Source: Escherichia coli
GTDB taxonomy: Bacteria; Pseudomonadota; Gammaproteobacteria; Enterobacterales; Enterobacteriaceae
Assembly: GCF_030384885.1 (NCBI RefSeq)
Contig: NZ_CP128613.1
Strand: one strand, 5' to 3'
Length of the DNA: 64,000 nucleotides
Part shown: positions 1 to 64,000 of the stretch, in pieces
Position numbering within the stretch: the stretch's first letter is position 1
How the letters are laid out: each line of letters begins with the position of its first letter
Made by a program: the position numbers and the translations under genes
Notes under the pieces: generated by a model
Seen by the model: only the letters and a program-made list of their open reading frames with translations
Told to the model about the DNA's origin: nothing
Databases searched by the model: none

Positions 1-715
1 CTGCCGTGGTCCACTTTCCCAGCCAACTTAAAAAATCAGCATGCTCCCCTCCCGTCGGAACGGTCGAAGAGGCAAACCACTGATGGTAATAGTGACGCGT
101 GGTCGGTGCCGCATTGATACTCTCTGCCAGATGTTGTGTCGTTTTCTCGCGCAAATCACCCAGCAACAACGCCACCGCTTGCGGGCTTCCCAGACGGCAG
201 GCATCGCCAAATGCCCCCCAGCGCAACTCCTCCAGAACGATAAAACAGCGCCCAGGCAACGACCAGGCGTTATACGCCCCAGCACGCCAGCGGGTAAAAA
301 TTTGCTCACTCTGATCACCGGCCTGTACCAGTAATCCTCGTTGCGTTAACGCCTTTTCCTTCCAGCGACAACGGGCTGAAAACAACTCATACAAGGCGGC
401 AATTTGCTGCGGAAGCTCCGGGAAAGCAGAGTGCTGGCGGTGATCCATTTTTTGCAACAGCGCCAAATGTTGCTCGATCTGCGTCAGCGCCAGATGACCG
501 GGATCCAGCATCGACGCCAGTTTTTCCACCAATGTCAGACGCAGGCTAAGCGGCGCATTTAATATGCCGCCGTTCGTCCATGACTGAAGCTGCACGCGCG
601 CAAGAAGTTCCTGCATCAGTCGTTCACGAAACTGCTGCTGATGGGCTTGTGGATGGCGGGCATCATCGCCCTGCGCCAGATCCACTAAAAAGCGGGAATG
701 AATCGACTCCAGCAC
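1..715 (-). CDS. yjcZ: Uncharacterized protein YjcZ, partial (3' end beyond window edge)
   Basis: Minus-strand frame open from GTG (713-715) to position 1; hand translation VLESIHSRFLVDLAQGDD...EHADFLSWLGKWTTA. Absent from ORF track because its stop lies outside the window. Sits downstream of crfC as in K-12. Confidence 0.6.
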   Translation of the reverse strand, partial: MLESIHSRFLVDLAQGDDARHPQAHQQQFRERLMQELLARVQLQSWTNGGILNAPLSLRLTLVEKLASMLDPGHLALTQIEQHLALLQKMDHRQHSAFPELPQQIAALYELFSARCRWKEKALTQRGLLVQAGDQSEQIFTRWRAGAYNAWSLPGRCFIVLEELRWGAFGDACRLGSPQAVALLLGDLREKTTQHLAESINAAPTTRHYYHQWFASSTVPTGGEHADFLSWLGKWTTA

Positions 716-744
716 GCGACCGGGGCCGTCCAGTAACGTCTTGG

Positions 745-2973
745 TCAATATCGTTCTGCCGTGAAAAGTGTTTGAATATCATCGCGTAACAGCTGAGCGT
801 CGGTGTAAATCCAGCCATGAGTCATCACAGTCTGCTGCAATTGCTGCTGCATCAGCCTGACCACCGATTCATTTTGTTGACGCAGAGCCAGACTTTCGCG
901 TAAACGCGTCTGTAATTCCGTCAAACATGAAGCGAACTCAGCGAAAAAAGTATTCATGCCTGCCGTAACAGATTCATCGACCTGCTCTGCCAGAACTTTA
1001 GCCATTTGTTGGCAATAAAGATCGACTTCTGCGCTTAATGCTCGTTGCAACGCACTGTAATCAACCGTCTCTATCGGGGATTTCTCATTTCCCCGTCCCC
1101 AGTCGGGCTGATTCAACCAGCGCGAAAAAGTCTCACGCACAACGCCTAAACGCGTACTCTGCTCGTCCGTTGCTGCATGGCGGGAGATGACTTCACTGAA
1201 CAACTGGCGAGTGTTGAAGTGGGGAACTGCGCCGTGAAAAACAGGAAAATGAAACCCAGGACGAAACCCAGACTCGCTCAATTCCATTTTGACTTGTTGC
1301 TCAATGGGCCGAATAGCATCGGTTAACACCCGGCAAAGAGTGGATTCAAGCTCGGCAAAACGCAGCGTAAAGTCGCGACTGATGGTGTTCTGCGCCGTCT
1401 GTAACAGTGTCTCACAGCAGGTACGAATCTCGCTTAATGACCCCGAATCATCCTGAAACAACGCGGCTAACTGGGCATTCACCGCATCTTGCTGTTGACG
1501 CAGAAAGAGGTTGGCGGAGGTCAGGGCCAGCTCGATTTCATGTTTAATCTCGCCGCTCACCTGAGCCTGATTGAGTTGAAATAGCTGCAAACTTTCTTCG
1601 ATCTGGTGGATATTTTGCCGCAATTGTTCACAAGCGACGTTTAACCCGTGCGCACGAAAATCCAGGTATTCCCGCGCCTGCTGCGCGTAATTCAACAGTT
1701 TATGCGCGGCAGATCGCAGAGCATACAACGAGGCGTTAGCGTAAGCGGCATGAAGCAACGCCTGAATTGGCTGGGCGAACAGCGAATCTTCCCACAACTG
1801 ATCGGCAGCATGACGAATATGTTCGAGGTCCGCCAGGTCGGCATGACGCCAGCGCCTGCCGAGCGCGGCATGGGCAAAATCCTCCACCCAGCGTTGTTGC
1901 TCTGGCGCGGGTAACTTACCGTTGTTGGCTAACTCATTACGCGCCCGATTCGCCAGGTAGCCCCACATCGACGACACTGGAAATATCTGCTGTGGCGTAA
2001 TACAGCCTTTCATCAGCGTCCCGGAAATCAGTGCCCGCACCTGGTCGGCGTCGTCACTGTTACGATCCTGTTGATCGAACTTATTGACCAGCACATACAG
2101 CGGCACCGATTGCCCCACCGCCAAAATCGCCTCACGGACCTCTTCATCGGAGATCGATTTCAGTTGCGTATAATCCAGCACCGCCAGTACCGCCGAGGCG
2201 CGAGCCAGCTGCTGGTTAAGCATTTTTTGCAGATGCGGTTGCCCGGCTTCATTTGGCCCAGGGGTATCCAGTAACGTCAACTGACCGGGATAACTCTCCA
2301 GCCCCGCCAGATGGACAAACTCCACTTCAATCACGGGAATATGCTCAATGGCGGCGTAAGCAGAAAAAGGAAAATCGACGTCCAGCGCCTTCGCCAGTCG
2401 CACCAAATCATTCAAACTTTTCAGACAATGAAAAATAGGCTGGGCACCCAGATAATATTTTTCGAAAGCGACGCCATTTTCGATCCGCTGCATAAGCGCA
2501 CGCATATCTTTATCTATTTCCAGCACATCGGTCAGATGCTTAATATCGCAGTCACGCAGGCGCTGTTGTAATTGTTGAATTAAACCATCGATTGGCGCGA
2601 CATGTGAAAAATGCAGTACCGGTTCTTTTTGCCCGGGCGTATGACGAATAAGCGTCGGCAGCGCAGTCATTGGACGATTGCGATTAGGCAAAACCTCTGT
2701 ACCAACAATGGCATTAATGGTGGTTGATTTCCCTGCTTTCATGGTGCCGACAATTGCCAGCACCATTTCCAGTCGAGAAATTTTACGCAACTCATTATTC
2801 AGCATCGCGTGACGCTCGATGATATTAGGCTGACTCCAGGGTAAAGTCAGCTGTGGCGCATCGTCTCCGGGTATAGAGAGAGGCATTTTTTCCAGTAACT
2901 GCAACTGTTGACGAGAAAGCTGTAACAGGCGTTCAGCCTCCTGACTTAACTCATACAGGGTCTGTGTGTACAT
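745..2973 (-). CDS. crfC: Dynamin-like GTPase CrfC (YjdA)
   Basis: 742-aa ORF with P-loop GTMKAGKSTTINAIVG and long coiled-coil-like tail; AGGA RBS upstream of ATG at 2971-2973. Confidence 0.85.
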   Translation of the reverse strand: MYTQTLYELSQEAERLLQLSRQQLQLLEKMPLSIPGDDAPQLTLPWSQPNIIERHAMLNNELRKISRLEMVLAIVGTMKAGKSTTINAIVGTEVLPNRNRPMTALPTLIRHTPGQKEPVLHFSHVAPIDGLIQQLQQRLRDCDIKHLTDVLEIDKDMRALMQRIENGVAFEKYYLGAQPIFHCLKSLNDLVRLAKALDVDFPFSAYAAIEHIPVIEVEFVHLAGLESYPGQLTLLDTPGPNEAGQPHLQKMLNQQLARASAVLAVLDYTQLKSISDEEVREAILAVGQSVPLYVLVNKFDQQDRNSDDADQVRALISGTLMKGCITPQQIFPVSSMWGYLANRARNELANNGKLPAPEQQRWVEDFAHAALGRRWRHADLADLEHIRHAADQLWEDSLFAQPIQALLHAAYANASLYALRSAAHKLLNYAQQAREYLDFRAHGLNVACEQLRQNIHQIEESLQLFQLNQAQVSGEIKHEIELALTSANLFLRQQQDAVNAQLAALFQDDSGSLSEIRTCCETLLQTAQNTISRDFTLRFAELESTLCRVLTDAIRPIEQQVKMELSESGFRPGFHFPVFHGAVPHFNTRQLFSEVISRHAATDEQSTRLGVVRETFSRWLNQPDWGRGNEKSPIETVDYSALQRALSAEVDLYCQQMAKVLAEQVDESVTAGMNTFFAEFASCLTELQTRLRESLALRQQNESVVRLMQQQLQQTVMTHGWIYTDAQLLRDDIQTLFTAERY

Positions 2974-3374
2974 AGAAAATTTTTCCTTAAAGCAAATTTT
3001 ATTACTTTTATTTAGCCAGATTGTTTTTGAGTTCTGTTTTCGGCTTTTATAATTACTGCAAGAAATAATTTTATATTTAGAGTGTTGTTTTTTATTAGAA
3101 TAAATAACGTCTTCCGATACGTTTAAAACGTCAGAAAGATAAAAATATCATTTGAATTAAAAAAAGAACAAGTAGAGCATTAACCTTATCTTAAATAATA
3201 AATGGAGGCAAAAAGATTATTTTCTTTTTGCGTTTCCTTTCAAATGAAAACGATCGTCGTCTAAAATCAGCAGTACCCCCGACAAACTCAGGGATTTTGT
3301 GTATAATTGCGGCCTTTTTCGGCAATCTGCCGTTTTTTGGCGCTTTTGCCCTGCTGACTTTTGAGGAAATCCAC

Positions 3375-3710
3375 ATGTCATTACCACACTACCCAAAATG
3401 CAACTCCGAATACACCTACGAAGATAACGGCATGTACATCTGCCCGGAATGTGCCTACGAATGGAACGACGCAGAACCTGCACAGGAAAGCGATGAACTG
3501 ATCGTTAAAGATGCTAACGGCAATCTGCTGGCTGACGGCGACAGCGTTACCATCATTAAAGATCTGAAGGTGAAAGGTAGCTCTTCGATGCTGAAGATCG
3601 GTACCAAAGTGAAAAACATTCGCCTGGTTGAAGGCGACCACAACATCGATTGCAAAATCGACGGTTTTGGTCCGATGAAACTGAAATCTGAGTTTGTGAA
3701 AAAGAACTGA
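3375..3710 (+). CDS. yjdM: Zinc-ribbon protein YjdM (PhnA family)
   Basis: 111 aa from ATG 3375 with GAGG RBS; CPKC...CPEC zinc-ribbon motif. The ORF-track 160-aa version is an upstream in-frame extension that I reject. Confidence 0.85.
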
Positions 3711-3744
3711 TTGTATTGCTCAATGTAATATTGGCCCATGATCG

Positions 3745-3890
3745 GTAGGCCGGATAAGGCGCTCGCGCCGCATCCGGCTACGGTGCCGACTGCCTGATGC
3801 GACGCTCGCGCGTCTTATCAGGCCTACAAATTCTCGCACCATCCGGCAACGGTGCCTAATGCGACGCTTACCGAGTCTTATCAGCCCCCG
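3745..3890. repeat. REP/BIME cluster (three REP units)
   Basis: Repeated gccggataaggcgctcgcgccgcatccggc and ctgatgcgacgctcgcgcgtcttatcaggcctac palindromic units between yjdM and yjdN. Confidence 0.85.
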
Positions 3891-3949
3891 CTCATCTGTA
3901 TAATTTTCGAACTACACTTAACTGGCTTCTCTTAACTGAGGTCACCATC

Positions 3950-4393
3950 ATGCCGTTAAGTCCCTACCTCTCTTTTGCCGGTAACTGTTCCGACGCGATT
4001 GCCTATTATCAACGTACGTTGGGCGCGGAACTGCTCTATAAAATCAGCTTCGGCGAAATGCCGAAATCAGCGCAGGACAGCGCCGAGAACTGCCCTTCCG
4101 GTATGCAATTTCCCGATACCGCTATCGCCCATGCTAACGTGCGTATTGCCGGAAGCGATATCATGATGAGCGATGCCATACCGTCAGGAAAAGCCAGCTA
4201 CTCCGGCTTTACGCTGGTGCTCGATTCGCAACAGGTCGAAGAAGGAAAACGCTGGTTTGACAACCTTGCCGCTAACGGAAAAATCGAAATGGCCTGGCAG
4301 GAAACTTTCTGGGCGCATGGCTTCGGCAAAGTCACCGATAAATTTGGCGTACCGTGGATGATTAATGTCGTCAAACAACAACCAACGCACTAA
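3950..4393 (+). CDS. yjdN: Glyoxalase/VOC-family protein YjdN (PhnB-like)
   Basis: 147-aa ORF with GAGG RBS; position between yjdM and phnC. Confidence 0.8.
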   Translation: MPLSPYLSFAGNCSDAIAYYQRTLGAELLYKISFGEMPKSAQDSAENCPSGMQFPDTAIAHANVRIAGSDIMMSDAIPSGKASYSGFTLVLDSQQVEEGKRWFDNLAANGKIEMAWQETFWAHGFGKVTDKFGVPWMINVVKQQPTH

Positions 4394-4448
4394 CCCGCCG
4401 GGAGGCCCGCCCTCCCGCACTGTCATCGAATTCCCGTTAACTCTTCAT

Positions 4449-4470
4449 CTGTTAGTCACTTTTAGTTAAC
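4449..4470 (+). promoter_or_regulatory. Pho box (PhoB site) of the phnC promoter
   Basis: CTGTTAGTCAC-TTTTAGTTAAC resembles tandem CTGTCAT-type 7-bp repeats with A/T spacer, about 55-75 bp upstream of the phnC ATG. Confidence 0.6.
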
Positions 4471-4525
4471 AAAATCGTCACGATAATCCGCCACGATGGA
4501 GCCACTTTTTTAGGGAGGCTGCATC

Positions 4526-5314
4526 ATGCAAACGATTATCCGTGTCGAGAAGCTCGCCAAAACCTTCAATCAGCATCAGGCGCTGCATGCGGTTGATCTG
4601 AACATTCATCACGGTGAAATGGTAGCTCTGCTTGGGCCGTCCGGTTCCGGCAAATCCACCCTTTTACGTCATTTAAGCGGTTTGATTACCGGCGATAAAT
4701 CTGCCGGTAGCCATATCGAGCTGCTGGGCCGCACAGTCCAGCGCGAAGGCCGCCTGGCCCGCGATATCCGCAAAAGCCGCGCCAACACCGGCTACATCTT
4801 CCAACAATTCAACCTGGTGAATCGCCTGAGCGTACTGGAGAACGTGCTGATTGGCGCGCTCGGCAGCACGCCATTCTGGCGCACCTGTTTTAGCTACTTC
4901 ACCCACGAGCAGAAACAGCGCGCGTTACAGGCGCTGACCCGCGTTGGCATGGTGCACTTTGCCCATCAGCGCGTTTCCACCCTCTCCGGCGGACAGCAGC
5001 AGCGTGTGGCGATTGCCCGTGCGCTGATGCAGCAGGCGAAGGTGATTCTGGCGGACGAACCGATCGCCTCGCTGGACCCGGAATCGGCCCGCATCGTGAT
5101 GGATACCCTGCGCGACATCAACCAGAACGACGGCATCACCGTGGTGGTGACGCTGCATCAGGTGGATTACGCCCTGCGCTATTGCGAACGCATCGTCGCC
5201 CTGCGCCAGGGGCACGTCTTCTACGACGGCAGCAGCCAACAGTTTGACAACGAACGTTTTGACCATCTCTACCGCAGCATCAACCGCGTCGAAGAAAACG
5301 CGAAAGCTGCCTGA
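4526..5314 (+). CDS. phnC: Phosphonate ABC transporter ATP-binding protein
   Basis: 262 aa; Walker [13 protein letters not shown] signature LSGGQQQR; GGGAGG RBS. Confidence 0.95.
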
Positions 5315-5338
5315 CATCCCCATCATTGAGGAAAACGA

Positions 5339-6355
5339 ATGAACGCTAAGATAATTGCCTCGCTGGCCTTCACCAGCATGTTCAGCCTCAGCACCCTGTT
5401 AAGCCCGGCGCACGCCGAAGAGCAGGAAAAGGCGCTGAATTTCGGCATTATTTCAACGGAATCACAGCAAAACCTGAAACCGCAATGGACGCCGTTCTTA
5501 CAGGATATGGAGAAGAAGCTGGGCGTAAAGGTCAACGCCTTCTTTGCCCCGGACTACGCGGGCATTATCCAGGGGATGCGCTTCAATAAAGTGGATATCG
5601 CCTGGTACGGCAACCTGTCGGCAATGGAAGCAGTGGATCGCGCCAACGGTCAGGTCTTCGCCCAGACGGTCGCGGCGGATGGATCGCCGGGTTACTGGAG
5701 CGTGTTGATCGTCAACAAAGACAGTCCGATCAACAACCTGAACGATCTGCTGGCGAAGCGTAAAGATCTCACCTTTGGCAATGGCGATCCTAACTCCACC
5801 TCTGGCTTCCTCGTCCCCGGCTACTACGTCTTCGCCAAAAACAATATCTCCGCCAGCGACTTCAAGCGCACCGTCAACGCCGGGCATGAAACCAACGCGC
5901 TGGCCGTCGCCAACAAGCAGGTGGATGTGGCGACCAACAACACCGAGAACCTCGACAAGCTGAAAACCTCCGCACCGGAGAAGCTCAAAGAACTGAAGGT
6001 GATCTGGAAATCGCCGCTGATCCCAGGCGATCCGATCGTCTGGCGCAAAAATCTTTCCGAAACCACCAAAGACAAGATCTACGACTTCTTTATGAACTAC
6101 GGCAAAACGCCGGAAGAGAAAGCGGTGCTGGAGCGCCTGGGCTGGGCCCCGTTCCGCGCCTCCAGCGACCTGCAACTGGTGCCGATTCGCCAGCTCGCGC
6201 TGTTTAAAGAGATGCAGGGCGTGAAAGGCAATAAAGGGCTGAATGAGCAGGACAAGCTGGCAAAAACCAGCGCCATTCAGGCGCAACTGGATGACCTGGA
6301 CCGCCTGAACAACGCGTTAAGCGCGATGAGTTCGGTGAGTAAAGCGGTGCAGTAA
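5339..6355 (+). CDS. phnD: Phosphonate ABC transporter periplasmic binding protein
   Basis: 338 aa with N-terminal signal peptide ending AHA-EE; operon position. Confidence 0.95.
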   Translation: MNAKIIASLAFTSMFSLSTLLSPAHAEEQEKALNFGIISTESQQNLKPQWTPFLQDMEKKLGVKVNAFFAPDYAGIIQGMRFNKVDIAWYGNLSAMEAVDRANGQVFAQTVAADGSPGYWSVLIVNKDSPINNLNDLLAKRKDLTFGNGDPNSTSGFLVPGYYVFAKNNISASDFKRTVNAGHETNALAVANKQVDVATNNTENLDKLKTSAPEKLKELKVIWKSPLIPGDPIVWRKNLSETTKDKIYDFFMNYGKTPEEKAVLERLGWAPFRASSDLQLVPIRQLALFKEMQGVKGNKGLNEQDKLAKTSAIQAQLDDLDRLNNALSAMSSVSKAVQ

Positions 6356-6367
6356 TGTGCTCGATCG

Positions 6368-6462
6368 GTCCCCTCTCCCTTGAGGGAGAGGGTTAGGGTG
6401 AGGGGGAAATGCGCACGCTGGTGCCCTCACCCCGGCCCTCTCCCACAGGGAGAGGGAGAAAA
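6368..6462. repeat. GC-rich imperfect-palindrome intergenic repeat (boxC-like), phnD-phnE spacer
   Basis: cccctctccc-ttg-agggagagggttagggtgaggg and ccctcaccccggccctctccc-acag-ggagagggagaaaa modules. Confidence 0.6.
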
Positions 6463-6480
6463 CATTAAACGGAGCCAAAC

Positions 6481-7260
6481 ATGCAAACCATCACCATTGC
6501 CCCACCCAAGCGCAGCTGGTTCTCGATCTTCAGCTGGGCCGTTGTTCTCGCTGTACTGGTCGTCTCGTGGCAGGGCGCGGAAATGGCCCCGCTCACGCTG
6601 ATCAAAGACGGCGGCAACATGGCAACATTCGCCGCCGACTTCTTCCCGCCCGATTTCAGCCAGTGGCAGGATTACCTCACCGAAATGGCCGTCACGCTGC
6701 AAATCGCCGTCTGGGGCACTGCGCTGGCAGTCGTTCTCTCCATCCCCTTCGGCCTGATGAGCGCCGAAAACCTGGTGCCGTGGTGGGTGTACCAGCCCGT
6801 GCGCCGTCTGATGGACGCCTGCCGCGCCATTAACGAAATGGTCTTCGCCATGCTGTTCGTGGTCGCCGTCGGTCTCGGGCCGTTCGCTGGCGTGCTGGCG
6901 CTGTTTATTCACACCACCGGCGTGCTTTCCAAACTGCTTTCCGAAGCGGTGGAAGCGATTGAACCCGGCCCGGTGGAAGGTATTCGCGCCACTGGTGCCA
7001 ACAAGCTCGAAGAGATCCTCTACGGCGTGCTGCCGCAGGTGATGCCGCTGCTGATCTCCTACTCCCTCTATCGCTTCGAATCCAACGTCCGTTCGGCCAC
7101 CGTTGTTGGCATGGTCGGCGCTGGCGGGATCGGCGTCACGCTGTGGGAAGCGATTCGCGGTTTCCAGTTCCAGCAAACCTGCGCCCTGATGGTGCTGATT
7201 ATCGTCACGGTCAGCCTGCTGGATTTCCTCTCTCAACGGTTGCGTAAGCACTTTATCTGA
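6481..7260 (+). CDS. phnE: Phosphonate ABC transporter permease (uninterrupted reading frame)
   Basis: 259-aa hydrophobic multi-TM ORF with no internal stop or frameshift. Confidence 0.9.
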
Positions 7261-7280
7261 TAAGCGAGGCATTGATATCT

Positions 7281-8006
7281 ATGCACTTGTCTACACATCC
7301 GACCAGCTACCCAACACGCTATCAGGAGATAGCCGCAAAACTTGAGCAGGAGCTTCGTCAACACTACCGCTGCGGCGACTATCTTCCCGCCGAGCAGCAA
7401 CTGGCAGCGCGCTTTGAGGTGAATCGCCACACCCTGCGCCGTGCCATCGACCAACTGGTGGAAAAAGGCTGGGTACAGCGCCGTCAGGGCATCGGCGTAC
7501 TGGTGCTGATGCGCCCGTTCGATTACCCGCTCAACGCCCAGGCGCGTTTTAGCCAGAACCTGCTGGACCAGGGCAGCCATCCCACCAGCGAAAAACTGCT
7601 GTCGGTGCTGCGCCCCGCGTCCGGCCACGTCGCTGACGCGCTGGGGATCGCCGAGGGCGAGAACGTTATCCACCTGCGCACCCTGCGCCGGGTCAACGGC
7701 GTCGCGCTCTGTTTAATCGACCACTACTTTGCGGACCTCACCCTCTGGCCGACGCTGCAACGTTTCGACAGCGGCTCGCTGCACGATTTTCTGCGTGAGC
7801 AAACGGGGATTGCGCTGCGCCGCAGCCAGACGCGGATCAGCGCCCGCCGCGCCCAGGCCAAAGAGTGCCAGCGTCTTGAAATTCCGAATATGTCGCCGCT
7901 GCTGTGCGTGCGCACCCTTAACCACCGTGACGGTGAAAGCAGCCCGGCGGAGTACTCCGTCAGCCTGACGCGCGCCGACATGATTGAATTCACCATGGAG
8001 CACTGA
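7281..8006 (+). CDS. phnF: GntR-family transcriptional regulator of phosphonate operon
   Basis: 241 aa from ATG 7281; N-terminal GntR-type HTH region. Confidence 0.9.
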   Translation: MHLSTHPTSYPTRYQEIAAKLEQELRQHYRCGDYLPAEQQLAARFEVNRHTLRRAIDQLVEKGWVQRRQGIGVLVLMRPFDYPLNAQARFSQNLLDQGSHPTSEKLLSVLRPASGHVADALGIAEGENVIHLRTLRRVNGVALCLIDHYFADLTLWPTLQRFDSGSLHDFLREQTGIALRRSQTRISARRAQAKECQRLEIPNMSPLLCVRTLNHRDGESSPAEYSVSLTRADMIEFTMEH

Positions 8007-8459
8007 ATGCACGCAGATACCGCGACCCGCCAGCACTGGATGTCCGTGCTGGCGCACAGCCAACCGGCTGAACTGGCAGCCCGCCTGAAGGCGCTGAACA
8101 TCACCGCCGACTATGAGGTGATCCGCGCCGCTGAAACCGGCCTGGTACAGATTCAGGCGCGAATGGGTGGCACCGGCGAACGCTTTTTTGCCGGCGATGC
8201 CACGCTCACCCGCGCCGCCGTACGCCTGACTGACGGCACGCTCGGCTACAGCTGGGTGCTGGGGCGCGACAAACAGCACGCCGAACGCTGCGCGCTGATT
8301 GACGCGCTGATGCAGCAATCTCGCCACTTTCAAAACTTATCAGAAACCCTTATTGCCCCGCTGGACGCTGACCGTATGGCACGCATTGCCGCACGCCAGG
8401 CCGAAGTGAACGCCAGTCGGGTCGACTTCTTTACGATGGTTCGCGGAGACAACGCATGA
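8007..8459 (+). CDS. phnG: C-P lyase core complex subunit PhnG
   Basis: 150-aa ORF in conserved operon order. Confidence 0.9.
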
Positions 8460-9040
8460 CCCTGGAAACCGCTTTTATGCTTCCCGTGCAGGATGCCCAG
8501 CACAGTTTTCGTCGCCTGTTAAAGGCCATGAGCGAGCCGGGCGTGATTGTCGCCCTGCATCAGCTCAAACGCGGCTGGCAGCCGCTGAATATCGCCACCA
8601 CCAGCGTGCTGCTCACGCTGGCCGATAACGACACGCCGGTGTGGCTTTCCGCGCCATTAAGTAACGATATCGTCAGCCAGAGCCTGCGTTTTCATACCAA
8701 CGCCCCGCTGGTCAATCAGCCGGAACAGGCGACCTTCGCAGTGACGGATGAGGCGATTACCAGCGAGCAGCTCAACGCCCTTTCCACCGGCACCGCCGTT
8801 GCGCCGGAAGCCGGTGCGACGTTGATTTTACAGGTCACCAGCCTGAGCGGCGGACGCATGCTGCGCCTCACCGGCGCGGGTATTGCCGAAGAACGGATGA
8901 TCGCCCCGCAACTGCCGGAGTGCATTCTGCACGAACTCACCGAGCGCCCGCACCCGTTCCCGCTCGGCATCGACCTGATCCTGACCTGCGGCGAGCGCCT
9001 GCTGGCTATTCCGCGAACCACTCTTGTGGAGGTGTGCTGA
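8456..9040 (+). CDS. phnH: C-P lyase core complex subunit PhnH
   Basis: 194-aa ORF; start overlaps phnG stop (translational coupling). Confidence 0.9.
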
Positions 9041-10104
9041 TGTACGTTGCCGTGAAAGGGGGCGAGAAGGCGATCGACGCCGCCCACGCCCTGCAAGAGA
9101 GCCGACGCCGGGGCGATACCGATTTGCCTGAACTGAGCGTCGCCCAGATTGAACAGCAGCTTAATCTCGCGGTGGATCGCGTGATGACCGAAGGCGGCAT
9201 TGCCGACCGCGAACTGGCCGCACTGGCGCTGAAACAGGCCAGTGGCGATAACGTTGAAGCAATTTTCCTGCTGCGCGCCTACCGCACGACGCTGGCAAAA
9301 CTGGCGGTAAGCGAGCCGCTCGACACCACCGAGATGCGTCTCGAACGCCGTATCTCCGCCGTTTATAAAGACATTCCTGGCGGCCAGTTGCTTGGCCCGA
9401 CCTACGACTACACCCATCGCCTGCTGGATTTCACCCTGCTGGCGAATGGCGAAGCGCCGACGCTGACCACCGCCGACAGCGAGCAAGCCCCATCGCCGCA
9501 CGTTTTCAGCCTGCTGGCGCGTCAGGGGCTGGCGAAGTTTGAAGAGGATAGCGGCACACAGCCGGATGACATCACCCGCACGCCGCCGGTTTACCCCTGC
9601 TCACGCTCCTCCCGCCTGCAGCAGCTCATGCGCGGAGACGAAGGCTATTTGCTGGCGCTGGCCTACTCCACCCAGCGTGGTTACGGACGCAATCACCCGT
9701 TCGCAGGCGAAATCCGCAGTGGCTATATCGACGTCTCTATTGTGCCGGAAGAGCTGGGATTTGCGGTGAACATCGGCGAACTGCTGATGACCGAGTGTGA
9801 AATGGTCAACGGTTTTATCGACCCGCCGGATGAGCCGCCGCACTTCACGCGCGGCTACGGGCTGGTGTTCGGCATGAGCGAGCGCAAAGCGATGGCAATG
9901 GCGCTGGTTGACCGCGCTCTACAAGCCCCGGAGTACGGCGAGCACGCGACAGGCCCGGCGCAGGATGAAGAGTTCGTGCTGGCGCATGCCGACAACGTCG
10001 AAGCCGCAGGCTTTGTCTCGCACCTCAAACTCCCGCACTACGTCGATTTCCAGGCCGAGCTGGAGCTACTCAAACGTCTGCAACAGGAGCAGAACCATGG
10101 CTAA
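9040..10104 (+). CDS. phnI: C-P lyase subunit PhnI
   Basis: 354 aa from ATG 9040 overlapping the phnH stop (ATGA... overlap); ORF-track version is N-terminally extended. Confidence 0.9.
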   Translation: MYVAVKGGEKAIDAAHALQESRRRGDTDLPELSVAQIEQQLNLAVDRVMTEGGIADRELAALALKQASGDNVEAIFLLRAYRTTLAKLAVSEPLDTTEMRLERRISAVYKDIPGGQLLGPTYDYTHRLLDFTLLANGEAPTLTTADSEQAPSPHVFSLLARQGLAKFEEDSGTQPDDITRTPPVYPCSRSSRLQQLMRGDEGYLLALAYSTQRGYGRNHPFAGEIRSGYIDVSIVPEELGFAVNIGELLMTECEMVNGFIDPPDEPPHFTRGYGLVFGMSERKAMAMALVDRALQAPEYGEHATGPAQDEEFVLAHADNVEAAGFVSHLKLPHYVDFQAELELLKRLQQEQNHG

Positions 10105-10942
10105 TCTGAGCGGCTACAACTTTGCCTACCTCGACGAGCAGACCAAACGCATGATCCGCCGCGCCATCTTAAAAGCGGTGGCGATCCCCGGCTATCAGGT
10201 GCCGTTTGGCGGGCGCGAGATGCCGATGCCGTACGGCTGGGGAACCGGCGGCATACAGCTTACTGCCAGCGTGATTGGTGAAAGCGACGTGTTGAAGGTG
10301 ATTGACCAGGGCGCGGATGACACCACCAACGCGGTGTCGATTCGCAACTTCTTTAAGCGCGTGACCGGGGTAAACACCACTGAACGTACGGATGATGCGA
10401 CGCTTATCCAGACGCGCCACCGCATCCCCGAAACGCCACTGACCGAAGATCAGATCATTATCTTCCAGGTGCCGATCCCGGAACCGCTGCGCTTTATCGA
10501 GCCGCGCGAAACGGAGACCCGCACCATGCACGCGCTGGAGGAGTACGGCGTGATGCAGGTGAAGCTGTATGAAGATATCGCCCGCTTCGGTCATATCGCC
10601 ACCACCTACGCCTATCCGGTGAAGGTGAACGGGCGCTACGTCATGGACCCATCGCCGATCCCGAAATTCGATAACCCGAAAATGGACATGATGCCCGCCC
10701 TGCAGCTGTTCGGCGCAGGGCGCGAGAAGCGCATCTATGCGGTGCCGCCGTTTACCCGCGTGGAAAGTCTCGATTTCGACGATCACCCGTTCACCGTTCA
10801 GCAGTGGAATGAGCCATGCGCCATCTGCGGATCGACCCACAGCTATCTCGACGAAGTGGTGCTGGATGACGCCGGAAACCGCATGTTTGTCTGCTCCGAT
10901 ACCGATTATTGCCGCCAACAGAGCGAGGCGAAAAGCCAATGA
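10097..10942 (+). CDS. phnJ: C-P lyase catalytic subunit PhnJ
   Basis: 281 aa from ATG 10097; C-terminal Cys cluster CAICGS...CSDTDYC. Confidence 0.9.
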   Translation: MANLSGYNFAYLDEQTKRMIRRAILKAVAIPGYQVPFGGREMPMPYGWGTGGIQLTASVIGESDVLKVIDQGADDTTNAVSIRNFFKRVTGVNTTERTDDATLIQTRHRIPETPLTEDQIIIFQVPIPEPLRFIEPRETETRTMHALEEYGVMQVKLYEDIARFGHIATTYAYPVKVNGRYVMDPSPIPKFDNPKMDMMPALQLFGAGREKRIYAVPPFTRVESLDFDDHPFTVQQWNEPCAICGSTHSYLDEVVLDDAGNRMFVCSDTDYCRQQSEAKSQ

Positions 10943-11697
10943 ATCAACCGTTACTTTCGGTCAATAACCTGACCCACCTCTACGCACCGGGCAAAGGCTT
11001 CAGCGACGTTTCTTTTGATTTATGGCCGGGGGAAGTGCTGGGCATCGTCGGGGAATCCGGCTCCGGGAAGACCACGCTGCTGAAATCAATCTCCGCGCGC
11101 CTGACGCCGCAGCAGGGGGAGATTCACTATGAAAACCGTTCCCTCTATGGCATGAGCGAGGCCGACCGCCGTCGCCTGCTGCGCACCGAATGGGGCGTGG
11201 TGCATCAGCATCCGCTCGACGGCCTGCGCCGTCAGGTGTCAGCAGGCGGCAATATCGGCGAACGGCTGATGGCGACCGGGGCGCGTCATTACGGCGATAT
11301 TCGCGCCACCGCGCAGAAGTGGCTGGAAGAGGTGGAGATTCCCGCCAACCGTATCGACGATCTGCCGACCACTTTTTCCGGCGGCATGCAGCAGCGTTTG
11401 CAGATTGCCCGCAACCTGGTGACGCATCCGAAGCTGGTGTTTATGGACGAGCCAACCGGCGGGCTGGATGTGTCAGTGCAGGCACGCCTGCTCGACCTGC
11501 TGCGCGGTCTGGTGGTGGAGCTGAACCTGGCGGTGGTGATTGTCACCCATGATTTGGGCGTCGCCCGCCTGCTGGCGGACCGTTTGCTGGTGATGAAACA
11601 GGGTCAGGTGGTGGAGAGTGGGTTAACCGACCGCGTACTCGACGACCCACATCATCCGTATACCCAGTTGCTGGTGTCATCGGTTTTGCAGAATTGA
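10939..11697 (+). CDS. phnK: C-P lyase-associated ABC-type ATPase PhnK
   Basis: 252 aa; Walker A GESGSGKTT; start overlaps phnJ stop. Confidence 0.9.
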   Translation: MNQPLLSVNNLTHLYAPGKGFSDVSFDLWPGEVLGIVGESGSGKTTLLKSISARLTPQQGEIHYENRSLYGMSEADRRRLLRTEWGVVHQHPLDGLRRQVSAGGNIGERLMATGARHYGDIRATAQKWLEEVEIPANRIDDLPTTFSGGMQQRLQIARNLVTHPKLVFMDEPTGGLDVSVQARLLDLLRGLVVELNLAVVIVTHDLGVARLLADRLLVMKQGQVVESGLTDRVLDDPHHPYTQLLVSSVLQN

Positions 11698-11720
11698 GTT
11701 GCAACACTTTGCGCACTGAT

Positions 11721-11830
11721 CCCCTCACCCCGGCCCTCTCCCGGAGGGAGAGGGAGAAAACCGGCGCAATATTCAACACCGTGCACAAGCGGTCCCCTCG
11801 CCCCTTTGGGGAGAGGGTTAGGGTGAGGGG
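11721..11830. repeat. Second copy of the boxC-like repeat, phnK-phnL spacer
   Basis: Same two modules as at 6368-6462 but in swapped order. Confidence 0.6.
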
Positions 11831-11874
11831 CAATGTGCGCACCGCTCCCAAACATGCGAACCACGAGGCGAAAA

Positions 11875-12555
11875 ATGATTAACGTACAAAACATCAGTAA
11901 AACCTTCATCCTGCACCAACAAAACGGCGTGCGTCTGCCTGTATTACAACGCGCCTCGCTCACCGTCAACGCAGGCGAATGCGTGGTGCTCCACGGTCAC
12001 TCCGGCAGCGGCAAATCAACTCTGCTACGCTCGCTGTACGCCAACTATCTGCCCGACGAAGGGCAAATCCAGATCAAACACGGTGACGAATGGGTAGACC
12101 TGGTCACCGCGCCAACGCGCAAAGTGGTGGAAATCCGCAAAACCACTGTCGGCTGGGTAAGCCAGTTTCTGCGCGTCATCCCGCGTATTTCGGCACTGGA
12201 AGTGGTGATGCAGCCGCTGCTCGATACCGGCGTTCCGCGTGAAGCCTGCGCCGCTAAAGCCGCCCGATTACTGACGCGCCTGAACGTGCCTGAACGCCTG
12301 TGGCACCTGGCACCATCGACCTTCTCCGGCGGCGAACAGCAGCGCGTCAACATCGCCCGTGGCTTTATCGTCGACTATCCGATTCTGCTGCTGGATGAAC
12401 CCACCGCCTCGCTGGACGCTAAAAACAGCGCCGCCGTAGTGGAACTGATCCGCGAAGCCAAAGCCCGTGGCGCAGCCATCGTCGGCATCTTCCATGACGA
12501 AGCCGTACGCAATGACGTCGCCGACCGCCTGCACCCAATGGGAGCCTCTGCATGA
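11875..12555 (+). CDS. phnL: C-P lyase-associated ABC-type ATPase PhnL
   Basis: 226 aa from ATG 11875; Walker [10 protein letters not shown], signature FSGGEQQR. Confidence 0.9.
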
Positions 12556-13688
12556 TTATCAATAACGTCAAACTGGTGCTGGAAAACGAAGTGGTGCACG
12601 GTTCACTGGAAGTACAGGACGGTGAAATCCGCGCCTTTGCCGAAAGCCAGAGCCGCCTGCCAGAGGCGATGGACGGCGAAGGCGGCTGGCTGCTGCCGGG
12701 GCTGATTGAGCTGCATACCGACAACCTCGATAAATTCTTCACTCCGCGCCCAAAAGTGGACTGGCCTGCCCACTCGGCGATGAGCAGCCACGACGCGCTG
12801 ATGGTGGCGAGCGGCATCACCACCGTGCTGGATGCCGTGGCGATTGGCGACGTGCGCGACGGCGGCGATCGGCTGGAGAATCTGGAGAAGATGATCAACG
12901 CCATCGAAGAGACGCAGAAACGCGGGGTCAACCGCGCCGAGCACCGTCTGCACCTGCGTTGCGAACTGCCGCATCACACCACGCTGCCGCTGTTTGAAAA
13001 ACTGGTGCAGCGCGAACCGGTGACGCTGGTATCGCTGATGGACCACTCGCCGGGCCAGCGCCAGTTCGCCAATCGCGAGAAGTATCGCGAATATTACCAG
13101 GGCAAATACTCGCTCACCGATGCGCAGATGCAGCAGTACGAAGAGGAACAGCTGGCGCTTGCCGCACGCTGGTCGCAGCCGAATCGCGAAACCATCGCCG
13201 CAATATGCCGCGCGCGACAAATTGCCCTCGCCAGCCACGATGACGCCACGCGCGCGCACGTTGCCGAATCCCACCAGCTTGGCAGCGTAATCGCCGAATT
13301 TCCCACCACGTTCGAAGCGGCGGAAGCTTCGCGCAAGCATGGCATGAATGTATTGATGGGCGCGCCGAATATTGTGCGCGGCGGTTCGCACTCCGGCAAC
13401 GTGGCGGCCAGTGAACTGGCACAGCTTGGTCTGCTGGATATCCTCTCTTCCGACTACTACCCCGCCAGCCTGCTCGATGCGGCATTTCGCGTCGCCGATG
13501 ACGAGAGCAACCGCTTTACTCTGTCGCAGGCGGTGAAGCTGGTGACCAAAAATCCGGCGCAGGCGCTTAATCTTCAGGATCGCGGGGTGATTGGCGAGGG
13601 CAAACGCGCCGACCTGGTGCTGGCGCATCGCAAGGGCAACCACATTCATATCGATCACGTCTGGCGTCAGGGTAAAAGGGTGTTCTGA
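12552..13688 (+). CDS. phnM: Amidohydrolase-family phosphonate metabolism protein PhnM
   Basis: 378-aa ORF; start overlaps phnL stop. Confidence 0.9.
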
Positions 13689-14245
13689 TGACGGGAAAAC
13701 TGATTTGGTTAATGGGGGCCTCTGGCTCCGGAAAAGACAGTCTGTTGACGGAACTCCGCCAGCGGGAACAAACTCAGCTACTGGTAGCGCATCGCTACAT
13801 CACGCGCGCCGCCAGCGCCGGAAGTGAAAACCATATCGCCCTGAGCGAGCAGGAGTTTTTTACCCGCGCGGGGCAGAACCTTCTGGCCTTAAGCTGGCAC
13901 GCCAACGGCCTGTATTATGGCATCGGCGTCGAGATTGACCTCTGGCTGCACGCTGGATTTGACGTGGTGGTCAACGGCTCACGCGCCCATCTACCGCAGG
14001 CGCGGGCGCGCTATCAATCGGCGCTGCTGCCCGTTTGTTTACAGGTTTCGCCAGAGATCCTGCGCCAGCGCCTGGAAAACCGTGGCCGTGAAAACGCCAG
14101 TGAAATTAACGCCCGCCTGGCGCGTGCGGCCCGCTATACTCCACAGGATTGCCATACGCTCAACAATGACGGCAGCCTGCGCCAGTCGGTCGACACGCTG
14201 CTGACGCTGATTCATCAGAAGGAGAAACACCATGCCTGCTTGTGA
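13688..14245 (+). CDS. phnN: Ribose 1,5-bisphosphate phosphokinase PhnN
   Basis: 185 aa; P-loop GASGSGKDS. Confidence 0.9.
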
Positions 14246-14666
14246 GCTTCGTCCGGCCACGCAGTACGACACCGACGCGGTTTACGCGCTGATTTGTGAG
14301 CTAAAACAGGCGGAGTTTGACCACCACGCGTTTCGCGTGGGGTTTAACGCCAATCTGCGCGACCCGAACATGCGCTACCATCTGGCGCTGCTGGATGGCG
14401 AAGTTGTCGGCATGATCGGCCTGCATTTGCAGTTTCATCTGCATCATGTCAACTGGATCGGCGAAATTCAGGAACTGGTGGTGATGCCGCAGGCGCGCGG
14501 TCTGAACGTCGGCAGTAAATTACTGGCATGGGCCGAAGAAGAAGCCCGCCAGGCCGGGGCCGAAATGACCGAGCTTTCCACCAACGTCAAGCGCCACGAC
14601 GCGCACCGTTTCTATCTGCGCGAAGGCTACGAGCAGAGCCACTTCCGCTTCACCAAGGCGCTGTAA
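14232..14666 (+). CDS. phnO: Aminoalkylphosphonate N-acetyltransferase PhnO (GNAT)
   Basis: 144-aa ORF; operon position. Confidence 0.9.
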
Positions 14667-14667
14667 C

Positions 14668-15426
14668 ATGAGCCTGACCCTCACACTTACTGGCACTGGC
14701 GGCGCACAGGGTGTTCCCGCATGGGGCTGTGAGTGCGCGGCCTGCGCCAGAGCGCGGCGCTCACCGCAGTATCGCCGCCAGCCATGCAGCGGCGTCGTGA
14801 AGTTTAACGACGCGATCACCCTGATCGACGCCGGGCTGCACGATCTCGCCGATCGCTGGTCGCCCGGATCGTTCCAGCAGTTTTTGCTGACGCACTACCA
14901 TATGGATCACGTGCAGGGGCTGTTTCCGCTGCGCTGGGGCGTGGGCGATTCGATCCCGGTCTACGGCCCGCCGGATGAACAGGGCTGCGACGATCTGTTT
15001 AAACATCCGGGCCTGCTTGATTTCAGCCACACGGTGGAGCCATTTGTGATGTTTGATTTGCAGGGATTACAGGTCACGCCGCTGCCGCTCAACCATTCGA
15101 AACTCACTTTCGGCTATCTACTGGAAACGGCACATAGCCGGGTGGCGTGGCTGTCTGACACCGCAGGCCTGCCGGAAAAAACGGTGAAATTTTTACGCAA
15201 TAATCAGCCACAGGTAATGGTGATTGATTGCAGCCACCCACCGCGCGCGAATTCGCCACGCAATCACTGTGATTTAAACACCGTGCTGGCGCTGAATGAA
15301 GTTATCCGCTCGCCGCGCGTGGTTCTGACACATATCAGCCATCAGCTTGATGTGTGGCTGATGGAGAACGTACTGCCGTCAGGGTTTGAGGCGGGGTTTG
15401 ATGGGATGGAGATTGGGGTGGAGTGA
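14668..15426 (+). CDS. phnP: Phosphodiesterase PhnP (metallo-beta-lactamase fold)
   Basis: 252 aa; HxHxDH motif [10 protein letters not shown]. Confidence 0.9.
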
Positions 15427-15460
15427 TGGGTGAGGGGCGATGCCTGCTCTAAACTCAACA

Positions 15461-15790
15461 TCACCGCCCATACTCATCTTCCATTCTCCGCTCTTCATCT
15501 TCTAGCTGCCGACGCTCCTGATCCAGCTGGCGCTGGCGATCGTCCAGCTGCCTGCGGCGATCTTCAAACTGGCGGCGGCGATCGTCATATTGTCTGCGCC
15601 GATCGTCGTTCACTTCACGCTGCCAGCCGTCGTCGCGCGAATCTTCATAGTCTCGCCCACGGTCAGGGTTATAAGCATCGTTAATCGCCTGCTGAATATT
15701 GCCAATGGTGTCGTCGATAATATCGGCCTGGGCCGGAACGGTGGACAGCGTGAGCAGGGTGAATAAAAGAAATAGCGGAAAACGTTTCAT
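15461..15790 (-). CDS. yjdP: Small secreted repeat protein YjdP
   Basis: 109 aa; signal peptide MKRFPLFLLFTLLTLSTVPAQA followed by reiterated D/R/Q-rich units. Confidence 0.8.
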   Translation of the reverse strand: MKRFPLFLLFTLLTLSTVPAQADIIDDTIGNIQQAINDAYNPDRGRDYEDSRDDGWQREVNDDRRRQYDDRRRQFEDRRRQLDDRQRQLDQERRQLEDEERRMEDEYGR

Positions 15791-15858
15791 TAGCCAACCT
15801 CAAAAAGAAACTCTATCCACATTAGTCATTACTCATCCATGCAAGTAGTGGATGAATC

Positions 15859-16176
15859 TCAATTTTTCCGCTGCTCTATTGCCGTAATCGCCTCCACGCG
15901 TTGTTGATGACGACCGCCTTCGTACTGCGCGCCCAGCCACACATCCACAATCATTTTTGCCAGTTCGAGGCCAACCACTCGTGAACCAAAAGCCAGTGCA
16001 ACTTCACTGGCGTAATGCGGATAATCAGTGCGCTCTGACGACCTGGTTTCTTTATCAATCCCCTCACTCATTGACCATGAATAAAAGGCTGGCACAGCAA
16101 CGCAGAATCCTGCGGTGCCAGCGACATGACCGCCCATTGCTCCGGTACGTTTTTTAATAAGAAACACCGGTTGCAT
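15859..16176 (-). pseudogene. rpiB: rpiB remnant (ribose-5-phosphate isomerase B, internally deleted)
   Basis: 105-aa ORF whose C-terminal ~55 aa (FGSRVVGLELAKMIVD...QRVEAITAIEQR) match the RpiB C-terminus as I remember it, while the N-terminal part does not and the central catalytic segment is missing. Confidence 0.55.
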
Positions 16177-16428
16177 TGATTAATTGTGCTCAGTATTTGC
16201 CGAAGTACAATATATATAATAAATATATAAAACACCTCATATTATTTACAGAAATAATAAATTCGCGTACTTTTCCCTCTTCAGCACAAATGCCTAATAA
16301 AATGGCTCGTTCCGCTCACACTTCCACTTATTAAAGTCGCAAATTCCCAATTATGATAACGCCAGCTTTAAATGACGTATTTTGCATGGATTACATATTT
16401 ACGACATAAATGATAAATGGAGATTTAT

Positions 16429-18414
16429 ATGAATAACTCTCGGTTATTCCGTTTGAGCAGGATTGTTATTGCGTTAACTGCCGCCAGCGGCATGATGGTA
16501 AATACCGCTCACGCAACAGATGAAGCGAAAGCCGCGACTCAATATACCCAGCAGGTTAATCAGCATTACGCAAAATCATTACCGTTTAGCGATCGTCAGG
16601 ACTTTGACGATGCCCAGCGCGGATTTATCGCCCCGCTGCTGGATGAAGGTATTCTGCGCGATGCGAATGGCAAAGTTTACTACCGCGCGGATGATTACAA
16701 ATTTGATATTAATGCCGCTGCGCCGGAAACCGTAAACCCCAGCCTGTGGCGTCAGTCGCAGATCAACGGCATTTCTGGCCTGTTCAAAGTCACCGATAAA
16801 ATGTATCAGGTACGCGGCCAGGATATCTCTAACATTACATTCGTTGAGGGCGAGAAAGGCATTATTGTTATCGACCCACTGGTAACGCCGCCTGCCGCAA
16901 AAGCCGCACTTGACCTTTACTTCCAGCATCGTCCGCAAAAACCGATTGTTGCTGTGATTTACACCCACAGCCACGCCGATCATTATGGCGGTGTGAAAGG
17001 CATTATCTCTGAAGCGGATGTTAAATCTGGCAAAGTGCAGGTGATCGCTCCGGCAGGCTTTATGGACGAAGCCATCAGCGAAAACGTGCTGGCGGGTAAC
17101 ATCATGAGCCGCCGTGCGCTCTACTCTTACGGTCTGTTACTGCCGCACAACGCGCAAGGCAACGTTGGCAACGGCCTGGGCGTGACGCTGGCAACGGGCG
17201 ACCCGAGCATTATTGCGCCAACCAAAACGATTGTCAGAACTGGCGAGAAGATGGTTATCGACGGTCTGGAGTTTGACTTCCTGATGACTCCGGGTAGCGA
17301 AGCGCCAGCCGAAATGCACTTCTATATTCCGGCCCTGAAAGCCCTGTGTACCGCCGAAAACGCCACGCATACCCTGCACAACTTCTACACCCTGCGCGGC
17401 GCGAAAACCCGCGATACCAGCAAGTGGACAGAGTATCTGAACGAAACGCTGGATATGTGGGGTAACGACGCGGAAGTACTGTTTATGCCGCACACCTGGC
17501 CGGTCTGGGGCAATAAGCATATCAATGATTATATTGGTAAATATCGCGATACTATCAAATACATTCACGACCAGACCCTGCACCTGGCGAACCAGGGTTA
17601 CACCATGAATGAAATCGGCGACATGATTAAGCTGCCACCTGCGCTTGCCAATAACTGGGCCAGCCGCGGCTATTACGGTTCTGTTAGCCACAACGCCCGT
17701 GCAGTATATAACTTCTATCTCGGCTATTATGACGGCAATCCAGCTAACCTACATCCGTACGGTCAGGTGGAGATGGGCAAACGTTACGTGAAAGCGCTGG
17801 GCGGTTCCGCCCGTGTCATCAACCTGGCGCAAGAAGCGAACAAGCAAGGGGATTACCGCTGGTCAGCAGAGTTGCTGAAACAGGTGATTGCCGCCAATCC
17901 GGGTGACCAGGTGGCGAAGAATCTGCAAGCAAATAACTTTGAACAGTTGGGTTATCAGGCCGAGTCCGCCACCTGGCGCGGTTTCTACCTGACCGGCGCA
18001 AAAGAGCTGCGCGAAGGGGTGCATAAGTTCAGCCACGGCACCACTGGTTCTCCGGACACCCTTCGCGGGATGTCGGTCGAAATGCTGTTCGACTTTATGG
18101 CCGTTCGTCTCGACAGCGAAAAAGCCGCGGGCAAAAACATCAGCCTGAACTTCAATATGAGTAACGGCGATAACCTCAACCTGACGCTGAACGATAGCGT
18201 GCTTAACTATCGTAAAACGCTACAACCTGAAGCCAACGCCTCTTTCTATATCAGCCGTGAAGATCTGCACGCCGTGCTGACCGGACAAGCCAAAATGGCG
18301 GATCTGGTAAAAGCGAAGAAAGCCAAAATTATTGGCAATGGCGCGAAACTGGAAGAAATTATCGCCTGTCTGGATAATTTCGATTTGTGGGTGAATATCG
18401 TAACCCCAAATTAA
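16429..18414 (+). CDS. yjcS: Alkyl/aryl-sulfatase-like metallo-beta-lactamase fold protein YjcS
   Basis: 661 aa from ATG 16429 (GGAG RBS); signal peptide; HxHxDH motif [11 protein letters not shown]. Confidence 0.85.
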
Positions 18415-18423
18415 TGCCACTCA

Positions 18424-18458
18424 CTTTTGGGGGCGCTTAAGCCCCCAAAAGCATTTAT
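18424..18458 (+). terminator. Rho-independent terminator downstream of yjcS
   Basis: Inverted repeat cttttgggggc / gcccccaaaag with 6-nt loop followed by T-rich tract. Confidence 0.6.
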
Positions 18459-18622
18459 TTTAAAAATACATACAACAAATTAATACATAAAATATATAAG
18501 TTATGAATGCGGTGGCTGAATAAAGCTATTTTTATTCATCGAGAAAATAGCCATACTGACGCCTTCAATGGATATTGATATTCACTACAGATATTGTTCG
18601 CAGCAGACAGGATGTATTTAAT

Positions 18623-18898
18623 ATGCCAACAGTTCTCTCTCGCATGGCGATGAAACTCAAAAAAACAGCCTGGATAATTCCCGTCTTCATGGTTTCGGGA
18701 TGCTCATTATCTCCGGCAATCCCGGTGATCGGCGCTTATTATCCCAGCTGGTTTTTCTGCGCCATTGCCAGCCTTATTTTGACGCTCATCACGAGGCGAA
18801 TTATTCAGCGGGCAAATATCAATCTGGCATTTGTCGGAATTATTTATACCGCCCTTTTTGCTCTCTACGCCATGCTGTTCTGGCTGGCATTTTTCTAA
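18623..18898 (+). CDS. ytcA: Small membrane lipoprotein YtcA
   Basis: 91 aa from ATG 18623; lipobox-like VSGC then a hydrophobic segment; directly upstream of mdtN. Confidence 0.75.
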   Translation: MPTVLSRMAMKLKKTAWIIPVFMVSGCSLSPAIPVIGAYYPSWFFCAIASLILTLITRRIIQRANINLAFVGIIYTALFALYAMLFWLAFF

Positions 18899-18916
18899 TC
18901 TATTTGAGACGCGCTC

Positions 18917-19948
18917 ATGGAAAGTACGCCGAAAAAAGCTCCTCGCAGTAAATTCCCTGCTCTGTTAGTGGTTGCGTTGGCGCTGGTTGCCCTTGTTTTC
19001 GTTATCTGGCGCGTAGACAGTGCGCCATCAACTAATGACGCCTACGCGTCAGCAGATACCATTGATGTGGTGCCGGAAGTCAGCGGTCGCATTGTAGAAC
19101 TGGCGGTCACCGACAACCAGGCGGTGAAACAGGGCGATTTGCTGTTCCGCATCGACCCGCGCCCGTACGAAGCCAATCTGGCGAAAGCAGAAGCCTCCCT
19201 CGCGGCGCTGGATAAGCAAATTATGCTCACCCAGCGTAGCGTTGACGCACAACAGTTTGGTGCCGACTCGGTTAATGCCACGGTAGAAAAAGCCCGTGCC
19301 GCCGCGAAACAGGCCAGTGATACATTACGCCGCACCGAGCCATTACTGAAAGAAGGTTTCGTCTCAGCGGAAGACGTTGACCGTGCAAGAACGGCGCAGC
19401 GCGCCGCAGAAGCCGATCTTAACGCCGTATTGTTGCAAGCGCAGTCAGCCGCCAGCGCCGTCAGCGGCGTGGATGCGCTGGTGGCGCAACGTGCGGCAGT
19501 GGAAGCGGATATTGCGTTGACGAAACTGCATCTGGAAATGGCGACCGTTCGCGCGCCGTTTGATGGCCGGGTCATTTCCCTCAAAACCTCCGTCGGGCAA
19601 TTTGCTTCTGCCATGCGCCCTATTTTCACCCTAATCGACACTCGTCACTGGTACGTGATCGCCAACTTCCGCGAAACTGATCTGAAAAATATTCGCTCAG
19701 GTACACCCGCAACCATTCGCCTGATGAGCGACAGCGGCAAAACCTTCGCAGGTAAAGTGGATTCGATTGGCTACGGCGTGCTACCGGATGACGGCGGCCT
19801 GGTGCTGGGCGGCCTGCCGAAAGTGTCTCGTTCTATTAACTGGGTCCGCGTTGCCCAGCGTTTTCCGGTCAAAATCATGGTTGAAAAACCTGACCCGGAA
19901 ATGTTCCGCATCGGCGCTTCGGCAGTCGCTAATCTTGAGCCGCAATAA
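18917..19948 (+). CDS. mdtN: Multidrug efflux membrane fusion protein MdtN (HlyD family)
   Basis: 343-aa ORF with N-terminal TM anchor and coiled-coil region. Confidence 0.9.
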   Translation: MESTPKKAPRSKFPALLVVALALVALVFVIWRVDSAPSTNDAYASADTIDVVPEVSGRIVELAVTDNQAVKQGDLLFRIDPRPYEANLAKAEASLAALDKQIMLTQRSVDAQQFGADSVNATVEKARAAAKQASDTLRRTEPLLKEGFVSAEDVDRARTAQRAAEADLNAVLLQAQSAASAVSGVDALVAQRAAVEADIALTKLHLEMATVRAPFDGRVISLKTSVGQFASAMRPIFTLIDTRHWYVIANFRETDLKNIRSGTPATIRLMSDSGKTFAGKVDSIGYGVLPDDGGLVLGGLPKVSRSINWVRVAQRFPVKIMVEKPDPEMFRIGASAVANLEPQ

Positions 19949-21999
19949 TGAGCGCGCTCAACTCCCTGCCATTACCGGTGGTCAGGCTGCTGGCGTTCTT
20001 TCATGAAGAGTTAAGCGAGCGGCGACCAGGCCGCGTGCCGCAGACTATGCAACTCTGGGTAGGCTGCTTGCTGGTGATTCTGATCTCGATGACTTTTGAG
20101 ATCCCTTTTGTGGCGTTATCACTGGCAGTGCTGTTTTACGGTATTCAGTCGAACGCGTTTTACACCAAATTTGTGGCGATCTTGTTTGTGGTCGCCACGA
20201 TGCTGGAAATCGCCAGCCTGTTTTTGATCTACAAATGGTCATATGGCGAACCGTTGATCCGATTGATCATTGCCGGACCGATCCTGATGGGCTGTATGTT
20301 TTTGATGCGCACCCATCGGTTGGGGCTGGTTTTTTTCGCCGTCGCCATTGTCGCCATTTACGGGCAAACATTCCCCGCCATGCTCGACTATCCGGAAGTG
20401 GTCGTGCGCTTAACGCTGTGGTGTATCGTTGTCGGCCTCTACCCGACGTTATTGATGACGTTAATCGGCGTGCTGTGGTTTCCCAGCCGCGCTATCACGC
20501 AGATGCATCAGGTGCTTAATGATCGGCTTGATGATGCCATTAGCCACCTGACGGACAGCCTCGCACCGCTACCCGAAACGCGGATTGAAAGAGAGGCGCT
20601 GGCGCTGCAAAAACTCAATGTCTTTTGCCTCGCGGACGATGCCAACTGGCGAACTCAGAGCGCATGGTGGCAAAGCTGCGTGGCAACGGTAACCTACATT
20701 TACTCGACGCTGAATCGCTACGATCCCACCTCTTTTGCTGATTCTCAGGCAATTATTGAATTTCGGCAAAAATTAGCCTCAGAAATCAACAAACTGCAGC
20801 ATGCCATTGCCGAAGGTCAGTGCTGGCAAAGCGACTGGCGGATCACTGAAAGTGAAGCGATGGCGGCACGGGAATGTAACCTGGAGAATATCTGCCAGAC
20901 ATTGTTGCAACTGGGTCAGATGGACCCGAATACGCCGCCAACGCCCGCCGCCAAACCGCCATCAATGGTCGCCGATGCTTTTACCAATCCAGACTATATG
21001 CGCTACGCGGTAAAAACGCTGCTCGCCTGTTTGATCTGTTACACCTTCTACAGCGGCGTGGACTGGGAAGGCATTCACACCTGTATGCTGACCTGCGTGA
21101 TCGTCGCTAACCCCAATGTCGGTTCGTCGTATCAGAAAATGGCGCTGCGTTTTGGCGGTGCCTTCTGCGGTGCAATTCTGGCGCTGTTATTCACGTTACT
21201 GGTCATGCCCTGGCTGGACAATATTGTCGAATTGCTATTTGTGCTGGCACCGATTTTCCTGTTGGGCGCATGGATTGCCACCAGCTCTGAACGCTCTTCT
21301 TATATCGGCACACAGATGGTGGTCACCTTCGCGCTCGCCACGCTCGAAAACGTTTTTGGCCCGGTGTACGACCTGGTGGAAATTCGCGATCGCGCCCTGG
21401 GTATCATCATTGGTACCGTGGTGTCCGCGGTGATTTACACCTTTGTCTGGCCTGAAAGTGAAGCGCGCACACTGCCGCAAAAACTGGCTGGTGCGCTGGG
21501 TATGTTGAGTAAAGTAATGCGGATCCCACGCCAGCAGGAAGTCACGGCTCTGCGCACTTATCTGCAAATTCGTATAGGTCTGCATGCGGCGTTTAATGCC
21601 TGTGAAGAGATGTGCCAACGCGTGGCGCTGGAGCGTCAACTGGACAGCGAAGAACGCGCGTTACTGATTGAACGTTCGCAAACGGTTATTCGTCAGGGCC
21701 GCGATATTCTTCACGCCTGGGATGCAACCTGGAACTCGGCGCAGGCGCTGGATAACGCACTACAGCCGGACAGAGCAGGCCTGTTTGCCGACGCACTGGA
21801 GAAATACGCCGCCGGCCTGGCAAGCGCACTCAGCCGTTCTCCTCAAATTACACTTGAAGAGACACCCGCCTCGCAGGCCATCCTGCCGACCTTATTAAAA
21901 CAGGAGCAATACGTCTGCCAGCTTTTTGCCCGCTTGCCAGACTGGACTGCCCCGGCATTAACGCCCGCCACGGAACAGGCACAAGGAGCCACGCAATGA
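19948..21999 (+). CDS. mdtO: Multidrug efflux inner-membrane component MdtO
   Basis: 683-aa polytopic ORF; start overlaps mdtN stop. Confidence 0.9.
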   Translation: MSALNSLPLPVVRLLAFFHEELSERRPGRVPQTMQLWVGCLLVILISMTFEIPFVALSLAVLFYGIQSNAFYTKFVAILFVVATMLEIASLFLIYKWSYGEPLIRLIIAGPILMGCMFLMRTHRLGLVFFAVAIVAIYGQTFPAMLDYPEVVVRLTLWCIVVGLYPTLLMTLIGVLWFPSRAITQMHQVLNDRLDDAISHLTDSLAPLPETRIEREALALQKLNVFCLADDANWRTQSAWWQSCVATVTYIYSTLNRYDPTSFADSQAIIEFRQKLASEINKLQHAIAEGQCWQSDWRITESEAMAARECNLENICQTLLQLGQMDPNTPPTPAAKPPSMVADAFTNPDYMRYAVKTLLACLICYTFYSGVDWEGIHTCMLTCVIVANPNVGSSYQKMALRFGGAFCGAILALLFTLLVMPWLDNIVELLFVLAPIFLLGAWIATSSERSSYIGTQMVVTFALATLENVFGPVYDLVEIRDRALGIIIGTVVSAVIYTFVWPESEARTLPQKLAGALGMLSKVMRIPRQQEVTALRTYLQIRIGLHAAFNACEEMCQRVALERQLDSEERALLIERSQTVIRQGRDILHAWDATWNSAQALDNALQPDRAGLFADALEKYAAGLASALSRSPQITLEETPASQAILPTLLKQEQYVCQLFARLPDWTAPALTPATEQAQGATQ

Positions 22000-23462
22000 T
22001 CAATCGTCAACTTTCACGCCTGCTGTTGTGCAGCATTCTCGGCAGCACGACGCTGATTTCCGGCTGTGCCCTGGTACGTAAGGATTCTGCGCCTCATCAA
22101 CAGCTCAAACCGGAACAAATCAAACTGGCCGATGATATTCATCTTGCCAGCTCCGGCTGGCCGCAGGCGCAGTGGTGGAAACAACTCAATGACCCGCAGT
22201 TGGATGCTTTGATCCAACGGACGCTAAGTGGTTCACACACCCTCGCCGAAGCGAAACTGCGGGAAGAAAAAGCGCAGTCGCAGGCCGATTTGTTAGATGC
22301 CGGTTCACAATTACAGGTCGCAGCGTTAGGGATGCTCAACCGCCAACGTGTCTCGGCGAACGGCTTTTTAAGCCCTTATGCTATGGATGCGCCAGCACTG
22401 GGTATGGACGGGCCGTACTATACGGAAGCCACAGTCGGTTTGTTTGCCGGACTGGATCTTGATTTGTGGGGTGTGCATCGCTCAGCGGTTGCCGCCGCCA
22501 TTGGCGCGCATAATGCCGCGCTGGCAGAAACCGCAGCGGTGGAGTTATCGCTTACAACGGGCGTGGCGCAGCTTTATTACAGTATGCAGGCCAGCTATCA
22601 GATGCTCGATCTGTTGGAACAAACCCGCAGTGTGATTGATTACGCGGTGAGAGCGCACCAGAGTAAAGTGGCGCACGGTCTGGAAGCGCAAGTGCCTTTC
22701 CACGGCGCGCGGGCGCAGATTCTGGCGGTCGATAAACAAATTGCTGCCGTTAAAGGGCAAATCACCGAAACGCGAGAATCTCTGCGTGCATTGATTGGCG
22801 CAGGAGCCAGCGATATGCCGGAGATCAAAGCGGTGGCATTACCGCAAGTCCAGACCGGTATTCCGGCGACACTCTCTTATGAGTTGCTCGCCAGACGCCC
22901 GGATCTGCAAGCCATGCGCTGGTATGTTCAGGCGTCATTAGATCAGGTGGATTCCGCGCGGGCGCTGTTCTACCCGAGCTTTGATATCAAAGCATTTTTC
23001 GGCCTGGATTCTATCCACCTGGATACCTTATTCAAAAAAACCAGTCGCCAGTTCAACTTTATCCCAGGTCTGAAATTGCCGCTGTTTGACGGTGGACGGT
23101 TGAATGCCAATCTCGAAGGCACTCGCGCCGCCAGCAACATGATGATTGAACGTTACAACCAGTCAGTGCTGAATGCGGTGCGCGACGTTGCCGTCAACGG
23201 CACGCGTCTGCAAACACTCAACGACGAGCGAGAGATGCAGGCTGAACGCGTGGAAGCAACGCGCTTCACCCAGCGCGCTGCCGAGGCCGCCTATCAACGC
23301 GGCTTAACCAGCCGCTTACAGGCCACCGAAGCCCGGTTGCCAGTGCTTGCCGAGGAGATGTCATTACTGATGCTGGACAGCCGCCGGGTGATCCAAAGCA
23401 TTCAGTTGATGAAATCGCTGGGTGGCGGGTATCAGGCGGCTCCCGTCGTCGAGAAAAAATAA
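21996..23462 (+). CDS. mdtP: Outer-membrane efflux channel MdtP (TolC-like)
   Basis: 488 aa; lipobox LISGC; start overlaps mdtO stop. Confidence 0.9.
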   Translation: MINRQLSRLLLCSILGSTTLISGCALVRKDSAPHQQLKPEQIKLADDIHLASSGWPQAQWWKQLNDPQLDALIQRTLSGSHTLAEAKLREEKAQSQADLLDAGSQLQVAALGMLNRQRVSANGFLSPYAMDAPALGMDGPYYTEATVGLFAGLDLDLWGVHRSAVAAAIGAHNAALAETAAVELSLTTGVAQLYYSMQASYQMLDLLEQTRSVIDYAVRAHQSKVAHGLEAQVPFHGARAQILAVDKQIAAVKGQITETRESLRALIGAGASDMPEIKAVALPQVQTGIPATLSYELLARRPDLQAMRWYVQASLDQVDSARALFYPSFDIKAFFGLDSIHLDTLFKKTSRQFNFIPGLKLPLFDGGRLNANLEGTRAASNMMIERYNQSVLNAVRDVAVNGTRLQTLNDEREMQAERVEATRFTQRAAEAAYQRGLTSRLQATEARLPVLAEEMSLLMLDSRRVIQSIQLMKSLGGGYQAAPVVEKK

Positions 23463-23501
23463 AATGTCAGCCGCGTGATGGCTGTCACGCGGTATTTCGT
23501 T

Positions 23502-23524
23502 TCGTCACGTCAAAACTGACGACA
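23502..23524 (+). promoter_or_regulatory. Putative FhlA upstream activating sequence for fdhF
   Basis: Inverted repeat tcgtca-N-tgacga (tcgtcacgtcaaaactgacgacag) about 90-110 bp upstream of the sigma54 element; function inferred from known fdhF regulation. Confidence 0.4.
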
Positions 23525-23592
23525 GCCTGTTTTTCGTCAGAGTTTTGAACAAATAGTGCCCGTAATATCAGGGAATGACCCCAAATAAAATG

Positions 23593-23608
23593 TGGCATAA
23601 AAGATGCA
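23593..23608 (+). promoter_or_regulatory. Sigma54 (-24/-12) promoter of fdhF
   Basis: tGGcataaaagatGCa matches the TGGCAC-N5-TTGCA consensus spacing, about 50 bp upstream of the fdhF ATG. Confidence 0.7.
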
Positions 23609-23659
23609 TACTGTAGTCGAGAGCGCGTATGCGTGATTTGATTAACTGGAGCGAGACCG

Positions 23660-25807
23660 ATGAAAAAAGTCGTCACGGTTTGCCCCTATTGCGCATCAGG
23701 TTGCAAAATCAACCTGGTCGTCGATAACGGCAAAATCGTCCGGGCGGAGGCAGCGCAGGGGAAAACCAACCAGGGTACCCTGTGTCTGAAGGGGTATTAT
23801 GGCTGGGACTTCATTAACGATACCCAGATCCTGACCCCGCGCCTGAAAACCCCCATGATCCGTCGCCAGCGTGGCGGCAAACTCGAACCTGTTTCCTGGG
23901 ATGAGGCACTGAATTACGTTGCCGAGCGCCTGAGCGCCATCAAAGAGAAGTACGGTCCGGATGCCATCCAGACGACCGGCTCCTCGCGTGGTACGGGTAA
24001 CGAAACCAACTATGTAATGCAAAAATTTGCGCGCGCCGTTATTGGTACCAATAACGTTGACTGCTGCGCTCGCGTCTGACACGGCCCATCGGTTGCAGGT
24101 CTGCACCAATCGGTCGGTAATGGCGCAATGAGCAATGCTATTAACGAAATTGATAATACCGATTTAGTGTTCGTTTTCGGGTACAACCCGGCGGATTCCC
24201 ACCCTATCGTGGCGAATCACGTAATTAACGCTAAACGTAACGGGGCGAAAATTATCGTCTGCGATCCGCGCAAAATTGAAACTGCGCGCATTGCTGACAT
24301 GCACATTGCACTGAAAAACGGCTCGAACATCGCGCTGTTGAATGCAATGGGCCATGTCATTATTGAAGAAAATCTGTACGACAAAGCGTTCGTCGCTTCC
24401 CGTACAGAAGGCTTTGAAGAGTATCGTAAAATCGTTGAAGGCTACACGCCGGAGTCGGTTGAAGATATCACCGGCGTCAGCGCCAGTGAGATTCGTCAGG
24501 CGGCGCGGATGTATGCCCAGGCGAAAAGCGCCGCCATCCTGTGGGGCATGGGTGTAACCCAGTTCTACCAGGGCGTGGAAACCGTGCGTTCTCTGACCAG
24601 CCTCGCGATGCTGACCGGTAACCTCGGTAAGCCGCATGCGGGTGTAAACCCGGTTCGTGGTCAGAACAACGTGCAGGGTGCCTGCGATATGGGCGCGCTG
24701 CCGGATACGTATCCGGGATACCAGTATGTGAAAGATCCGGCTAACCGCGAGAAATTCGCCAAAGCCTGGGGCGTGGAAAGCCTGCCTGCTCATACCGGTT
24801 ATCGCATCAGCGAGCTGCCGCACCGCGCAGCGCATGGTGAAGTGCGTGCCGCGTACATTATGGGCGAAGATCCGCTACAAACTGACGCGGAGCTGTCGGC
24901 AGTACGTAAAGCCTTTGAAGATCTGGAACTGGTCATCGTCCAGGACATCTTTATGACTAAAACCGCATCAGCGGCGGACGTTATTTTACCGTCCACCTCG
25001 TGGGGCGAGCATGAAGGCGTGTTTACTGCGGCTGACCGTGGCTTCCAGCGTTTCTTCAAGGCGGTTGAACCGAAATGGGATCTGAAAACGGACTGGCAGA
25101 TTATCAGTGAAATCGCCACCCGTATGGGTTATCCGATGCACTACAACAACACCCAGGAGATCTGGGACGAGTTGCGTCATCTGTGCCCGGATTTCTACGG
25201 TGCGACTTACGAGAAAATGGGCGAACTGGGCTTCATTCAGTGGCCTTGTCGCGATACTTCAGATGCCGATCAGGGGACTTCTTATCTGTTTAAAGAGAAG
25301 TTTGATACTCCGAACGGTCTGGCGCAGTTCTTCACCTGCGACTGGGTAGCGCCAATCGACAAACTCACCGACGAGTATCCGATGGTACTGTCAACGGTGC
25401 GTGAAGTCGGTCACTACTCTTGCCGTTCGATGACCGGTAACTGTGCGGCACTGGCGGCGCTGGCTGATGAACCTGGCTACGCACAAATCAATACCGAAGA
25501 CGCCAAACGTCTGGGTATTGAAGATGAGGCATTGGTTTGGGTGCACTCGCGTAAAGGCAAAATTATCACCCGTGCGCAGGTCAGCGATCGTCCGAACAAA
25601 GGGGCGATTTACATGACCTACCAGTGGTGGATTGGTGCCTGTAACGAGCTGGTTACCGAAAACTTAAGCCCGATTACGAAAACGCCGGAATACAAATACT
25701 GCGCCGTGCGCGTCGAGCCGATCGCCGATCAGCGCGCCGCCGAGCAGTACGTGATTGACGAGTACAACAAGTTGAAAACTCGCCTGCGCGAAGCGGCATT
25801 GGCGTAA
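23660..25807 (+). CDS. fdhF: Formate dehydrogenase H, selenocysteine-containing (in-frame UGA at 24077-24079)
   Basis: ORF-track ORFs 23660-24079 and 24128-25807 are in the same frame, separated only by TGA; N-terminal Cys cluster CPYCASGC; total 715 codons. Confidence 0.95.
24080..24122 (+). promoter_or_regulatory. SECIS element (selenocysteine insertion stem-loop) of fdhF
   Basis: Stem-loop-forming sequence cacggcccatcggttgcaggtctgcaccaatcggtcgg immediately 3' of the in-frame TGA. Confidence 0.85.
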
Positions 25808-25822
25808 TACAGTCCTTTCTAC

Positions 25823-25849
25823 AGCCTCCTGTCGGAGGCTGTTTTTTTA
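25823..25849 (+). terminator. Rho-independent terminator of fdhF
   Basis: cagcctcc-tgtc-ggaggctg hairpin followed by TTTTTTT. Confidence 0.8.
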
Positions 25850-25900
25850 TCCATTCGAACTCTTTATACTGGTCACTCCCTACCCAATCGTATTATCAAA

Positions 25901-26590
25901 ATGAAAAAAATTATCGCATTGATGTTGTTTTTGACATTCTTTGCCCATGCTAACGGCTCCGAGCCTGGCAGTCAGTATTTAAAGGCTGCAGAGGCTGGGG
26001 ACCGACGCGCACAATATTTTCTTGCCGACAGCTGGTTTAGCTCCGGCGATTTGAGCAAAGCCGAATATTGGGCACAGAAAGCCGCCGACAGCGGTGATGC
26101 TGATGCCTGCGCGCTGTTGGCGCAGATCAAAATCACCAATCCGGTCAGTCTGGACTATCCACAAGCAAAAGTTCTTGCAGAGAAAGCGGCGCAAGCGGGC
26201 AGTAAAGAAGGTGAAGTAACGCTGGCGCATATTCTGGTAAATACGCAAGCGGGTAAACCGGATTATCCAAAGGCGATTTCGCTGTTAGAAAACGCCTCGG
26301 AAGATCTGGAGAACGACTCTGCCGTCGATGCCCAAATGCTGCTTGGTTTGATTTACGCCAACGGCGTGGGCATTAAGGCCGACGATGACAAGGCAACCTG
26401 GTATTTCAAACGCAGCTCTGCGATTTCCCGAACCGGTTATTCCGAGTACTGGGCGGGAATGATGTTCTTAAATGGTGAAGAAGGTTTTATCGAGAAGAAC
26501 AAACAGAAGGCGCTGCACTGGCTGAACCTGAGCTGTATGGAAGGGTTTGATACCGGGTGTGAAGAGTTTGAAAAATTAACTAACGGTTAA
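25901..26590 (+). CDS. yjcO: Sel1-repeat (TPR-like) protein YjcO
   Basis: 229 aa with signal peptide and repeated AxxWxxKAA Sel1-like motifs. Confidence 0.8.
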   Translation: MKKIIALMLFLTFFAHANGSEPGSQYLKAAEAGDRRAQYFLADSWFSSGDLSKAEYWAQKAADSGDADACALLAQIKITNPVSLDYPQAKVLAEKAAQAGSKEGEVTLAHILVNTQAGKPDYPKAISLLENASEDLENDSAVDAQMLLGLIYANGVGIKADDDKATWYFKRSSAISRTGYSEYWAGMMFLNGEEGFIEKNKQKALHWLNLSCMEGFDTGCEEFEKLTNG

Positions 26591-26665
26591 TGTAGGCCTG
26601 ATAAGACGCGGCAAGCGTCGCATCAGGCATCCACACATTGCCGGGTGTATGTCCCCGGCAATCCT
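26591..26665. repeat. REP (repetitive extragenic palindromic) element
   Basis: gtaggcctgataagacgcg...cgtcgcatcaggc plus gccgggtgtatgtccccggc palindromes between yjcO and gltP. Confidence 0.8.
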
Positions 26666-26668
26666 CAA

Positions 26669-27982
26669 TTATTGATCCGCAGTTTTATCAAATTTGCCCA
26701 GCACTTCGCGCTCATAAGCCAGCGCTTTCTTACGGTCAAATTTGTGTTCCCACTTGGCAATCACCAGCACCGCCAGCGCATTACCCACCACGTTCAGCGC
26801 AGTACGCGCCATGTCGAGGATACGGTCAACACCGGCAATAAACGCCAGACCTTCCAGCGGGATCCCTACGCTGCCCAGCGTTGCCAGCAACACCACAAAC
26901 GACACGCCCGGCACGCCAGCAATCCCTTTCGAGGTCACCATCAGCGTCAGCACCAGAATGATTTCCTGCCAGATGGACAGGTCAATGCCATACAACTGCG
27001 CGATGAAAATAGCGGCAATACTTTGATACAGCGTCGAACCATCAAGGTTAAAAGAGTAACCGGTCGGCACCACGAAACTGGTGATCGACGCCGGTGCACC
27101 GTAGGCTTCCATCTTCTCAATAATTCGCGGCAACACGCTTTCAGAGCTGGCAGTGGAGTACGCCAGAATCAGCTCATCTTTCAGAATACGAATCAGGATC
27201 CAGACGCTTAACCCGCACAGGCGCGCCACAATTCCCAGCACTACCAGCGCGAAGAACAGAATGGCGAAATGCACCAGCAGCACCAGTTTCGCCAGTGGCC
27301 ACAGAGACGAGAAACCAAAGTTAGCCACCGTCACCGCAATCAGCGCAAACACACCCACCGGCGCATAACGCATCACCATATGAGTCACTTTAAACATGGT
27401 TTCAGAGATGGAGCGGAACACGGTCACCAGCGGTTCACGATGCGTCGCGGGCAGGGAGGAAAGCCCCAGACCAAACAGTACCGAGAAGAAGATGATCGGT
27501 AACATTTCGCCTTTCGCCATCGACGCCACAATATTCGTCGGCACCAGAGACAAAATCGTGCCCATAATACCGTGGGAACTGCTCTGTACCGCTTCTGTAG
27601 TGCTCTGATATTTCGAGATATCGACGGTTGCCAGCTGCGACATATCCACCCCAGCACCGGGCTGGAAGACGTTCGCCAGGGTGATCCCCAGAATGATGGC
27701 GACAGTGGTGATCACCTCGAAATAGATAATGGTTTTCGCGCCAATACGCCCGAGCTGTTTGGCATCACCAACACCCGCGATACCCACCACCAGCGTGGAG
27801 ATCACAATCGGCACAACAATCATTTTGATCAGATGGATGAAGATATCACCCGCCGGAGAGAGCAAATTGACGACCAGCCAGTCGCGGCTGTCGCTATGGT
27901 AGTGCAGGTAGCTTCCCAGGAGAATGCCCAGCACCATAGCAAACAGAATCTGCCAGGCCAGGCTGAATTTTATATTTTTCAT
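26669..27982 (-). CDS. gltP: Glutamate/aspartate:proton symporter GltP
   Basis: 437 aa from ATG at 27980-27982 (MKNIKFSLAW...); polytopic. Confidence 0.9.
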   Translation of the reverse strand: MKNIKFSLAWQILFAMVLGILLGSYLHYHSDSRDWLVVNLLSPAGDIFIHLIKMIVVPIVISTLVVGIAGVGDAKQLGRIGAKTIIYFEVITTVAIILGITLANVFQPGAGVDMSQLATVDISKYQSTTEAVQSSSHGIMGTILSLVPTNIVASMAKGEMLPIIFFSVLFGLGLSSLPATHREPLVTVFRSISETMFKVTHMVMRYAPVGVFALIAVTVANFGFSSLWPLAKLVLLVHFAILFFALVVLGIVARLCGLSVWILIRILKDELILAYSTASSESVLPRIIEKMEAYGAPASITSFVVPTGYSFNLDGSTLYQSIAAIFIAQLYGIDLSIWQEIILVLTLMVTSKGIAGVPGVSFVVLLATLGSVGIPLEGLAFIAGVDRILDMARTALNVVGNALAVLVIAKWEHKFDRKKALAYEREVLGKFDKTADQ

Positions 27983-28322
27983 CAGAATAACTTCCTCAAT
28001 GGAGCGCCGTTCCCGTTCAGAAACGCGAGAACGTGACATACTGCCAGGGCATGAATTGTGTTGCGTTGGTTTGTAGATTTTTTTAACGCTTATAATCAGT
28101 ATCATTTGCGCGGTATGTTGCGCAACCCTTTAACAACAGAGCTTTTCGCTACATTAATGCATAATAACGCGAGTTTATGGCAGGATTAATGAATAACCAT
28201 TTGTTATGGAAAGATTTTTATTTGTTTAACCTGCAATAATACTGATTAGTGATTATTTTGGGCATATGTTCATTCGATTATTTTTTATGCAGCTCAATAA
28301 CATAATCTTCATCACCAGATGA

Positions 28323-28919
28323 TTAATCTGATCTCCGCTGCAACAGTTTCGCCAAATTAATCGACTCGACCAGCTGTGTTCGGTTGACCCGGGGTGAGTT
28401 TAAATCCATCACTTTTTGCCATAATTCGATGGCTTGCGTGTAATTCGCCTGCATAAACGCATCGGAAGCCAACAGCATCAGAGCGGTGATTTCGTTAGAG
28501 TCCAGCGCGAGTGCTTTGTCGATCATTGCGCGAGTCTGGGCGGTCATATGCTGGCTGGCCTGGTAATACAGCACCGTCGCCAGCGCCGCATACAGTTCAG
28601 CGTTATCGCCACGTAGTTGCAACGCCTGACGGTACGCCAGCAGCGAATTGCTGTAATCGTTTTGCCACAGATAATACTCGCCCAGTAACGCCCACTGTTC
28701 GCTGTTTTGTGGATTAGCGCGAATTTTATCCTGTAATGCCTGAAGCTGCGCTTCCGGGGTTTGCTGGCTGGCAAACTGATATAGCGGATCGCGCTGACGC
28801 TGATACTCCGCACGCACCGCCTGCCATTTCTGGCTTAACAGATAACTGCCAACACAGAGAAATACCATCAAAATCGTGAGTGTTGTCAGCATCTTCACCG
28901 GTATTTGAGGCTGTTTCAT
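28323..28919 (-). CDS. nrfG: Formate-dependent nitrite reductase complex TPR protein NrfG
   Basis: 198 aa from ATG 28917-28919; TM anchor plus TPR repeats. Confidence 0.85.
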
Positions 28920-29299
28920 CGCTTCGCCCTTACCCGCCAGAGGATCAAGGCCATCAGCAGTAACAACACCACTGGCAGCGCCCACAACACGAGCGTCTGA
29001 CCGGTTAACGGTGGGTTATAGCGAACAAAATCTCCGTAACGTTCGGTCATCCAGCCAATGATTTCGACTTCACTTTTCCCCTCCGCCACCATGCTGTAAA
29101 CCTGATGGCGCATACTGACTGCCACCGGCGCATTGGATTCCAGTAAGTTCTGATTCTGGCATTGCGGGCAGCGTAACTGGCTGGCAATAGTTAACGCCTG
29201 TTCCTGTTGTTGCGGGTTGGCGAATTGCCATGTGTCTACGACCTGAGCGCGCGCAAAACAGGTAAATAACAGCAGTAGCATGAGAAGACCTTTATTCAT
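28916..29299 (-). CDS. nrfF: Cytochrome c maturation protein NrfF (CcmH-like)
   Basis: 127 aa; CPQC thiol-oxidoreductase-type motif; overlaps nrfG start. Confidence 0.85.
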
Positions 29300-30974
29300 C
29301 GCGCTTCCTTACCCGCCATCCGCTTAACAATGCGCCCACGATCATCAACAATCCTCCCCCCCAGATCCAGCGCACACCGCTTTGTACATACAAACGAAAA
29401 GCGTAACGATCCGCTCCGGTTTTCTCGCCCATGACCGCATACCAGTCATGGATGCCGTTCCAGCGAATTGCCGGTTCCATCATTTGCTGACGACGTGCTT
29501 CGTAAAAACGCCGCTCCGGCGTCAGTTCACCAATGCGTTGCTGATGGTCAAACAGCGCCACTATCGCTTTTTCGCTGGTGTAATTACCTTTGGCTTGCAG
29601 ATCGAGGCGCTCAAAACGGAAGGTATATCCTGCCAGAGTCACCTGCTGACCCGGCTGTAAATTCAGGCTGATCTCCTGACGGCTGACGCTGGAGACCACG
29701 ATCCCCGCGGCAAATAACAGCACACCCGCATGCGCCAGCAGCGCCGGAAGCTGCACGCGTTTGCCAGAGACAAACGTCGCCAGCACAATCACTACCAACA
29801 TCAACAGACCAAACGGTAACGTTGCGCGGTTAAAATATGGCGCACCAACGGAGAGGCGTCCCCAGCCCAGCAGGCCGTAAATCATCGGATAAAGCGTTCC
29901 CACCAGCACGATCAGTAGCACTGCGCAAAACAGCAACAGCGTAGCGAGGATTAACATTTCCCGCGATAACCCCGAAAAACGCACCGCCGGGCCACCGTCC
30001 CGCGCTCGCCAGCCATACAGAGCCAGAGACGCAAGGCTAATCAGTGCAAACAGGCTGAACAACGGCACGGCGCGGACGTTATCCAGCGCGAACGCATGAA
30101 CCGAAACCAGAATGCCAGAACGGACAATTAAGGTGCCCAGCAGCGACAGCATCAGAGTAACTATCGCCAGTAACAGCGACCAGTGGCGGAAAATCCCCCG
30201 CTGGCGTGTCAGGGACAAACTGTGCAGCAATGCAGTGGCAGAAAGCCAGGGTAATAAAGAGGCGTTTTCCACCGGGTCCCAGAACCACCAACCGCCCCAG
30301 CCCAGTTCGCAATAGGCCCACCAGGAACCGAGGATGATCCCCGCCGTTAATGCGCTCCAGCCAGGTAGTGCCCAACGCCAGCAAATTCGGGCGCTGACAC
30401 CATCAAACTCGCCGCGCAGTAGACTCGCCAGCGCCACGCTCGCCGCTACCATTAAACCGCCATAGCCAAGGTAAAGCAGCGGTGGATGAAAGATAAGACC
30501 GGGATGTTGCAGCATCGGATTGAGATCTCGGCCTTCGATTGCTGGTGGAAATATCCGCGCAAACGGATCGGACCACAGCACCACAAACAGCAACAGTGCG
30601 GCGAGCATGAGAGATAAAACGGCTAATGTCAGCGGAAATAGCGGATCGGTTTGCTGCCGATAATGCCAGGCAAACAGCGCGCTCCAGGCGGAAAGCAGCA
30701 GCACCCAAAGCAGCAGCGAACCTTCATGACCGCCCCACACTGCCGCCAGTTTGAGTTCCCACGACAGCAGGCTATAGCTATGTTGGGCGACATAAATGAC
30801 CGAGAAATCGCTGATGAGAAAACAATACGTCAGTACGCCAAAGGCGAGCAGCAGGAGCGCGAACTGTGCCAGAGTGCCGATGCAAGTGAGTCGCATCATG
30901 GCAGGCCAGCGCAACCGCACTCCCGCGAAGGCCGTCAACGGGGTCAACACGTTGACCCCAAGACTTAACAACAA
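29292..30974 (-). CDS. nrfE: Cytochrome c-type biogenesis protein NrfE (CcmF-like haem lyase); exact start uncertain
   Basis: About 560-aa polytopic ORF with WGGxWFWDPVEN motif. Confidence 0.85.
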   Translation of the reverse strand: MLLSLGVNVLTPLTAFAGVRLRWPAMMRLTCIGTLAQFALLLLAFGVLTYCFLISDFSVIYVAQHSYSLLSWELKLAAVWGGHEGSLLLWVLLLSAWSALFAWHYRQQTDPLFPLTLAVLSLMLAALLLFVVLWSDPFARIFPPAIEGRDLNPMLQHPGLIFHPPLLYLGYGGLMVAASVALASLLRGEFDGVSARICWRWALPGWSALTAGIILGSWWAYCELGWGGWWFWDPVENASLLPWLSATALLHSLSLTRQRGIFRHWSLLLAIVTLMLSLLGTLIVRSGILVSVHAFALDNVRAVPLFSLFALISLASLALYGWRARDGGPAVRFSGLSREMLILATLLLFCAVLLIVLVGTLYPMIYGLLGWGRLSVGAPYFNRATLPFGLLMLVVIVLATFVSGKRVQLPALLAHAGVLLFAAGIVVSSVSRQEISLNLQPGQQVTLAGYTFRFERLDLQAKGNYTSEKAIVALFDHQQRIGELTPERRFYEARRQQMMEPAIRWNGIHDWYAVMGEKTGADRYAFRLYVQSGVRWIWGGGLLMIVGALLSGWRVRKRDE

Positions 30975-31029
30975 CGCCAGAAAACCGACTTCAGGAAGGA
31001 ATACGTCCAGAAACCACCTCTTTTCTGGC

Positions 31030-45431: not shown

Positions 45432-47018
45432 TTATTGCCCGCGCGTTAACCCCCGCGCGGGTAATTGCTCCATCCATTGCATAAACACCTGCGGCGGCAT
45501 CGCCTTCGCAAAGAACCATCCCTGGCAATAACGCACGCCGCGTTTGCGCAGCCAGTTAACCTGATCCTCAGTTTCTACCCCTTCTGCAATCGTTTTCAGC
45601 CCCAGGCTGTGCGCCAGCTCGATGATGTGTTCCGCAATCAAATGACTGGTTTTATGGGTGGTCAGCGTCTCAACAAACGATTTATCGATTTTCAAAATAT
45701 CAACATTCAATGATTTAAGGTTATGCAAGTTAGAGTAGCCAATACCAAAATCATCAATTGCCACTTCGTAACCGGCCTGGCGGAAAGCCAGAATAATTGG
45801 TGTCATTTTGTCGACATCAAGAAATGCATGTTCAGTCACTTCAAATTTAATTTGCTGTGGACGCACCGCGTATTGCTCTGTTTTCTGATTGGTTCGCGCT
45901 ATCAACCGTGACGTATGAAAATCGGAGGCCGACAGGTTAATAGAAACATAGCGATCGGCATGTGTTGCCAGGTACGCGCCCAGATCGCGGAAGACATTAT
46001 CAATAACATAATCAGTTACCTGTCCGATCATTCCCTCCTTTTCTGCCAGCGGAATAAACTCTGCCGGATTCATTACTTGCCCCTGCTCACCAGGCCAACG
46101 TAACAATGCTTCAGCGCCGATACATTTTTCTGTTTTGATATCGATTATTGGCTGGTAATAAAGGCAAAGTTGATGTTTTTCGAGGGCGCGTTGCAATTTG
46201 CGTTTGGGAGACAAATAGTTTTGTCGAATACGTAGCCAGAGTAATAACAGAACAAGACTCCCCAAAATGCCGGCGGGTAACGCAAAAATAAGATGATTAT
46301 AAAAATGCGCTATAAGACGTTGATATGAAGTCGCAACAATGGCTGCAATTGGGCGTTTTGTCGAATAAACTGTCGCATATAAATAGCCATTTCTTTGTAC
46401 GGTTAAATCATTCAAATGAATCAGCGGAGAAAACGTTGCTGCCGAGGCCTCGTTGCTTAACGAGAAAAAGGTTTTCGTTACCGTATCATACACACCCCAT
46501 TGCAATGTCGGATCATCAGACATCACTTCACTCCAGAATAGAGGGTTGATGACCGCCACATAATTTCCCCGCTGCATATAGGTCATTTTATAGCCAGAGA
46601 AAAAAGGCGTATCGCGGTAATAATAGATAGAAACGTTAGGTTCACGCTTATAATCGGCCGGTGCAATCGTATAACCGTTTACAGGCGCTATCAGCGATGA
46701 GCATAAAAAATGGTTATCACGGGCATAGATCAATTCATTAATATAAAGATAGCCACGAATAATATTCAACATTCGCTTTTGATGGGCCGGAGTGCAAACT
46801 TGCCCCTGATAGCGTTCTGCTGCATCGCTCACTAAATCTGCCTGGCGAATGACCAGCTCGGATTTATCCAGCGCCAGCTGAGCAAAAGTTTGGAGCTGAC
46901 TATTCACTTCTGATTTTGCCCAAAGGAAGGCAATCCATAGCGACAGAATGATGGGAAAGAGAACTAAAAAGATAATGCCCGGCAACGCCAGTAATTGGTG
47001 TCGTGCATGATGACTCAT
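45432..47018 (-). CDS. pdeC: c-di-GMP phosphodiesterase PdeC (YjcC), CSS-motif sensor plus EAL domain
   Basis: 528 aa from ATG 47016-47018; two TM segments around a periplasmic domain; C-terminal EAL-type domain. Confidence 0.85.
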
Positions 47019-47447
47019 TGCTATCAATTTCCTGCCTGTTTATACCCGGTCATTGCAAGGCGAGAACCCTGGTTATCGACGTCTTTAGATAAATCTTACG
47101 GTATAAATAGCACTTTTGCCTGATTTGAAATTGATACCTTTTTAATCGTCACCTGAATAAAAATAATTCATTGATATTCAAAATTAATTTCCTACAGGAA
47201 TGCAGAGGCGGCGGGAAGATATGCCCTTAATGCCGCTGAAAAAACACATAATCTGTACGGCAATAAAAGTCACGGCCTAATCTGGCTAACAAACAATCAA
47301 TTGTGATATAGTTCACAAAATTAATGAAACAAACAGAGTGTTTCTTTTTTGTGTTCTGCAAGCCCCGCGATAGCCAGATTGTATCACGCCTCCCGTGAAC
47401 AACGCCGCGCTGTCCAGGGCATCGGCTCTTTTCAGAGGAATTGTTTG

Positions 47448-47729
47448 ATGGCTACCCTCACCACTGGCGTGGTTCTTCTTCGCTGGCAACTTCTTAGTGC
47501 CGTAATGATGTTTCTGGCCAGCACGCTTAACATCCGTTTTCGTCGGTCTGATTATATCGGACTTGCAGTGATCAGCAGCGGTCTCGGCGTGGTTTCCGCC
47601 TGCTGGTTCGCTATGGGATTGCTTGGCATCACAATGGCGGATATCACCGCCATCTGGCACAACATCGAGTCGGTGATGATGGAGCAGATGAATCAGACAC
47701 CACCACAGTGGCCAATGATTTTGACTTGA
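47448..47729 (+). CDS. yjcB: Small inner membrane protein YjcB
   Basis: 93 aa from ATG 47448 with GAGGAA RBS; hydrophobic. Confidence 0.75.
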   Translation: MATLTTGVVLLRWQLLSAVMMFLASTLNIRFRRSDYIGLAVISSGLGVVSACWFAMGLLGITMADITAIWHNIESVMMEQMNQTPPQWPMILT

Positions 47730-47736
47730 TATGTAG

Positions 47737-47766
47737 AAGCCTCCATAACGGAGGCTTCTTTTTTTA
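47737..47766 (+). terminator. Rho-independent terminator of yjcB
   Basis: gaagcctcc-ataac-ggaggcttc followed by TTTTTTT. Confidence 0.8.
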
Positions 47767-47828
47767 TGGCTGGCAGATGCTTTAATCATCCACCTTAAAA
47801 CAATATAACCTATTGTTTTAATGACAAA

Positions 47829-48365
47829 TCAGAACGGAATATCGTCATCAAAGTCCATCGGCGGCTCATTAGACGGTGCTGCCGGAGCAGACTGCTGCGG
47901 GCGAGACTGCGCGCCGCCGCTGAACTGATTGCCGCCCTGCGGCTGCTGAGGCTGACCCCAACCGCCCTGCGGCTGACCACCACCGATATTGCCACCTGCA
48001 GGTGCGCCACCGCCCTGACGGCCGCCCAGCATCTGCATGGTGCCGCCAACGTTTACCACAACTTCAGTGGTGTAGCGATCTTGACCGGATTGATCGGTCC
48101 ATTTGCGGGTACGCAGCTGACCTTCGATATAAACCTGAGAACCTTTACGCAGATATTCGCTGGCTACTTCTGCCAGTTTGCCGAACAGCACAACGCGGTG
48201 CCATTCAGTCTGCTCTTTCATCTCGCCGGTCGCTTTATCACGCCAGGATTCGGAAGTAGCCAGCGTAATGTTGGCAACTGCGCCACCATTTGGCATGTAG
48301 CGTACTTCCGGGTCCTGACCCAGATTACCAACGAGAATAACCTTGTTTACGCCTCTGCTGGCCAT
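47829..48365 (-). CDS. ssb: Single-stranded DNA-binding protein
   Basis: 178 aa; Gly/Gln-rich tail ending DFDDDIPF. Confidence 0.97.
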
Positions 48366-48517
48366 GTTCGTGTCTCCTGAAAAAAAATCGTTCTGAATAA
48401 GTGTAAACGCGCGATTGTACCATTACCAATAGCGCTTTTACTATGTTGTGACCTCGGTTCAGGGAAACAAACCTGGCCAGGCATTGTTACACAACACTCC
48501 GGGTAATGCATTCCAAT

Positions 48518-48533
48518 ACTGTATATTCATTCA
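48518..48533. promoter_or_regulatory. LexA (SOS) box shared by divergent ssb and uvrA promoters
   Basis: CTGTATATTCATTCAG matches CTGT-N8-ACAG. Confidence 0.85.
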
Positions 48534-48619
48534 GGTCAATTTGTGTCATAATTAACCGTTTGTGATCGCCGGTAGCACCATGCCACCGGGCAAAAAAGCG
48601 TTTAATCCGGGAAAGGTGA

Positions 48620-51442
48620 ATGGATAAGATCGAAGTTCGGGGCGCCCGCACCCATAATCTCAAAAACATCAACCTCGTTATCCCCCGCGACAAGCTCATT
48701 GTCGTGACCGGGCTTTCGGGTTCTGGCAAATCCTCGCTCGCTTTCGACACCTTATATGCCGAAGGGCAGCGCCGTTACGTTGAATCCCTTTCCGCCTACG
48801 CGCGGCAGTTTCTGTCACTGATGGAAAAGCCGGACGTCGATCATATTGAGGGGCTTTCTCCTGCCATCTCGATTGAGCAGAAATCGACGTCTCATAACCC
48901 GCGTTCTACGGTGGGGACAATCACCGAAATCCACGACTATTTGCGTTTGTTGTTCGCCCGCGTCGGTGAGCCGCGCTGCCCGGACCACGATGTACCGCTG
49001 GCGGCGCAAACCGTCAGCCAGATGGTGGATAACGTGCTGTCGCAGCCGGAAGGTAAACGCCTGATGCTGCTCGCGCCAATCATTAAAGAGCGCAAAGGCG
49101 AACACACCAAAACGCTGGAAAATCTGGCAAGCCAGGGTTACATCCGTGCTCGTATTGATGGCGAAGTCTGCGATCTTTCCGATCCGCCGAAACTGGAACT
49201 GCAAAAGAAACACACCATTGAAGTGGTGGTTGATCGCTTCAAGGTGCGTGACGATCTTACCCAACGTCTTGCCGAGTCGTTTGAAACCGCGCTAGAGCTT
49301 TCCGGTGGTACAGCGGTGGTTGCTGATATGGACGATCCAAAAGCGGAAGAGCTGCTTTTCTCAGCGAACTTCGCTTGTCCAATTTGCGGCTACAGTATGC
49401 GTGAACTGGAGCCGCGACTGTTTTCGTTTAACAACCCGGCGGGGGCCTGCCCGACCTGTGACGGCCTTGGCGTACAGCAATATTTCGATCCTGATCGCGT
49501 GATCCAAAACCCGGAACTGTCGCTGGCTGGCGGTGCGATCCGAGGCTGGGATCGCCGCAACTTCTATTACTTCCAGATGCTGAAATCGCTGGCAGATCAC
49601 TATAAGTTCGACGTCGAAGCGCCGTGGGGCAGCCTGAGCGCGAATGTGCATAAAGTGGTGTTGTACGGTTCTGGCAAAGAAAACATTGAATTCAAATACA
49701 TGAACGATCGTGGCGATACCTCCATTCGTCGTCATCCGTTCGAAGGCGTGCTGCACAATATGGAGCGCCGTTATAAAGAGACGGAATCCAGTGCGGTACG
49801 CGAAGAATTAGCCAAGTTTATCAGCAATCGCCCGTGCGCCAGCTGCGAAGGAACGCGTCTGCGTCGGGAAGCGCGCCATGTGTATGTCGAGAATACGCCG
49901 CTGCCTGCTATCTCCGACATGAGCATCGGTCATGCGATGGAATTCTTCAACAATCTCAAACTCGCAGGTCAACGAGCGAAGATTGCGGAAAAAATTCTTA
50001 AGGAGATTGGCGATCGCCTGAAATTCCTCGTTAACGTCGGCCTGAATTACCTGACACTTTCCCGCTCGGCAGAAACGCTTTCTGGCGGTGAAGCCCAGCG
50101 TATCCGTCTGGCGAGCCAGATTGGTGCGGGCCTGGTTGGCGTTATGTACGTGCTCGATGAGCCGTCTATCGGCCTGCACCAGCGCGATAACGAGCGCCTG
50201 CTGGGTACGCTTATCCATCTGCGCGATCTCGGTAATACCGTGATTGTGGTGGAGCACGACGAAGACGCGATTCGCGCCGCTGACCATGTGATCGACATTG
50301 GCCCGGGCGCAGGTGTACACGGCGGTGAAGTAGTCGCGGAAGGTCCCCTGGAAGCGATTATGGCGGTGCCTGAGTCGTTAACCGGGCAGTACATGAGCGG
50401 CAAACGCAAGATTGAAGTGCCGAAGAAACGCGTTCCGGCGAATCCGGAAAAAGTGCTGAAGCTGACAGGCGCACGTGGTAATAACCTGAAAGACGTGACG
50501 CTGACGCTGCCAGTCGGTCTGTTTACCTGCATCACAGGGGTTTCAGGTTCCGGTAAATCGACGCTGATTAACGACACACTGTTCCCGATTGCCCAACGCC
50601 AGTTGAATGGTGCGACCATCGCCGAACCGGCACCTTATCGCGATATTCAGGGGCTGGAGCATTTCGATAAAGTGATCGATATCGACCAAAGCCCAATTGG
50701 TCGTACTCCGCGTTCTAACCCGGCGACCTATACCGGCGTGTTTACGCCTGTGCGCGAACTGTTTGCGGGCGTACCGGAATCCCGTGCGCGCGGTTATACG
50801 CCAGGACGTTTCAGCTTTAACGTCCGTGGCGGACGCTGCGAAGCCTGTCAGGGCGACGGCGTGATCAAAGTGGAGATGCACTTCCTGCCGGACATTTACG
50901 TACCGTGCGACCAGTGCAAAGGTAAACGCTATAACCGTGAAACGCTGGAGATTAAGTACAAAGGCAAAACCATCCACGAAGTGCTGGATATGACCATCGA
51001 AGAGGCGCGTGAGTTCTTTGATGCGGTGCCAGCTCTGGCGCGTAAGCTGCAAACGTTGATGGACGTTGGCCTGACGTACATTCGCCTCGGGCAGTCCGCA
51101 ACCACGCTTTCTGGTGGTGAAGCCCAGCGCGTGAAGCTGGCGCGTGAGCTGTCAAAACGCGGCACCGGGCAGACACTGTATATTCTCGACGAGCCGACCA
51201 CCGGTCTGCACTTCGCCGATATTCAGCAACTGCTCGACGTACTGCATAAACTGCGCGATCAGGGCAATACCATCGTGGTGATTGAGCACAATCTCGACGT
51301 GATCAAAACCGCTGACTGGATTGTCGACCTGGGGCCGGAAGGCGGCAGTGGCGGCGGCGAGATCCTCGTCTCCGGTACACCAGAAACCGTCGCGGAGTGC
51401 GAAGCTTCGCATACGGCGCGCTTCCTCAAGCCGATGCTGTAA
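48620..51442 (+). CDS. uvrA: Excinuclease ABC subunit A
   Basis: 940 aa; two ABC ATPase modules (GLSGSGKSS and GVSGSGKST) and zinc-finger Cys motifs. Confidence 0.97.
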
Positions 51443-51447
51443 TCGTT

Positions 51448-51474
51448 AAGGCCGCTTTCTGAGCGGCCTTTTCC
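51448..51474. terminator. Bidirectional terminator between convergent uvrA and yjbR
   Basis: aaggccgct-ttctg-agcggcctt hairpin with T-rich tail. Confidence 0.7.
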
Positions 51475-51476
51475 TT

Positions 51477-51833
51477 TCAGAGTTGCACCAGCAATTTACG
51501 TTTTTCTTCCGGCAGCAAATTCACCGCCTGCTGATAAGACGCATCCACCAGATAATAGATTTGCGAATCCGGTAGCGATCCGTCGAGATACACGGTGCTC
51601 CAGTGCGCTTTATTCAGATGGCGGCTTGGACGCACATCGCTGTGCTGCTGTCGTAGCAGCTCAGCCAGCTCCGGGCTGGTTTTCAGCGAAACAGCTGGGC
51701 GATTTTCTACTTCTTTCACCATCGCAAACAGTACATCTTCCACTTTGATCTGCGTCGCTTTCCAGTCGTTATGCACGCTCTGTTCTGCGCCTGGTTTTGC
51801 CATGCAATATTGTAGCAACTCCGAAATGGTCAT
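51477..51833 (-). CDS. yjbR: Uncharacterized protein YjbR (MmcQ/YjbR family)
   Basis: 118-aa ORF; synteny. Confidence 0.8.
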   Translation of the reverse strand: MTISELLQYCMAKPGAEQSVHNDWKATQIKVEDVLFAMVKEVENRPAVSLKTSPELAELLRQQHSDVRPSRHLNKAHWSTVYLDGSLPDSQIYYLVDASYQQAVNLLPEEKRKLLVQL

Positions 51834-51836
51834 TTT

Positions 51837-52253
51837 TTACTCCCCTTGTAGTGTCGCGATGATGCGACGCGATCCGCCGTGGATGCGATGTTCCCCCAGC
51901 CAGATGCCTTGCCAGGTGCCGGTCTGAATACGCCCTTTATGCACCGGCAATACAAGCGATGTTCCCAGCATTGAGGATTTGATATGAGAAGGCATATCGT
52001 CTGCTCCCTCATAGTCATGCTCATAATTTCCGTTATCGGGAACGGTGCGGAGGAAAAAACGCTCCATGTCGTGGCGTACGGTGGGATCGCAGTTCTCATT
52101 AAGTGTCAGAGAGGCGGAGGTATGTTGCAGCAACAGATGCAGTAAACCGATGTTAACGCGCGGCATATCAGCCAGCTGATGCAGTATTTCATCCGTTACC
52201 AGATGAAATCCACGAGATTTGGCGCTAAGCGTGAGCGTCTTTTGATACCACAT
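51837..52253 (-). CDS. yjbQ: UPF0047 protein YjbQ
   Basis: 138-aa ORF; synteny. Confidence 0.8.
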
Positions 52254-52363
52254 GTGCTGCTCCTTGATAAAACTCTCTTAATCAGTTTGCAGCAAGACAG
52301 CGAAAGGATAAAGGTGTGATTAAAAAAACAGCATTCGGGAGAGCATCACGCTCTCCCGCTCTG

Positions 52364-53099
<736 letters not shown>

Positions 53100-53414
53100 C
53101 TATTGAAACGTTTTATTATGAGATTTGTTGCAAAAACCATCTGACCATAACGCCAGCTGCCAGGGAATAAAAGGGTTATCTACGGCTTTTGTTAAGAAAG
53201 GGAGCAGGATCACATGCGATCAGACTATGTTTGTTGTATTTAATAACTTAATGGCTCTCTATTGTGTAAAAATATTCGGATATAAAAACTTCTATTTTCT
53301 CAGTAGGAAATATCGATTATCAGAACCCATTCCTTTGTACGATTAGCCGAAAAAATACGTATACCCACTTATTGATGATTGAGCAGGCGGCTGTTCATCC
53401 GCCTGCCAACGACA

Positions 53415-54608
53415 TTACATCACCGCAGCAAACGCCTTTGCCACACGTTGTACATTTGCCGTATTTAACCCGGCGACACACATGCGACCGCTGGCGATGA
53501 GATAGACACCAAATTCTTCACGTAGTCGGTCAACCTGAGCGGCACTTAAACCGGTATAACTGAACATACCGCGCTGATTAAGCAGATAATCGAAATTGCG
53601 TTCTGGCATTTCTGTGCTCAATACCTTCACCAGTTCCTGACGCATCGCCAGAATGCGAGTACGCATCTCTTCGACTTCCGCCAGCCAGCTGGCTTTCAAT
53701 GCCTCGTCATTCAGCACCGCAGCCACCACCTGCGCACCAAAATTCGGCGGGCTGGAGTAGTTGCGGCGAACTGTTGCTTTCAATTGCCCCAGTACGCGCC
53801 CTGCGGCTTCGGCATCTTCACACAGCACAGAAAGTCCGCCGACGCGCTCGCCGTAAAGGGAGAAAATTTTCGAGAACGAATTGCTCACCAGAGCAGGTAA
53901 TCCCGCGCTGGCAATGGCGCGAATGGCGTAGGCATCTTCTTCCATACCGGCACCAAATCCTTGATAGGCAATATCAAGAAATGGGATAAGCTCGCGGGCT
54001 TTGAGAATTTCAATCACCGCATCCCACTGGTCATTGGTGAGATCGGCACCGGTTGGGTTGTGGCAGCATGGATGCAGCAACACAATACTGCGGGCAGGTA
54101 ATGTTTCCAGCGTCGCTAACAGGTCATTAAAACGCACGCCGTTGGTTGCTTTGTCGTACCAGGGGTAAGTACTCACTTCGAAACCAGCCCCGGCGAATAT
54201 TGCTACGTGGTTTTCCCAGGTGGGATCGCTGACCCATACGCCTGATTCCGGGAAGTAACGCTTCAGGAAGTCAGCGCCCACTTTCAATGCCCCTGAGCCG
54301 CCAAGGGTTTGAATGGTTGCTACGCGCTGTTGTTGCATTACCGGATGGTCCGCACCAAACAGCAGCGGCGTAATAGCATGGCGATAGCTGTTAAGCCCTT
54401 CCATCGGTAAATAAAGCGAAGCGCCATGAGGCTGCGCATTCAGGCGCACTTCCGCATCCGCCACGGCTTTCAGTTGGGGAATAATTCCGTCTTCGTTGTA
54501 GTACAGACCGATACTTAAATTCACTTTGTCGCTGCGAGGGTCTTCTTTGAAACGCTCCATAAGCGTAAGAATCGGGTCGCCAGCGTAGGCGTCAACTTTT
54601 TGAAACAC
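53415..54608 (-). CDS. tyrB: Aromatic-amino-acid aminotransferase TyrB
   Basis: 397 aa from GTG at 54606-54608 ([14 protein letters not shown]...); PLP aminotransferase class I. Confidence 0.9.
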
Positions 54609-54689
54609 GCGATGGTTCTCCAGGTTTACGGGCAGGTGGTTAAACCACAATAAACCGGAAGAAGGCGAAGATCGAGTGGATGTTCAAAG

Positions 54690-55694
54690 TCAGTCGGGAA
54701 GTTGATGAAGAATTTGCCCCAGTCGCTCTTGCAGCGAACCCGAAACCGAAAGATAAGGAATGTTCCTGCGCGATAATTCCTGTTCGTACCACGCCTGCTG
54801 CCGCGCGCGAAACGCCTCTCCTTGCCGGGTGCCATCCTGCACAAAGGGAAATTCCGCGCCGCAAAGCACCACCAGAGAGTATTCCCGCTCCGCCAGCTGG
54901 TGAAGTTCCTTCGGGGCATGACCATATTGATCAAGGGTATAGAACAAGGTCGTGAGTGGCGATGTGTCACATATAAGATAGCGATTAGCTTCTGCTTGTT
55001 GTTCCCGACGTACCTGTTCGCGGGCGATATGCAACAAATCGTCTGCGGTTAAAACACCATTTTTCTCTTCCCAATAGTCGCGACCAAATTCAGCGACATA
55101 CGCCGTGTCGAGCACGTCCGCCAGCGCTTTTGAAAGTGTGCTCTTACCGGTTGATTCGCCACCAAGCAGACAGATACGGCGAACGAAACTGCGATAAACG
55201 TCGTGCGCCAGCATGTAACGATAGCGGTGAACGTCGGAACGAATCAGCGTTCCCGAAGGAGATTTATCGCCAAGTGGACGCTGTAATCGAATGTGTTCAA
55301 CAGGTTGGGCAAAACGCTTTGTCAGCACTTTAGCAAAACCGTCACCATAATCTTCTGCGGTAAATACAGCGTGTGGGCGGCAATGTAATACCTGCAGGCA
55401 CAGCGTCGCCACATAATGACGATGGATGTCGGCATCGGCATCATTATGCGGTATGGCAGGTAAGTTATAACGCGCGATCAGTTCGGGAGTCAGTACCAGA
55501 ACCGTCGCTCGCGGGAAGCTCACTTGCAGCCACGTCAGGCGCTTTTCAGGTTCACAGTCAGGCATTTCCGGCACGGAATAACTGATGATGAACAGTTCTT
55601 CACATTGTGCCAGCGCGGTATTGATCAACCGTTCATGACCACAATGCAAAGGCGCGAATTTGCCAACCACCAGTCCCGTTACGAAAGGCTTCAT
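54690..55694 (-). CDS. NadR-like bifunctional NMN adenylyltransferase / ribosylnicotinamide kinase lacking the N-terminal HTH domain
   Basis: About 334 aa from ATG 55692-55694; nucleotidyltransferase motif GKFAPLHCGH; Walker A GGESTGKST followed by EFGRDYW, resembling the E. coli NadR catalytic domains as I recall them. Confidence 0.7.
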   Translation of the reverse strand: MKPFVTGLVVGKFAPLHCGHERLINTALAQCEELFIISYSVPEMPDCEPEKRLTWLQVSFPRATVLVLTPELIARYNLPAIPHNDADADIHRHYVATLCLQVLHCRPHAVFTAEDYGDGFAKVLTKRFAQPVEHIRLQRPLGDKSPSGTLIRSDVHRYRYMLAHDVYRSFVRRICLLGGESTGKSTLSKALADVLDTAYVAEFGRDYWEEKNGVLTADDLLHIAREQVRREQQAEANRYLICDTSPLTTLFYTLDQYGHAPKELHQLAEREYSLVVLCGAEFPFVQDGTRQGEAFRARQQAWYEQELSRRNIPYLSVSGSLQERLGQILHQLPD

Positions 55695-56248
55695 GATGCC
55701 CGCAGCTCCTTGCGCCACTGATACAAACCATGCCAGGCGTTAATCCAGAACAGGAAATATAAACCGGCGGTCAAGTTTAAACCACGCGTCATATACAGTG
55801 GCACCGCCAGGGTATTCACTGCTAACCAGACGTACCAGTTTTCGATACGTCTTCCCATCAACATGAATTGTGCCAGAACGCTGAAGGTCAAAATCAACGA
55901 ATCCAGCCAGGGGGCCCAGGCATTGGTAAAGGTGTGGAGCAAAAAGCCGTAGCCACCTGCCACGACGACGGCACAGAGCAACAAGAGGAAAAAGTGACTG
56001 GCTTGCGTCCGGCGCACCGGCAAGACATCGCCACCCTGACCTTTCAGCCAGTGGATCCAACCGATGATGCTGGTTGCGATGAAGAATAACTGGAGCGTGA
56101 CATCGGCATAGAGTTGCACGGACCAAAAAACCCAGCCATACAGCATGCTACCAATTATGCCGATCCACCACGTATGCACATTGTTTCTGGCGGCCAGCCA
56201 GACGGAAACCGCGTATGCCAGACACGCGGCGATTTCTGAATAAGACAT
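55691..56248 (-). CDS. PnuC-family nucleoside (nicotinamide riboside-type) transporter
   Basis: 185-aa polytopic ORF with PnuC-like motifs QLYADVTLQLFF and ENWYVWL; GGGAGGG RBS; stop overlaps the start of the NadR-like gene. Confidence 0.7.
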   Translation of the reverse strand: MSYSEIAACLAYAVSVWLAARNNVHTWWIGIIGSMLYGWVFWSVQLYADVTLQLFFIATSIIGWIHWLKGQGGDVLPVRRTQASHFFLLLLCAVVVAGGYGFLLHTFTNAWAPWLDSLILTFSVLAQFMLMGRRIENWYVWLAVNTLAVPLYMTRGLNLTAGLYFLFWINAWHGLYQWRKELRAS

Positions 56249-56270
56249 TGTCCCTCCCTGGAGACGGGTA

Positions 56271-57350
56271 TTAATCCACGTATTTCATCGCGACCCTTGA
56301 AGTCAGGCGCGTGATAAGTTCGTAAGCGCTCACTTTCGTCATTTCAGCGATACGTTCTACGGGCAAACCTTCGCCCCATAAAATGACCGGGTCCCCGGCT
56401 TTATCCTGCGCCTGTGGACCTAAGTCGACGCAGATCATATCCATCGCGACTCGCCCGACAATCGGCACTTCGCGACCGTTCACCAGCACTGGCGTACCGG
56501 ACGGCGCGGCGCGCGGATAACCATCGCCATAACCCATAGCGACTACGCCAAGACGGGTATTACGTTCGCTTACCCAGGTTCCACCATAACCGACAGGCTC
56601 TCCGGCTTTATGCTCACGCACAGCAATCAGGCTGGAGGTCAATGACATTACCGGCTGACAGCCAAAATCGGCACCGGTGGAGCGATCTTCCAGCGGCGAG
56701 ACACCGTAAAGAATGATGCCCGGGCGCACCCAGTCAAAATGTGACTGTGGCCACAGCAGAATGCCCCCCGACGCGGCAATGGAACGTTGACCAGGTTTGC
56801 CTTCACAAAAGGTATTAAAGATATCGAGTTGTTTCTCGGTTGCACCGCATTTTGGCTCATCCGCGCGCGCAAAATGGCTGACAATATTCACCGGCTGACG
56901 AACGTTTTTGCACTGAGTCAGGCGATGATAAAACGTCTCAGCCTGTTCCGGCCTTACGCCCAGACGGTGCATACCGGTATCGAGTTTCATCCAGACGGTA
57001 ACCGGCTCGTCCAGGCTGGCCTCTTCCAGCGCAGCAAGCTGTTCTTCGTTATGCACGGCGGTATGAAAATGTTGCGCAGAAATCGTCGGTAGATCTCTGG
57101 CATCAAAAAAGCCTTCGAGTAACAGTACAGGTTTGGTGATTCCCCCCGCACGCAGTCGCAGAGCTTCTTCGAGACGGGCTACGCCAAAGGCGTCAGCATC
57201 GGGGAGCGTTCGCGCGGTCTCAAGAAGACCGTGACCATAAGCGTTCGCTTTCACCACCGCAACCATTTTACTGGCAGGTGCCAGTTCACGAAGACGTTGC
57301 AGGTTGTGTCGCAGAGCGCGGCGGTTAATCACAACAGTTGCCGCTTGCAT
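56271..57350 (-). CDS. alr: Alanine racemase, biosynthetic
   Basis: 359 aa; PLP-lysine motif [11 protein letters not shown]. Confidence 0.95.
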
Positions 57351-57476
57351 TTGTGTTCCTTTTTTTCAGGTTCTGCCCACCCGTGCAAAACCTCGCTAAA
57401 CAGATAGGACCGGAGTATGCTATTCCACATCCAGGGATGGGTTTATAAACGGCAAGATGATATCGGATTTTCAGCC

Positions 57477-58037
57477 ATGACAAAGATAAAATTTGTTTTC
57501 TTTTTTCTGCTAATCGCAGGTATAACGCCTGCCGCGACGGGGGCTTGCCCGGCGCAGACACCTGACGGTGTCGCAGATAAGTTTTACTCAACCTATGTTT
57601 TTTCTGATACCAGCTTTAAGAGTGAAAAAGACCAGCTGGCATTTTTTCAGAAATACCTCACCCCCTCGCTTTATCAACTGATTGTTGGCGCGTATGACAG
57701 AAATAAACGCGACTACGCCATCGATCCCACGGCCAAACCTACTTTTGGTGACGGGATTATTTTCACGTCTTATCCTTCGGATAGTTACTATGAGAAATTT
57801 GATGGCGTGACACTACCGTCATCGTATAAACCTGGTGATAACAACGTCACTGTCGCCCTCCATTTTCATTTTACCGTTGATGATAAAAAGGCCTGGCAGG
57901 ACGAAGCGCTAATGGCGCGTTCCGCTGATGATGGCTGTTGGCGGATCGACAATATCATATTCCACGAAGACGAAGATAACTCGGTTCTGAGCCTTAAAGA
58001 GTGGCTAAAAAAAGGGATTGAAAGTCCGGCGGAATAA
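57477..58037 (+). CDS. Hypothetical secreted protein (signal peptide, two Cys); alternative start 57417
   Basis: 186 aa from ATG 57477 (MTKIKFVFFFLLIAGITPAATGA...); no family recognised. Confidence 0.55.
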   Translation: MTKIKFVFFFLLIAGITPAATGACPAQTPDGVADKFYSTYVFSDTSFKSEKDQLAFFQKYLTPSLYQLIVGAYDRNKRDYAIDPTAKPTFGDGIIFTSYPSDSYYEKFDGVTLPSSYKPGDNNVTVALHFHFTVDDKKAWQDEALMARSADDGCWRIDNIIFHEDEDNSVLSLKEWLKKGIESPAE

Positions 58038-58082
58038 AGCAGTTCAACGAACTCAGGAAAAGCATTTTACAAGGAGATAGTA

Positions 58083-58610
58083 ATGACCCCAGACCTGGAA
58101 CTACTCAAAAACAAACGTAATCAAATTAAAGAAATCATTGATGAGCTACAGCTTACATTAACCGACGATCCAAATTGGGATGCCCCTTCTGATAACAGTT
58201 ATTTAAATGAAGAAGAACTCGCCATCCCTGAAATTCAGGATAATGTGACGGCAATAAAGGCGACGAATAAATTAATCAGCTGGTTTGGGCAAGATCATGA
58301 AGGTTTTGTCGGCTTATGGCGAGGTCCCAATGCGATCCCCCTCGATAAAGCGCAAGTGGTTCGGCTGAATGATGAAGCTAACTATGAACTAGTCGCCGAT
58401 ACCGTGCCCAATTACCTGATGTTCACCTATTTTTATGGCGATGAAGATACTGAACAACATGAATACAATCGTGTTAAAAAATTACTGACTGATGCAGGAT
58501 TCACCGTTGCTGGCGACATAGAAGCTATCTATGACAATATTGATTACGATAGTCTTCAACCTGAAGATTATAAAGAAGAGCAATATAATCAGGCCCAATC
58601 CCGCCGATAA
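58083..58610 (+). CDS. Hypothetical acidic cytoplasmic protein
   Basis: 175-aa ORF with strong AAGGAG RBS 7 nt upstream; D/E-rich and AT-rich by eye; no family recognised. Confidence 0.6.
   Translation: MTPDLELLKNKRNQIKEIIDELQLTLTDDPNWDAPSDNSYLNEEELAIPEIQDNVTAIKATNKLISWFGQDHEGFVGLWRGPNAIPLDKAQVVRLNDEANYELVADTVPNYLMFTYFYGDEDTEQHEYNRVKKLLTDAGFTVAGDIEAIYDNIDYDSLQPEDYKEEQYNQAQSRR

Positions 58611-64000: not shown

Follow-up and report, generated by a model that had tools for sequence, protein, structure and literature searches.

The spacer between phnD and phnE almost certainly holds an inverted tandem pair of BoxC repeats (also described as PIT elements and as TMECO triplex motifs), in which type A lies on the + strand and type B on the − strand, with a conserved linker in between; this assignment comes from base-by-base likeness to listed units of the family. 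Judging from the genomes compared, what the slot keeps is a stem-loop just past the stop codon of the binding-protein gene, and not a particular sequence, repeat family or orientation. The cassette may act on the phn mRNA as an RNA hairpin. We hold this role tentatively, at somewhat less than an even chance, on the grounds of folding predictions and comparison. Taken together as one statement, identity and mRNA-level role seem to us evenly balanced between true and false.

The kind of element is already known: the family, the inverted pairing of A and B, the instability and the collapse to a single hairpin have all been published. Added here are allele counts for the spacer, from 5,426 E. coli genomes, and the occupants of the same slot in 77 species representatives.

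Composition and family of the phnD–phnE element

The window is the whole stretch of 64,000 nucleotides that was analysed. Its position 1 corresponds to position 3,106,000 of the 100%-identical record NZ_CP027579.1 (E. coli 2013C-4282 chromosome), and gene names were taken from the RefSeq annotation of that record. The phnD–phnE spacer is 125 bp long, from the phnD stop codon to the phnE start codon at 6481. The two genes and the features between them are as follows.

5339–6355, + strand: phnD, substrate-binding protein of a phosphonate ABC transporter (ORF list and RefSeq annotation of the identical record), stop codon TAA at 6353–6355
6356–6463, no strand assigned: BoxC composite cassette of 108 bp, consisting of left flank TGTGCTCGATCGGTC, unit A, linker, unit B and right flank AGAAAAC, delimited by homology to paralogous copies
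6371–6405, + strand: BoxC/TMECO type A unit, 34 of 35 bases identical to TMECO no. 2 of MG1655 (PMC4666352, Table 1)
6406–6422, no strand assigned: 17-nt linker GAAATGCGCACGCTGGT between units A and B, apical loop region of the long hairpin
6423–6456, − strand: BoxC/TMECO type B unit, 34 of 34 bases identical to TMECO nos. 1 and 4 of MG1655 (PMC4666352, Table 1)
6471–6483, + strand: phnE Shine–Dalgarno sequence GGAG (6471–6474) and start codon ATG (6481–6483), both outside the main hairpin
6481–7260, + strand: phnE, permease gene, intact with 259 aa (ORF list and RefSeq annotation); in K-12 phnE is a pseudogene

The cassette fills the spacer from the first base past the phnD stop to 7 nt before the phnE ribosome-binding site. 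A first-pass annotation of this DNA had described a GC-rich palindromic repeat of about 95 bp between phnD and phnE at 6368–6462. The palindrome was confirmed and its coordinates were essentially right, with homology running over 6356–6463; its membership in the BoxC/PIT/TMECO family had been missed. Unit A is built of the pyrimidine block CCCTCTCCC (6371–6379), loop TTGA, the purine block GGGAGAGGG (6384–6392), loop TTA and a third block GGGTGAGGG (6396–6404). Unit B, read 5′ to 3′ on the − strand from 6456 down to 6423, runs CCCTCTCCC, TGT, GGGAGAGGG, CCG, GGGTGAGGG and a last C. Both diagnostic second loops were therefore present, TTA for type A and CCG for type B. The three-block architecture of the family (CCCTC[T/G]CCC, GGGAGAGGG and GGGTGAGGG, with short loops) was found at 6371–6404 on the + strand and at 6424–6456 on the − strand.

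On the + strand, the second module forms a local hairpin of CCCTCTCCC (6436–6444), loop ACA and GGGAGAGGG (6448–6456), and the CCCTCACCC block (6424–6432) is the complement of the third block of the first module. Two hairpin-forming modules had been described in the first-pass annotation. The first of them was exact; the second was slightly mis-paired, as CCCTCACCCC had been matched with GGAGAGGG, while the true partner of CCCTCACCC is the third block of module 1. The hairpin pattern occurred once and the two-block pattern four times in the window, each with an expected count of 0.00 in dinucleotide shuffles. The linker (6406–6422) was conserved in paralogous and orthologous copies of the cassette.

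The family reportedly has an earlier literature under the names BoxC and PIT (potential intrastrand triplex), with work by Bergler in 1992, Bachellier in 1996, and Hoyne and Maher in 2000 and 2002. Holder et al. (2015, PMC4666352), who list 23 MG1655 units in their Table 1, equate the TMECO repeats with BoxC as known from the 1990s and with the PIT elements that Hoyne and Maher had described. The phnD–phnE pair is absent from this K-12 list because K-12 fills the site with a REP pair. In K-12, an inverted A+B pair occurs at five sites, and the TMECO repeats are always intergenic, with no positional or functional bias suggesting regulation and no association with mobile elements (PMC4666352). 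The survey in that study covered 63 loci in 56 strains; among the entries listed in its supplement, phnD, phnE and phnK led only to the phnP–yjdP locus (PMC4666352). Another survey names BoxC among the known stem-loop repeat families of E. coli (PMC2267715).

As a BLAST query, the cassette had matches in 5,332 of the 5,426 complete E. coli genomes, with a median of 13 places in each; the genome-wide copy count proposed in the first-pass annotation thus gave a dispersed element. Inside the window, four BoxC units were found at two sites (0 expected), all of them intergenic. The best paralog of the cassette was the A/B pair in the K-12 hrpB–mrcB spacer, with 94.4% identity and with the same left flank TGTGCTCGATCGGTC and right flank GAGAAAAC. 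No target-site duplication was visible at the phnD–phnE or the hrpB–mrcB copy, which were the only two insertion sites compared, and the inverted ends are inherent to a palindrome.

The other BoxC site of the window lies further along the operon, in the phnK–phnL spacer (11698–11874).

11722–11829, no strand assigned: second BoxC composite, with a B unit at 11722–11754 (− strand) and an A-mm unit at 11795–11829 (+ strand), third blocks facing outward

MG1655 has a REP pair in this spacer instead. BoxC alleles were found here in 545 of the 5,426 genomes, and REP alleles in 4,840. The phnP–yjdP spacer (15427–15460) is only 34 bp long in the window and keeps a GGGTGAGGGG remnant. In MG1655 the same spacer has 146 bp with a BoxC composite (TMECO no. 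22), which is 87% identical to the phnK–phnL composite of the window but inverted relative to the operon. The yjdM–yjdN spacer (3711–3949), the site of REP325, showed one unit of about 100 bp (3742–3845) against five tandem copies in MG1655; the REP325 array of K-12 is therefore much shorter in the window strain.

The region from yjdM to phnP (3109–15428) was about 94–95% identical to MG1655, a divergence far above that of typical E. coli core genes. Over positions 5900–6900, none of the other complete genomes reached at least 99% identity. The sequences suggest a divergent phn haplotype, either old or imported. Beyond phnP, a truncated rpiB homologue (105 aa) abuts yjcS (15859–16430), and the alsRBACEK (D-allose) genes, which lie between these two genes in MG1655, are absent.

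Predicted RNA structure of the spacer

RNA folding was done with ViennaRNA, and triplexes are outside its model. The spacer RNA gave an MFE of −73.1 kcal/mol, compared with −46.7 ± 4.0 kcal/mol in dinucleotide shuffles (z −6.66), and 0 of 200 shuffles were as stable. The MFE structure contains one long hairpin.

6369–6459, + strand: predicted phn mRNA hairpin of 36 bp, GC-rich, beginning 13 nt past the phnD stop, with no U-run after it

An alternative fold with two local hairpins reached only −36.7 kcal/mol. The first-pass annotation had made its idea depend on a stable predicted structure, and the 36-bp hairpin at −73 kcal/mol clearly provides one.

A strong stem-loop of this kind might be taken for an intrinsic terminator, and the mechanical ORFs that overlap the element (6380–6601 on the + strand; 6317–6478 on the − strand) might be taken for coding sequence. 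We consider it very improbable that the element terminates transcription intrinsically, is a promoter, or encodes a small RNA or a peptide. No T-run comes after the stem on either strand: there the + strand reads AGAAAACATTAAA and the − strand ACCGATCGAGCACA. As no U-run follows the stem, the element is not an intrinsic terminator. The promoter and terminator scan called no terminator-like site and no sigma-70 promoter match at the element. No Rfam family reached its gathering score in positions 6000–6900 (E up to 10), the best match having 28 bits against 168. The overlapping ORFs derive from the repeat itself and are broken in other alleles.

Two further candidates were rejected. The microRNA-like hairpin matches from Rfam were regarded as chance, with at most 28 bits against thresholds of 55–168. 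A weak outer helix (6356–6362 with 6472–6477), touching the phnE Shine–Dalgarno sequence, was considered for a role in sequestering that sequence, and it was unmatched in the REP allele.

Alleles of the spacer in E. coli and in other species

The alleles were counted in 5,426 complete E. coli genomes. Three allele classes were observed in the spacer: REP/BIME, BoxC pair and collapsed BoxC. The REP/BIME pair allele (about 105 bp, as in MG1655) was the most frequent and was found in 3,874 genomes (71%). BoxC-derived alleles were found in 1,330 genomes, of which 351 had the full pair and about 979 (about 18% of all genomes) had a collapsed form. The predicted RNA stability was −73.1 kcal/mol for the pair, −50.5 kcal/mol for the REP allele, and −23 to −24 kcal/mol for the collapsed alleles. 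Because alleles about threefold apart in predicted stability (−23 to −73 kcal/mol) coexist in one species, any effect on expression must be either tolerant of large changes or weak.

The collapsed alleles have at least three forms, each from its own deletion, and their outer flanks are the same as those of the pair. The form with loop ACA resulted from a 65-bp deletion between the CCCTCTCCC repeats at 6371 and 6436 (strain Z0117EC0056). The form with loop TTGA resulted from a 64-bp deletion between the GGGAGAGGG repeats at 6384 and 6448 (strain HS). A third form, with the TTGA hairpin and TTAGGG, resulted from a 58-bp deletion and was seen in two further strains. The palindrome is thus unstable at the DNA level and collapses through deletion between its internal 9-bp direct repeats. 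Since such deletions explain the collapsed forms, the allele sequences indicate that the pair is ancestral to the short alleles and that several independent collapses took place. The full 95-bp structure is not required, because the pair readily collapses to a single 9-bp hairpin in the population. The hairpin kept in the collapsed alleles was also considered as a sign of selection. We rejected this, as any deletion between direct repeats within this palindrome is bound to leave a hairpin behind.

The collapse of the phnD–phnE pair matches the ‘palindrome effect’ published for TMECO loci, which are more variable between strains than controls (PMC4666352). Holder et al. proposed a DNA-level explanation, in which the G-rich strand of each unit, when single-stranded, would form an intrastrand purine-motif triplex, stall replication or repair, and create a local hotspot of variation. 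The blocks do obey the purine-motif rules: by eye, the third block antiparallel to GGGAGAGGG gives 7 G.G:C, 1 A.A:T and 1 T.A:T. The isolated strand forms a triplex in vitro (PMC4666352), and the phnD–phnE locus directly shows variability of the kind reported for the family. However, in vivo DMS footprinting and CD/NMR of the duplex gave no triplex signal (PMC4666352), and the deletions observed here need only short direct repeats in a palindrome. Collapsed alleles, which have lost the third block, persist in about 18% of genomes, and instability is a property and not a demonstrated function. Altogether we find the triplex explanation of the element improbable.

For other species, PhnD was scanned in one genome per species, and the spacers from phnD stop to phnE start were taken from 77 loci; Escherichia was covered by the E. 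coli collection. BoxC occupied 39 of the 77 spacers and REP-type palindromes 26, while 12 had neither. Most of these 12 spacers showed a unique GC-rich stem-loop (Atlantibacter, Enterobacillus, Vibrio and locus L081). Only two loci, L082 and L083 of the Enterobacteriaceae, were without a hairpin, and their spacers had 22–23 nt. The fold z of the 77 spacers had a median of −4.8, and 93.5% were below −2. The matched control, 110 nt upstream of phnC in the same loci, had a median z of +0.1, and 6% were below −2. The CGGAGC...ATG motif was kept in nearly all of the 77 spacers.

The BoxC pairs at the slot were found in four configurations: A+B− (4, with one tandem duplicate in addition), B+A− (7), A−B+ (8) and B−A+ (3). 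Lone hairpins numbered 10. Type A was always paired with type B, in 22 intact two-unit pairs and one tandem-duplicated A/B pair. The occurrence of all four A/B orientations is expected if only the palindrome matters. The A+B− cassette of the window was found at the same site in Enterobacter hormaechei, E. wuhouensis, E. sichuanensis and Kluyvera, and Lelliottia has the same cassette reverse-complemented.

Several loci showed unusual spacers. Locus L011 (2218–2468) carries a tandem duplication of the whole A/B cassette, with four units in a 251-nt spacer, and locus L012 has the collapsed TTGA hairpin in its phnD–phnE spacer. These two loci are from Pseudocitrobacter faecalis and P. vendiensis, whose PhnD is 99% identical to the E. 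coli protein; this suggests from sequence a recent transfer of the phn operon of Pseudocitrobacter. Arrays of extra repeated subunits of about 45–55 nt were seen between flanking BoxC units in loci L030 (2218–2496), L079 (2218–2442), L055 (2218–2478) and L086 (2218–2419). One example is the Pseudenterobacter spacer, with four copies of CACGAGTAAACGAAGGCACGGCGCCCTTCCCCGTG.

The cassette might also be a neutral or selfish repeat without function. The spacer would then be a permissive place or a preferred target where BoxC and REP elements land, replace one another and decay, and an ancestral functional hairpin may have drawn them there. The extreme turnover fits this, with three allele classes in E. 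coli and with four pair orientations and arrays across species. The collapsed forms outnumber the intact pair (about 979 against 351), alleles with threefold different stability coexist, and the hairpin that survives a collapse is the mechanical outcome of deletion between direct repeats and not of selection. The same families fill the phnK–phnL and phnP–yjdP spacers, neither of which follows a binding-protein gene. Published tests point the same way: Hoyne and Maher, as Holder et al. summarise their work, detected neither promoter nor terminator activity of PIT elements, nor any effect on RNA polymerase or role in expression (PMC4666352). Against a neutral repeat, a unique stable hairpin is still present where the slot holds neither BoxC nor REP (Atlantibacter, Enterobacillus, Vibrio and L081), and in these genomes the non-coding control shows no structure. 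Moreover, E. coli and Enterobacter share about 98% identity in the cassette core, against 81–84% in the flanking coding DNA. A core more conserved than its coding flanks argues for constraint or for continual homogenisation. We see a neutral repeat as possible but not probable.

Possible mRNA-level role and comparison with known repeats

A stem-loop that is kept while sequence, family and orientation change is the signature expected of a hairpin that functions at the RNA level. In such a role, the cassette, once transcribed with the phn operon, would form a long GC-rich hairpin in the RNA immediately 3′ of phnD. The hairpin could block 3′-to-5′ exonucleolytic decay of the phnCD segment. It could also, or instead, attenuate read-through in part and Rho-dependently, as REPs do, between phnCD and phnE–P. 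Either effect would leave more binding-protein mRNA relative to phnE and the later genes. The role would need only a stem-loop. This would account for the variety found at the slot in other strains and species, from REP/BIME elements to lone BoxC hairpins, BoxC pairs in every orientation and unrelated unique hairpins. The first-pass annotation had suggested an mRNA stabiliser or processing site; this is plausible and, with the comparative evidence behind it, partly supported.

The REPs that follow binding-protein genes at malE–malF and hisJ–hisQ reportedly have the same stabiliser and attenuator effect. A hairpin within 15 nt of a stop codon, in turn, is said to cause ribosome stalling and tmRNA tagging. 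Lying 13 nt past the stop, the predicted hairpin could instead reduce PhnD by stalling the ribosome, which leaves the direction of the effect uncertain. REPs are documented stabiliser and attenuator elements inside operons; in yjdMN, the operon next to phn, REP325 makes the upstream mRNA more stable and partly terminates transcription into the downstream gene (bioRxiv 10.64898/2026.03.23.713779). RNA-seq of K-12 showed that expression varies and falls along the phn operon (PMC3734233).

One intercistronic slot thus keeps a stable stem-loop from Vibrio to Escherichia while its occupants swap. A wider proposal is that BoxC cassettes are interchangeable hairpin modules, which replace REP/BIME elements and unique stem-loops at the slot (in Enterobacteriaceae and Vibrio) and tune the ratio of phnCD to downstream expression. 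In a related form, the 108-bp A/B cassette would be mobile and would home to pre-existing hairpins in either orientation. We rate this proposal as unlikely. If it were true, allele switching between pair, collapsed hairpin and REP would give strain-level variation in transporter stoichiometry. The natural E. coli alleles, from −23 to −73 kcal/mol, form a ready allelic series for a question beyond the scope of the earlier promoter and terminator assays, namely whether BoxC acts on mRNA as REPs do. If it does, strains would come to differ in operon stoichiometry through the turnover of repeats.

Compared with MITEs and REPIN-like elements, the cassette is similarly discrete (108 bp), has inverted-repeat ends and occurs at unlinked loci (phnD–phnE and hrpB–mrcB), and both orientations are found at one slot across species. 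At the two copies compared, no target-site duplication of the kind made by a MITE was visible.

The likeness to REP/BIME elements is one of form. Both are paired inverted GC-rich palindromes with a linker, lie just past a stop codon inside an operon and are predicted to form a stable RNA hairpin. The sequence families are unrelated, however, and the element does not have the GCCGGATG...CTTATCCGGCCTAC consensus of REPs. No REP words were found in the window spacer, and the REP allele of other strains aligns to it at the flanks only. REPs come with a RAYT transposase, and proteins that partner with them are known; for BoxC we know of no mobilising enzyme, cognate transposase or binding protein.

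The closest known system is the BoxC/PIT/TMECO family itself. The element shares with it identical or near-identical units, the three blocks, the A and B loops, and the inverted A+B pairing with a conserved linker. The intergenic position 10–60 nt past a stop codon, the presence or absence between strains and the collapse to a single hairpin are also common to both. No structural difference was seen; the location within an operon has a K-12 counterpart in TMECO no. 19, found between pstA and pstB.

Follow-up and report, generated by a model that had tools for sequence, protein, structure and literature searches.

The phosphonate permease gene phnE is uninterrupted in the 64-kb stretch of Escherichia coli DNA analysed here (the window), and it very probably encodes a full-length, wild-type PhnE whose internal repeat tract is in the 'on' configuration. 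Because phnE is in frame and the 13 other phn genes are intact as well, the strain, like E. coli B, should be able to use phosphonates when the Pho regulon is induced. Nothing in the window sequence was found to speak against the wild-type reading of PhnE. An intact phnE is an already known and common state in E. coli, and the 8-base frameshift of the K-12 gene is the exception.

The ORF starts with ATG, runs through 259 sense codons with no internal stop and ends with TGA, as seen in the ORF list and its translation (Table 1). An earlier, sequence-only reading had described phnE as an uninterrupted gene of 259 codons, and both its coordinates and its codon count proved exact. In a profile search, the predicted protein scored 311.4 bits (E=4.2e-93) against TIGR01097, the NCBIfam equivalog for PhnE, which has a curated cut-off of 216.7 bits; the match runs from residue 15 to 258 of the protein and spans positions 7-251 of the 252 in the profile. 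The binding-protein-dependent transport inner-membrane domain (PF00528, BPD_transp_1) was recognized in residues 88-258 with 91.8 bits (E=6e-26). Given these two scores, the ORF is not open by chance. Furthermore, the DNA of E. coli 2013C-4282 (NZ_CP027579.1) is identical over the whole gene and is annotated there by RefSeq as phnE (WP_001193492.1). An antisense ORF of 281 aa covers all of phnE (6427-7272, minus strand). A Pfam search at E<=0.1 gave nothing for it, and GC-rich codon usage most likely explains its presence; it is not considered a gene.

Clear hydrophobic segments were found at about residues 12-30, 75-93, 125-143 and 233-251 with a Kyte-Doolittle scan of 19 residues, while helices are also expected in the less hydrophobic region 185-225, which stays under the threshold of that scan. 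An EAA-type cytoplasmic loop was located at residues 154-185. Its spacing deviates from the textbook EAA motif, for which a strict regular expression finds no match in PhnE; the loop was therefore identified from the Pfam alignment and by inspection. A sequence search of solved structures found none of PhnE itself, and the nearest relatives there are MetI-type permeases, which are distant. For instance, MetI, the permease of the methionine ABC importer (PDB 3dhw, 6cvl), is the transmembrane domain of a type I ABC importer and shares the BPD_transp_1 core with PhnE residues 125-254, but the similarity is remote (E=6e-6) and the substrate is another one. In the window, phnE follows phnC, which encodes its ATPase partner, and phnD, which encodes the binding protein, and nine other genomes have the same neighbours.

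The feature that separates this gene from its K-12 ortholog is the number of copies of an octamer near the middle of the ORF. In K-12 (the MG1655-derived strain MGY), phnE is 788 bp long and carries the RefSeq flag of a 'frameshifted' pseudogene, and the tract consists of three tandem octamers, GCTGGCGT-GCTGGCGT-GCTGGCGC (L002, 3406-3429). Two copies are present in the window, in BL21 and in isolate AF40. When the four genes are aligned, the sole indel is an 8-bp block at ORF nucleotides 406-413, found in K-12 only. Translation of the K-12 gene from its ATG departs from PhnE after residue 141, ahead of the EAA-type loop, and stops at codon 190. The cryptic K-12 allele, phn(EcoK0), is otherwise the orthologous gene in the orthologous operon, and the flanks of its repeat tract are identical to those in the window; it differs by the extra GCTGGCGT unit, hence its length of 788 bp and its frameshift. 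The arrangement that characterizes phn(EcoK0), three GCTGGCGY octamers at ORF nucleotides 406-429, is absent in the window, where two copies leave the frame open. A weak terminator-like match at 6885-6903 corresponds to the octamer repeat followed by TGTTTATT; it lies in coding sequence and was not taken as functional.

These observations agree with what is known about K-12, which is cryptic because its phnE contains an inserted or duplicated 8-bp unit; growth returns when this unit is lost (PMC6469041, PMC3463581, PMC4759930). The original sources for the cryptic gene are Makino et al. 1991 and Iqbal et al. 2004, as they are cited in PMC6469041. In K-12 phnE revertants, the GCTGGCGT unit at ORF positions 407-414 is lost via slippage (PMC6469041). 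The sequence-only reading had mentioned the 8-bp insertion of K-12, which the alignment, the RefSeq pseudogene flag and the literature (PMC6469041, PMC3463581) identify as the third tandem octamer; compared with BL21 PhnE, the product of the window is neither truncated nor frameshifted.

The closest point of reference for function is PhnE of E. coli B, whose phn operon is the experimentally phosphonate-proficient reference (PMC3463581). BL21 PhnE (WP_001193500.1) and the window's PhnE share 257 of 259 residues; the two differences, L16I and L17F, are neighbouring, conservative changes within the first hydrophobic segment. When one octamer is removed in silico from K-12 phnE, the product is identical to BL21 PhnE, and the window again differs only at these two positions. 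In general, E. coli B/BL21 and the K-12 revertant, phn(EcoK+), resemble the window in having a gene for 259 aa with a two-octamer tract, located between phnD and phnF. At the nucleotide level, the BL21 gene differs from that of the window at about 36 mostly synonymous positions (95.4% identity); the count in codons is 32 synonymous and 2 non-synonymous differences from BL21, and 32-34 against 2 when the in-silico K-12 revertant is also considered. The same trend is observed more widely. An index of public assemblies holds this 259-aa sequence, without any change, in 1138 blocks, and nine complete genomes with the same protein were compared with the window. Their genes differ from that of the window by 16-37 nucleotides and no amino acid is changed, which indicates purifying selection on a phnE that presumably works.

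The operon holds all of its 14 cistrons, from phnC through phnP, in the reference order on the plus strand (4526-15426), each as long as in K-12 and free of internal stops. For 13 of the proteins a comparison with K-12 is possible, and their amino-acid identity ranges from 94.8% (PhnP) to 100% (PhnO). Among the substitutions, those in PhnJ presumably miss the cluster and radical residues of the published active site (C241, C244, C266, C272 and G32), and those in PhnP presumably miss the metal-binding histidines and aspartates.

Table 1. Positions of the phn genes and of associated or predicted elements in the window.
Feature	Position	Strand	Length	Basis or remark
Pho-box-like heptamer array, CTGTTAG TCAC TTTTAGT TAAC AAAATCG TCAC GATAATC	4449-4488	+		5' of phnC; alignment
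phnC, ATP-binding subunit	4526-5314	+	262 aa	Intact; 98.5% amino-acid identity to K-12
phnD, periplasmic phosphonate-binding protein	5339-6355	+	338 aa	Intact
phnD-phnE intergenic region	6356-6480	+	125 bp	GC-rich nested palindromic dispersed repeat
Shine-Dalgarno GGAG	6471-6474	+		Six bases 5' of the phnE ATG; read from sequence
phnE, phosphonate ABC transporter permease	6481-7260	+	259 aa	ORF, translation, TIGR01097, PF00528, identical annotated DNA
Two tandem octamers, GCTGGCGT-GCTGGCGC	6886-6901	+		Codons 136-141, PFAGVLAL; alignment, copy count
phnF, GntR-family regulator	7281-8006	+	241 aa	Intact
phnG	8007-8459	+	150 aa	Intact, K-12 length
phnH	8456-9040	+	194 aa	Intact, K-12 length
phnI	9040-10104	+	354 aa	Intact, K-12 length
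phnJ	10097-10942	+	281 aa	Intact, K-12 length
phnK	10939-11697	+	252 aa	Intact, K-12 length
phnK-phnL intergenic region	11698-11874	+	177 bp	Same repeat type; 110 bp in K-12
phnL	11875-12555	+	226 aa	Intact, K-12 length
phnM	12552-13688	+	378 aa	Intact, K-12 length
phnN	13688-14245	+	185 aa	Intact, K-12 length
phnO	14232-14666	+	144 aa	Intact, K-12 length
phnP	14668-15426	+	252 aa	Intact, K-12 length
Rfam gathering-level matches	3748-3824, 37099-37170, 24072-24126, 44423-44563	+, -, +, +

Of the 137 bp 5' of phnC, 134 are the same as in K-12, and the other three, all substitutions, fall in the Pho-box-like heptamer array. By comparison with the K-12 phnC promoter, we take this array to be a Pho box, that is, a putative PhoB site; the PhoB and PhoR genes are outside the 64-kb window. 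The window's version of the 137 bp is found exactly in 28 complete genomes. In the phnD-phnE and phnK-phnL gaps, the window has a GC-rich palindromic repeat, which we take to be Box C-like and whose arms are CCCTCTCCC..GGGAGAGGG and GGGTGAGGG..CCCTCACCC, where K-12 and BL21 hold structured REP-type sequence. Between phnD and phnE, BL21 therefore carries another repeat element than the window does. The full form of the palindromic repeat occupies the phnD-phnE site in 351 of 5426 genomes, and relatives of it occur at other loci (for example, K-12 MGY 164540-164646). For the phnD-phnE repeat, folding predicts a long hairpin in the mRNA (-73.1 kcal/mol, z -6.7). Its end is about 12 nt 5' of the phnE Shine-Dalgarno, and a weak outermost helix of the fold touches the GGAG. 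A consensus scan predicted no intrinsic-terminator-like site on the plus strand in either gap, and at Rfam gathering thresholds no RNA family was found inside the phn operon. Elsewhere in the window, the Rfam matches at this level are those expected for the region, namely two naRNA4 (REP325-type), the fdhF SECIS and the sraL sRNA. The suggestion, made from the sequence at first reading, that the whole phnC-P C-P lyase operon looks functional is supported as far as sequence can do so, because all 14 genes are intact and no terminator-like site lies in the gaps.

A frame that is open does not by itself make an active operon, and the features just described could be read as signs of a silent or impaired one, in a strain that would be Phn- in spite of its intact ORF. 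Candidate causes would be the three Pho-box-like substitutions relative to K-12, the strong hairpin elements between phnD and phnE (close to the phnE Shine-Dalgarno) and between phnK and phnL, and the neighbouring L16I and L17F exchanges in the first hydrophobic segment. Nevertheless, such an impairment is quite improbable. The upstream region is common to 28 genomes and the phnD-phnE element to 351, structured REP-type sequence occupies both gaps in K-12 and BL21 too, and the hairpins are not followed by a terminator-like T-run. With respect to the protein, I/L and F/L exchanges are conservative in a membrane helix, and PhnE remains unchanged across the 16-37 synonymous differences seen elsewhere. 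An even less credible explanation, so weak that it can practically be set aside, is that an error of sequencing or assembly collapsed a three-copy tract to two and so produced the intact frame. Short tandem repeats are prone to miscalls, and the three single-base indels that distinguish the window from 2013C-4282, at least one of them in a homopolymer, hint at sequencing noise in one of the two sequences. However, a tract of 16-24 bp is far shorter than any read, the two independent sequences agree over phnE, and about 4380 other complete genomes are likewise without the third copy.

It could also be argued that a reversible switch based on frequent slippage operates in this lineage too and that the two copies represent its 'on' phase; the intact ORF would then show a population at one moment rather than a fixed state. 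The tract in the window is the near-perfect tandem octamer of K-12 minus one unit, natural alleles with two, three and four copies exist, and slippage and reversible phase variation in K-12 are attributed to Iqbal et al. 2004 as cited in PMC6469041, PMC3463581 and PMC4759930. This reading is nonetheless unlikely. Two copies give less repeat to misalign than three, 2013C-4282, a near-twin assembled independently, has two as well, and the record totals described below (999 and about 1012) suggest an off allele spread mostly by descent in one clade. Whether considered for this strain or for wild E. coli in general, the octamer tract is only doubtfully a genuine contingency locus, with the window's strain in the 'on' phase; if it were one, the switch would trade the scavenging of phosphonate or phosphate against some cost of PhnE. 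A full-length, wild-type phnE is the preferred reading, and the two-octamer tract keeps its frame open. One unit gained by replication slippage would turn the gene off, as in K-12.

The frequency of the two states was estimated in complete E. coli genomes, 5391 of 5426 of which have phnE at a coverage of at least 80%. Tracts of at least three octamers were counted with a 37-mer query that matches only these, as a two-copy tract offers it no exact word of 28 bases. At a coverage of at least 80%, this query was found in 1010 of 5426 genomes (19%; about 1012 records); therefore, approximately 81% of complete genomes, that of the window included, are without the insertion. The sequence-only reading had set the intact gene against K-12 in a way that implied it to be unusual, and this implied contrast is misleading: intact phnE is unremarkable, because it is the majority state of the species.

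A K-12-like phnE, sharing at least 99% identity with the 788-bp gene, occurs in 999 records. This is nearly the number counted for tracts of at least three octamers (about 1012 records), which suggests that the off allele is for the most part passed on by descent in a single K-12-like clade and does not arise repeatedly across the species; the comparison of the two record sets is one of totals. The off allele is not a laboratory-only one either, because most of its sampled carriers are human, animal or environmental isolates: in an evenly spaced sample of 59 rows from the matches with at least three octamers, about 16 were judged by name and source, and roughly, to be K-12 or laboratory strains, and the remaining rows were such isolates. 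By a rough count based on this sampled match list, about 14% of complete genomes would be non-laboratory isolates with the off allele. A longer tract occurs in wastewater isolate SW07163, which has four octamers (L009, 506-537) and is also frameshifted. In several lineages (L010, L011, L012, L014 and L018), a synonymous GTG to GTA change at phnE nucleotide 414 (GCTGGCGTACTGGCGC) breaks the tandem octamer and the encoded PhnE is identical to that of the window; in L012 there is an extra GGC to GGA change. This interruption of the repeat should lower slippage.

The window as a whole belongs to an ordinary E. coli from a thinly sampled lineage. Its closest relative is 2013C-4282, from human stool in the USA, with 99.98% identity over 64 kb (9 mismatches and 3 one-base gaps), and this is the only complete genome with at least 99% identity to the window for phnE, phnG-K or mdtOP. 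The next-best genomes reach about 98.3-98.5% for phnG-K and mdtOP, and examples for phnE are at 97.1-97.9%. Compared with K-12, identity is approximately 96.5% overall and 94.1-94.6% across the phn operon.

Some other differences were observed along the window. The zinc-ribbon gene yjdM (phnA), 5' of the phn operon (3375-3710, plus strand), has A at base 3391 where 2013C-4282 has G. The resulting C6Y change removes the first Cys of the CPKC...CPEC zinc-ribbon motif, a residue that K-12 and 2013C-4282 both encode, and is either a likely loss-of-function missense or a sequencing error. One of the three indels relative to 2013C-4282 is an A8 homopolymer instead of A7 at 48379-48386, in the ssb-uvrA intergenic region just 5' of ssb. 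At 15996-16205, about 0.2 kb replaces about 6.8 kb of K-12 (alsR, alsBACEK and the 5' part of rpiB), and the D-allose operon is absent from the strain; an rpiB remnant of 105 aa, of the RpiB/LacA/LacB family, adjoins yjdP (15859-16176, minus strand). Extra with respect to K-12 are an AAA-family ATPase and the nicotinamide riboside transporter pnuC between tyrB and alr (~54687-56269) and two hypothetical proteins between alr and dnaB (~57362-58635), while K-12 yjbS is absent in the window region. The last 600 bp (63375-63984) are about 70% identical to K-12 and fall in a DUF2713-family gene; the annotations of 2013C-4282 and K-12 both mark this gene as frameshifted.

The biological meaning of an intact phnE follows from the pathway in which it takes part, the roles of PhnCDE and PhnG-P being taken from family assignments and established pathway knowledge. 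PhnE is the membrane permease of a type I ABC importer in which phosphonate is bound by PhnD in the periplasm and PhnC is the subunit that hydrolyses ATP; alkylphosphonates would enter the cell through it. PhnG-P convert the imported alkylphosphonate, via ribosyl intermediates, into phosphate and alkane. PhnCDE also imports orthophosphate (PMC6469041). The population figures for the octamer add modest detail to a well-described story, and the significance of the result is very small; its use lies in the annotation of the strain and in metabolic modelling, where K-12 is an atypical reference at phnE. With an intact gene, the strain should be able to use alkylphosphonates and to take up phosphate via PhnCDE without prior mutation.

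Follow-up and report, generated by a model that had tools for sequence, protein, structure and literature searches.

Work on the BoxC or PIT element reportedly goes back to Bergler in 1992, to Bachellier in the 1990s and to Hoyne & Maher in 2000. The motif was first called BoxC, was rediscovered as the PIT element and was named TMECO; it is defined as 5'-CCCTCNCCC N3-6 GGGNGAGGG N3 GGGNGAGGG-3', and a second loop of TTA or CCG makes a unit type A or type B, respectively (Holder et al. 2015, PMC4666352). Among the known stem-loop families of E. coli, another paper includes BoxC with a length of 56 (PMC2267715). E. coli K-12 carries 23 TMECO copies with five inverted pairs, each combining a type A with a type B unit, and the copy number ranges from 1 to 29 across E. 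coli strains and varies widely between strains and genera; that paper counts 62 pan-E. coli loci (PMC4666352). TMECO loci vary more between strains than control intergenic sites do, and "palindrome effect" deletions at these loci were described by Holder et al. (PMC4666352). The TMECO triplex forms in vitro as monitored by CD and NMR, and the type A mm class of Table 1 was measured by CD, NMR and melting, with a Tm of 74 C (PMC4666352). PIT elements block DNA polymerase in vitro and are without effect on RNA polymerase, promoter or terminator activity (PMC4666352). A literature search for phn-specific repeats or newer BoxC/PIT function yielded nothing beyond PMC4666352 and PMC2267715, and in the accessible part of the PMC4666352 supplement the one reference to phn concerns K-12 TMECO no. 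22, which lies downstream of phnP.

We investigated a repeat in the phnK-phnL spacer within a window of 64,000 nt, which is the whole stretch of E. coli DNA analysed here and is 100% identical to E. coli 2013C-4282 (NZ_CP027579.1). The genes flanking the repeat loci (phnD/phnE and phnK/phnL) were assigned from NCBIfam equivalog models and from the genes that RefSeq annotates in that identical record, with phnK (10939-11697, + strand; TIGR02323 CP_lyasePhnK, E 1.7e-123) forming the upstream flank and phnL (11875-12555, + strand; TIGR02324) lying downstream. An ATG at 11833 was rejected as the phnL start in favour of the K-12-like MINVQN at 11875, because TIGR02324 aligns from residue 15 of the 11833 open reading frame and RefSeq also annotates the later start; the spacer therefore measures 177 nt (11698-11874, + strand) and lies within the phn polycistronic mRNA. 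Another, unrelated stretch of the window proved similarly uncommon, with only 17 genomes at least 99% identical to it, which indicates that the whole lineage is rare; the possibility that the phn operon of the source strain is a divergent imported island was rejected on this ground. The phnE gene (6481-7260) is annotated as intact here (259 aa), and K-12 phnE is flagged as a pseudogene (phnE1, b4583).

A repeat search confirmed the claim of the sequence-only reading that the repeat at 11721-11830 shares two segments with a repeat at 6371-6456 in the phnD-phnE spacer. The shared segments were 51 nt at 88% identity (D5, 6413-6463 and 11711-11761) and 32 nt at 91% identity (D13, 6377-6408 and 11802-11833), and their unequal start-to-start distances (5298 and 5425 nt, respectively) indicate that the segment order is swapped between the two loci, about 5.3 kb apart. 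The phnK-phnL copy reads CCCCTCACCCCGGCCCTCTCCCGGAGGGAGAGGG, a 40-nt spacer (11755-11794), which matches the gap of about 40 bp that had been noted, and CCCTCGCCCCTTTGGGGAGAGGGTTAGGGTGAGGGG; the phnD-phnE spacer reads CCCTCTCCCTTGAGGGAGAGGGTTAGGGTGAGGG, 19 nt and CCCTCACCCCGGCCCTCTCCCACAGGGAGAGGG. Local alignment showed that each locus is self-complementary and that, a 3-nt loop excepted, "module A" read on the opposite strand gives the segment named "module B". The core GGGAGAGGGNNNGGGTGAGGG was found four times in the window against 0.04 expected, twice on each strand, so the phnD-phnE locus is convergent (+ then -) and the phnK-phnL locus divergent (- then +).

The published TMECO pattern, with 27 specified bases, gave four exact matches in the window (6371-6404 +, 6424-6456 -, 11722-11754 - and 11795-11829 +) against 0.00 expected from 100 shuffles, and loop 2 was TTA in both + strand units and CCG in both - strand units. 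The two "modules" are thus one 34-36-nt unit on opposite strands, namely TMECO types A and B; the shared segments stand, and their division into separate modules does not. The presence of one repeat family at two junctions of one operon was borne out by these matches, and the two loci are not unrelated sequences. With a probability of about 0.88, we identify 11721-11830 as a divergent inverted pair of the BoxC/PIT/TMECO family, a polymorphic passenger in an intercistronic gap. A search of the whole window against Rfam at gathering thresholds returned no match at either BoxC locus.

On the left of the divergent pair lies a type B 3' tail on the - strand (gatcagtgcgcaaagtg, 11705-11721), recognised by flank comparison of window and K-12 copies and belonging to the conserved ...GCGCA... 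BoxC flank. It is followed by the type B unit (11722-11754, - strand; loop 2 = CCG), an exact match to the published pattern that reads CCCTCTCCC-TCC-GGGAGAGGG-CCG-GGGTGAGGG. The 40-nt inner spacer comprises the 5' flanks of both units (AGAAAAC ... GTGCACAAGCGGT) and leads to the type A unit (CCCTCGCCCCTTTGGGGAGAGGGTTAGGGTGAGGGG; loop 2 = TTA) at 11795-11830 on the + strand, of which 11795-11829 matches the pattern exactly; a single mismatch in its stem makes it an "A mm" unit. A type A 3' tail (caatgtgcgcaccgc, 11831-11846, + strand), also assigned by flank comparison, follows on the right, and in the RNA fold this right-hand tail pairs with the type B tail. At the first locus, a type A unit (6371-6404, + strand) and a type B unit (6424-6456, - strand) form a convergent A/B pair. 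All four units are intergenic, lying between the phnD stop and the phnE start or between the phnK stop and the phnL start.

Three of the four window units have cores identical to entries of K-12 Table 1 (PMC4666352). The 36 nt of 11795-11830 are identical to K-12 TMECO nos. 7, 11 and 15 ("A mm"), the class whose triplex was measured in vitro, and 6424-6456 is identical to nos. 1 and 4, and no. 2, which is 35 nt long, has the 34-nt core of 6371-6404 as its first 34 nt; the control oligonucleotide of that study is the 11795-11830 sequence with four G-to-C changes (PMC4666352). A comparison of 15 window and K-12 units over 25 nt of flanking sequence showed that type A units share a 5' GTGCNCNANCGGTC and type B units a 5' GTTTTCT flank and that both types carry 3' tails with GCGCA, which extends the conserved unit toward the ~56-bp BoxC. 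The pairing of A with B holds at both window loci and also at phnD-phnE in Leclercia and Kluyvera. Since K-12 itself has, by the Table 1 coordinates, one divergent pair (nos. 17+18) beside four convergent ones (PMC4666352), the "swapped order" is a known arrangement; the order is indeed swapped, which amounts to a convergent as against a divergent inverted pair. The window phnD-phnE composite aligns end to end with that at K-12 hrpB-mrcB and differs mainly in the central 19 nt. With a 251-nt query, the family was found in 5,425 of 5,426 complete E. coli genomes, at a median of 15 and a maximum of 29 places per genome, and only 47 of the 76,178 places were on plasmids, almost all being chromosomal.

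Compared with the described BoxC/PIT/TMECO copies, the phn copies have the same pattern, the same A and B loops, an intergenic site, inverted pairs of A with B in both arrangements, a copy number of tens per genome, strain-to-strain instability and "palindrome-effect" deletions. There is no difference in kind. K-12 lacks copies at phnD-phnE and phnK-phnL and carries classical REP pairs (BIMEs) at both. The repeat family and its pair arrangement were therefore already known.

REP/BIME elements are the second system for comparison. In most E. coli they sit in precisely these two intercistronic gaps, and they share with the BoxC pairs the inverted-pair arrangement, polymorphism and the folding of the mRNA into a long hairpin of high stability (-61 and -50.5 kcal/mol), whereas their sequence is unrelated, with the REP consensus GCCGGATGCGGCG...CTTATCCGGCCTAC absent from the window element. 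The REP consensus palindrome (GCCGGATGCGGCG...CGCCTTATCCGGCCTAC) was absent from 11698-11874 and 6356-6480 and is present there in K-12. No REP remnants were seen beside the BoxC alleles in the aligned allele sequences, and a likeness of the K-12 inter-REP motif (AAATGCGC..TCCCC) to the BoxC tail was too weak to interpret. REPs have a RAYT transposase partner, and we know of no transposase partner for BoxC. MITEs such as ERIC/IRU and NEMIS resemble the composite in size (~110 bp, below 300 bp), inverted ends, intergenic position, co-transcription, long RNA hairpin and occurrence of copies at unrelated loci; they differ in that, for BoxC, no target-site duplication was seen, the composite is not fixed and no transposase link is known. 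With H-DNA or mirror-repeat tracts, BoxC shares a purine-motif triplex with a G-rich third strand and genetic instability. The BoxC triplex is, however, intrastrand and built from three consecutive blocks on one strand, whereas H-DNA arises from a homopurine mirror repeat in duplex. Within the window, classical REP/BIME elements were found at 3738-3887, 26591-26629 and 37089-37170, linked by the long-range inverted matches I1, I2 and I15, and Rfam matches to the REP-derived naRNA4 lie at 3748-3824 (+) and 37099-37170 (-), none of them at the BoxC loci.

We examined the occupancy of the three phn gaps in E. coli. At phnK-phnL, the BoxC divergent pair was present in 545 of 5,426 complete genomes and a REP pair (BIME) in 4,841 (~89%), the two alleles together covering 5,386 genomes. 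Strains without this copy, for which a check had been proposed, are thus the large majority. The REP-bearing K-12 spacer is 110 nt long and contains two REPs. At phnD-phnE, the full BoxC convergent pair was present in 361 of the 5,426 genomes, and the sampled strains showed a REP pair and two collapsed forms as further alleles. The 61-nt allele equals the full pair minus 64 nt between two direct GGGAGAGGG copies, and the 67-nt allele has a 58-nt deletion between two AGGG repeats; both keep the CCCTCTCCC/GGGAGAGGG hairpin and fit the "palindrome effect" deletions of Holder et al. (PMC4666352). The third gap, phnP-yjdP, holds a 125-nt BoxC composite in K-12 (TMECO no. 22 with a truncated type B partner) and in about half of the E. 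coli genomes. The window has only the 13-nt tgGGTGAGGGGcg there, as do four of nine other E. coli strains read. Directly after the phnP stop at 15426, the 10-mer GGGTGAGGGG (15428-15437, + strand), expected 0.07 times per window, marks the remnant of the deleted composite. Ten strains read across the operon carried the three gaps in many allele combinations, the sites assorting independently of one another. The collapsed and remnant alleles point to slippage deletions.

The inner spacer had been described as unique, which did not hold. Local blastn aligned window 11731-11830, spacer included, to the inverted K-12 phnP-yjdP element over 102 nt with 87% identity, and a 50-nt spacer segment occurred one to three times per genome in 3,279 of the 5,426 E. 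coli genomes; the spacer is therefore the conserved middle of a composite. About 513 genomes had matches of at least 95% and about 2,461 had matches of 80-90%, which, from identity and counts, we took to be the phnK-phnL and the phnP-yjdP copies, respectively. By the same segment search, members of the spacer family occur in E. coli only within the phn region. The inverted paralogue of the phnK-phnL composite thus sits 3.7 kb away at phnP-yjdP in other strains, and a homologue of the spacer block is tandemly amplified in Pseudocitrobacter. Both the composite and the ~100-bp inverted paralogue were present in strains LH09-a, FORC_029 and WP8-S17 (loci L090, L095 and L096). In these strains, phnLMNOP is flanked by inverted repeats ~87% identical to each other, an arrangement that could permit inversion of the segment.

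Folding of the + strand of the phnK-phnL spacer predicted one long imperfect hairpin in the mRNA, formed by base pairing of the type A unit with the type B unit. The minimum free energy (MFE) of the window BoxC pair was -87.6 kcal/mol at phnK-phnL (z -6.7) and -73.1 kcal/mol at phnD-phnE (z -6.7), compared with -61 kcal/mol (z -6.7) and -50.5 kcal/mol (z -5.0) for the K-12 REP pairs at the same junctions and -24.3 kcal/mol (z -3.2) for the collapsed 61-nt phnD-phnE allele. Single units as RNA were not unusually stable (z -1.4 and -0.2). The sense and antisense folds were about equally strong (-87.6 vs -91.6 kcal/mol at phnK-phnL and -73.1 vs -69.7 kcal/mol at phnD-phnE), so that no strand asymmetry indicative of RNA-level selection was seen at either junction. 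Together, the weak single units and the equal folds reveal nothing specific to RNA-level selection. A scan of 6200-12100 found no + strand promoter or terminator-like sites at either element, with counts at shuffle level, and no T/U run follows the + strand stem, as it would in an intrinsic (Rho-independent) terminator. A spacer hairpin followed by GTTTTCT on the - strand (11781-11762) was flagged as terminator-like; this antisense match is probably without meaning, as the overall counts were at chance level.

The phnK-phnL element is thus a divergent pair whose minus-strand type B unit and plus-strand type A unit are joined through their own conserved 5' flanks, and the phnD-phnE copy represents the same family set as a convergent A/B pair. 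We conclude that the BoxC pair is inserted non-coding DNA in a short gap between cistrons, polymorphic and dispensable, and that it is transcribed through. At the DNA level, the single-stranded pair could extrude as a hairpin, a cruciform or a purine-motif triplex, and extrusion would promote replication slippage between short direct repeats, giving collapsed and expanded alleles; in vivo DMS footprinting found no triplex in cells, which counts against the DNA-structure step (PMC4666352). At the RNA level, the pair on the phn mRNA would form a very stable stem-loop lacking terminator features that is read through and that, by analogy with REP, may act at most as a barrier stabilising the upstream message. 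The earlier suggestion that the element "inserts modularly or recombines" was sustained as far as recombining units are concerned, given the 61- and 67-nt alleles, the 13-nt remnant and an amplification with a 61-nt period; modular insertion is presumed, neither a target-site duplication nor a transposase having been detected. Vertical descent alone does not account for the near-identical composites at unrelated loci, and neither does a mechanism that has been demonstrated.

To compare the junctions across genera, PhnK was used to scan one genome per species, which yielded 80 loci. Among 27 other Enterobacterales, 16 had a phnK-phnL spacer of 8-34 nt (Citrobacter sp. FP75 and Leclercia, for example, have 10 nt each), and some others had REP-like palindromes there. 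This nearly empty state suggests that an empty junction is probably ancestral and that the BoxC element was inserted. The phnD-phnE spacer was at least 62 nt long in all 10 other Enterobacterales with adjacent genes, and nine of the 10 spacers folded with z <= -2.8; its occupants were BoxC pairs in Leclercia and Kluyvera, REP-like elements in Citrobacter and a plain hairpin elsewhere. A structured palindromic occupant after the periplasmic binding-protein gene phnD resembles the situation in other ABC-transporter operons, where REP stem-loops follow malE and hisJ.

In Pseudocitrobacter faecalis DSM 27453 (QNRL01000011.1; locus L009), an orthologous phnK-phnL insertion with outer flanks as in the window was found, in which the inner hairpin-plus-spacer block is tandemly repeated with a period of 61 nt in 3.4 copies (L009 7796-7999), and the phnD-phnE gap of this strain contains two tandem convergent A/B pairs. 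Its phn operon is 90-94% identical to the window at the nucleotide level, compared with about 77-84% in other genera, and the genes flanking the operon are only about 75-78% identical. Judged from these identities, an Escherichia-type phn operon may have been shared horizontally between Escherichia and Pseudocitrobacter, as the contrast between operon and flanks suggests.

We weighed several other explanations against the passenger reading. The pair might be selected operon punctuation, with a stem-loop of any kind kept to shield upstream mRNA from 3'-5' decay and to set ratios such as PhnD > PhnE and PhnG-K > PhnL-P, in which case BoxC and BIME would be interchangeable. REP stem-loops after malE and hisJ are reported to stabilise upstream mRNA (Newbury 1987; Stern 1988), and a hairpin is retained in the alleles at both junctions (-87.6 to -24.3 kcal/mol, all z <= -3.2), including the CCCTCTCCC/GGGAGAGGG hairpin of the collapsed forms, and in the phnD-phnE spacers of the other genera it is formed from different repeat types. 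Palindromic repeats, however, yield hairpins whether selected or not, the sense and antisense folds are equally strong, no structure is required at phnK-phnL, as the nearly empty spacers of 16 of the 27 other Enterobacterales indicate, and in measurements PIT elements neither affected RNA polymerase nor acted as promoter or terminator (PMC4666352). Selection for a stem-loop is plausible at phnD-phnE, which is always structured, and the case for it is weak at phnK-phnL, which is often empty. Punctuation is compatible with the passenger reading, to which it adds selection, and overall we regard it as possible yet rather doubtful. We give little credence to an extended version in which BoxC and REP/BIME pairs are interchangeable selected phn stem-loops after phnD and phnK and the composite also spreads by local inverted copying. 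If that version were true, the allelic series (BoxC, REP, collapsed and empty) would reflect repeated replacement under selection instead of neutral turnover, and the copying would involve template switching or gene conversion between the phnK-phnL and phnP-yjdP gaps.

A ~110-bp composite with imperfect inverted ends of ~34 nt also invites comparison with a MITE-like non-autonomous element, whose units would serve as imperfect terminal inverted repeats and which would be moved by a transposase in trans, for example a RAYT/IS200-like enzyme recognising hairpins. The near-identical composites at window phnD-phnE and K-12 hrpB-mrcB, the inverted paralogue at phnP-yjdP, the occupation of the same phn junctions in Leclercia, Kluyvera and Pseudocitrobacter and the wide differences in copy number among strains and genera (PMC4666352) would all suit such mobility. 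Yet alignments read by eye showed no target-site duplication at phnD-phnE, phnK-phnL, hrpB-mrcB or phnP-yjdP, the spacer family is restricted to the phn region, and units also occur singly or convergently, so that the composite is not a fixed unit; moreover, few places are on plasmids (47 of 76,178), and no association with transposons, phages, plasmids, transposases or integrases was found (PMC4666352). We consider this explanation improbable. It is very improbable that the element acts as an internal phn transcription signal, that is, as a terminator or attenuator before phnL or as an internal promoter: a very stable G/C-rich stem does lie directly upstream of phnL and a terminator-like hairpin with GTTTTCT occurs in the spacer, but the latter is antisense, the + strand has no T/U run after the stem and no terminator or promoter match at either locus, the overall counts were at shuffle level, phnL-P are needed downstream in the same operon, and PIT elements lack promoter and terminator activity (PMC4666352). 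The chance that the two loci resemble each other through coincidence or low-complexity G/C-rich sequence is negligible; nothing other than the simple G/C-rich composition speaks for it, and the four exact pattern matches, the 88-91% identity over 32-51 nt and the occurrence of the family in thousands of genomes speak against it. The terminator, promoter and chance-similarity readings are effectively excluded, and we retain the passenger reading.

The identification of the element as a divergent BoxC pair adds little in itself, as the family has been in the literature since the 1990s, was characterised in 2015 and is represented here by a textbook copy. What is new is small: two junctions of a single operon carry either a BoxC or a REP pair as alternative alleles, the phnK-phnL composite has an inverted paralogue downstream of phnP, and amplified versions occur in the Escherichia-like phn operon of Pseudocitrobacter. 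The modest value lies in a natural allelic series within one well-understood operon, with a BoxC pair, a REP pair or a collapsed hairpin in E. coli strains and an empty gap in related genera, which could be used to test the effect of BoxC on expression or mRNA stability and the rates of deletion and expansion.

Several further features were observed in the window. A perfect 27-nt inverted repeat with a 4-nt loop (40782-40839) lies between the convergent genes yjcF and yjcE and is probably a bidirectional terminator. Two genomic intervals may be accessory insertions relative to K-12: 54688-56246 (L097 34688-36246), where tyrB and alr are separated by pnuC and a gene for an AAA-family ATPase, and 57475-58608 (L097 37475-38608), which carries two hypothetical genes between alr and dnaB. 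Rfam also detected the Hfq-binding sRNA sraL (44423-44563, 153 bits) and a SECIS element inside fdhF (24072-24126, 88 bits), both of which are expected in this region of E. coli.

Follow-up and report, generated by a model that had tools for sequence, protein, structure and literature searches.

yjdP of Escherichia coli encodes a predicted exported heptad-repeat protein with rare changes in unit number and, in other alleles, a variable signal-peptide repeat

Identity and surroundings of the yjdP gene

The window analysed here is a stretch of 64,000 nucleotides from contig NZ_CP128613.1 of an E. coli genome (assembly GCF_030384885.1). The part under study comprises the following elements:

15461..15790, minus strand: yjdP coding sequence with an ATG start, 109 codons and a stop codon, taken from the list of ORFs
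15798..15801, minus strand: Shine-Dalgarno sequence GAGG, 7 nt before the yjdP ATG, read from the sequence
15859-16176, minus strand: truncated rpiB-like ORF, downstream of which yjdP is located
14668-15426, plus strand: phnP, at the end of the phn operon and convergent with yjdP

The DNA of the ORF is 100 % identical to the RefSeq-annotated yjdP of E. coli 2013C-4282. Its product matches the NCBIfam equivalog profile NF041443, 'DDRRRQL repeat protein YjdP', with a score of 147.4 bits (E = 1.2e-43) against a curated cutoff of 90 bits, and the match covers protein residues 1-103 on profile positions 1-101 of 101. The Pfam family PF28054 ('YjdP') is recorded in the precomputed annotations of homologues; an older local copy of Pfam-A, which precedes PF28054, gave no significant match for YjdP. 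Since NF041443 and PF28054 exist and are assigned to this protein or its homologues, the gene and its repeat-protein nature belong to already curated knowledge: yjdP is a known gene, and both its signal peptide and its repeat architecture have been curated. The names 'Skp family chaperone' and 'RNase H-like nuclease', found in one annotation source, were rejected as mis-annotations of low-complexity sequence.

In comparison with yjdP of K-12 (b4487) the DNA is 97 % and the protein 99 % identical, with N61 in place of S61 as the single substitution. The K-12 gene occupies the same place between rpiB and phnP and gives a full-length HMM match, so it is the same gene with no essential difference. 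The surroundings are not quite the same: unlike K-12, the strain studied here does not carry the als operon upstream of yjdP, and the spacer between yjdP and phnP has 34 nt, in contrast to 146 nt in K-12. The convergent arrangement of yjdP and phnP seen here is also that of K-12, O157, ST131 and others, and the 60 nt upstream of yjdP are shared with the K-12 and ST131 alleles. A promoter scan revealed no sigma-70 consensus promoter upstream of yjdP, and no convincing RcsB-box-like motif could be recognized there by eye. A terminator scan found none in the 34-nt yjdP-phnP spacer; two plus-strand 'terminators' within the repeats (15570-15587) were discarded as artefacts of the CGC-rich periodic sequence.

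Architecture and conservation of YjdP

YjdP consists, in this order, of MKRFPLFLLFTLLTLSTVPAQA, DIIDDTIGNIQQAINDAYNPDRGRDYEDSRDDGWQREVN and the heptads DDRRRQY DDRRRQF EDRRRQL DDRQRQL DQERRQL EDEERRM EDEYGR. The corresponding segments of the gene are:

15725..15790, minus strand: signal peptide, residues 1-22 (MKR / FPLFLLFTLLTLSTV / PAQA), with cleavage before D23 predicted by inspection
15737..15763, minus strand: degenerate 9-nt triplet TTCACCCTG CTCACGCTG TCCACCGTT, encoding FTL LTL STV in the core of the signal peptide
15671..15724, minus strand: amphipathic helix of the mature N-terminus, DIIDDTIGNIQQAINDAY, with hydrophobic spacing 4,3,4,3
15608..15670, minus strand: acidic linker NPDRGRDYEDSRDDGWQREVN, of low confidence or disordered in the models
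15464..15607, minus strand: seven heptads (six full units and EDEYGR), predicted to form a single long alpha-helix

The signal peptide MKRFPLFLLFTLLTLSTVPAQA has the n-region MKR, a hydrophobic core of 15 residues and an A-Q-A/D site (the slash marking predicted cleavage), and there is no Cys in the protein. The features looked for in a Sec substrate were a positive n-region, a hydrophobic core of ~10-15 residues, small residues at −3/−1 and the lack of a lipobox Cys. With its charged n-region, core, AXA motif and no lipobox Cys, YjdP was judged by inspection to be a predicted substrate of Sec-type (SPase I) export, and the junction VPAQA/DIIDD is kept in every allele examined. The description of YjdP as a secreted protein, given in an earlier sequence-only reading of this DNA, agrees with this prediction, the signal peptide being of the classical type.

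The same reading held that after the signal peptide the protein is almost entirely charged low-complexity sequence. This is right for the heptads, which make up the C-terminal 48 of 87 mature residues, but not for the first 39, which form the conserved amphipathic helix and the acidic linker. The helix DIIDDTIGNIQQAINDAY is nearly unchanged across Escherichia and Citrobacter; distant homologues vary more in the linker than in any other part. In the heptads every seventh position is occupied by a hydrophobic residue (Y, F, L, L, L and M).

yjdP was found in 5,404 of the 5,426 complete E. coli genomes. For the mature region of five E. coli alleles pN/pS was 0.00-0.25 at a pS of 0.10-0.19. Proteins of the same length and 76-87 % identity are present in Escherichia albertii, E. 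fergusonii and several Citrobacter species, and Escherichia and Citrobacter have kept seven heptads with unit-specific sequences. When 1.84 billion cluster representatives were searched exhaustively with HMMER, only 51 matches were obtained, among them several full-length proteins of 104-113 aa, 41-61 % identical and with the same architecture. Heptad number and hydrophobic positions align without gaps in homologues that are 39-64 % identical, with the exception of a 3-residue gap at the start of unit 1 in one sequence.

In K-12, yjdP was up-regulated 9.5- and 10.6-fold on LolCDE inhibition, alongside genes of the Rcs, Cpx and RpoS regulons (PMC5105897). The gene is dispensable, because the genome-reduced strain DGF-298 has lost it in a deletion of 68.5 kb (PMC10652928) and one isolate carries IS1 in yjdP. 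The literature searched contained no work on what YjdP does or on its repeats, and searches for 'b4487', 'DDRRRQL' and the repeat DNA gave nothing relevant. yjdP is a real, conserved enterobacterial gene for a protein with predicted Sec-type export.

Periodicity of the heptad array

The reiterated D/R/Q-rich units noticed in the sequence-only reading were confirmed: the unit string quoted there is present, and the periodicity is significant in both protein and DNA. Self-identity of the protein at lag 7 is 0.63, a value matched by none of 5,000 residue shuffles. At lag 21 the DNA shows a self-identity of 0.65 versus 0.35 ± 0.05 in codon shuffles, none of which (0/5,000) was as high. At 15527-15607 TRF reported 3.9 copies of a 21-nt period, with 77 % matches. 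The array was missed in a repeat search with 7-nt seeds, the units being too diverged, and TRF and autocorrelation were needed to see it. The DNA had also been called internally repetitive, which holds for the 21-nt period with a qualification: the seven 21-nt units are diverged, about 65-77 % alike, and the longest exact direct repeat within yjdP is 10 nt. The in-register exact direct repeats between units, of 8-10 nt, are GACGATCG, GATCGCCGC and GACGATCGCC. Two pairs of them recur below as end-points of length changes:

15579..15607, minus strand: two copies of GACGATCG (15600-15607 and 15579-15586), 21 nt apart, in units 1 and 2
15554..15583, minus strand: two copies of GATCGCCGC (15575-15583 and 15554-15562), 21 nt apart, in units 2 and 3

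A third copy of GACGATCG is located at 15537-15544.

Predicted structure of the heptads

AlphaFold2 with a 15-sequence alignment predicted one helix of residues 51-108 at pLDDT 90-97. The model of the mature protein only has a helix at 2-18, a low-confidence linker and a helix at 32-86. The N-terminal amphipathic segment is helical in the AlphaFold2 models with pLDDT of about 57-70, and linker residues 22-28 of the mature protein have pLDDT < 50. The alignments were shallow (13-15 sequences) and the pTM only 0.36-0.40, so no tertiary packing can be claimed.

Charges in the heptads are arranged in a far from random manner. There are 36 attractive i+3/i+4 charge pairs versus 21.4 ± 3.4 in 10,000 shuffles, and 2 repulsive pairs versus 20.2 ± 3.4, values that none of these shuffles reached. 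The pattern does not support a classical coiled coil, in which both 'a' and 'd' are hydrophobic: with L/F/Y/M placed at 'a', R occupies 'd' in units 1-4 and 6; the 4,3,4,3 hydrophobic spacing is limited to the short N-terminal helix. Single alpha-helix (SAH, 'ER/K') domains are characterized by dense, regularly spaced opposite charges that form many i to i+3/i+4 salt bridges; they are stable monomeric helices in solution and lack a hydrophobic seam. YjdP resembles them in its charge-paired, long isolated helix, predicted with high confidence, in which attractive pairs are dense and repulsive pairs few. It differs from SAH domains in being D/R-rich rather than E/K-rich, in coming from a bacterium and being putatively periplasmic, and in having a hydrophobic seam: the conserved hydrophobic residue at every seventh position falls at helical-wheel angles of 140-240 degrees. 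This seam may be too weak to drive association. No solved structure or characterized family related to YjdP was found: a PDB sequence profile search and Foldseek against the PDB yielded chance coiled-coil matches at most (the best, at E = 0.005, to M protein).

Changes in heptad number among strains

The sequence-only reading had proposed that such a gene can change length by slipped-strand or recombinational events, and that identical length and sequence across diverse E. coli would speak against it. Comparison of strains revealed alleles with six, seven and eight heptads, and uniformity of length and sequence was not seen. No length change of the mature-coding part was present in systematic samples of 40 and 60 rows from the ranked E. 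coli matches; seven heptads are by far the prevailing state, and the variants are rare.

Six-heptad alleles of 309 nt are present in at least 20 complete genomes (16 + 3 + 1) and represent three different deletions. The first is a diverged allele with a unit-2/3 fusion, encoding a protein of 102 aa with six heptads (P0040); it was found in 16 complete genomes, with few or no differences between them, and the index of a large protein collection lists it in 2,561 blocks. In strain ST2747 (three records) unit 1 or 2 is missing, the deletion lying between the two copies of GACGATCG. In EC42405 unit 2 is missing, between the imperfect 12-nt repeats GA[C/A]GATCGCCGC, an extended form of the repeat listed above. 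The opposite change was found in strain 2017-02-2CC, whose 351-nt allele, with eight heptads and a product of 116 aa, equals the allele studied here plus an exact 21-nt tandem duplication flanked by the GATCGCCGC pair. Over the nucleotides compared, 183 at the start and 100 at the end, these two alleles do not differ, and yjdP of 2017-02-2CC lies in the same truncated-rpiB context as here. EC42405 and ST2747 differ from the allele studied here at 1 and 3 of 283 compared positions, respectively, and both encode N61. Taken together with 2017-02-2CC, this indicates that the lineage of the allele studied here gave rise to variants with one unit more and one unit less. Thus six, seven and eight heptads occur among closely related alleles that differ at 0-3 of 283 positions, which constitutes a copy-number polymorphism.

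A deletion joining units 3 and 4 (protein P0025) was present on two different synonymous allele backgrounds and hence arose at least twice. It was seen in draft assemblies only and was absent from the complete genomes searched. The same unit-3/4 fusion is present in a 102-aa allele of Shigella boydii, and an E. albertii assembly has a 123-aa allele with an exact 42-nt (two-unit) duplication.

The events end at direct repeats between units that are exact over 8-9 nt or near-exact over 12 nt, and every variant allele read stays in frame, all steps (21, 42 and 9 nt) being multiples of three. The proposed slippage or recombination is supported by the end-points of these natural variants: exact in-frame steps of 21 and 42 nt at direct repeats are what such a mechanism would leave. 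Its products are infrequent. With at least 21 carriers among 5,404 complete genomes, heptad-number variants amount to about 0.4 %, and to call the D/R/Q array length-variable overstates the case.

A 9-bp repeat in the signal peptide of ST131-like alleles

It is not the heptads but a 9-bp repeat that accounts for most of the length variation of yjdP; this repeat belongs to another lineage of alleles, in which it lies in the signal peptide. When alleles of 330, 339 and 366 nt were aligned, every length difference fell in the signal peptide. The degenerate triplet of the allele studied here, TTC ACC CTG / CTC ACG CTG / TCC ACC, is the imperfect counterpart of a perfect (TTCACGCTG)n VNTR in ST131-like alleles, where the corresponding stretch reads TTC AC[C/G] CTG / TTC ACG CTG / TTC ACC. 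The perfect array arises with the substitutions L13F and S16F, accompanied in most expanded alleles by a silent change of ACC to ACG. TRF detected no array at the signal-peptide triplet of the allele studied here; in strain 5-1 it detected a 100 %-perfect array of 6.6 copies. No expansion on the degenerate core was present in the samples and alleles examined.

The family with the perfect repeat comprises 543 of 5,426 complete E. coli genomes (counted with an E-value filter keeping only this family). In a systematic sample of 60 rows the number of full copies of TTCACGCTG peaks at 5-6: 2 copies were found in 1 row, 3 in 7, 4 in 4, 5 in 32, 6 in 12, 7 in 2, 8 in 1 and 12 in 1. Long alleles among the top-ranked matches listed had 7 copies (n = 18), 8 (n = 4), 9 (n = 1) and 10 (n = 1), and the range over the ST131-like family is 1-12 full copies. 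Records named O25b:H4-ST131 have 5, 6 and 7 copies; EC958 has 5.

In terms of protein, alleles with (LFT)2, 3, 4, 5, 6, 7, 10, 11 and 13 were read, with products of 106 to 139 aa, and (LFT)8 and (LFT)9 are implied by the spans in the match tables, which makes at least eleven length classes from (LFT)2 to (LFT)13. The 106-aa allele occurs in drafts, and the others encode 109-139 aa. These alleles have 321-420 nt, and the mature part is 87 aa long in all 12 that were translated. An exact look-up of synthetic (LFT)n sequences in a collection of 15 billion proteins returned n = 2 only; the absence of n = 3-11 was recognized as an artefact, as RefSeq holds these proteins. No description of the 9-bp polymorphism in the signal peptide was found in the papers searched.

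The repeat also misleads the automatic choice of start codon. In AREA_487 the ORF from the conserved ATG has 139 aa, and PGAP picked an internal start.

Alternative explanations

The independent recurrence of in-frame unit gains and losses, the predicted export of the protein and the broad stepwise spread of the signal-peptide repeat in ST131-like alleles (1-12 full copies) could all be expected of a contingency (adaptive hypervariable) locus, at which repeat change is selected to vary a surface- or host-exposed protein, as in antigenic variation. Such a function of yjdP is very unlikely. The heptad units, 65-77 % alike and with exact repeats of at most 10 nt, are unlike the near-perfect arrays of contingency loci, and seven heptads with unit-specific sequences have been kept across genera under strong purifying selection on the mature protein. 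Arrays of 100 % perfection exist in the ST131-like alleles; the allele studied here has the 77 % TRF match and the degenerate triplet instead of the near-perfect repeats of a VNTR. A VNTR may switch or modulate expression by a frame shift or a change in promoter spacing. Here every allele read is in frame, no out-of-frame change was seen and there is thus no on/off switching, and heptad variants make up only about 0.4 % of genomes. Considering that variants are rare and that seven units are conserved across genera, helix length seems to be under purifying selection. The heptad array is therefore read, from the comparison of alleles, as a putative mutation-selection balance on a length-constrained helix and not as a contingency locus.

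It could also be argued that the D/R/Q array is effectively fixed, the length variants having been produced by errors in the sequencing or assembly of a GC-rich repeat. In the systematic samples, mature regions of the 330-nt type account for more than 99 % of complete genomes, and many odd-length proteins come from short metagenome contigs and have frameshifted C-terminal tails (P0001, P0004-P0021). The variants described above were, on the contrary, all taken from NCBI assemblies or complete genomes, and their lengths differ in frame by exact multiples of 21 nt. The P0040 allele recurs in 16 independent complete genomes and 2,561 collection blocks, the ST2747 allele is identical in three separate records, and arrays of at most 150 nt are spanned by single reads. 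An artefactual origin is accordingly most improbable.

Least probable of all is that the conserved entity is the periodic GC-rich DNA or a transcript (of the antisense strand, or a structured RNA) rather than the ORF: an 84-aa antisense ORF does overlie the repeats (15430-15684, plus strand) and the K-12 region between yjdP and phnP has been described as containing a G-rich element (PMC5100583), but in the yjdP frame synonymous differences are by far the more numerous, the signal peptide, Shine-Dalgarno sequence and frame are kept down to 39 % protein identity, indels always keep the yjdP frame, and no Rfam match was found in 14000-17500 at E <= 1.

A model of YjdP and of its two repeats

The best overall explanation, which we consider highly probable, is that yjdP encodes an exported heptad-helix protein in which rare slippage of units takes place under selection for length, and that a mutable signal-peptide repeat has arisen elsewhere, in other alleles. 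According to the models, the heptads probably form a rigid helix of ~7 nm, stabilized by salt bridges and bearing a one-residue hydrophobic seam. Under envelope stress, the seam and the N-terminal amphipathic helix could allow YjdP to associate with itself or to bind a partner in the periplasm. One or two units would occasionally be removed or added in frame by replication slippage or by short-homology recombination between repeats of 8-10 nt, and such gains and losses have recurred independently, including the +1 and −1 derivatives of the allele studied here. Helix length appears to be under purifying selection and not to be used as a switch. In other E. coli alleles, point substitutions turned the degenerate signal-peptide triplet into a perfect (TTCACGCTG)n, and this array, far more mutable than the heptads, has since expanded and contracted.

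A more speculative and rather unlikely proposal is that the 9-bp repeat of ST131-like alleles (not that of the allele studied here) acts as a heritable, fast-mutating 'dial' on the length of the hydrophobic core, by which YjdP is routed differently. In these alleles the core ranges from 12 to 45 residues and the whole signal peptide from 19 to 52 aa. A companion idea, weaker than this, is that the seven-heptad helix is a length-critical spacer in the periplasm, which would account for the tightly kept number of units.

Repeats of similar location are known from two other systems. In the opa genes of Neisseria, CTCTT repeats in the leader-peptide region change in copy number by slipped-strand mispairing (PMC3745409), and (TTCACGCTG)n is likewise placed inside the signal peptide of yjdP. 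The opa unit has 5 nt, so its changes shift the frame and turn expression on and off; the yjdP unit has 9 nt, and its changes stay in frame and affect the length of the core alone. In comparison with the opa arrays the allele studied here has a degenerate form only. The human APOB signal peptide has a three-codon insertion/deletion polymorphism of Leu-Ala-Leu (PMC4201729) and, like yjdP, varies in frame by three codons in the length of the hydrophobic core. APOB has two or three alleles one unit apart, in contrast to the at least eleven length classes of ST131-like yjdP, and the organisms and export machineries differ.

Implications

The population data are direct evidence that exact changes by one unit still recur in a heptad array whose repeats have diverged, at microhomologies of 8-9 nt (exact) or 12 nt (near-exact). 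The signal-peptide repeat is a clear natural case of the birth of a VNTR by a few point substitutions, with two amino-acid changes, and about 10 % of the complete genomes of E. coli, including ones of ST131, carry the perfect 9-bp array. If the 'dial' proposal were true, its settings could select between post-translational and SRP targeting, or between cleaved periplasmic and uncleaved membrane-anchored YjdP, and the yjdP VNTR would be a contingency locus acting on protein export without frameshifts. YjdP itself, a small stress-induced and putatively periplasmic protein with an unusual charge-patterned helix, is a tractable target among the y-genes of E. coli.

Signal-peptide length variation in other yjdP alleles

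In one allele family, which includes strains named ST131, the hydrophobic core of the YjdP signal peptide is encoded by a perfect in-frame 9-bp VNTR, (TTCACGCTG)n, and this family accounts for 543 of the 5,426 complete genomes. The perfect repeat was present in the yjdP loci L002, L004, L007-L011, L021 and L024. The window allele is devoid of it, the counterpart position being 15737-15763. The VNTR alleles range from (LFT)2 to (LFT)13, corresponding to proteins of 106-139 aa with a mode of 118 aa, and it was due to the VNTR that PGAP chose an internal yjdP start codon in AREA_487. The (LFT)2 protein was found by exact-sequence look-up in the 15-billion-protein collection. The same look-up returned no match for (LFT)3-(LFT)11 YjdP, yet several of these own RefSeq WP_ accessions.

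In proteins P0007, P0010, P0011, P0022, P0023 and P0039, the heptads show candidate one- and two-codon deletions that fall in runs of CGC-CGC-CGC (RRR) and give alleles of 107-108 aa. They may reflect triplet slippage or sequencing errors; part of these alleles derive from NCBI assemblies.

Variation in the yjdP flanks

The spacer between yjdP and phnP measures 34 nt in the window (15427-15460) and 27 nt in ST131-like strains; K-12 has 146 nt here (L001:1831-1976) and O157 has 76 nt. The greater length in K-12 and O157 comes from an insert that is palindromic and rich in G (...CGCCCCTCTGGGGAGAGGGTTAGGGTGAGGGG...), and a G-quadruplex/hairpin element has been described in the K-12 spacer (PMC5100583).

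On the other side of yjdP, the als (allose) operon and most of rpiB are absent from the window (15791-16420), where the following ORFs are found:

15859-16176, minus strand, rpiB remnant ORF of 105 aa
16417-18414, plus strand, yjcS, approximately 240 nt from the rpiB remnant ORF

This organisation is shared by 2013C-4282, EC42405, 2017-02-2CC and one draft assembly. The equivalent site is occupied by alsR-rpiB in K-12 and by the OI167 island in EHEC.

In strains with the OI167 island (O157, 88COLEC) the sequence upstream of yjdP and the initial 8-9 codons of the gene differ from those of the window (L003:225-320 and L006:219-310 compared with 15760-15850), the N-terminus being MKRHSTLF versus MKRFPLFL, and therefore the replacement boundary lies inside the signal-peptide codons. 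With the upstream sequence replaced, these strains would have to use another yjdP promoter and RBS. N-termini of the 'STLF/PTLF' type also occur in E. albertii, S. boydii and Citrobacter.

Dispensability of yjdP

In E. coli FLI21 yjdP is split by an IS1X2 insertion (L005:1574-2679), 22 genomes do not contain the gene and it has been deleted in DGF-298, which together shows that yjdP is dispensable.

Follow-up and report, generated by a model that had tools for sequence, protein, structure and literature searches.

What lies between yjdP and yjcS in this strain, and how did the site come to differ from that of Escherichia coli K-12? Across the locus, the window (the whole stretch of 64,000 nucleotides that was analysed) carries phnM, phnN, phnO and phnP on the plus strand, yjdP on the minus strand, an open reading frame (ORF) of 105 amino acids on the minus strand and yjcS on the plus strand, followed by ytcA and mdtNOP. 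The start codon of yjdP ends at position 15790 and yjcS starts at 16429, leaving a gap of 638 bp. A derivative of K-12 carries rpiB, alsR (rpiR) and alsBACEK between the same two genes. According to the papers that cite them, Kim et al. (1997) and Poulsen et al. (1999) have dealt with the rpiB-alsRBACEK genes of K-12, which occupy the same position with phnP and yjdP on one flank and yjcS, ytcA and mdtNOP on the other. A first-pass annotation of the sequence had described the D-allose operon as absent between yjdP and yjcS and the gap as about 640 bp long, and both statements are borne out.

The window (1-64000) is 99.98% identical, with 9 mismatches and 3 gaps, to positions 3106000-3169999 of the chromosome of strain 2013C-4282 (NZ_CP027579.1), which is among the complete-genome strains of Escherichia cryptic clade I (PMC10100065; BMC Biology, 2023). 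Loss of the als operon has already been published and is a known, common deletion polymorphism. We consider it very probable that the D-allose regulon was lost long ago by two deletions and that the interval in the window is their scar, which holds a promoterless, dead stub of rpiB, had a single origin, and spread or persisted by recombination.

Anatomy of the yjdP-yjcS interval

The interval was compared with the K-12 locus (contig L002) by BLAST and global alignment. The left flank, yjdP (15461..15790, minus strand), encodes a DDRRRQL repeat protein and is intact according to PGAP and to a score of 147 bits against NCBIfam NF041443 (cut-off 90), with 97.0% identity to K-12. A match at 96.8% identity extends from 15428 to 15996 of the window (3593-4161 of L002) and covers yjdP, the native 68-bp intergenic spacer between yjdP and rpiB (15791..15858), and the final 138 bp of rpiB. 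Codon mapping and alignment to the structures PDB 1NN4 and 2VVR place codons 107-149 and the stop of rpiB at 15859..15990 on the minus strand (residues 63-105 of the ORF), with 97.8% identity to K-12 rpiB over 138 bp. An internal piece of the gene, codons 29-53, was located by alignment and codon mapping at 15991..16065 on the same strand (residues 38-62 of the ORF). Between the two pieces, RpiB residues 54-106 are missing as an in-frame gap of 159 bp, bounded by direct repeats of CTGGCT that read GCACTGGCT and GTGCTGGCT in K-12. A copy of this repeat at 15991-15996 of the window marks the site of the 159-bp deletion. On the minus strand at 15992-16011, the same deletion has brought a T-rich run, TTTTGGTT, directly 3' of a pre-existing GCCAGTG...CACTGGC hairpin; the terminator-like site that results inside the remnant ORF is probably incidental.

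The internal rpiB piece ends at the junction of a deletion of ~6.55 kb (16066..16074), where a filler of a few bases (~8 bp), CTCATTGA, stands and where, according to landmark coordinates and alignments, about 4391-10947 of L002 are missing. This junction is identical in the O111:H8, PK8566, Z1002, ST69 and HH97 alleles. Next comes what is left of the als operon at its 3' end (16075..16126, plus strand), colinear with 10948-10999 of L002: the final two codons of alsK (CCA TGA) and, downstream of them, a hairpin (16087-16122). The relic is 78.8% identical to K-12 over 52 bp (E=4.8e-4), and the stem of its hairpin is preserved by compensatory change, GTTGGCAC/GTGCCAAC in K-12 standing against GCTGGCAC/GTGCCAGC in the window. 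Alignments and genome searches gave no counterpart for the following ~46 bp of spacer (16127..16173), which was not found in the K-12-type or B2-type als+ alleles or in the O157-type allele. Another ~32 bp of spacer proximal to yjcS (16174..16204) is common with the O157-type allele (about 17749-17786 of contig L008 by local alignment) and is missing from the K-12-type als+ alleles.

The remainder, 16205..16428 (plus strand), is the AT-rich upstream (promoter) region of yjcS, a normal region that matches both the K-12 and the O157 alleles and is present in all states of the locus. Window positions 16205-17000 correspond to 11001-11797 of L002 at 94.2% identity, and the match to the O157 allele is at 92.6%. 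The first-pass annotation had counted an AT-rich spacer as part of the scar. The AT-richness is confirmed (31% GC at 16177-16428, 252 bp, vs 52.5% for the whole window), but the sequence is the upstream region of yjcS that is shared with K-12. The right flank, yjcS itself (16429..18414, plus strand), is an intact alkyl sulfatase gene by PGAP annotation, with 94.7% identity to K-12. The interval holds no foreign gene and no sequence of a mobile element, and a search of it against Rfam gave no match at E<=1, so that no regulatory RNA or known repeat was seen.

Colinear fragments from both ends of the lost block are thus found between intact yjdP and yjcS, with rpiB codons 29-53 and 107-149 as the left-end relics and the alsK stop and hairpin as the right-end relic. 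Pairwise alignment to the K-12 region is colinear with two deletions. K-12 order and orientation are kept throughout, from the two pieces of rpiB over the stop of alsK and its hairpin to the yjcS upstream region, and the description of the remnant as 'scrambled' is wrong; of the earlier wording 'deletion or replacement scar', the deletion stands and the replacement does not. The stub in the window derives from rpiB and the hairpin from the 3' end of alsK. In comparison with K-12, the window is without ~6.55 kb and 159 bp, and no transporter, epimerase, kinase, regulator or active isomerase is left.

The alignments are best explained by the following course of events. From an ancestral state yjdP-rpiB-alsRBACEK-yjcS, a deletion of ~6.55 kb very probably removed the DNA from about codon 28 of rpiB through the divergent promoter region and the genes alsR, alsB, alsA, alsC and alsE, with its far end in the final codons of alsK. 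A second deletion, of 159 bp and in frame, very probably arose by slippage between the two CTGGCT repeats. The leftover promoterless stub of rpiB is open for 105 codons by accident, the frame continuing antisense across the stop of alsK, its hairpin and the adjoining spacer up to an ATG.

The 105-codon reading frame

The 105-aa ORF of the first-pass annotation was found again at 15859..16176 on the minus strand. It is a chimeric ORF on a truncated rpiB pseudogene, and PGAP names it 'RpiB/LacA/LacB family sugar-phosphate isomerase' (WP_001183292.1). The C-terminus had been called RpiB-like, and this is supported by NCBIfam TIGR01120, which matches residues 61-101 (E=1.7e-21), and by PDB 1NN4 and 2VVR. 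The central part had been called unlike RpiB and is not, as residues 38-62 align to RpiB 29-53. A similar statement on the N-terminal part is correct for residues 1-37, which are an antisense reading through the alsK stop, hairpin and spacer and are unrelated to RpiB, and fails for the centre. Descent from RpiB is seen in the alignments to PDB 1NN4 and 2VVR, which fall into two stretches (E about 3e-32), and in a tblastn match to residues 29-149 of K-12 RpiB (E=1e-28). Judged from these alignments, the ORF is an RpiB/LacA/LacB member by descent only, i.e., a pseudogene fragment.

The scores of the ORF fall below those that define the enzymes, with 76.7 bits for TIGR01120 (rpiB; cut-off 138.65), 60.8 for TIGR00689 (the family; cut-off 88.3) and 50.8 for NF004051 (cut-off 135). 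We take Thr68 to be counted with Cys66 among the catalytic residues of E. coli RpiB, as in papers on the structure of the enzyme. In E. coli RpiB, Cys66 has been reported to act as the catalytic base, and an H99N mutant showed a 26-fold loss of kcat (PMC4783025). The ORF is without both Cys66 and His99, which lie in the deleted residues 54-106. The complete fold of ~149 aa with its N-terminal strand (Asp9, His10) is also lacking, RpiB 1-28 being replaced by 37 unrelated residues. With both the N-terminal strand and the active-site block of Cys66/His99 missing, the predicted product cannot be an isomerase. A full-length but divergent isomerase, which the first-pass annotation had named as a finding that would overturn its reading, is ruled out, all scores being below the cut-offs and RpiB 1-28 and 54-106 being gone.

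It has to be asked whether the product of the ORF could nevertheless have a function, be it as an isomerase of minimal or divergent form or as a small protein newly assembled from the RpiB C-terminal helices and a novel N-terminus. We regard this as very unlikely. The frame is open and of constant length in the O111:H8, PK8566, Z1002, ST69 and window alleles, and PGAP carries it as a normal CDS, with no pseudogene flag, in 39 of 39 spread-sampled genomes; an open ORF in the sampled alleles is, however, expected by chance at a divergence of only 2-3%, and in the HH97-type allele the start codon is lost. Among the five scar alleles 13 codons of the ORF are variable, of which 8 are nonsynonymous, including the radical changes G87C and R89S, and 5 synonymous. 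These counts are small, and the mostly nonsynonymous pattern fits relaxed constraint, 8:5 being too few to prove neutrality. The native promoter region of rpiB was removed by the large deletion. A simple scan of 15400-16500 found no sigma-70-like site (weak negative evidence, as the same scan missed the yjcS promoter, which must lie there), and no obvious Shine-Dalgarno sequence was seen upstream of the ORF ATG when the sequence was read by eye. In addition, a terminator-like hairpin lies within the ORF. The ORF is presumably silent in the strain. The hypothesis of gene birth from a deletion scar, under which the accidental ORF would be expressed and maintained as a novel small protein by the ~29% of E. 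coli with the scar, has very little in its favor. The dead stub of rpiB is carried as an ordinary isomerase CDS by RefSeq/PGAP in ~1,570 complete genomes, and metabolic reconstructions made automatically could wrongly credit RpiB activity to them.

Frequency and origin of the scar

The population set consisted of 5,426 complete E. coli genomes. The scar junction segment was found in 1,574 of these genomes (~29%), once in each and at 95-100% identity, the K-12 als operon in 3,405 and a 9.2-kb island of the O157:H7 type in 411 (at least 80% coverage). A chimeric query made of alsB, the junction and the lyxose isomerase gene matched 5,381 genomes at 5,381 chromosomal places. With one place per genome for the three-part query, the als operon, the scar and the O157-type island are therefore essentially mutually exclusive. 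The scar is also present on 18 metagenome contigs. Because the same interval and junctions occur in 1,574 complete genomes, the 638-bp structure is neither chance nor an assembly artefact. Three cleanly separated states occur at the yjdP-yjcS site (als operon, scar, and O157-type lyxose/mannose island), and this polymorphism could be used as a simple typing marker.

The five scar alleles (O111:H8, PK8566, Z1002, ST69 and window) are all exactly 638 bp long, have common junctions and are 0.6-3% apart. Their equal length, common junctions and small divergence across backgrounds indicate a single origin. A scar of the HH97 type was found in 5 genomes (HH97, NZ_CP116409.1, 5732-6266 of contig L004). 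Its rpiB junctions are identical, ~100 bp of the hairpin and spacer are swapped for a shorter sequence with a hairpin of its own, and the ORF without its start is annotated as a pseudogene by PGAP. Strain LF4-1 (NZ_CM141450.1, 6034-7096 of contig L003) carries an independent, IS1-mediated deletion with IS1 joined to ytcA, in which the 5' portion of yjdP is gone together with rpiB, all of the als operon and yjcS. LF4-1 and HH97 have likewise lost the als operon between yjdP and yjcS or ytcA; LF4-1 differs in the IS1 at the junction and in the loss of part of yjdP and all of yjcS, whereas HH97 represents a deeper lineage of the same scar.

The O157:H7-type island is an alternative occupant of the yjdP-yjcS site. 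In an O157:H7 genome (NZ_CP038324.1, contig L008) it lies at 8580-17730, a site that corresponds to 15791-16204 of the window, and it also occurs in genomes of the O55:H7 type. Its genes encode a hybrid sensor kinase, a sugar ABC transporter, a D-lyxose/D-mannose isomerase, an aldolase, a kinase and a response regulator. The island and the scar have ~32 bp of the yjcS-proximal spacer in common, but the island is a gene-bearing replacement of 9.2 kb with no rpiB fragment, and the window has no such genes. That the als operon of the window strain was replaced by foreign DNA, as in O157:H7, and not simply deleted is extremely improbable. The ~46 bp at 16127-16173 without any match and the 10-21% divergence of the scar interior from the K-12 type would agree with a replacement. 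Against this, no foreign gene or mobile element is present, colinearity with the K-12 or O157-type locus extends over everything except the ~46 bp and the ~8-bp filler, and the divergence of the interior is better accounted for by an old or unsampled als haplotype than by an insertion.

The reverse polarity, in which the 638-bp interval would be an ancestral empty site and the als operon an insertion in K-12-like lineages, could draw on the locus being a replacement hotspot with the O157-type island at the same position and on the ~32 bp that the scar spacer shares with the O157-type allele and that K-12-type alleles are missing, but it is effectively refuted and retains only a negligible chance, since a site that had never held the operon would contain no fragments of its two terminal genes (rpiB codons 29-53 and 107-149; alsK stop and hairpin), the rpiB stub is without its own start, promoter and active site, and chance similarity is excluded for rpiB (tblastn, E=1e-28). 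Two narrower links to the O157-type allele were also rejected. Formation of the scar by excision of the O157-type island was discarded, as the two alleles have only ~32 bp next to yjcS in common and no piece of rpiB is left in the O157 allele. A further idea was that the ~78 bp lacking a K-12 counterpart are a relic of the start of the O157 response-regulator gene ('MQPV...' vs 'MKPV...'), but alignment backs only the ~32-bp non-coding stretch.

Divergence is unevenly distributed along the scar. The C-terminal piece of rpiB is 98-100% identical to intact K-12-type rpiB. The internal piece, over 70 bp, reaches only 88.6-90% identity to each of ~3,420 intact rpiB alleles of E. coli; identities of 95% or more were seen with scar alleles only, and there were no intermediates. 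The scar is ~98% identical between the clade I strain and the alleles of E. coli sensu stricto, and the flanking genes show lower identities to K-12 (92.4% for phnP and 94.7% for yjcS). Because the scar, a non-coding or pseudogene sequence, is closer across lineages than several of its flanking genes, exchange of the scar by recombination rather than strictly vertical descent is suggested. The scar very probably arose once and then spread or persisted via homologous recombination, which would account for its presence in ~29% of E. coli and also in the window strain of cryptic clade I. Away from the junctions, the scar may have been homogenised with als+ alleles by homologous recombination, and the ~50-120 bp beside the junctions, which would be unable to recombine with als+ alleles, may have kept an older or unsampled als haplotype. 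The locus could serve as a model of how indel-junction sequence escapes homogenising recombination. At the 5' end of yjcS (16429-17058, 630 bp), allele classes are 87.5-89% identical to each other and 97-99% within, with the adjacent scar at 97-99%; these classes may be old haplotypes hitch-hiking beside the hotspot.

Searches were made for the haplotype from which the diverged sequence may have come. The junction segment and the scar-type spacer had no als+ match among the 5,426 complete E. coli genomes. A 24-mer of the spacer and a codon-degenerate pattern across the internal deletion junction each gave 0 matches in 100,044 species-representative genomes. A scan of metagenomes with the scar-type hairpin gave 18 contigs, all of them scars and none with alsK upstream, so that the donor haplotype was not found there. 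On one contig (L018, reverse complement, 577-1663) the scar is joined to an unrelated AT-rich ORF resembling a glycosyltransferase. Two gut metagenome contigs, L024 (3130-3288) and L031 (566-719), appeared to be intermediate alleles with the large deletion and the 159-bp block kept, which is K-12-type in one and B2-type in the other. They were rejected as evidence for the order of the deletions, as 0 of the 5,426 complete genomes had such a form. In addition, both contigs are short and end beside a variable region, and a stretch of 24 nt at the switch point is shared with B2-type rpiB. The two contigs, which have the accessions OGGX01003690.1 and OIYW01011750.1, are probably assembly chimeras of strain mixtures.

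D-allose use and strain context

A tblastn search of the 64-kb window with K-12 AlsR, AlsB, AlsA, AlsC, AlsE and AlsK gave only generic ABC-ATPase similarity (PhnC, PhnK, PhnL and UvrA), and the D-allose regulon, defined by the presence of alsR, alsB, alsA, alsC, alsE and alsK, is lacking in the window. On chromosome NZ_CP027579.1, a query made of the scar, reverse-complemented alsB and alsK matched one place, the scar itself, and no alsB or alsK was found elsewhere at the sensitivity of megablast. The first-pass annotation had noted that als genes elsewhere in the genome would speak against its reading, and none were found in the window by tblastn, nor were alsB and alsK found on the near-identical chromosome. 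EAEC 042, a strain that tests negative for allose on Biolog plates, has been reported to be without rpiB, rpiR and alsBACEK (PMC2808357). E. coli W is without alsBACEK and cannot catabolise allose (PMC3032704). From its gene content and these published als-negative strains, the window strain is predicted not to grow on D-allose.

EAEC 042 and E. coli W are like the window in the absence of the D-allose regulon between the same flanking genes. The allose-negative phenotype was measured in those two strains, whereas it is predicted only in the window strain. The two papers report the absence and do not describe the scar, and the likeness drawn to them is one of regulon absence. EAEC 042 and W also belong to E. 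coli sensu stricto, in contrast to the window strain of cryptic clade I. The scar predicts no use of D-allose in the cryptic clade I strain and in ~29% of complete E. coli. The fine anatomy of the scar and the frequency of the three states were not found described in the literature searched; they are routine comparative genomics, and the finding is unsurprising to specialists.

Per-gene identity to K-12 across the window is 92-99%, because the strain belongs to cryptic clade I. The earlier statement that the strain is not K-12-like at this locus is correct as far as it goes, but the scar is common to 29% of complete E. coli in several lineages and is thus a weak marker of strain identity. The real distinction of the strain is its membership of cryptic clade I and not the scar.

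Other differences from K-12 were seen in the window. At 54690-58610 there are extra genes, with an NadR-like NMN adenylyltransferase/kinase gene (with no full NadR match) and a gene for a PnuC nicotinamide riboside transporter between tyrB and alr, and two hypothetical ORFs (206 and 175 aa, one of them weakly lipoprotein-like) between alr and dnaB. The full arrangement at 54690-58610 is present in only 118 of 5,426 complete genomes. The spacer between yjcO and gltP measures ~78 bp in the window (26590-26669), whereas K-12 has about six tandem REP/BIME-like units of ~113 bp (21427-22067 of L002), and this difference is ordinary variation in repeat copy number. In the near-identical record, PGAP annotates a gene of the DUF2713 family (about 63062-64000) as a frameshifted pseudogene. 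The phnE gene of the window (6481-7260, 780 bp) is annotated as intact. We take phnE of K-12 to be a pseudogene with an 8-bp insertion, and the phosphonate transporter may be functional in the window strain.

Follow-up and report, generated by a model that had tools for sequence, protein, structure and literature searches.

The stretch of DNA analysed here (the window) comprises 64,000 nt of Escherichia coli contig NZ_CP128613.1. It contains fdhF among the same neighbours as in K-12: mdtN-mdtO-mdtP, fdhF, yjcO, gltP and nrf. Feature coordinates are collected in Table 1. A mechanical list of open reading frames cuts fdhF into 23660..24079 (139 aa) and 24128..25807 (559 aa). Divided by three, the start positions 23660 and 24128 both leave a remainder of 2, hence the two ORFs share a frame, the second starting at the next in-frame ATG. 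When the whole gene is translated in that frame, codon 140 is the sole internal stop besides the terminal one, and beyond it the frame stays open for 575 more codons. The preliminary description had ascribed the split to an in-frame TGA followed immediately by a stem-loop; this explanation holds, with one internal stop at 24077-24079 and a hairpin directly 3' of it.

Table 1. Position and basis of the features discussed; window coordinates unless an accession is given.
Feature	Position	Strand	Basis or remark
fdhF CDS	23660..25807	+	715 codons then TAA; codon 140 is UGA; product formate dehydrogenase H
UGA140, selenocysteine codon	24077..24079	+	TGA read directly; aligned with X at 1AA6 position 140
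Full SECIS according to Rfam SECIS_2	24072..24126	+	5-bp outer helix 24072-24076/24122-24126 around UGA, plus main hairpin
Classical fdhF hairpin of about 40 nt, nt 3-42	24079..24118	+	Minimum free energy fold; lower stem, internal loops, upper stem-loop
Minimal SECIS, 17-nt upper stem-loop, nt 15-31	24091..24107	+	GGUUGCAGGUCUGCACC
Sigma-54-type promoter-like sequence	23593..23608	+	TGGCATaaaagaTGCA; upstream of fdhF; GG and GC 12 nt apart
sraL, Hfq-binding sRNA	44423-44563	+	Rfam, 153.3 bits, above gathering score
naRNA4 (nucleoid-associated RNA), two matches	3748-3824; 37099-37170	+; -	Rfam, 99.2 and 70.8 bits, above gathering score
selC (tRNA-Sec)	NZ_CP027579.1 3659412-3659506		K-12 gene in 5424/5426 E. 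coli genomes
selA and selB	NZ_CP027579.1 3734666-3737898		K-12 genes in 5425/5426 E. coli genomes
selD	NZ_CP027579.1 710067-711110		K-12 gene in 5425/5426 E. coli genomes

The read-through product was compared with PDB sequences with a Cys placed at the stop codon. All other residues (714/714) are identical to those of formate dehydrogenase H in 1AA6, and the same match was obtained with 1FDI, 1FDO, 2IV2 and 7Z0T. The 1AA6 chain has an X, an unspecified residue, at position 140, precisely where fdhF has its TGA; this X is Sec140. The NCBIfam model TIGR01591 (formate dehydrogenase subunit alpha) scores 1095.7 bits over protein residues 6-685, the equivalog cut-off being 666.25 bits. The identification of the gene as fdhF in the preliminary description was thereby confirmed. 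Around codon 140 the translation reads CARV*HGP, and cysteines are found at positions 8, 11, 15 and 42. The latter form the N-terminal [4Fe-4S] motif of the FDH-H crystal structure, in which Sec140 and the subsequent His141 lie in the active site.

RefSeq gives fdhF as a single 2148-nt CDS without pseudogene flag, both in K-12 and in strain 2013C-4282 (NZ_CP027579.1). The warning that automated callers would report a pseudogene or two genes is thus justified for a naive ORF list but not for current RefSeq annotation. Naming is inconsistent in RefSeq, in that fdhF appears in some O157:H7 records as 'formate dehydrogenase N subunit alpha, selenocysteine-containing'.

The split in the ORF list could be taken at face value, in which case the TGA would be a true nonsense mutation and fdhF a pseudogene, or two genes, in this strain. 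We consider this extremely improbable. The 55-mer that contains the TGA (24072-24126) was found in 5418 of the 5426 complete E. coli genomes, with 5411/5419 matching records showing 99% identity or more in the aligned portion. Compared with K-12, the fdhF of the window shows 32 differences, every one of which is synonymous, and therefore the protein is unchanged. Together with the 575 intact codons downstream of the TGA this is the opposite of pseudogene decay, and the X in the 1AA6 chain coincides exactly with the supposed mutation.

An error of sequencing or assembly as the origin of the TGA in the window is more improbable still, to the point of being negligible, and nothing was found in its favour. 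An independent complete genome, that of strain 2013C-4282, has the same bases and is 100% identical over the 2341 nt of 23560-25900, and thousands of other E. coli assemblies carry the same TGA. NZ_CP027579.1 is a near-clonal relative of the source, since only five mismatches separate it from the window across 42 kb. The region 23560-25900 was matched in 5419/5426 complete E. coli genomes; only five of 5420 E. coli records reach at least 99% identity over it, and the fdhF allele of the window is rare at the DNA level. Four of the E. coli fdhF matches are found on records labelled as plasmids.

Upstream of fdhF, three of 197 intergenic bases differ from K-12. The GG/GC spacing of the promoter-like sequence there agrees with the -24/-12 consensus of sigma-54 promoters. 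FhlA is a sigma-54-dependent activator that controls fdhF expression (PMC11841067), and the sequence would, as a putative fdhF promoter, fit this FhlA dependence. Repeated motifs of the TTTCGTCA / GTCAAAACTGAC type occur at 23488-23550, some 50-100 nt upstream of the promoter-like sequence, and may be FhlA upstream activating sites.

The TGA and its surroundings were compared with Rfam. Model RF01988 (SECIS_2) matches 24072-24126 over its whole length (1-55/55) with 87.9 bits, where the gathering score is 70 bits; the E-value is 6.3e-19 locally and 1.2e-17 when calculated for both strands of the whole 64-kb window. The element in fdhF is the sole SECIS hit in the Rfam scan of these 64 kb. SECIS_3 (RF01989) was also considered and rejected: its partial match to 24074-24132 reaches 35.8 bits, short of the gathering score of 63, and the element therefore falls outside that family. 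The site had been placed at 24077-24122, which is accurate, the Rfam element reaching about 5 nt farther on each side.

In the numbering of the SECIS, nt 1 is the U of the UGA codon. The minimum free energy (MFE) fold of 24077-24122 is one hairpin of -14.9 kcal/mol, its first paired base being the A of the TGA. The longer 55-nt segment (24072-24126) folds at -21.6 kcal/mol and forms the extra outer helix, matching the structure of the Rfam model. The review PMC8659212, which cites Liu et al. (1998) and Fourmy et al. (2002), presents the fdhF SECIS as a hairpin 40 nt in length. What is essential in it is the upper stem-loop of 17 nt (nt 15-31), located 11 nt from the UGA, with U17 bulged and G23 and U24 in the apical loop, U17 and G23 being the sites bound by SelB. 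The element in the window has these published features of spacing, U17 and G23/U24. The spacer between UGA and upper stem-loop is nt 4-14, hence 11 nt; the bulged U17 is 24093; and the apical loop GGUC corresponds to 24098-24101, with G23 at 24099 and U24 at 24100.

Stability was evaluated against 200 dinucleotide shuffles of the same segments. With z = -1.33 for the 46 nt of 24077-24122 (22/200 shuffles equally stable) and z = -1.76 for the 55 nt of 24072-24126 (12/200), thermodynamic stability was dropped as a criterion. The stability of the hairpin alone is not beyond chance and lies only marginally above that of shuffles of this G+C-rich stretch. The absence of a stable stem-loop, which the preliminary description had named as grounds for refutation, is a weak test, because shuffles of the same composition fold almost as well. 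Given this marginal stability we relied on the covariance model and on comparative data. What does exceed chance is the joint match of sequence and structure to SECIS_2.

Orthologous sites were collected from species-representative genomes with the peptide pattern CCARV-UGA-HG, which leaves the upper hairpin unconstrained. This yielded 120 loci, mostly from Enterobacterales and Pasteurellaceae. Since the pattern required the TGA, its presence in these 120 loci is not independent evidence. The alignment consisted of 46 distinct 55-mers, including that of the window. One locus (L102), which shares the CCARV-UGA-HG motif, was left out; its downstream sequence (V*HGVCRGNGIQHCGIN) is unrelated and unlike the fdhF SECIS.

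Given the 46 aligned sequences, RNAalifold missed the hairpin and returned an unrelated weak fold of -4.65 kcal/mol with zero compensatory pairs. This failure is due to rearrangements by lineage in the lower stem, and in Morganellaceae also in the upper stem, which defeat a single consensus, and the structure was instead tested by naming its pairs explicitly. The named structure pairs in 92.2% of the cells of the alignment, as compared to 21.7-46.7% after displacement of the 3' partners by one to three columns. The outer 5-bp helix pairs in 98.3% of cells and the hairpin of nt 3-42 in 90.1%.

Compensatory changes were found at two pairs of the upper stem: in 10 sequences nt 15-31 is U-A instead of G-C, and in 11 sequences nt 18-29 is A-U instead of U-A. 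The latter covariation shows that U18 is paired, which leaves U17 as the bulge. Double changes occur in 21 cells as compared to 5.1 +/- 1.8 in shuffles, and the observed covariation score was reached by none of 500 shuffles. All compensatory changes occur in Pasteurellaceae and probably go back to a single lineage event, which makes them equivalent to about one or two independent events. Their 3'-arm members alter residues (His to Leu, Gln to Lys) and their 5' partners are synonymous third positions. A 3' arm that changes the coding and is matched by synonymous changes in the 5' arm is what constraint at the RNA level would predict.

The same alignment bears on the possibility that the UGA is bypassed mainly by selenocysteine-independent read-through, for instance by near-cognate tRNA-Trp or by insertion of Cys, the hairpin being a by-product of the coding sequence. 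Such a reading would agree with a hairpin whose stability does not significantly exceed that of shuffled controls, and with the fact that the conserved peptide HGPSVAGL also constrains most of the paired columns. Coding constraint does not, however, explain the four-fold degenerate sites. Nucleotides 21 (Ala), 24 (Gly; this is U24) and 27 (Leu) are invariant among the 46 distinct sequences, whereas equivalent sites outside the upper stem-loop vary freely, all four bases being seen at nt 12 and at nt 42. Nor does it account for the synonymous 5'-arm changes that restore pairing in Pasteurellaceae. Furthermore, recoding of UGA140 in an fdhF fragment was shown to depend on selenium and on the SECIS (PMC4513850). 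We therefore regard bypass of this kind as very unlikely. The loop bases G23 and U24 are unchanged in 46/46 distinct orthologues and, taken together, the comparative data argue for a SECIS structure that has been maintained in evolution.

Several orthologous loci deviate from this pattern or are unusual in other respects. In Morganella, Proteus and Edwardsiella (loci L022, L026, L036, L041, L081 and L110) nt 30 is G rather than C, which changes His-Gln to Gln-Arg and removes the G16-C30 pair. In the predicted fold of these loci U17 pairs with G30, and there is either no bulge or G16 is bulged instead. They would represent a SECIS variant that lacks the bulged U17, a base described as essential in work on E. 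coli, and the predicted folds suggest a co-evolved specificity of SelB. Four genomes, those of Pluralibacter gergoviae, Cedecea neteri, Kluyvera genomosp. 3 and Silvania hatchlandensis, have two CCARV-UGA-HG loci with an fdhF-type SECIS each (locus pairs L030/L031, L058/L059, L074/L075 and L076/L077), which look like two selenocysteine-containing FdhF paralogues. A 3.8-kb contig from a metagenome-assembled genome labelled Desulfovibrio desulfuricans (L071) carries an enterobacterial-type fdhF SECIS with 4/55 differences from that of the window; the contig was probably mis-binned, and the gene would then not belong to Desulfovibrio.

Recoding requires the products of selA, selB, selC and selD, and the preliminary description had advised to confirm these genes elsewhere in the genome. 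Neither these four nor any tRNA gene of any kind is present in the 64-kb window. All four are annotated in the near-clonal NZ_CP027579.1, where they were located by synteny walking and where none is flagged as a pseudogene. The advice could thus be followed in a relative, and the sel genes of NZ_CP027579.1 are a very strong proxy for those of the source genome. Near selC in NZ_CP027579.1 (3638218-3654930; L006) we observed genes related to type III secretion and one for a large adhesin, among them iatC, eilA and members of the IpaD/SipD and YopB/SseC families. Such a gene content would fit with DNA adjacent to selC being a hotspot for horizontally acquired islands.

Taken together, the data identify the gene as the fdhF of E. 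coli with UGA140 read as selenocysteine through a bacterial SECIS and SelB, to which we assign a probability of approximately 98%; nothing substantive contradicts selenocysteine recoding. From the identity with the K-12 element we infer both the binding of SelB and the insertion of selenocysteine at the UGA. According to established work on the K-12 element of identical sequence, SelB, carrying GTP, would bind the apical loop and the bulged U of the hairpin 3' of the UGA during translation. It would bring Sec-tRNA(Sec), the product of selC, which is charged with serine and converted by SelA using the selenophosphate provided by SelD. With SelB tethered to the upper stem-loop 11 nt past the UGA, Sec-tRNA(Sec) would be delivered into the A site, in competition with release factor 2. 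Reading the UGA as selenocysteine would yield the full FDH-H of 715 aa with Sec140 in the active site of this Mo-bisMGD molybdenum enzyme; when selenium or the sel genes are lacking, translation would end at codon 140.

The consequences concern annotation hygiene only, in that fdhF would be split or truncated by a gene caller blind to recoding. Its confirmation in a further E. coli strain adds nothing new, because fdhF is the archetype and founding example of the recoding of UGA to selenocysteine in bacteria. The site is a clean positive control for the recognition of recoding signals in raw sequence.

The closest known system is the K-12 fdhF SECIS (RF01988), with which the window shares the hairpin, U17, the G23/U24 loop and the 11-nt spacing. 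The bases from the UGA to +50 are identical to those of MG1655, as is the protein. The element in the window is the fdhF SECIS itself, not merely one like it, and as such was already known. UGA140 of K-12 fdhF and its SECIS were reportedly described by Zinoni et al. in 1986 (PNAS 83:4650; the original discovery, cited in PMC11841067) and in 1990 (PNAS 87:4660), and Liu et al. reportedly defined the minimal element in 1998 (NAR 26:896). Within the Rfam span there is one difference: position 24073, a T in K-12, is C in the window, so that the outer helix has C-G in place of a U.G pair and is tightened. The matches of most E. coli start at base 3 of the query, and these genomes therefore appear to have the K-12 base. 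No functional effect of this difference is expected. It is conceivable, although unlikely, that the outer helix tunes how the UGA is divided between RF2 and SelB, in which case the C allele could recode with an efficiency slightly different from that of K-12. The SECIS elements of fdnG and fdoG, which encode the respiratory formate dehydrogenases N and O, follow the same mechanism, with an in-frame UGA and then a SelB-binding hairpin. They are separate genes at other loci outside the window, with hairpins of a different sequence. Selenocysteine is present in each of the three formate dehydrogenases of E. coli (PMC11841067).
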